Source of the DNA: a virus
Taxonomy: Duplodnaviria; Caudoviricetes
DNA length: 26,248 bases
Virus record (IMG/VR): IMGVR_UViG_3300016265_000497
Location: 1 to 26,248 of that record
Strand: one strand, 5' to 3'
Shown here piece by piece: positions 1-26,248 of the stretch; within the stretch, counting starts at the first letter, position 1; every line of letters begins with the position of its first letter. The notes beneath the pieces were generated by a model. It made no database searches and was not told where the DNA came from. It was given only the letters and a program-made list of their open reading frames with translations. Position numbers and translations under genes: made by a program.

Positions 1-207
1 CGCAATGCTTCTATCGAATCCAAGCTGATCAAAGCTGGTGTTACTGAAGTCATCTCTGAGTCGTTCACTCATACCAACGACGGATTCAATGGCGTGTTTG
101 TTGTCAACACTGATGCTGGTAAGAAGATTGTCACCATCGATACGATCCTTGCTGGTGGCTACAATATCCAGTGCCTGCATCTGCGAGTTCTCGTGAATGT
201 CAAGTAA
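1..207 (+). CDS. 3' end of a phage hypothetical protein (partial, runs off the window)
   Basis: Frame 1 is open from base 1 to TAA at 205-207 (...DTILAGGYNIQCLHLRVLVNVK*). Codon style matches the neighbouring early genes. Confidence 0.8.
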   Translation, partial: RNASIESKLIKAGVTEVISESFTHTNDGFNGVFVVNTDAGKKIVTIDTILAGGYNIQCLHLRVLVNVK

Positions 208-216
208 AAATTTTTG

Positions 217-245
217 TTGACTGAACTCGATGGTTGGAGTAAAAT
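217..245 (+). promoter_or_regulatory. sigma70-type early promoter
   Basis: TTGACT (217-222), 17 bp spacer, TAAAAT (240-245), with an AT tract upstream. Confidence 0.85.
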
Positions 246-270
246 TCAACCATCACCAACGACACACATC

Positions 271-546
271 ATGACTAAAATCTACTACGCGGCTGCAAAG
301 AAGAAGACTCAGGGTCACAATGCCGGTGCTATCTTCAAAGTCTGGCGTCAGGCGAATGGCACTGTCTATGCAATCAAGCAAAACTTCGGCAATGAGCCTG
401 TTACCATGAAAGCTATCACGATTGACGTTGGTCAACCGATTGCATACTCTGTCGAGATGGCTCGTCGAACTTTCACCCGTCCTTCGACTGATATCGAATC
501 TGTCATCGAAGAATCCATCGAAATCTGTGAATCCACTTACTGCTAA
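271..546 (+). CDS. hypothetical early protein
   Basis: ATG at 271 (MTKIYYAAAKKK...) lies downstream of the promoter. The track's start at 214 sits at the promoter itself. Confidence 0.75.
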   Translation: MTKIYYAAAKKKTQGHNAGAIFKVWRQANGTVYAIKQNFGNEPVTMKAITIDVGQPIAYSVEMARRTFTRPSTDIESVIEESIEICESTYC

Positions 547-560
547 GGAGAAATCATATT

Positions 561-749
561 ATGGAAAACATGGAACAACTCATCAAAGACGCTGCTCGAT
601 ATCGCTGGCTTCGTCAACAACCAAACGATACGAGTGCGCCAAGAATTGATGTCGTTCGTTGGACAGAAAACAACGATGTCAATGAGGGAGAAGGTCTTCG
701 ACTTGAAGCCCTTGATGCTGCAATCGATGAACAAATGAAAGGTGAATGA
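561..749 (+). CDS. small hypothetical protein (DAARYRWLR-type phage motif)
   Basis: AAGGAG SD. DAARYRWLR...LDAAID pattern is common in small phage proteins. Confidence 0.8.
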   Translation: MENMEQLIKDAARYRWLRQQPNDTSAPRIDVVRWTENNDVNEGEGLRLEALDAAIDEQMKGE

Positions 750-752
750 ATT

Positions 753-1349
753 ATGCTGCGACTGACCACTATCCAAGAAAACCATCAGAACTCATTGGAT
801 ACAATCAACTCATTCAGGAATAGTGAATGTGCAGAGATGAAAGCAATCACCGAGTTTCTTCTCCAGACGGATGTGAATCCCTATAGCTTTCTACCAAGCA
901 ATTTTGCTGGTGGATTCAATACTTCATCTGGATTTGAGAATCTACTGCACATGATTCATCATGCACTGGTAGATGATGGTGATATCTCGTTTCCTGTGGT
1001 GAACGGTTCACCTCGTATCTCGTTTGTCTACAAGTGGGAAGACAACTATGCTGACTATGTTCTGACCAGTAATGAGAAGCTTATGCGAGAGCAGTATGGC
1101 ACTGAGTATGAAGTTGATCAGTGTACCGATGTTTTCCACTTCATTGAGAAGTTTGAACATTATCATACCAAGCAAGTCAAGCGTTGGTTCATCACTGATG
1201 CTGCTCGATTCGGTATTGAGTGGGCAGCAGACAAGTATGAAAACTATGCTCGATATGACTGGAGTTGGGAAACTGATCCAGAAGTTCTTGCTGAGATCGA
1301 AGCTTTCCGTGATACAATGATCAAGTCTGGTCGTATGAAAGGTGTATGA
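753..1349 (+). CDS. hypothetical protein
   Basis: 198 aa ORF tightly packed in the operon, AAGGTG SD. Confidence 0.8.
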   Translation: MLRLTTIQENHQNSLDTINSFRNSECAEMKAITEFLLQTDVNPYSFLPSNFAGGFNTSSGFENLLHMIHHALVDDGDISFPVVNGSPRISFVYKWEDNYADYVLTSNEKLMREQYGTEYEVDQCTDVFHFIEKFEHYHTKQVKRWFITDAARFGIEWAADKYENYARYDWSWETDPEVLAEIEAFRDTMIKSGRMKGV

Positions 1350-1350
1350 A

Positions 1351-1638
1351 ATGATTATTGATAATGATACTCTGATGTTGCTTGCTCGTGATGCTGGTCT
1401 GCCAGTCACTTGGTGGAACAAGGCTCTTGAAGCTGGCGAATCTCGTGAATGGCGAGAACTTCAACGATTTGCATATGATGTTCTTGCAACATTTGCTCAA
1501 AGACAAACTGGCAATCGCTGGATCACTGAGTATCCTGGTGATGTCTTTGTTGTCTTTGATCCCACGACTGATGGTGCTCAGATTCTTGGTGCTGCTCGAT
1601 CTTTCTCTGAAGCAAAGTCTTTGCTTGACTCGATCTGA
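1351..1638 (+). CDS. hypothetical protein
   Basis: ATG at 1351 after AAAGGTG. Abuts the previous stop. Confidence 0.7.
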   Translation: MIIDNDTLMLLARDAGLPVTWWNKALEAGESREWRELQRFAYDVLATFAQRQTGNRWITEYPGDVFVVFDPTTDGAQILGAARSFSEAKSLLDSI

Positions 1639-1653
1639 CGGCTGAACTACAAT
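1625..1653 (+). promoter_or_regulatory. sigma70-type promoter, near-leaderless transcript
   Basis: TTGACT (1625-1630), 17 bp, TACAAT (1648-1653). ATG is 9 nt downstream. Confidence 0.8.
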
Positions 1654-1662
1654 CTCTATATC

Positions 1663-2379
1663 ATGAAAACATCTACTCTCATCCTGATTCCAGTTGTTGC
1701 TCTGCTTGCAGCATGTTCGAAGCAGCCCGCGACATGTGATAGTCCAGAAGCAACCGCACTTGTCAATCAAACGATTCTGAAGATTGCAAAGGTACCAGAT
1801 GGCGTCTTTGATGCAAAGTTCAGTCAAGTGATCACACATTCCGCAACTAATGAAGAAACAGCATGTGAAGCAATCGTCACCTACAGTCTAAAAGACGCTA
1901 CCAAGAGCTTTTGGACTAATGCAGTACAGAAGCTTGAGTCGGTGAATAAAATCGCTCCAGAGACTGGATTCCCGCTTAATCGGTACGTTCCTAGTGCAGA
2001 TGATGTGATGTTCTATGCACAACATCAAGCAACGCTAGATGATCATGCAATGCTGATTCTTCTTGGTGCAACGAGTTATGCAGAAAGTTTCAGAAAGTAC
2101 CTGAAGAAAATGTCTGAAGATGAATCGCATCCCGAACACATCATCTTTCTTGCAAATAGCTATGCGCTTGCTGATGCATACAAAGACACTGAGAAACAGA
2201 CTGGTGTTTACAATGATGCATATGCATCTCAGTCGAAGTTCATTGCAAAGTACACTGTCAAGCTTGTGACTGTTAATGGTCAGAAGAAGAACTATGTGAC
2301 TTCATATGCAGTTGGTCCGTTTGATGCTCTGTCGTATATCAACAACATCAACAATGCAGTGGCAAAAGTTCTTCAGTAA
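1663..2379 (+). CDS. putative lipoprotein
   Basis: N-terminal MK, hydrophobic stretch and lipobox LAAC. Confidence 0.8.
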   Translation: MKTSTLILIPVVALLAACSKQPATCDSPEATALVNQTILKIAKVPDGVFDAKFSQVITHSATNEETACEAIVTYSLKDATKSFWTNAVQKLESVNKIAPETGFPLNRYVPSADDVMFYAQHQATLDDHAMLILLGATSYAESFRKYLKKMSEDESHPEHIIFLANSYALADAYKDTEKQTGVYNDAYASQSKFIAKYTVKLVTVNGQKKNYVTSYAVGPFDALSYINNINNAVAKVLQ

Positions 2380-2400
2380 TCCAGATATACTCTATACATC

Positions 2401-2727
2401 ATGAAAAAGTTGAAATTCAAATCTGCCGAAGAGAAACGCCGCTACGAAGAGAACGAGCGTAGCTGGCAGCAACTTCAACAGAAGTATGCACCGAAGAAAG
2501 TTCTGGCATCTGCTTCTAGCAAGCTAGAATATTCTCTGAGCAATCCTCCTGGACGTGATCGTCTTGATCTGCCAAGCAAGATGACTCCTGGTGGCTCTAC
2601 TGCTCGGCGTGATTCTCGCGTATACTCTGGTACTGCAATGATTGGTGTTGGTACGATGCACAAGAGCAATATGGTACCAATCTTCCGTGATCAAGATGCA
2701 AAAGACATTGCATCGATGAGGCGTTAA
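2401..2727 (+). CDS. conserved T4-like phage hypothetical protein
   Basis: C-terminal YSGTAMIGVGTMHKSNMVPIF...AKDIASMRR, a motif I recall from T4-like myoviruses. TATACT lies 9 nt upstream of the ATG. Confidence 0.8.
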   Translation: MKKLKFKSAEEKRRYEENERSWQQLQQKYAPKKVLASASSKLEYSLSNPPGRDRLDLPSKMTPGGSTARRDSRVYSGTAMIGVGTMHKSNMVPIFRDQDAKDIASMRR

Positions 2728-2746
2728 TTCATGGAGAACTTGTGCA

Positions 2747-2968
2747 ATGAAGATCAAAACATTCATGACAGCAGCCAAGTATTCCGCAATCACAACTCTT
2801 ATTGGAGTCTTTCTTGCTGGTGTGTTCATCGTATATGAGCAAACAAAATGGGATCAGTATAAGAAGCGACATAAGTGTTATAAAGTTGAGAGTCCATATT
2901 CTAATGAAAGAATTCATTGGACGTATTATGAATGTCGAAATGGTAAACTTTTCAGGAGGGATCAGTGA
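2747..2968 (+). CDS. small membrane protein
   Basis: GGAG SD; single hydrophobic segment. Confidence 0.7.
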   Translation: MKIKTFMTAAKYSAITTLIGVFLAGVFIVYEQTKWDQYKKRHKCYKVESPYSNERIHWTYYECRNGKLFRRDQ

Positions 2969-3363
2969 TGTGTAATAAAATTTTGATCGACCGCGCAGTG
3001 CTGGAGCAGGCGCTGGAGGCTTTTGAATGTCACGCGAATCAGTACCCGCATATGGTCAAAGGTTACACGTTGGACGCTGCTGAAGCCATTCGCGCAGCAC
3101 TGGAGCAGCCGCAAGTCGAGCAGGAGCCTTATATCTGGTATTGCCCAGATAACGGATGGGTCTGGACAGTTGAAGCAGTAGTTTATCGAGGTGATACGGA
3201 CGGAATGATCCCACTCTACACCCACCCGCAGCCACCTCGCCAGCCGCTGACGGATGAGCAGATCGATGCCATCGTCGCAAACTACGGCCTCAACGTGGGC
3301 GACTGGTCAAAGAATGGGGCAAGCGTTGCCCGCGCCATCGAGCGTGCCCACGTAATAGGATAA
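2965..3363 (+). CDS. hypothetical protein (PLYTHPQP/PLTDEQI-type phage family)
   Basis: AGGAGG SD; motifs AIRAALEQP, PLYTHPQP, PLTDEQI, ARAIERAH. Visibly GC-richer than its flanks. The start may be ATG 2968. Confidence 0.75.
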   Translation: MMCNKILIDRAVLEQALEAFECHANQYPHMVKGYTLDAAEAIRAALEQPQVEQEPYIWYCPDNGWVWTVEAVVYRGDTDGMIPLYTHPQPPRQPLTDEQIDAIVANYGLNVGDWSKNGASVARAIERAHVIG

Positions 3364-3368
3364 CAGGA

Positions 3369-3536
3369 ATGATCAGATCCTTCATTTTTGGATACATGAT
3401 CGCTTACTTTTTGGGTGCATTCGTTTCATGGGACTTGAATCCAGCTAGTTGGATTCTTGCGGCGCGCCTCTGGGTTTCCTTCATGGGATTGGCTTTCACT
3501 GCGTTCATAATGATAGGAATAGGAGAGAAAGAATGA
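3369..3536 (+). CDS. small membrane protein (55 aa, below track cutoff)
   Basis: My translation: MIRSFIFGYMIAYFLGAFVSWDLNPASWILAARLWVSFMGLAFTAFIMIGIGEKE*. ATGA overlap with the next gene. Confidence 0.7.
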   Translation: MIRSFIFGYMIAYFLGAFVSWDLNPASWILAARLWVSFMGLAFTAFIMIGIGEKE

Positions 3537-3670
3537 TCTGCGAAAACACTATCAGCGCCGGCTTTCAATTCATGCTAGGCAAGTTTCTGTTTGATCTAAC
3601 AGTATTGGGTATTGTTGTTGCACTATTCATAGCATTTTATTTTGTAGTTGTGTGGCTGACGCGGAGGTAA
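3533..3670 (+). CDS. small membrane protein (45 aa)
   Basis: AGGAG SD and ATG at 3533; hydrophobic C-terminal half. Confidence 0.65.
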   Translation: MICENTISAGFQFMLGKFLFDLTVLGIVVALFIAFYFVVVWLTRR

Positions 3671-3674
3671 AAAT

Positions 3675-3950
3675 ATGAATTCAGAAGACATCATCCGCAT
3701 GGCGCGTGAGGCTGGATTCAGAATCGGCAACTATACGCTCTCAAGTGGTGATCCGTGCGTGTTTGCTGCGCCTGTGTCGGCAACAGATTGCATTCTGGAA
3801 CTTAAACGCTTCGCAGCACTTGTAGCCGCAGCCGAGCGGGAATCTTGTATAGAAGCATGTATGGAAAGTTATCAAGACAATACTGGTCCAGATGGCTGGA
3901 TAAAGTTTGCAATCGAAGCAATTCGTTCAAGGAGCACAAATGATGCGTGA
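3675..3950 (+). CDS. hypothetical protein (DIIRMAREAG...FAALVAAAERE family)
   Basis: GGAGG SD; recurrent small phage protein motif. Confidence 0.8.
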   Translation: MNSEDIIRMAREAGFRIGNYTLSSGDPCVFAAPVSATDCILELKRFAALVAAAERESCIEACMESYQDNTGPDGWIKFAIEAIRSRSTNDA

Positions 3951-4116
3951 GTTTGTAGTTGGTTTTGCGATTTTTATTTCTGGTATTGCTATCGGCATGT
4001 CAACGTATCAAGATAAGTTGTATAATAGATGTGTGAAGGCAAACCCAACAGTTGAGTCCGGTAAGATCAACTCGTACTGCGAAGAGCGTCTATACATCAA
4101 GGAGAAAAGTGAATGA
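3940..4116 (+). CDS. small membrane/exported protein
   Basis: AAGGAG SD then ATG 3940; N-terminal hydrophobic helix. Confidence 0.7.
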   Translation: MMREFVVGFAIFISGIAIGMSTYQDKLYNRCVKANPTVESGKINSYCEERLYIKEKSE

Positions 4117-4286
4117 CTGAACTAAACGCAAAAGTCGTTGTCATTTGGTACAATGATATCTATCAACCATATACACTGAAGCCAACTCGACCAGATAGTG
4201 AAAAGAACTACGCTATTCTGGTCGATGGCTTGTATTTCCTGCTTGGCGACGAAAACGCAAGTCTGCACATCTGTGATCTGGAGTAA
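4113..4286 (+). CDS. hypothetical protein (57 aa, below track cutoff)
   Basis: AAGGAG SD, ATGA overlap, MTELNAKVVVIWYND...HICDLE*. Fills the gap exactly. Confidence 0.65.
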   Translation: MTELNAKVVVIWYNDIYQPYTLKPTRPDSEKNYAILVDGLYFLLGDENASLHICDLE

Positions 4287-4291
4287 AGAAC

Positions 4292-4555
4292 ATGGATAAC
4301 CAACATCGTTCCATAAAGGGATATCGTGATCTCACTCAACATGAGATCGATCTGATGAACAAGATCAAGGCATTTGGTCCACAACTGGAATCGCTCATCA
4401 ATGAAATTCATGATCATCTGAACTCACAAGTTGGTGATATGTTTGATAGCGATATCGACTTTGAGCCATTCAAGTGGATGGATATGGGTAAACGTGATCT
4501 TCAGACTGGACTCATGTTTCTGACTCGTGCTGTTGCACAACCAAACTCATTCTGA
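4292..4555 (+). CDS. acb2: Acb2-family anti-CBASS cyclic-nucleotide sponge (T4 Vs.4-like)
   Basis: MDNQHRSIKGYRDLTQHEIDLMNKIK...W...GKRDLQTGLMFLTRAVAQPNSF matches my recollection of Pseudomonas phage Acb2 at both termini. Confidence 0.9.
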   Translation: MDNQHRSIKGYRDLTQHEIDLMNKIKAFGPQLESLINEIHDHLNSQVGDMFDSDIDFEPFKWMDMGKRDLQTGLMFLTRAVAQPNSF

Positions 4556-4561
4556 TATAAT
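4533..4561 (+). promoter_or_regulatory. sigma70 promoter for a leaderless ligase mRNA
   Basis: TTGCAC (4533-4538), 17 bp, TATAAT (4556-4561). ATG is 6 nt later with no SD. Confidence 0.8.
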
Positions 4562-4567
4562 ATTCAC

Positions 4568-5866
4568 ATGAACACACTCCGCGACATCATCTCTGCTCTT
4601 GCAGCGGAATCCAGCACCAACGCCAAGCTTGCCATTCTGAAGGCAAATGCCGACAACGAAATGCTGAAGACGTACTTCAAGTGTACGCTCGATCCATTCA
4701 TCAACTACTGGCTGCGTGTCAGCGATCTGCCAGCTCCTGGCAAGAACGATCTTGAGCTTGCCCAACTGAAGCTGCTTGTTGCAACGCTGAATAATCGTGT
4801 TCTGACTGGTCATGCTGCTCGTGATTATGTCAACAACATCATGTCTTCTCTGATTCTCGAAGATCAGATTCTTCTGAAGAACATGATCAATCGTGATGCG
4901 AACTGTAAAGTCGCAGAAGGTCTTGTCAATAAGTGTTGGAAGAATCTGATTCCAGAGTTTCCTGTCATGCTTGCCGACAAGTATGATGCAAAGACTGCAT
5001 CAAATATTCCAGAGGGACGAGATGCAATCATCGTTCAGAAGAAAGAAGACGGTGGTCGAGTTGCGATTGTTGTCAAGCCTGATAGTAGCGTTACTGTATA
5101 TTCTCGGAATGGCAATATACTGGAAACACATGGAGTCTTTGATAGTCTCTTTAGTCAGTATCCTGGCAAAGTCTTTGACGGTGAACTGATCGCAATCACC
5201 GAGGCTGGTGATGTCATGGATAGAAAGACCAGTGGGGGATATTTCAACAAAGCTGTTCGCAACACGATCAGCAAAGAAGAAGCAAACAAGCTTCATGCGG
5301 TGCTGTGGGATGTTGTTGACTATCAGAAGTGGCTTGATGGTTTCGATGAAACTCCGTATGTTGAACGATTTGCAACTCTGCAAATCTATGTACATGCTGT
5401 TCCAACGCATCGAATCTCCGTCATCGAATCGAAAGTTGTCTCGACTCATGCAGAATGTCAAGAGTTCTATGAGCATATGCTTGAGCAAGGCTACGAAGGT
5501 GCAATGATGAAGATTGCAACTATGCCCTGGCAAGCCAAGCGAAGCAAGTTTGTTCTCAAACTCAAAGAAACAAATGATGCAACTCTTATCTGTGTCGGTG
5601 TACAGCCGCATAGCAAGAATCCAGATCTTATTGGCTCTCTTGAGTGTCAAACTAGCTGCGGCAAGCTGAAAGTCTCTATCGGCTCTGGATTGACGGAAGA
5701 AGATCGTAAGCGAAACCCAGAATATTTTGTTGGGAAGTTGATCGATATGCACTATAATATGCTCATCACAAGCAAGAACTCTGATGATCATTCGATGTTC
5801 TTGCCACGATACCGTTCGCTGCGACTTGATCAAAAAGTCGCAGATACTTTGGATCATCTCTTGTAA
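4568..5866 (+). CDS. gp30: ATP-dependent DNA ligase (T4 gp30-like)
   Basis: Motif I KEDG, SRNG, DGEL, EGAMMK, KLKE, OB-fold GSG...FLPRY. Confidence 0.95.
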   Translation: MNTLRDIISALAAESSTNAKLAILKANADNEMLKTYFKCTLDPFINYWLRVSDLPAPGKNDLELAQLKLLVATLNNRVLTGHAARDYVNNIMSSLILEDQILLKNMINRDANCKVAEGLVNKCWKNLIPEFPVMLADKYDAKTASNIPEGRDAIIVQKKEDGGRVAIVVKPDSSVTVYSRNGNILETHGVFDSLFSQYPGKVFDGELIAITEAGDVMDRKTSGGYFNKAVRNTISKEEANKLHAVLWDVVDYQKWLDGFDETPYVERFATLQIYVHAVPTHRISVIESKVVSTHAECQEFYEHMLEQGYEGAMMKIATMPWQAKRSKFVLKLKETNDATLICVGVQPHSKNPDLIGSLECQTSCGKLKVSIGSGLTEEDRKRNPEYFVGKLIDMHYNMLITSKNSDDHSMFLPRYRSLRLDQKVADTLDHLL

Positions 5867-6180
5867 TGTCTGGCAGAAAAAAATATCACATCACGGCAAA
5901 GTGTTATGACAAACGTGGTAGACTGATTTCAGTTGGGGTGAACAACTACAAAAAGACTCACCCAACACAGGCAGCGATTGCCGAGAAAGTCGGTCTACCC
6001 GATAAGCAGTTTCTTCATGCCGAGATTCAGGCTCTGTTGCGGGCTGGCGATCAGAAAGTTCACAAGATTCTTGTTGAACGATTTGATTCAAATGGCAATC
6101 CAGCAAACGCAGAGCCATGTCCTGTCTGTAAAGAAGCTATTCGAATGTGGGGTGTTCAATATGTGGAGTTTACAAATTGA
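5866..6180 (+). CDS. cytidine/dCMP deaminase-fold zinc protein
   Basis: HAE and PCPVC zinc motifs; TAATG coupling to the ligase. Confidence 0.85.
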   Translation: MSGRKKYHITAKCYDKRGRLISVGVNNYKKTHPTQAAIAEKVGLPDKQFLHAEIQALLRAGDQKVHKILVERFDSNGNPANAEPCPVCKEAIRMWGVQYVEFTN

Positions 6181-6230
6181 AAGTAAAACGTCGAAATCTA
6201 TCTTTTCTATCTGGACTGGAACCAACGCAA

Positions 6231-7226
6231 ATGCTTGACTTTGAATCTAATATGAACTATGCAACAGACAACTATGAAGCCTATGTTGCTACTCAATTTG
6301 TTGACATTCGATTGAATGCTGGATATTCAACCGTCACTCAAACAGTTGATGTCAATGCAAAGCTGTCCGATCTGAAGGAGTTCCTCAGTGAACAGTTCAT
6401 CATTGTTCAACCTAACAATCGAACTCTCTTTGGCATCAATGCTGATCGAAGTCTGATGTTCACCATTGAAGACAAGCAATGGGCAATCAATGTCTCATTC
6501 ACTGGCAACGAACATGAAGTTGCTGCTGCTGTTGATTTGCTGCAAGAAAACTTCGAACAGAATCCATGCTATATTCGTTGGGTCTATGATTCGCAGTATA
6601 TGGAATATATCAAGATGCCTGTGAATACGCATCACTTGCCATTCCAGGAGATGTATCCATATATGAAAGAATCGCTACACGATTACTATGATCGATACAT
6701 CAATAGTAGCGCAAATGTTCTACTTTTACTGGGCCCTCCTGGGGTGGGTAAAACTTCGTTTCTTCGTGGTCTTCTCTATCATGCAAAGCAGAGTGCAACT
6801 CTGACATATCATGAGAAGGTACTGGAACAAGATCGCTTCTTTGTCGATTGGCTTGAGAGCAACGATATGTTTCTGATTCTGGAAGATGCGGACACGCTGT
6901 TGCTGCCACGTAAAGAAGGCAACAATCTCATGGCTCGTTTCTTGAATCTGGGTGATGGTCTGATGGGCTTCACGAATAAGAAGATCATCTTCAGCACGAA
7001 CTTGCCAAACATCTCTTCGATTGACAGTGCATTGACTCGTCCTGGACGATGCTTTGATATTCTTCAGTTCCGCAATCTAACACATGAAGAAGCTAAAATC
7101 ATGTGTGCAAAGATCGGCACTGAGCCGCCAAAAGTCAGCGACAATCAGTCCGTGAGTGAGTTGTTTGCAACCAAGCGAAACGAGGTAGTGACAAAGCAAG
7201 CAACAAAAACTTTTGGCTTCATCTAA
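6231..7226 (+). CDS. AAA+ ATPase
   Basis: Walker A GPPGVGKT, Walker B LILEDAD, sensor STN, DSALTRPGRCFD. Start uncertain (6231 or 6252). Confidence 0.9.
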   Translation: MLDFESNMNYATDNYEAYVATQFVDIRLNAGYSTVTQTVDVNAKLSDLKEFLSEQFIIVQPNNRTLFGINADRSLMFTIEDKQWAINVSFTGNEHEVAAAVDLLQENFEQNPCYIRWVYDSQYMEYIKMPVNTHHLPFQEMYPYMKESLHDYYDRYINSSANVLLLLGPPGVGKTSFLRGLLYHAKQSATLTYHEKVLEQDRFFVDWLESNDMFLILEDADTLLLPRKEGNNLMARFLNLGDGLMGFTNKKIIFSTNLPNISSIDSALTRPGRCFDILQFRNLTHEEAKIMCAKIGTEPPKVSDNQSVSELFATKRNEVVTKQATKTFGFI

Positions 7227-7240
7227 ATCTGTGCTACAAT
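7213..7240 (+). promoter_or_regulatory. sigma70 promoter with extended -10
   Basis: TTGGCT (7213-7218) and TG-c-TACAAT (7232-7240), followed by an A/C-rich leader. Confidence 0.65.
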
Positions 7241-7265
7241 TCACTCACTGAACAACGAAAGACAC

Positions 7266-7499
7266 ATGATGAACTACATGACTAAATCCCAGATCGTTCG
7301 TGCGTACAACAAAGGTCTACTCGATGATGTTGCAAAACAGCTTCGTATGTATGGTAAGATCACTGTTGACAAGTCGTTTGAAATCGAGTCTGGCTATCAT
7401 GTTGGTCATCATCGCGTCATGCACTTCGAACATCATGGACTTGAATGGAAAGTTCATTTTCATAACGGCGAAGTCAAGCAACTCGGTCACACTCTGTAA
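7266..7499 (+). CDS. hypothetical protein
   Basis: 77 aa ORF after the promoter with phage-typical codons. Confidence 0.75.
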   Translation: MMNYMTKSQIVRAYNKGLLDDVAKQLRMYGKITVDKSFEIESGYHVGHHRVMHFEHHGLEWKVHFHNGEVKQLGHTL

Positions 7500-7536
7500 T
7501 CTTTCTCTCAACCAACTCCACTAAAGGAACTTCAAA

Positions 7537-7857
7537 ATGGACGAACTGAACTTTGATCAAGAACAAACCAACGGTGGCGCAACTGGCTTCGTCATGCCAA
7601 GCAGCCCCGCTGATCGTAAGCACATCATGGATGTGATGGATGAAATCAGTGCATCAAAGACTCGTGCAGAAGCAGAGCGTGATTTCCAAAAGGAAGCGAT
7701 TTCGGAATTGCACGACAAGTTCAAGATCCCGAAGCGTCTACTGAATCGCTTTGCAAAATCCTACCACAAATCGGCATTTGCAGAAGAACTTGCAGTTGAT
7801 GATGACTTCGAAGCAATGGTCGAAATCCTTGCAAAGACTAAATCTCAGTCTGTATAA
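7537..7857 (+). CDS. dsbA: T4 DsbA-like double-stranded DNA-binding protein
   Basis: EISASKTR...LLNRFAKSYHK...DFEAMVE pattern resembles T4 DsbA. Near rnh, as in T4. Confidence 0.75.
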   Translation: MDELNFDQEQTNGGATGFVMPSSPADRKHIMDVMDEISASKTRAEAERDFQKEAISELHDKFKIPKRLLNRFAKSYHKSAFAEELAVDDDFEAMVEILAKTKSQSV

Positions 7858-8471
7858 CGATGTAATTCAGTCTTGAACTTGGTCAGATAGCGAGATGCTG
7901 CATCTTGCTTCTGGCCTTTATTCAAATTGGCGATCCCGATATTGTAGGCTTGAACTGCTTTCTCGGGATCGCCAAGCTTCTGATGGTAAGTCTTCAGAAT
8001 GTTTGCACCATGCTTCATCTGACCATCAATCGTTGATAGTTCTTTGTGTGGAATATTCCATACCATTGGACGAACTTGAAGGAGTCCACGCGCTGGATCA
8101 TGCTTCAACTTACTCACAGCTTTCTCGTTGAAACTAGATTCGATTCCAGCAAGAGCAAGCAGATGATGCGCTTTTGGAAAGACTGGATCAGCATGACGAA
8201 TCGCGGCATTTACGATCTCTTCTGCTTTCTTTGGCTCAATATTGAACTTTGCAAGTACAGTTTTCTTTAGATGCTCTGGATCTTGTTTTGCTAGCTTGTG
8301 CATCGCTTGAGAAATATGTTGCTGCTTGCCCTTCTCAATGTAGTGCATTCCACCGGCAGTCAGAGCACCAGCAATTCCAAGCGTTATAGCGATGTCTTTC
8401 AGCTTACCTTCTTCTAGTTGTTCTTGTTGCTCAAGAACTTGCTTATAAGCTTGTGTGATTGAATCTTTCAT
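7845..8471 (-). CDS. lytic transglycosylase (SLT domain)
   Basis: IESSFN (catalytic Glu), GLLQV, AYNIG motifs. Probable start MKDSITQ at 8471. Confidence 0.9.
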   Translation of the reverse strand: MKDSITQAYKQVLEQQEQLEEGKLKDIAITLGIAGALTAGGMHYIEKGKQQHISQAMHKLAKQDPEHLKKTVLAKFNIEPKKAEEIVNAAIRHADPVFPKAHHLLALAGIESSFNEKAVSKLKHDPARGLLQVRPMVWNIPHKELSTIDGQMKHGANILKTYHQKLGDPEKAVQAYNIGIANLNKGQKQDAASRYLTKFKTELHRYTD

Positions 8472-8519
8472 GTTAGAATACTTGTAGTTATTCTTGTATA
8501 TAAGCAAAAGGAGCACTCG

Positions 8520-9062
8520 ATGCAGAAGAAAACAATTGTGTACATAGACTTGGATGGGGTGATGGTCGATCTCTATCCATCTTTATGGGAGAAGATGCAG
8601 TTTCGCTTTCCCGAGAATCAAGCAGAGAATCGAGCCGAGATCGATGCAATGTGGATGCGACTAGCAAAAGAACATCCGAGATTTTGGGTCAATCTTCAAC
8701 CCATGTCGTATGCCAAAGAACTCTTTGCAAAGATTCTTGACCTCGATCCAAACCCCTATGTGCTGAGTGCAACTCCACAACCGTACAAGCTACACGAGCA
8801 TGAAAATTGCGCTCTACAAAAAGTGCAGTGGGTATGCGATCACTTGACGCCTGATCTGCGATATCGTACAATCATCACGAAATCGAAACTCAAACAAGAG
8901 CAAGTGAATAGGGATCCGTTTGCGGCTAGAAAGATTCTCATCGATGATCATCCTGGTAACATTAGGCGCTGGATCGCCGCTGGTGGCATTGGAGTGCATC
9001 ACACTGACATCAACAAAACTCTTGAACAACTGGAAGAACTGAAACAAAATGATCGTTATTGA
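8520..9062 (+). CDS. HAD-family 5'(3')-deoxyribonucleotidase
   Basis: DLDGV motif I, LSAT, K.QWV, LIDD motif IV, W..AGG.G. Confidence 0.9.
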   Translation: MQKKTIVYIDLDGVMVDLYPSLWEKMQFRFPENQAENRAEIDAMWMRLAKEHPRFWVNLQPMSYAKELFAKILDLDPNPYVLSATPQPYKLHEHENCALQKVQWVCDHLTPDLRYRTIITKSKLKQEQVNRDPFAARKILIDDHPGNIRRWIAAGGIGVHHTDINKTLEQLEELKQNDRY

Positions 9063-9954
9063 CTATAGCGGTGTTGCAATTGCTGCAATCACTGGATTTA
9101 AAGAAGACTTGCAGCGCGACGAAGCACATGTTGCTAATCTGATTCGACATGTCGTTCTATCGACTATCAAGAACTATAAGAAAAAGTTCAAGAAAGAATA
9201 TGGCAATGAGTTGATCATTGCTGTTGACTCGGCGCCGTACTGGCGCAAATCAATCTTTCCTCACTACAAAGCAAAACGAAAGAAGGCACGAGAAGAGTCT
9301 GATATTCCATGGGATCTGATCCACAAGTACATGCGACTAGTGCTAGAAGACATCAGAGAGCATTTTCCATGGAAAGTCATTGCTGTTCCTAGTGCAGAAG
9401 CAGATGACATCATGGCAGTGATGGCACAAGACATTGCTGTTCGGAATGGCAAGTCTGATAATCTTCTCGATACAGAAGATGCGCCAGAGAAGACTGTCAT
9501 CATCAGCAGCGACAAAGATTTGAAGCAGTTGATGACTCATCCAAACATTCGCTGCTGGTCTCCATACCAAGAAGCATATGCAAAGCTTGATGTATCGGTT
9601 AAACAGTTTCTGCGTCGATTGATTCTGACTGGCGATAGCGGCGACGGAATCCCAAATTGTTGGTCGCCAGAAGACTCTTTCGTGACTGGTATTCGTCAGA
9701 AGCCCGCGACAGAGAAGAAGATGCAGCCATTGCTTGAAGCTGCAAATATGCTTGAAGCAACAGATGATGAAACAATCAAGCAACGCATTCTGATGAACTC
9801 TCGACTCATTGCATTCAGTGGCATTCCAAAAGACTTGCGTCAACAGATCATCGATGCTTACTCGATTGAACCAACTGGATCGAAGATGAAGATTCTCAAG
9901 TATTTCGCCAAGAACGACATGAAACGAATGCTAGATGACATCGAAGACTTCTAA
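9049..9954 (+). CDS. rnh: T4-type RNase H / 5'-3' flap exonuclease
   Basis: IDYS, YWRK..FPHYKAKR, EADD, SSDKD, GDSGDGIPN and the acidic C-terminus ...DDIEDF. Confidence 0.95.
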   Translation: MIVIDYSGVAIAAITGFKEDLQRDEAHVANLIRHVVLSTIKNYKKKFKKEYGNELIIAVDSAPYWRKSIFPHYKAKRKKAREESDIPWDLIHKYMRLVLEDIREHFPWKVIAVPSAEADDIMAVMAQDIAVRNGKSDNLLDTEDAPEKTVIISSDKDLKQLMTHPNIRCWSPYQEAYAKLDVSVKQFLRRLILTGDSGDGIPNCWSPEDSFVTGIRQKPATEKKMQPLLEAANMLEATDDETIKQRILMNSRLIAFSGIPKDLRQQIIDAYSIEPTGSKMKILKYFAKNDMKRMLDDIEDF

Positions 9955-9964
9955 GTAAACAAAG

Positions 9965-9996
9965 TGGGATCATCAGCAATGAATGATCCCATTTTT
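9965..9996 (+). terminator. intrinsic terminator after rnh
   Basis: TGGGATCAT/ATGATCCCA 9-bp stem followed by TTTTT. Confidence 0.7.
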
Positions 9997-10013
9997 AATG
10001 GGAGGAACAAATA

Positions 10014-11324
10014 ATGTATATTACAGTAAGAACAAAATTTCTGATAGCAACTGCGTTTGCAATACTCTGGTCGATTCTGTCTTTGTATTTGGCAGAACAC
10101 TGGATTGCCGATATCACTGAGTTGAGTCATGCATTGATTGCATGGTTTGTCGTTTTTGGTATCGCAATTATTCCTGGATTCATGAATGCATTTCTTGTTG
10201 CATCGCTGTTACTTGATAAGCGTCCACGAAGGAGAGAGTTTGCATCAGAACAATATCCAGCGATCACAATTTTGATTGCGGCATACAATGAAGAAACCAA
10301 TATCAAATCTACGCTAGATTCAATCTATCGTCAACACTATCATGGCGAAATGAAAGTGATTGTCGTCAATGATGGTTCTTCAGATGGTACTATGGCTGTT
10401 CTGAGATCGATTGAATCGAAGTATCCATGGCTAACGATTATTGATCTCAAGCGTAATCAAGGCAAGTCTGCTGCACTGAATCATGCGCTTGCACTCGTTG
10501 ATACAGAACTAACAATCACAATCGATGGCGATTCATATCTGTACAAAGATGCACTGAGGCGACTTGTTGAGCGATATATGTCTGATCCAAGTCACACTGT
10601 TGCTGTTGCTGGCGCAGTTCTAGTTCGAAACAGTCGAAAGAACATAGTTACAAAGGCTCAGGAGTGGGACTACTTTCATGGAATTGCGGCAATCAAGCGA
10701 CTGCAAAGTCTTTATCAAGGAACTCTTGTTGCTCAAGGTGCATTCAGTCTCTATAGAACATCTGTGTTGCGTGAGTTGAATGGATGGGCACACTGCGTTG
10801 GTGAAGACATCGTACTCACATGGGCAATGCTTGAGCAAGGACATCGTGTTGGATTTGCAGAAGATGCTGTTCTGTTCACCAACGCGCCAGAGACTTGGCG
10901 ACAGTTCTTCAATCAAAGACTTCGCTGGAGCAGAGGTCTTATCGAAGCATTCAAGTCTCATTGGAGACTCTTGTTCAAAGCGAGAATGACAACGATGTTC
11001 ATCTGGTGGAATCTGCTATTCCCTTATATGGATATTGCATATACGTTTGCATTCATTCCTGGCATCGTGCTTGCTCTATTTGGTATCTATTGGATTGCTG
11101 GTCCAATGACGCTGATTCTTTTGCCGCTTGCATTTATTGTGAACTACATCATGTTCAGAGTTCAAGCAAAAATGTTTATCGAACAAGGACTCAGAGTTCG
11201 TCGTAACATCACTGGATTCATCTTCTATGCATTTCTATACAGTATGATATTACAACCAGCCTGTGTGTTTGGTTACATCAAAGAGTTTTTCATGGGATCA
11301 GTTAAGAATTGGGGTACAAAATGA
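10014..11324 (+). CDS. processive GT2 membrane glycosyltransferase (PgaC/IcaA/NodC-like glycan synthase)
   Basis: N-terminal TM helices, AYNEE, NDGSSD, GK..ALN, DGD, GED, QRLRW (D,D,D,QxxRW) and C-terminal TM helices. Confidence 0.92.
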   Translation: MYITVRTKFLIATAFAILWSILSLYLAEHWIADITELSHALIAWFVVFGIAIIPGFMNAFLVASLLLDKRPRRREFASEQYPAITILIAAYNEETNIKSTLDSIYRQHYHGEMKVIVVNDGSSDGTMAVLRSIESKYPWLTIIDLKRNQGKSAALNHALALVDTELTITIDGDSYLYKDALRRLVERYMSDPSHTVAVAGAVLVRNSRKNIVTKAQEWDYFHGIAAIKRLQSLYQGTLVAQGAFSLYRTSVLRELNGWAHCVGEDIVLTWAMLEQGHRVGFAEDAVLFTNAPETWRQFFNQRLRWSRGLIEAFKSHWRLLFKARMTTMFIWWNLLFPYMDIAYTFAFIPGIVLALFGIYWIAGPMTLILLPLAFIVNYIMFRVQAKMFIEQGLRVRRNITGFIFYAFLYSMILQPACVFGYIKEFFMGSVKNWGTK

Positions 11325-12139
11325 AGAAAGTCATTTTAGCAACAGCTTGTTGCTCAATTAACGTTGCATTTGCAGATATCAATACTCAGGTGTTTCAGTC
11401 ACATGATACCGAGAACATGCAAGTCACGCAACAGATAGTTTCTGTTGATTCTGTTCGAGTTGCAGCAACAGATTATGCTGGACCATCCAGTAGACACTCT
11501 GCATCGTCTATTGCATATAACTCAAAAGATGGCTATGTTGGTCTTGGTAGTACAGCATCAAAGACATATCTTGTTGCAGACATAGCAAAGACGATCAAGA
11601 TTGACTCTGATACTGATCTGAGCATTGGGCTTGCTGCTGACCTTGTTGATTCAGAGACATCACTGAACAAAGGCATTACCTATACTGGTGGCTATGCAAC
11701 AGTTGATGCTAGAACTTCATTCGGTGGGTTTGTTCTGAGTCCAAGAACGTTCCAATACTCAAACGGAAATACTCAGATTGGTCTGAACACAAAGCTGTAT
11801 GCAGATGTCGTTGATGGAATGAATGTCTACATCAACACAAGACACTTTGAGAATAGCAAGCCCATGAATGGTGACTTCTATTCACCAAAGTCCTTTGGAA
11901 GAGTCAATCTTGGTATTGGATTCAGGCAACGAGTGTTTGATACGATGATTGCATCTGGATTCGTTGAGACTGGCGTGATCGATGCAGACTCAGTGACTTC
12001 TCGTGCATCTGCATGGCGACTCGCAGTTGAGCGTCCAAGATCAGACTCGGTGACATTTGGACTTGCTGTTGGTAGCGACACGACACGCCAGGCATATCGA
12101 TATGACTATGTAAGACTCTATGTGAACTTCAAGTTGTGA
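11321..12139 (+). CDS. putative outer-membrane beta-barrel protein
   Basis: Signal peptide MKK...AFA, alternating amphipathic strands, C-terminal YVRLYVNFKL resembling a beta-signal. ATGA overlap with the GT2 stop. Confidence 0.7.
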   Translation: MKKVILATACCSINVAFADINTQVFQSHDTENMQVTQQIVSVDSVRVAATDYAGPSSRHSASSIAYNSKDGYVGLGSTASKTYLVADIAKTIKIDSDTDLSIGLAADLVDSETSLNKGITYTGGYATVDARTSFGGFVLSPRTFQYSNGNTQIGLNTKLYADVVDGMNVYINTRHFENSKPMNGDFYSPKSFGRVNLGIGFRQRVFDTMIASGFVETGVIDADSVTSRASAWRLAVERPRSDSVTFGLAVGSDTTRQAYRYDYVRLYVNFKL

Positions 12140-12145
12140 GATGTA

Positions 12146-12596
12146 CCCGTACTCACGGCACATTGATTGAGTCTTGTGGACTTCAGGTATTGAAGATGGA
12201 ATAGATATGATCTTGAAAAGAAATGAAGCAGTAGCGAGTCGTCGCCAGACGACAAGCTTGTCACGAACGAAGTGAGTGACTAAAGAGACTTAATTGAAGT
12301 AATATTGTTTCAATGAGTCTCTATGTTGTCTTAGTGTATATTTTTTAACTTAATACAGCTTATAAATTTGTTCAATTAGACTCTATGTTATAGGATTGTT
12401 TAGGATTGAAACTTAACTGATATTCAATGAGTTTCTGTAGACGCTACGCTGGCGCTTCGCGTCAAGTCGCAGTCTTCGACTGCTCCTTATGCGCTATAAT
12501 GAAAGGTGACGCTTTGTATCTATAGACTTATACGTTATAAGCGTCACCTCAAACTGATGAAATTTCAAGATGTATGCTATACTACGTGAGTACGGG
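12146..12596. other. structured non-coding element bounded by a perfect 12-bp inverted repeat (candidate origin or large ncRNA)
   Basis: CCCGTACTCACG (12146-12157) and CGTGAGTACGGG (12585-12596). Nested ATCTTGAAA (12210-12218) and TTTCAAGAT (12563-12571). At least five internal hairpins. No ORF in the track. Confidence 0.65.
12284..12438. repeat. iteron-like imperfect repeats in an AT-rich tract
   Basis: TTCAATGAGTCTCTATGTT (12309), TTCAATTAGACTCTATGTT (12371), TTCAATGAGTTTCTGT (12423) and an inverted copy at 12284-12298. Confidence 0.7.
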
Positions 12597-12626
12597 ATAG
12601 TACAAAACGACAAAATGAGGTTTTTA

Positions 12627-12737
12627 CTAAATAAATTTGTATAGTCCTCAACATGATTGATTTTCCATAGTCTTCCCTGGCCAAGGGTTTATAGTTTGTC
12701 GATCATGCTGAGGACGTACCTTCTGTTGGCCCAGAAG
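12627..12737 (+). promoter_or_regulatory. CTAAATA late-promoter-like motif and structured 5' leader with loop-loop complementarity
   Basis: CTAAATA 12627-12633. 17-nt stem 12644-12660/12699-12715. GGCCAA (12679-12684) is complementary to the TTGGCC loop (12726-12731) of hairpin CTTCTG/CAGAAG. Confidence 0.55.
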
Positions 12738-12770
12738 TAAAATTCAAACAAAAGACTTAGGAAACAAACA

Positions 12771-14270
12771 ATGTATAGCAAAAATCCACTTGGTGCAGCC
12801 GTATCTTCTTTAAAAGCTGGTGGCGGCAAGACGCTCAATATTATTCTTCAAGCTTTCTTAAAACAGAAAGCAAATACTCCACCGATTATCTCTGTTCCTA
12901 GCATTTTTCTACAGGAAGAGTATCGAGTTCGTCTTATTTCTGCTGGACTGAATGATAGTGAGATCGTGATTATCAATTCGACTACAGTAGATCAACATGA
13001 ATCTGTATCTCGAAAATTCTTTCAAACTCTTCCACTGAATAAAACAATAATTATTACGCACGAAGCATTGAAGCTGATTGATCATCGCTCTTCTAATAAA
13101 GCATTATATGCAAATCGAGATTTGTTAATCGATGAAGCATTTGATCCAATCAGTATGACTGAGCTAACAGTAACAACTAATTCCGATGGTGTTCCTGGTA
13201 TCAGACATATTGATTGGAAACGTTGGTTGAATCCAACTGGTGTTATTGTTGATGGATTTGTCGAGCTTATGCCATGCAAAGGTCATTGTTATAACGACAT
13301 CTATAACATGACAAAAATCAAAACTATTGAAAATAGAAACTACAAACTCTATATCAGCGAATCTAACTGGAACTCTCTACTTGCAAACAATGCTCAGAAA
13401 ATAAATATTTTTGGATTATATGATATAAACATACTTGCACAATTCAAAAGTATTTCTATATCATCTGCTGCGTTTCATACGACAACGCTTGGGATTTTTT
13501 TGAAAAATTCTGGCGTGAATCTAAATCTTACACATGCGTATGAAAAGCATGATGAGAAGATTATCTTTCATCTTGCCAAAATTAATAACGAACTGTACTC
13601 ACATTCAAAGGGAGCAATAGCAGAACATCACGAACGAGTTGAAACTTTTAGAAATTATGTCGCTAAAACTCTACAAGATCGTGAATCTTTGCTGTTAAGA
13701 AATATTTCAGATACAACGAGTCTTCCATACAGTCGGTATCATCAGATAAGCAACAACTGTCATGGTATAAACTCATTTCGGCACATTGACGCTATATCAA
13801 TTGAATGTGCATATAATGCGAACAACAATCAGATTTCATTCATGCAAAGTATTATGAAATTTACTCGTGAACAGTCTGTTTTGGTGATTGCTGCGAACAC
13901 GTTTTATCAGTGTATTCTGAGAACTTGTATTCGTGACAAATCAAACACAAAACCAGTTGATGTTTTCTTGTTGGATTCAAAAGTGTTTCCACATCTTGTA
14001 AAACACTACTTCAATAATTATGAAATCAAAGATATCAATATAGGAAATTTTGATACTCGACATAGAGAAGAATCTCTTTCATCCGACCACATCAAAATCA
14101 AACAATTCATCGAAAATACTGCTTCGGGTGAATACAAAGCATCAACACTATATGATAGTTTTGTGACAAAAACTGGTTCTACGACGAGCATCAGGAAGTT
14201 TGCCCTGTCATTGAGCGATCTTGGTTTAGCAAAACGACACACAAAATATGGCAAAATATATCGAGTGTGA
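12771..14270 (+). CDS. SF2 helicase-like P-loop protein with C-terminal winged-helix-like domain (candidate origin-binding protein)
   Basis: AGGGKT Walker A, VPS motif Ia, ITH, LLIDE Walker B, YQCILRTCIRD motif VI-like. Basic C-terminus LYDSF...SIRKFALSLSDLG...YRV. AT-rich. Confidence 0.75.
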   Translation: MYSKNPLGAAVSSLKAGGGKTLNIILQAFLKQKANTPPIISVPSIFLQEEYRVRLISAGLNDSEIVIINSTTVDQHESVSRKFFQTLPLNKTIIITHEALKLIDHRSSNKALYANRDLLIDEAFDPISMTELTVTTNSDGVPGIRHIDWKRWLNPTGVIVDGFVELMPCKGHCYNDIYNMTKIKTIENRNYKLYISESNWNSLLANNAQKINIFGLYDINILAQFKSISISSAAFHTTTLGIFLKNSGVNLNLTHAYEKHDEKIIFHLAKINNELYSHSKGAIAEHHERVETFRNYVAKTLQDRESLLLRNISDTTSLPYSRYHQISNNCHGINSFRHIDAISIECAYNANNNQISFMQSIMKFTREQSVLVIAANTFYQCILRTCIRDKSNTKPVDVFLLDSKVFPHLVKHYFNNYEIKDINIGNFDTRHREESLSSDHIKIKQFIENTASGEYKASTLYDSFVTKTGSTTSIRKFALSLSDLGLAKRHTKYGKIYRV

Positions 14271-14350
14271 TCGCTGAATTATGTTATAGTATAGAGCTAT
14301 GTCTTGTACTCATCAACATAGCTGATAACATTTCCATATATTAGACGATT

Positions 14351-14602
14351 ATGAACAAATCTAAACTTCAAACAGTCAGCGTATTAGCAAATGAAACTTA
14401 TAATTCAAGCGTAATTTTTCATGTACCAACACTAAACGGTAAACTCTGGCAACGACAGACTCCAAACAATGCAGAAATTGATATGTTTCGATCACATGTT
14501 AATCGGACTCTTGGTGATCGAAAATATCTTGTTATCACTTCGGATGTTTCTTCTCTTGGTAAAAACGCTAAAACTATACAGATTGCCGAGGCTACTGGAT
14601 GA
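14351..14602 (+). CDS. hypothetical protein
   Basis: 83 aa ORF, AT-rich. Confidence 0.6.
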   Translation: MNKSKLQTVSVLANETYNSSVIFHVPTLNGKLWQRQTPNNAEIDMFRSHVNRTLGDRKYLVITSDVSSLGKNAKTIQIAEATG

Positions 14603-14620
14603 ATTGGTAGACTAACAGCA

Positions 14621-14890
14621 ATGTCATTCGATGACACTATTTTTGATATGCCAGAAGTTGGAATGCAAGATTTCATGCAAAGTGTTCTTGGAATGTCAAG
14701 TAATGAAATTAAAACAGTTAGTATATTGGATCAATACTATCAGAATATCAGAAAAACATCAATTGTAAACAAAAAAAGTAAAACGTCAGTTGATGTGTTC
14801 ATGTTTGACGGTTTAACTGCATTAGCAATCATCAGTATGAATGTTTTCAATGCAAAAATGAAGACTTTTGAACTTGGCGAAGTGTCGTAA
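14621..14890 (+). CDS. hypothetical protein
   Basis: 89 aa ORF, AT-rich. Confidence 0.65.
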   Translation: MSFDDTIFDMPEVGMQDFMQSVLGMSSNEIKTVSILDQYYQNIRKTSIVNKKSKTSVDVFMFDGLTALAIISMNVFNAKMKTFELGEVS

Positions 14891-14907
14891 AAATTTTCTG
14901 ACCCCGC

Positions 14908-14936
14908 TTGTACAGTACCAAAACTCCAGCTACAAT
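14908..14936 (+). promoter_or_regulatory. sigma70 promoter
   Basis: TTGTAC, 17 bp, TACAAT, with upstream AAAAATTTT as at position 206. Confidence 0.8.
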
Positions 14937-15004
14937 ATCTTCATGTTGATTGATGATCCTAGATCGACATGCAAACCAACCTGGATCACAAGGAACCCTA
15001 TACC

Positions 15005-15241
15005 ATGGCTAAGAAGACTGTTGGCAAAGAAGTTCGTTTCCTGAATGCACTGATGTCTGGCAAAGTCATCTCGCGCAAGCAAGCTCGTGCCAACTACCGA
15101 CTCGGTAATCCTAGCGCAACTGTTCTGCGAATCGAAGAAGCTGGCTTCAAGTTGAATCGCTTCTACTCGAAGACTAAGATTCGTGTGAATGGCAAACCTT
15201 TCTTCACTCGCACTGTCAAGTACAGCATTGACATCGAATGA
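15005..15241 (+). CDS. small basic winged-helix DNA-binding protein
   Basis: AAGGA SD then MAKKTVGKE. Pattern LNAL.SG..IS.KQA...Y.LGNP.ATV.RI..AGF...KY. Confidence 0.75.
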   Translation: MAKKTVGKEVRFLNALMSGKVISRKQARANYRLGNPSATVLRIEEAGFKLNRFYSKTKIRVNGKPFFTRTVKYSIDIE

Positions 15242-15275
15242 GCGCGAATAACACTTCTGAAGTGTAAATAAAAAG

Positions 15276-15321
15276 AATGCCGGTAAGCATAGACTGTGAA
15301 TCTGCTTACCGGCATTTCTTT
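15276..15321 (+). terminator. intrinsic (probably bidirectional) terminator
   Basis: AATGCCGGTAAGCA/TGCTTACCGGCATT 14-bp stem flanked by A and T tracts. Confidence 0.75.
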
Positions 15322-15344
15322 AACAACATCAACAGGAGTATTTA

Positions 15345-16064
15345 GTGCGTAAAGATAAAGTTTACTGGACATATCTAACACAATCGTTGCTTGAGAGTTT
15401 TCAGTATCTGGACGAAGCGAATCGTAAGTTCATGTCATACAATTTGCATTATCAGATTGCAAATAATATGGCTCACTCTGGCGAGAATGCAGAATCGATT
15501 CATTCTCACCTGAGTAACATGATTGATCCATCACATCATGTTTCTGCATATTCACATTGGTATGAATATGGTGGCGAAGCACCAGTGATTTCTTATCTGA
15601 GAAACATTGCAAAGCATCACTTCGATATGGGAAATACAGTCAAGCATCCAGAGATTGATGAAGTTCCTATGCATAAATCAATGATTCATCCTGCCGCGAT
15701 TGATGTCATGCAGCGAATACATGACATAGCAAAGGAAGTTCATCGAGAGAAGCTTCCAGAGACAATTACTATCTATCGAGGCGTTGGTCTTCCAGAGAAA
15801 GTAACTGATTATAATCCATATGTGCCACACGCACTTGAGAGTTGGACAACTGACATCAACACTGCGCGAGATTTTTCTGGAATGTCACATATCAAGGGTG
15901 CTATTCCGCATGTGTTGAAAGCAAGTGTTCATAGGGATGACATTCTGCTGTCACATCATATGCGAGACAGATTGCCGTTCATTCCAGCAGAACATGAACT
16001 TGAAGGTAAAGAAGAGATCGTGCCACTTGGACATAAGATTAAAAACATTGAAAGGATTGAATAA
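15345..16064 (+). CDS. putative ADP-ribosyltransferase-fold protein (R-S-E type)
   Basis: AGGAG SD and GTG start. IYRGV, ESWTTD..TA..F and C-terminal KEEIV correspond to the three ART catalytic strands. Confidence 0.65.
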   Translation: MRKDKVYWTYLTQSLLESFQYLDEANRKFMSYNLHYQIANNMAHSGENAESIHSHLSNMIDPSHHVSAYSHWYEYGGEAPVISYLRNIAKHHFDMGNTVKHPEIDEVPMHKSMIHPAAIDVMQRIHDIAKEVHREKLPETITIYRGVGLPEKVTDYNPYVPHALESWTTDINTARDFSGMSHIKGAIPHVLKASVHRDDILLSHHMRDRLPFIPAEHELEGKEEIVPLGHKIKNIERIE

Positions 16065-16612
16065 TGGACTTTGAAGAATTTATGCATACTCGCACTCAGC
16101 AGATTCCTGATAAGAAATGTGATCGCCCTCTGCGAATAGGTGTAGTTGGATATCTTGATGACAAGAAAGTGGATGAGTTTCTGAAGTCTCGTGAGTGGAC
16201 ACGAAACAATCTTGCTTGGTCTTTGTCCAACATGCAACGCCTATTACAATACATTCATGGTCATTGCGATCAATTCGAACTTGTGTCTGGACTGACTAAT
16301 ATTGGTGTACCGGCAATCGCATATGACTTTGTTACGCACGGCAACACAAACAAAGATCGATTCGTCAAGACTGTTGGATTTGCTTGCTCTAAAGCAAAAG
16401 ACTTTCCACAGTTTCCAGTTGATGAAAAGCACATCATTGGTGATGAGTGGGGCGATGAGTCTGCTGCTTTTCTCGACTACATCGATGCTCTTGTTCGTAT
16501 TGGTAACGGCAATCAATCGATTCGAGAATGTGAGATGTTCAAAAAGTTGTATCCAGAGAAACCAATCGAAGAGATTGATGATAAAATCATCGCTCAATGG
16601 TCAAAATCTTAA
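16064..16612 (+). CDS. SLOG-superfamily (Smf/DprA-LOG-like) nucleotide-binding protein
   Basis: IGVVG, LVSGLTNIGVP.IAY, TVG, GDES..FL..ID.LVRIG.G.QS..E. Confidence 0.7.
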   Translation: MDFEEFMHTRTQQIPDKKCDRPLRIGVVGYLDDKKVDEFLKSREWTRNNLAWSLSNMQRLLQYIHGHCDQFELVSGLTNIGVPAIAYDFVTHGNTNKDRFVKTVGFACSKAKDFPQFPVDEKHIIGDEWGDESAAFLDYIDALVRIGNGNQSIRECEMFKKLYPEKPIEEIDDKIIAQWSKS

Positions 16613-16625
16613 TTTTGGAGTCTGA

Positions 16626-18218
16626 ATGAACTGTCCAGCATGTGATTCAACTGAAGTCATTAAGAAAGGTACTGTAGCTCTTGCTACTGGTACTATCAAG
16701 CAACGCTATAAGTGCAAGTCTTGTGGTGAGCCATTCAGTGTAGTGCCAAACGATGAAGCAACTGATGATCTGTTTGCCGATGAGTTTGAACAAGAACTTA
16801 CGCTTGATCCAGTTAGCTATGAACGATCAGATGAATGGCTAAATGTCAATGTCTATAACAAGCAGCGTCTTGTTATTACATCTGCTCAGAACAATACAGA
16901 AGTCGATCAAGACTTCATGCAGTGCATCGAACACTATAGAGTTGCAACCGATGCAGGACTCGTTGTGATTCCAATCAAGTACAAGACTGTCAATAGCGAA
17001 GATGATTCAAGTGCAGATGCATATGACGATGCAATCAGCGATTATCTATGTGAGAACACGCTGACATTCCCACAATGCAATGTGAAAGTCTATGCCGGAC
17101 TGCGAATTCAAGCAACTGCCGAGAACCCACTGTCTGGACTTGATCCACTCTCAAAAGGTTGGACAGTCATCGTTGGTCATGCTCAAGTGCAACTCAAGAC
17201 TTTGCCGAATCTGGATAAGCGCATCAGTGACATTCTGACAACGACTGGTGCTATCACTGTCAAAAACTACAGTAAATCAAAGCTTGGCGAAAAAGCTCGT
17301 TTCAATCACTCGCTGTCTGCAATCGTGCTTGAGTTTCATGAAGATGTCTACCATCTGCGACATCTGAACTATGATCCCACAACGAAGAGCTTCTTTGATA
17401 TTGATACTCAGTACAAGTCAGATGGCACAATTGAGAAACATGCGGCAGAAGCTCTCGTGACTGGTGACGAACATGCACTTTTCCGTGATCCAATCGTTGA
17501 GCAGTACACTTATACTGATGATAAATCGATTGTCAATACGCTGAAGCCAAAGTACATTGTTCGGCACGATAGTCTGGATGCTTATTCGGTGAGCCATCAT
17601 CACAAGAAGAATGTCTTCACTCAATATGCAAAGTGGAAGACTGGCTTCAACTCAATCGAAGAAGAACTTCGTCTGACTGTTGAGTATATCAACAAGACAA
17701 CGCCAGATTACTCGACAAGCTTGATTGTGCAGTCAAATCACAATGAACACCTGCTGCGCTGGCTCAACGAAGTTGATATCAAGACAGAACCGTGGAATGC
17801 AAAGCTCTATCACTTTCTGATGTATCAAATGCTTGAGCAGACAGAGATGGGTGCAAGTGGCACTGAACATCCTGATCCATTTGAACTCGTTGCTCGTCCG
17901 CACCTGAAACAGAATGTTGACTTCATCAATCGCTCTGGCGTCAAGATTATGGACATCGAAGTCGGTGCTCATGGTGATCGCGGCATCAATGGTGCTCGTG
18001 GTAGTGCTGCTGGCTTTGCGAGGATTCCAGACAAGATGATCGTTGGCCACAGTCACTCGCCGAGCATCCAGAAGGGATGTTATGTTGTTGGCACTTCGAG
18101 TCGCCTTGCACTTGAGTACAACAGCGGTGCTTCGACTTGGCATCATGCTCATGTCGTGATTCATCCAAACGGCAAGCGACAGATGATCTTTGTTACACCG
18201 AAGGGTTGGCGACTGTAA
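16626..18218 (+). CDS. A1: T5 A1-like metallophosphoesterase/nuclease with N-terminal zinc ribbon
   Basis: ITSAQNNT, NPLSG, TGAITVKNY..K.GEKA, GDEH, HD, SNH, HG.RGING.RG, GHSH, Y..GASTW...NGKR follow T5 A1 as I recall it. CPAC...QRYKCKSC at the N-terminus. Confidence 0.85.
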   Translation: MNCPACDSTEVIKKGTVALATGTIKQRYKCKSCGEPFSVVPNDEATDDLFADEFEQELTLDPVSYERSDEWLNVNVYNKQRLVITSAQNNTEVDQDFMQCIEHYRVATDAGLVVIPIKYKTVNSEDDSSADAYDDAISDYLCENTLTFPQCNVKVYAGLRIQATAENPLSGLDPLSKGWTVIVGHAQVQLKTLPNLDKRISDILTTTGAITVKNYSKSKLGEKARFNHSLSAIVLEFHEDVYHLRHLNYDPTTKSFFDIDTQYKSDGTIEKHAAEALVTGDEHALFRDPIVEQYTYTDDKSIVNTLKPKYIVRHDSLDAYSVSHHHKKNVFTQYAKWKTGFNSIEEELRLTVEYINKTTPDYSTSLIVQSNHNEHLLRWLNEVDIKTEPWNAKLYHFLMYQMLEQTEMGASGTEHPDPFELVARPHLKQNVDFINRSGVKIMDIEVGAHGDRGINGARGSAAGFARIPDKMIVGHSHSPSIQKGCYVVGTSSRLALEYNSGASTWHHAHVVIHPNGKRQMIFVTPKGWRL

Positions 18219-19159
18219 TGAGCAAAGCCATTGATTACTGTTTAGTCAATGGCTTCAAACATCGATTGATTGATTATCTTGAGATGTTTGATGCAATGAC
18301 TCATGACTTTTGGCGAGGACTAAACGACTTCACTAAAAATGACTGTTTAGATGATCTATCAGAGAACTTAGCATTGCTAAACAAGATCAAGTCTGACTGG
18401 TTCTCATATCGATTCGCATCATTGTTGGGATCGCCATATAACGTCGAGAACAACTCGACTCGACTAATTATTGAGTATGATGATATCATCAAACAAATTT
18501 TAGTCTCGGACTTGCAAGGAAACACGTTTTTCAAAAGGCAAATATCAATGGTTGGATTTAAAGAATATCGAATTCTATCGGAGATGGCGAAACTGATTGG
18601 TTCACCATTCTCTACGTTGGAAACAAATCACAAAGGATATAGGAACAAGTTGTTCCATGAAACAAAACACTGGAGCAAAACGCAACAGATTTCTCCGGAC
18701 TTACATCTACACCATGATGACGAGAACACATATCTCGTAAATGATCATGCAAACAAAGAAACGCTATATATTTCGAGCATCGAGAAGAAAGACTCAAGTC
18801 CTGGATTTCAACGTCCACACATCGAACAAACTGCTGTTGATCGTGTTAAGTCCGTAGATCGACTTCCAAAAGGTTTTGCTACGGAATTCATCTATGATCA
18901 TTTCAACAAACAAGCCTTGCCATTAAAGTCAAGCAACACGCAGTTTACGACTGGTGCAGCAATGTGGGAACGTCTTGTCTCTCGCGCTCTTGCTGATGGT
19001 AAGCATGTTTATGCAACTTCGCCGGACGGGGTTAGAAAAATTCACGACTACAACAAAGAGTTTGTGATGTCAACGACACGAGGCGAAGAGCCAGAATATG
19101 AGGACAAACACATCGTGATATCACATCATCCAATCGAAGAGTTTGGTAATTATCAGTAA
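18218..19159 (+). CDS. hypothetical protein with C-terminal GNAT-like domain (possible two-gene fusion)
   Basis: TAATG coupling at 18218. KGFATEFIY...LKSSNTQFTTGAAMWERL resembles the phage GNAT G..Y..L.SD.Q...W..L pattern. Confidence 0.65.
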   Translation: MSKAIDYCLVNGFKHRLIDYLEMFDAMTHDFWRGLNDFTKNDCLDDLSENLALLNKIKSDWFSYRFASLLGSPYNVENNSTRLIIEYDDIIKQILVSDLQGNTFFKRQISMVGFKEYRILSEMAKLIGSPFSTLETNHKGYRNKLFHETKHWSKTQQISPDLHLHHDDENTYLVNDHANKETLYISSIEKKDSSPGFQRPHIEQTAVDRVKSVDRLPKGFATEFIYDHFNKQALPLKSSNTQFTTGAAMWERLVSRALADGKHVYATSPDGVRKIHDYNKEFVMSTTRGEEPEYEDKHIVISHHPIEEFGNYQ

Positions 19160-19176
19160 AGAGAGAACTATTCATC

Positions 19177-19755
19177 ATGAATGAAATCCGTGCAGCAATC
19201 GTTGATCTCTTGCAATTGATGCGTGAATTGCTAGAGTGCATTCCAGATCAACATCGTAGACCGCTTCGTAGAGAGACTGCACAAGTCTCTGAGCAGATCG
19301 CAACGACTTGTCAGACATATGCAACGATTCGAGATGCAATCAATGAGTTCTGTTCTCGTAATGCAGTAGATGCAGATCAAGTCTATATCGATCCTTGCTC
19401 GATTCCAGTTCCATATGAAGACTATGATGATCCTGGTATTGAACTCACTGTCTATCGTGAAGAGACTGATCATGAGTATCTCGATCGGCTACGTGCAATC
19501 TATCAAGTCTGGCTTGAGAAAGCACTGACTCCAATCAGCACCAGTGAGTGGACTAAGCTCTTCTTTGAGATCAATCAACGCCTTTACATTGCACGTAACA
19601 TCACTGCGGATGAAGCAGTCATTAGAGAGTGTCTGGATGCGCTTGGATCGATCTACCACGCGATCCATCACGATGCTAATGGCGAAGCTACTATAGCTGA
19701 TCAAAATCGCTTCCCGCGATCTATATACGCGAGACTAGCAGCAAAGTATCTGTGA
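19177..19755 (+). CDS. hypothetical protein
   Basis: 192 aa ORF with YREETDHEY motif, followed by a terminator. Confidence 0.75.
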   Translation: MNEIRAAIVDLLQLMRELLECIPDQHRRPLRRETAQVSEQIATTCQTYATIRDAINEFCSRNAVDADQVYIDPCSIPVPYEDYDDPGIELTVYREETDHEYLDRLRAIYQVWLEKALTPISTSEWTKLFFEINQRLYIARNITADEAVIRECLDALGSIYHAIHHDANGEATIADQNRFPRSIYARLAAKYL

Positions 19756-19763
19756 TCGAAATG

Positions 19764-19800
19764 AAGAGTCTGGAGTCTAAATAACTTCAGACTCTTTTTT
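19764..19800 (+). terminator. intrinsic terminator whose loop is CTAAATA
   Basis: 13-bp stem 19764-19776/19784-19796 (one G-U), loop 19777-19783, T run. Confidence 0.8.
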
Positions 19801-19827
19801 ACTTTTATACAAGAACAAAACAATACA

Positions 19828-20763
19828 ATGTCGATCAAGAACATTCCACAGTCACTGCTTGATGCAGTCAATAAAGTGCTGACTGAAGAACATCCACCGA
19901 TTAATGATTCTACGAAGCAACACAACATTTCGATGTCTCAAAGCACTGGTGCAGACAAGTCGAAATGGGTTAACTTTTCTTTGAATGATGCCTCTGGTAA
20001 GCAGATTGGATCACTGATGCTGTCATCGCATGATGATGGTGCGAACTACTCTGTCCGTGAAGCAAATGTTGATCTTGCACATAGAGGTCTTGGTCACGGA
20101 AAGGCTATGTATCTTGCTGCAATAAATTTTGCAAAAGAAAACAATGCAAATCTCACAAGCGATAAAAGCATCTCAGTCGATGCGGATAACGTTTGGCATT
20201 CTCTTAGAAAAATGGGTGCGAGTGTCAACAGACATCCAAATGTGAAATTCGTTGCTGATAAGCTACGCACACACAGAAACATTGATGTTGGTGGAAACTC
20301 TGTATCCATACCATCAGACGAGCCTGTATGGAAATACACGAACAAGCAATCAGCGATCACTGAGTCCGAAGAAGACTATCGTGGAGAACACACTGCTCCA
20401 GGGCCGGATTACGGGGCACCAGCGCATGATCTGACTCGTGATATCTACCCATCAGACTTCTACTCAAGTCGCGGTGCTCGGCTCTATGGCGACGGCAGAG
20501 ATGATGACTACAAAGTACACTCGCAACTGAGAACTCTGCACAATCGTCCAGAAGCAGAAGTGAACATCTATCGAGCAGTGCCTAATGACTCAACGATCAA
20601 GGAAATCAATCCAGGCGACTGGGTAACGACCAACCTGCAATATGCTCATGATCATGGTGAACGATTCGACTCTCACAAGATTCTCTCAAAGCGAGTGAAA
20701 GCAAAAGAAATCTTTACAGATGGCAACTCATTCCATGAGTTCGGCTATCATCCACAAGACTAA
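19828..20763 (+). CDS. two-domain protein: GNAT-like plus ART-fold-like (polyvalent-protein type)
   Basis: V...HRGLGHGKAMY acetyl-CoA motif A, LTSD..IS..A..VW. Then IYRAVP...INPGDWVT...YA..HG...HEFGY. Confidence 0.75.
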   Translation: MSIKNIPQSLLDAVNKVLTEEHPPINDSTKQHNISMSQSTGADKSKWVNFSLNDASGKQIGSLMLSSHDDGANYSVREANVDLAHRGLGHGKAMYLAAINFAKENNANLTSDKSISVDADNVWHSLRKMGASVNRHPNVKFVADKLRTHRNIDVGGNSVSIPSDEPVWKYTNKQSAITESEEDYRGEHTAPGPDYGAPAHDLTRDIYPSDFYSSRGARLYGDGRDDDYKVHSQLRTLHNRPEAEVNIYRAVPNDSTIKEINPGDWVTTNLQYAHDHGERFDSHKILSKRVKAKEIFTDGNSFHEFGYHPQD

Positions 20764-20793
20764 AACAAAAAGGGACTCAATCAAGAGTCCCTT
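20762..20793. terminator. bidirectional terminator between convergent genes
   Basis: AAGGGACTC/GAGTCCCTT stem with an A run on the left (U tract on the minus strand). Confidence 0.8.
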
Positions 20794-20798
20794 CTACT

Positions 20799-21008
20799 TT
20801 ATGGCAGTTCTGGTACTGGCATCCAGTGCGTCACTTCACCGCCACCAAAGAATCCAGATCGACTGAAAAATACGTTGTCTTCTGGATCATACTGTCCAAC
20901 CCAGACTTGGGCACTTGCATCTGGACTAAAGATACCAGGTGCATGATAGAGAATCCATTGATTCTCCTTTGGCAGTCTATCGTCAACGCTAATCCATTTC
21001 ATAGTCAT
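20799..21008 (-). CDS. DUF551-family protein
   Basis: WISVDDRLP...VTHWMPVPELP. Confidence 0.9.
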   Translation of the reverse strand: MTMKWISVDDRLPKENQWILYHAPGIFSPDASAQVWVGQYDPEDNVFFSRSGFFGGGEVTHWMPVPELP

Positions 21009-21103
21009 TCCTTTCTTTGAATATTGCTATCCTAGCATAAAAGTCTTGCAGACAAGTAGTGTCTTACTTAAATAGATATATCACAATTACCATAATGATC
21101 ATC

Positions 21104-21907
21104 ATGGATTATCAAAAGATTTACTCCCAACTAATAGATGACAGGAAACAACGAAAACTGGAAGCTGACGTATATTATGAAAATCATCATATAATTCCAA
21201 AATGTCTAGGTGGAACAAATCAGAAAAGCAATCTAGTAAAGTTGACTGCTCGTGAACATTATATTGCTCATCTATTAATGTATAAGGCAGCAAAAGACGA
21301 AAATACAAAAATAAGAATGGCGTATGCTTTAAATGCTTTCAAGTATCTATCTTGTGACAAACGACAAATTAATTCTAGACAGTATGAAGTCATAAAAAAA
21401 GAATTTTCTAAAATGATGTCGATCAAGATGTCGGGAGAAAACAACCCATTTTATGGCAAAAAGCATACATCAGAATTGATAGAGAAATTGAGAACTATCA
21501 ATAGTGTACCATTATCTGAGAGAATTGGTGAAGAAAAAGCTTTGGAATCATCGCAAAAGAAATCAAAAGCAATGAAAGGCAGAACACCACCGAATAAAGG
21601 AAAGAAAATGAATATTTCTGAGCAAGGAATGAAAAATATTCATGCAAGAAATAAGAAACAGCGAAAGTATTACATAATTACTAGACCATCCGGTGAAAAG
21701 CTAATTGCAATGGGAACAGAAAGTTTTTGTAAGATTGAAAATGAATTGTACGGAACATCGTTGAACCCAAGATCACTAAAAAATCTTTTGTCTCCAAATC
21801 TTGAAACATATCGTACATATAAAGGATATTTTATTGAGAGAGTTGCTGATGATTTTGACATAACTCTTAGTGATCTACCATTGCATCCATCAGCTATTCC
21901 AGATTGA
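21104..21907 (+). mobile_element. free-standing HNH homing endonuclease with NUMOD3-type motif
   Basis: YENHHIIPKCLGGTN..NLV.LT.REHYIAH.L; GENNPFYGKKH. AT-rich. TTAAATA at 21068-21074 upstream. Confidence 0.9.
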
Positions 21908-22241
21908 TCTTGCAGTGATCACAGTTGCAAGGATCAGCATCGCGGTACTGCTCGGGAATCTGGTGACCAGGAACGCTACGCAGAATCGTAGAGCCTTCGA
22001 CCGACTCAACAGTACCGATGAACGACCAGCCGTTCAGCTTCGGTGCTTCACCAGTCACTTCGACTTCGACCTTCTGAGCATAGATGAAGTCGCCATACAG
22101 AGTCTCACCGATCTTGACCGAGACAGTCTTGCCGATAGTCAGCACAGGTGCTGCACAACCGAGCTTTGCTGCTTTCTTGGCCAGCTTGGCGATGTCGGCT
22201 TGCAGAGTTGCAACGTTCTGGGTGGGGATCAGGTAAGTCAT
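21894..22241 (-). CDS. early hypothetical protein, possibly truncated after CDHC
   Basis: Start MTYLIP at 22241 below a consensus promoter, strong codon bias. Ends ...CNCDHCKINLE* overlapping the HNH stop. Confidence 0.7.
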   Translation of the reverse strand: MTYLIPTQNVATLQADIAKLAKKAAKLGCAAPVLTIGKTVSVKIGETLYGDFIYAQKVEVEVTGEAPKLNGWSFIGTVESVEGSTILRSVPGHQIPEQYRDADPCNCDHCKINLE

Positions 22242-22271
22242 GATGTAGAGTGTGTTTGTTTGTGTGTAGTG

Positions 22272-22300
22272 ATTGTAGCAAGAAAATCCGAGGATTTCAA
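22272..22300 (-). promoter_or_regulatory. sigma70 promoter
   Basis: Minus strand TTGAAA, 17 bp, (TGc)TACAAT, then an A/C-rich leader to ATG 22241. Confidence 0.85.
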
Positions 22301-22308
22301 GAACTTTC

Positions 22309-22542
22309 TTACTTTTTCTTGTGAAACTTCGAAGTGAGATTATGCATACCAGAATCGACCATCTTGTCAAGCAGATACTGTTCACAGACTTTCTGATTGA
22401 CTTTGTAAGAAACATTCTTCTGCGCTGGTTTCTTCTCGACTGTTTTCGCGACACGAGCCACGCGCTGAGTCGTTTTCTTCTTCTGTGCGAAGAGAGACTT
22501 GAACAGACCGATGACTACTCGTTGAATGTCAGATGTTTTCAT
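22309..22542 (-). CDS. small basic hypothetical protein
   Basis: 77 aa; TACAAT 7 nt upstream of the ATG (leaderless). Confidence 0.6.
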   Translation of the reverse strand: MKTSDIQRVVIGLFKSLFAQKKKTTQRVARVAKTVEKKPAQKNVSYKVNQKVCEQYLLDKMVDSGMHNLTSKFHKKK

Positions 22543-22570
22543 GTCATGTATTGTACGTCAGGAATCCAAC

Positions 22571-22598
22571 AAAAGAAAAAGGCAGTCCGAAGACTACC
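22571..22598 (-). terminator. intrinsic terminator after phoH (cUUCGg tetraloop)
   Basis: Minus strand GGTAGTC-TTCG-GACTGCC-TTTTTCTTTT. Confidence 0.9.
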
Positions 22599-22629
22599 CG
22601 ATTGAATGTTGCTATCGAACGCTGTTAGT

Positions 22630-23487
22630 TCATAGTCCTAGACGTTCCTTGTTGATAATCCACGCCTTGACAAAGGAACTTCTCACGATGTCATCGCTTG
22701 TGAATTTGAAGTTTCGGAACTCTGCCATCTGTCGAGTTACTTCAATGAATTCGTGAAAGCCAGTGACATCATTTTTCTTGGTGATCAGATCGTTCTGTTT
22801 CCCATCGCCACAGAAGATGATCTTTGCATTTTTACCAACTCGCGTGACAATCGTATCCAACTCATGCCATGTCATGCCTTGTAGCTCGTCCACCAAGATA
22901 ATAGCATCTTCGAACGTGTCGCCCCTAAGTGCCGAAGTTGAGATGAATTCAACTTTGCCCATATCCTTTAGTTTCTCATATGCATCTTTCTTACCTGTGA
23001 GTTTTGCAAAGACACTATGATATGGAGCTTCAAATGCTTCCATTTTTTGGGCCAAATCCCCAGGAAGATGTCCTTGATCGCGCGTCTGAACACTGGATCG
23101 AATGATAATTAGTTGTTTATATTCTGGCTTCTGTGGATCAAGAACATCAAGAATTGCGTGATAAATCCCCAACGTAGTCTTACCCGTACCAGCAGAACCG
23201 TAAAGTACATATCCAGTTGCTTGATCGTCTTCCCATGCTTCAAAGAAGTCGTACTGAGTATCAGTCAGTGGTTTAAGTTCTTTAACATCTTCAAATCGAA
23301 CAACACGTTGACGAGTATTGATATCAATGACGTTTGCAATTCCAGTTTCCTTTTCTAGGCGTTTTTGTTGACGACTTAGGCGCTTTGCTTGACGTTGAGT
23401 TTCGACATCAAGAAAGTCTTCTTTCATTTTTGCATTGCTACGGCGTGCATTACGGATTTTGCCTGAAGTGTTGAAAGAACGAGCCAT
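22630..23487 (-). CDS. phoH: PhoH-family ATPase
   Basis: GSAGTGKT, RS.V...GHLPGDL..K, LRGDTF, DELQ, TRVG, GD..QNDL, DIVRS..VK. Confidence 0.95.
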   Translation of the reverse strand: MARSFNTSGKIRNARRSNAKMKEDFLDVETQRQAKRLSRQQKRLEKETGIANVIDINTRQRVVRFEDVKELKPLTDTQYDFFEAWEDDQATGYVLYGSAGTGKTTLGIYHAILDVLDPQKPEYKQLIIIRSSVQTRDQGHLPGDLAQKMEAFEAPYHSVFAKLTGKKDAYEKLKDMGKVEFISTSALRGDTFEDAIILVDELQGMTWHELDTIVTRVGKNAKIIFCGDGKQNDLITKKNDVTGFHEFIEVTRQMAEFRNFKFTSDDIVRSSFVKAWIINKERLGL

Positions 23488-23617
23488 TGTTGATTGATTC
23501 CTGTGTTAGAAAAGACAAAGGCACTCTCGACAACAGAATTTTTAAGCTCTATTGCTGAGAGTGCCTTGCGGGGTGGCACAACTTGGATAGTGGGAGGTTC
23601 TATACGCATTGTAAACG

Positions 23618-23639
23618 TATTTAAAAGATACTCTAAATA
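23618..23639. promoter_or_regulatory. back-to-back TAAATA late-promoter-like motifs
   Basis: TTAAATA on minus (23618-23624) toward phoH; CTAAATA on plus (23633-23639) toward the tail gene. Confidence 0.55.
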
Positions 23640-23662
23640 TTAGAAAATAGGAGTATTACGTC

Positions 23663-26185
23663 GTGGCAACAACACCAATCAAATATCGAATTTCTTCTGT
23701 AGCACCAAAGCCCACTGCGGATTCAATTAAAGGTGCTCCACTCACATCACTTGAGATCGATGGTAACTTTCGATCAATTAAAGACTCTATTGACGCAGAA
23801 GGAGCTAGGCTCGATGCAAGTATTGCAACACAAGCTGATCGTATTGATGACATCATCCTAAACGGTATTGGTAGCATTCTTGCTCGACATACCGCAACAG
23901 CAACTGCTGGACAGACTGTGTTTGATCTGCCATTCACGTACTCGCCCGGCGCTAATAATCTTGTTGTCTTCGTTAATGGTCTACTATCTGAGCGTGGGGC
24001 GGACTACACAGAGACTTCTGGTACTCGCGTCACATTCAATTCTGGACTTGAAGTTGGTCAGGAAGTAACATTTCTCACTAACGTCAGTCCAGCACCAGCA
24101 GCTCCTCTGTATTCTGTTGCTGGCATTACTTCGTATACGCTTACGAGTAATGGTGTGTTGACTTCGTTTGCACTACCAGTTGCTGTACTGAACAAAGACA
24201 ATACTCAAGTCTTTGTCAACGGTATCTATCAAGAGAAAGCTAACTACAGCATTGCTGGTTCTACTCTTGCGTTCAGCGAAGCGCCTGTTGCTGGTAAAGT
24301 TGAAGTCGTTGTTCAGAGTTCTCTTGCAATTGGTGAGAATCTAGCAACCCAAGTTAGTTATACTCCAGCTGGCACCGGCGCAGTCGCCACGACTGTGCAA
24401 ACCAAACTGCGTCAGTCGGTAAGCGTTTTTGATTTCATGACCCCAGAGCAGATTGCCGATGTGCAGGCCGGAACGAAGTTGGTTGATGTGACTGTTGCCA
24501 TGCAAAATGCTGTGGCAAGCGGAGCAAAGCGTATTTATGTACCCCAAGGTGACTGCGCAATCAGCGGCGCTTTGGAACTGCAAAGCAATATAGAGATATT
24601 TGGTGCTGGTTATGCGTCAAAAATTACGTCAACAGGAACAAACAAACGAGTATTTTTCGCCACCAATAAAAATTTTATCACTGTGCGAAATCTGTTCATC
24701 AATGGAAATTTGACCGGAAACGGCTCAACTTCCGCTGGTAGTAATGGTGGCGATGGGATTTTTTTCTCCGGATGTGAAAATATCTTGGTTGAGGGTTGCT
24801 TTTTTGACAACATAGGGCAATCAACTTATGTAGGGGGTGCTAACAGTATTGAATTGTACCAATCCAATAAAGCGATAATTCGTGGAAATACTTTCCTTTC
24901 TAACAGCAAAAGTCGAACTGGCGCCGACATTGCCTTCGGTTATTACTGCTCTACGGTTACAGTAACTGAAAACATTAGTTATTCCGAGCACGATTCATTT
25001 GTTTCTGGTGCTGCTGTCGGTGTTACTGATTCGGATACCGCGTACCACGTTGTTTCCAATAACATCGGTTTGCGTTCTGCTGCATCTGACGCTCGCAGCG
25101 GTATTCTTTTACCCTATAACGGAAAACCCGCGTTTAGCACCATTGCTAATAATGTAATGGTGAACTTCCCGGCTAACGGAATTTATGTGTCGGCGGGTGC
25201 TACTGCCGGTGCCGGCAATTCTGCTGGTGTGACGGTCACAGGTAACGTTGTTCGGTATTGCGGCGGCACCTCAAGTATGGCTGGAATTTCTTCTGGTATT
25301 TATTTGTCCGGGCGGGGTGGTGCAACGTGTTGCGGTAACTTGGTGGTCAAGTCCGGTTATAAATCTGACGGCACAACTCGCACCAACACTGTTCCGGGAA
25401 TTCGGGTCACAAATACCAGCCGGAACATAAGCATTACCGGAAATACAGTATCGGAGTCTCGTGGGTACGGAATCGAATTTTACAACGCAGGCAGCGTTGT
25501 AATGGAAACCATTACTGTTTGCGAAAACGTGTTGTTTGATAATGTATCTGGTGGATTTAACATTTCTGTTACCAACGCTTCCTCCATTTTTAAAGACGTT
25601 TCAATTGTCGGTAATAACATTAAACAAGAAAACAACGACGCCCACGGAATTACGATTACGCAATCTGGCAGTGCGATTATTGCTGGGCCGTTGCACCTTA
25701 GTGGTAACAACATTGTAGGAGTTCCATCAAGCGTTAACTACGGCATCACTACCAACGTCGCGGGGATGACGAACTGGGGTATTTCAGACAACTCTGTAAA
25801 AAATTTCACGATAGGAATAAATTTTGCCGCAGCTACAATTGCCGATAAAGAAGTTGGATACAACTGCATTGTGCGTGGAAACATTTGTGACACTTGCACT
25901 TACGGTATTGGCATGAACATTGGTGCTGGCAAGTACGCATTTATTTATGACAACACTTACATTAACTGTGCGAATAATGTGGGTGATCCTGGGCGTATTT
26001 TTAATGCTGTGCGCTTAAACGGTAATGTAGTTCAGATTCAGAAACCTACCCCTCCGACTGACGGTGCTTGGGTAGTCGGTCAACAAGTTATCGACTCGAC
26101 GCCGGTATCTGGAACTCCGATGGGGTGGACTTGCTCAGTTGCCGGTAGTCCGGGAACTTGGATAGCAATGCCTAACTACGCCTAA
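23663..26185 (+). CDS. tail fibre/tail spike with right-handed beta-helix (pectin-lyase-like) domain
   Basis: AGGAG SD and GTG start. KGAPLT..EIDGNF N-terminus, two VFVNG repeat modules, YTPAGTGAVATTVQTKLRQSVSVFDF linker, G/N/I-rich repeats, GW.C..AGSPGTW end. Confidence 0.9.
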   Translation: MATTPIKYRISSVAPKPTADSIKGAPLTSLEIDGNFRSIKDSIDAEGARLDASIATQADRIDDIILNGIGSILARHTATATAGQTVFDLPFTYSPGANNLVVFVNGLLSERGADYTETSGTRVTFNSGLEVGQEVTFLTNVSPAPAAPLYSVAGITSYTLTSNGVLTSFALPVAVLNKDNTQVFVNGIYQEKANYSIAGSTLAFSEAPVAGKVEVVVQSSLAIGENLATQVSYTPAGTGAVATTVQTKLRQSVSVFDFMTPEQIADVQAGTKLVDVTVAMQNAVASGAKRIYVPQGDCAISGALELQSNIEIFGAGYASKITSTGTNKRVFFATNKNFITVRNLFINGNLTGNGSTSAGSNGGDGIFFSGCENILVEGCFFDNIGQSTYVGGANSIELYQSNKAIIRGNTFLSNSKSRTGADIAFGYYCSTVTVTENISYSEHDSFVSGAAVGVTDSDTAYHVVSNNIGLRSAASDARSGILLPYNGKPAFSTIANNVMVNFPANGIYVSAGATAGAGNSAGVTVTGNVVRYCGGTSSMAGISSGIYLSGRGGATCCGNLVVKSGYKSDGTTRTNTVPGIRVTNTSRNISITGNTVSESRGYGIEFYNAGSVVMETITVCENVLFDNVSGGFNISVTNASSIFKDVSIVGNNIKQENNDAHGITITQSGSAIIAGPLHLSGNNIVGVPSSVNYGITTNVAGMTNWGISDNSVKNFTIGINFAAATIADKEVGYNCIVRGNICDTCTYGIGMNIGAGKYAFIYDNTYINCANNVGDPGRIFNAVRLNGNVVQIQKPTPPTDGAWVVGQQVIDSTPVSGTPMGWTCSVAGSPGTWIAMPNYA

Positions 26186-26193
26186 CAATTATC

Positions 26194-26248
26194 ATGGGCG
26201 TCCGCACTGCCACCGGCCTGATCGCTTGGTACATCCGCGCCACGGGCT
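26194..26248 (+). CDS. 5' end of the next gene (partial)
   Basis: ATG 8 nt after the spike stop; MGVRTATGLIAWYIRATG runs off the window. Confidence 0.45.
   Translation, partial: MGVRTATGLIAWYIRATG

Follow-up and report, generated by a model that had tools for sequence, protein, structure and literature searches.

Does the DNA between two genes of a T4-like phage fragment encode an RNA that controls the gene following it, and if so, in which direction? We addressed this question in a stretch of 26,248 nucleotides (the window), a T4-like phage fragment that carries DNA ligase, exonuclease, PhoH, HNH endonuclease, and phrog_1745 genes and that is matched best, among public runs, by freshwater metagenomes. 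The DNA at issue is a 631-nt gap between the end of a 276-aa ORF at 12139 and the start of a 499-aa ORF, encoding a helicase-like protein, at 12771. An initial annotation had placed a new cis-regulatory RNA with kissing loops in this gap, and a new, conserved, cis-positioned pseudoknot leader is supported by loop covariation, by a late-promoter motif that places the predicted start at the first base of its stem, and by a helix over the RBS that has been kept. The leader, of ~125 bases, is likely a real RNA structure absent from catalogues and likely a switch that lowers helicase output, since its pairings have been kept through matched mutations in related phages. Such an uncatalogued, covariation-backed double pseudoknot would gate translation inside a late transcript, the opposite of the arrangement familiar from T4. 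The leader is also small enough for direct probing and reporters, natural compensatory variants are in hand, and it offers a handle on an uncharacterized, widespread phage helicase family and a possible origin.

Architecture of the Leader

Recounting the base pairs of the long stem that had been annotated at 12644–12660/12699–12715 gave 15 Watson–Crick pairs, one G-U, and one A-C mismatch, in line with the earlier description, and the stem could be lengthened by four pairs, out to 12639/12719 (P1, 4 + 17 pairs in all; Table 1). The inner hairpin, P3, also exists, but not quite in the form described: its U-A closing pair must open for a 6-bp kiss to form, leaving the stem CCC/GGG and the loop UGGCCAA. 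The following hairpin, P4, does have the loop complementary to the inner loop that had been claimed for it, with 6/6 Watson–Crick pairs in its stem (12720–12737) and 6/6 in the kiss (GGCCAA/UUGGCC). The SD, TAGGA, was located at 12758 as reported, 20 nt 3′ of P4 and 8 nt 5′ of the ATG at 12771.

The leader fold has a z-score of −3.35, and equal stability was reached in 0 of 200 shuffles. Under a strict hairpin definition the leader kissing pair is unique on the + strand of the window, and such a pair occurred in neither 30 shuffled windows nor 5000 shuffled 102-mers; a looser definition found one in 4% of leader shuffles. A search of the whole window against Rfam 15 gave no match reaching the gathering score, and for 12140–12800 there was nothing beyond noise at an E-value of about 4.

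Table 1. Positions of the predicted features of the leader locus in the window.
Feature	Position	Strand	Comment
Origin-like block upstream of promoter	12146–12596		Nested inverted repeats, AT-rich core; putative function
CTAAATA, T4-type late promoter motif (predicted −12 to −6)	12627–12633	+	Aeh1 consensus
P1 5′ arm	12639–12660	+	Pairs with 12699–12719; G12639 is predicted +1
Anti-RBS strand, 5′ side of large internal loop	12662–12674	+	11/13 Watson–Crick with 12752–12764
P3 inner hairpin, loop 1	12675–12687	+	Kissing bases 12679–12684
Linker from P3 to top of P1	12688–12698	+	Weak pairing only; 10–11 nt in window and closer relative
P1 3′ arm	12699–12719	+	Partner of P1 5′ arm
P4 hairpin, loop 2 (12726–12731), conserved UAAAA	12720–12742	+	Kept in closer relative and L097
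RBS strand with SD TAGGA (12758–12762)	12752–12764	+	Partner of 12662–12674
499-aa SF2 helicase-like gene	12771–14270	+	phrog_2467, E 8e−32
Decayed second copy of helicase C-terminal half, two small ORFs	14351–14890	+	tblastn

The structure had been thought to end about 20 nt before the SD. This proved not to be so, as the SD region itself can pair with the strand 5′ of P3 (the anti-RBS helix), an interaction that the first reading overlooked. The helix crosses P1, and for that reason goes unseen by nested folding programs, which leave the SD of the window leader open. The anti-RBS duplex was calculated at −10.5 kcal/mol, versus +0.7 kcal/mol for its in-loop competitor on the opposite side of the loop, and it stops 6 nt before the ATG. 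Its bases are separate from those of P1, P3, P4, and the kiss, in both the window and the closer relative described below. The duplex is not significant against shuffles when the window is taken alone (p 0.09–0.13), so that support for it comes from relatives.

Late Promoter and Predicted Start

The predicted late promoter of phage Aeh1, as given in a comparative account of such phages (PMC1524935), is CTAAATA from −12. The same spacing from the CTAAATA of the window makes G12639, with which P1 opens, the +1, and we predict that a late transcript starts there. Each of the three + strand copies of CTAAATA in the window precedes a start codon and falls outside long ORFs, while the looser HTAAATA is not enriched over shuffles (10 matches versus 9.1 expected). 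In a related T4-like contig, G001, the motif stands 17–40 nt before the tail sheath, tail tube, head-closure, and baseplate genes. The helicase leader of that contig is 239 nt long (−74 kcal/mol); short leaders that do not fold follow the remaining late promoters, both in G001 and in the window. The motif is retained in the closer relative (at the loose end of run X10) and in the outgroup L097.

We also considered kissing loops as a general trait of these late promoters and rejected the idea, as only 3 of 75 sites had them against 1.6 expected, in a strict test that also missed the leaders of L097 and L069.

Two other intergenic sites in the window were noted. Before the gene at 19828, a terminator-like hairpin of 14 bp (19763–19797) has CTAAATA as its loop. 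A hairpin-rich region at 20763–21060, which has the strongest local fold z-scores in the window, precedes a low-GC HNH endonuclease gene at 21059, where our scan found no comparable leader; given a TTAAATA at 21068, the true start of that gene is probably downstream of 21059.

Retention of the Fold in Two Relatives

Close homologues of the leader number only two. The closer relative, found in metagenome runs X7 and X12 from two studies, is ~99% identical to the window over 12098–12493 and then diverges. The arrangement is a mosaic: runs X5, X7, and X12 carry 12098–12493 at ~99%, and X7 and X12 join it to a diverged leader and helicase allele. Runs X9 and X11 yielded no contig here; none of 13 runs is listed as RNA, and X12, possibly RNA, does not count here as a sign of expression. 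We infer that the gene of the closer relative matches P0002 (64% identical), as both begin Met-His; P0002–P0007 span 45–64% identity. In two of the four runs compared, 12719–12742 is identical (24/24) and 12676–12742 aligns in one piece with nine substitutions and four gaps; differences within ~30 nt of a piece's end are unlisted. The listed changes rebuild P1, in that its 3′ arm becomes fully complementary to a 7-nt segment, itself changed, in the 5′ loose end. Loop 1 is presumably intact, because the alignment begins at P3 and the seven unlisted changes are nearly all explained by P1 and the linker.

In this relative the RBS helix differs as well. Directly 5′ of P3 stand 14 letters, TTTCAAAATATTTT, with perfect complementarity to AAAATATTTTGAAA, which stops 7 nt short of the ATG (6 nt for the window helix). 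The result is a perfect 14-bp helix, in part palindromic, of other sequence but in the same place as that of the window. Two further candidates were dropped on comparison with this relative. An early-transcript switch, in which 12196–12216 would pair with P1 and the anti-RBS strand, was rejected since the relative keeps 12196–12216 yet its partner has changed. Four copies of ATAGT, considered as protein sites, are not kept in the read stretches of the relative.

L097 is the best witness to the kiss. It encodes P0008, the best match outside the seven close proteins (E 1e−97, 33% identical), a protein with a degenerate Walker A and a 300-aa C-terminal extension. In its leader, CTAAATA and a starting G are followed by a 25-bp stem, inside which sits a hairpin with the loop GUCUAAC; P4 and UAAAA come next. 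The 25-bp stem has another sequence but the same place as P1 of the window, and the P3 stem is reversed (GGG/CCC) and longer. P4 reads CUUCUG-CGUUAGACC-CGGAAG, with five Watson–Crick pairs and one G-U, a pattern that occurred once in the five genomes searched. The kiss, GUCUAAC/GUUAGAC, has 7/7 Watson–Crick pairs, and two of its pairs are changed on both sides relative to the window (GUCUAA/UUAGAC versus GGCCAA/UUGGCC), which is the covariation of the two loops that the initial annotation had put forward as a check. Overall, these comparisons show that the four predicted helices and the kiss have been retained via compensating changes.

L097 also bears on the nature of the molecule. That the leader acts as a single-stranded DNA structure or a self-cleaving ribozyme would fit the DNA-type GAA hairpins that adjoin it and the equal folding of the window leader, taken alone, on both strands, and ssDNA and RNA motifs are hard to distinguish (PMC5737381). 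The four helices of L097, however, hold nine G-U and no A-C pairs, and its RNA fold is calculated at −73.3 kcal/mol on the + strand versus −55.7 kcal/mol on the − strand, which together point to a + strand RNA. The fold also starts at the predicted +1 of the promoter, and no ribozyme family was among the Rfam matches. We regard the chance of a DNA structure or ribozyme as close to negligible.

Leaders in the Wider Helicase Family

The helicase family has 647 representatives at E-values up to 0.001. We compared 20 distinct loci with upstream DNA, after merging duplicates and dropping L091 and L096 (no upstream DNA or full match); where several TAAATA sites existed (L002, L073, L075), one was picked by hand. 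TAAATA lies 110–250 nt before the start in 13 of the 20, within 25 nt in two, and is absent in five; one of the 13, L076, looks like chance (fold z 0.0). In five of 11 other leaders the RBS window pairs with its own leader at p < 0.05 (Fisher p 6e−5), whereas each of two control windows from coding regions did so in 0 of 11. Loop–loop matches of 6–7 nt, unrelated in sequence, occur in four of 11 distant leaders against ~0.4 expected, although one of the four is a loop against an SD hairpin. Both kissing hairpins of L069 and L088 sit on a junction that the RBS helix closes. The Straboviridae phages RB49, Aeh1, and S13 have a helicase gene that overlaps the preceding gene, with no leader.

A fold that mainly stabilizes the mRNA through a paired 5′ end, with little effect on initiation, would account for the pairing of the predicted +1 G in the window and for the TGTA or TGCA that nine of the 11 other leaders have 3–5 nt after TAAATA, where it usually opens a stem. 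It would, however, leave the conserved RBS helix and the kiss unexplained, and we consider it very unlikely as the main role.

Ligand sensing had also been suggested for the leader. The layout recalls purine-type aptamers, in which a regulatory helix closes the junction that carries the kissing hairpins. Against a riboswitch, Rfam gave no match for the window, for the upstream DNA of L097, or for that of 13 family loci, and the three close sequences (window, closer relative, and L097), a small sample, share only UAAAA among their junction bases. Because the junction nucleotides are not conserved beyond P4 and UAAAA, and because the more distant family leaders share architecture rather than sequence, the suggestion is unsupported and a ligand-sensing riboswitch appears highly improbable.

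Searches for additional relatives returned little. The exact P4 hairpin had three matches in IMG/VR, all chance and with no helicase nearby, and none of the 62 matches to a pattern of promoter, loop 1, and loop 2 had the fold or a family gene. No close protein relatives were found in viral contigs or genome contigs, a metagenome scan for them recovered only a 99.9% identical copy (L003), and blastn in cultured phages gave short chance matches only. In the open literature that we searched, we found no description of the leader RNA or of the function of the helicase protein. Five motifs looked for in six supplementary files of a 2023 survey of viral structured RNAs (PMC10690425) had no match there, and a jumbo-phage review (PMC7824862) yielded no passage on the helicase family.

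The Helicase-Like Gene and an Origin-Like Block

The helicase-like protein conserves SF2 motifs (Walker A, DEA, and QxxxR), with G17, G19, K20, D121, E122, A123, F124, Q380, R384, and R388 invariant in seven close relatives, and it has a weak C-terminal match of winged-helix type. Pfam DEAD matches 17 of 29 family members but not the window protein. No solved homologue was found for it; its fold neighbors in the Atlas are DEAD, ResIII, and YonV_C proteins (TM 0.72–0.74). Downstream lies the decayed copy of its C-terminal half, detected by tblastn with residues 256–425 at 26% identity (E 4e−10, in the near-identical locus L003). The gene has a GC content of 35%, and gene plus decayed duplicate 34–35%, against 43–44% for the flanking genes.

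The DNA upstream of the promoter is itself unusual. The block holds inverted repeats at 12146–12157/12585–12596 (12/12) and 12210–12218/12563–12571 (9/9), three iteron-like repeats at 12309, 12371, and 12423 (spaced 62 and 52 nt), and GAA-loop hairpins. In the closer relative, the outer 18-nt pairing of the block is kept across a diverged segment that is 47 nt longer, and L097 has an equivalent nested layout of other sequence upstream of its leader (L097:1489–2210). The block is probably an origin or a second large structured element, and if the former, the helicase may be its initiator. GC skew gave no clean origin signal in the 26 kb, and GAA-loop hairpins near other family genes were sporadic, with no clear enrichment. 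Just upstream of the block (10014–12139) lie host-like genes, one for a GT2 glycosyltransferase and, after it, one for a predicted exported protein.

The proximity of block and leader raises the question of whether the RNA serves replication directly, as a primer, an R-loop, or a helicase-loading scaffold, with the RBS pairing secondary. The block stands just upstream of the leader in both the window and L097, family relatives of ~800 aa have a primase-like domain after the helicase, and helicase leaders account for two of the three kissing hits among the 75 late-promoter sites. The predicted transcription, however, is directed away from the AT-rich block, no terminator follows the structure in the window, and in the closer relative a block that is 99% identical is followed by a leader that has diverged. 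A direct role in replication thus seems quite unlikely to us.

A Model of the Leader

We propose that the leader is a cis-acting translational lock, closed by default, in which the kiss stabilizes an RBS-occluded fold and limits a probable initiator helicase, a reading that we regard as probable, if only modestly so. The late transcript of the helicase-like gene would begin at G12639. P1 would close first, displaying the anti-RBS strand unpaired; P4 would form next, and its loop 2 would kiss loop 1. The SD, on emerging, would be captured by the waiting anti-RBS strand, giving a double pseudoknot with the RBS shut. By our estimate from helix lengths and linkers (11 nt; 14 nt, or 9 nt in the closer relative), all pairings are possible at once, and they could form two side-by-side stacks, P1 on P4 (~27 bp) and the anti-RBS helix on P3 and the kiss (~22 bp). 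The conserved UAAAA would pack along the kiss, and in such an arrangement the kiss would stabilize the closed state. Translation would then be low by default, its level set by how readily the weak, AU-rich anti-RBS helix breathes while the scaffold stays stable, and a probable replication-initiator helicase would be kept at low dose. Pairing of +1 would in addition protect the 5′ end. Binding or unwinding by the helicase would be the most likely modulator of the leader, and autoregulation is possible.

The opposite direction of control has to be weighed, namely that the leader is an activating switch in which kissing frees or presents the RBS, with RBS pairing confined to an alternative, unkissed state. 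This is a live rival, because the outgroup lacks the same anti-RBS helix (p 0.80 for a match in L097). A strong SD in L097 precedes a 32-codon ORF (L097:2437–2535) that is in another frame and overlaps the start of P0008, and this SD can instead pair with the 5′ strand of P4 (6 bp, −5.2 kcal/mol), a pairing incompatible with both P4 and the kiss. Loop 2 starts with a pyrimidine-U-N-purine motif in both the window and L097, in keeping with the U-turn rule. There is precedent in the pseudoknot switch of ColIb-P9 repZ, a replication initiator gene whose leader pseudoknot activates translation and is targeted by antisense RNA. A second precedent is timP, in which a pseudoknot is needed for translation (PMC11228461). 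In the window, however, the bases of the anti-RBS helix are distinct from those of P1, P3, P4, and the kiss, as they are in the closer relative, and the L069 and L088 junctions, closed by the RBS helix, carry the kissing hairpins at the same time. A scan of the window DNA also found, as a candidate antisense promoter close to the leader, neither an opposing MTAAATA nor a sigma-70-like site, and it found no leader ORF with an SD. The topology argues against a pseudoknot needed for translation in the window, and for one in L097; an activating kiss in the window leader is, in our judgment, somewhat unlikely.

Small Phages and Chromosomal Islands with the Helicase Gene

Two 35-kb phage records, G004 and G005 (L105–L108), are rated 95–100% complete and encode portal, terminase, and tail proteins of their own, plus, in G004, an integrase. 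In both, [AC]TAAATA stands 13–70 nt before many structural genes and before the helicase, and no sigma factor or RNA polymerase match was found among the 46 ORFs scanned. It is possible that these phages depend on T4-like late transcription. Low-GC chromosomal islands of ~10 kb with one or two integrases were observed in Limnohabitans (L109:1–9800), Hydrogenophaga (L111–L112), and L093–L095. These carry a clamp-loader-like ATPase and the helicase behind a TAAATA promoter with a conserved 138-nt folded leader, and we consider them satellite-like elements.

A bolder and, we think, unlikely proposal is that the locus is a mobile origin–initiator cassette suited to T4-like late transcription, made up of a nested-repeat origin, a late promoter, and a double-pseudoknot leader that is bound or unwound by its own SF2 helicase. 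If so, the 35-kb phages and the islands would be satellites that replicate only when a T4-like helper supplies the late sigma factor.

Comparison with Known Systems

As a member of phrog_2467, the window gene belongs with RB49 ORF044c, for which a weak DEAD/DEAH match has been noted (PMC1524935), and with its kin. Unlike in the window, the phrog_2467 gene of RB49, Aeh1, and S13 is embedded in an operon before gene 55.

Like timP and ColIb-P9 repZ, the window combines a loop-based pseudoknot with RBS sequestration in a long leader; it differs from them in that no antisense promoter or leader peptide was found within its 26 kb and in that the kiss seemingly fits the closed state. In the timP system, the pseudoknot activates translation and the leader is an antisense RNA target (PMC11228461).

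Where a 2010 review of T4 takes up such control, it reports no riboswitch or comparable switch as characterized in T4-type phages, and it describes gene 32 as perhaps the sole viral autoregulatory pseudoknot (PMC3014915). The gene 32 operator has two stacked helices and then an unstructured A+U stretch over the RBS that is coated by gp32 (PMC3014915). The window is alike in that a replication gene in a T4-type phage has a leader pseudoknot, here a predicted one, but with a loop–loop kiss and a helix over the RBS. In place of an unstructured A+U stretch, the RBS of the window has a conserved partner, though nested folding leaves it open.

The leaders of the T-even genes e, soc, 49, and I-TevI also have hairpins that sequester the RBS (PMC3014915). 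There, the T-even late promoter lies in the 5′ arm of the hairpin, and late transcripts, which are therefore without it, are translated (PMC3014915). The window is similar in that a predicted cis helix covers the SD, again for a gene behind a T4-type late promoter. Its promoter, however, is upstream of all the helices, and the structure that would close the RBS is a double pseudoknot.
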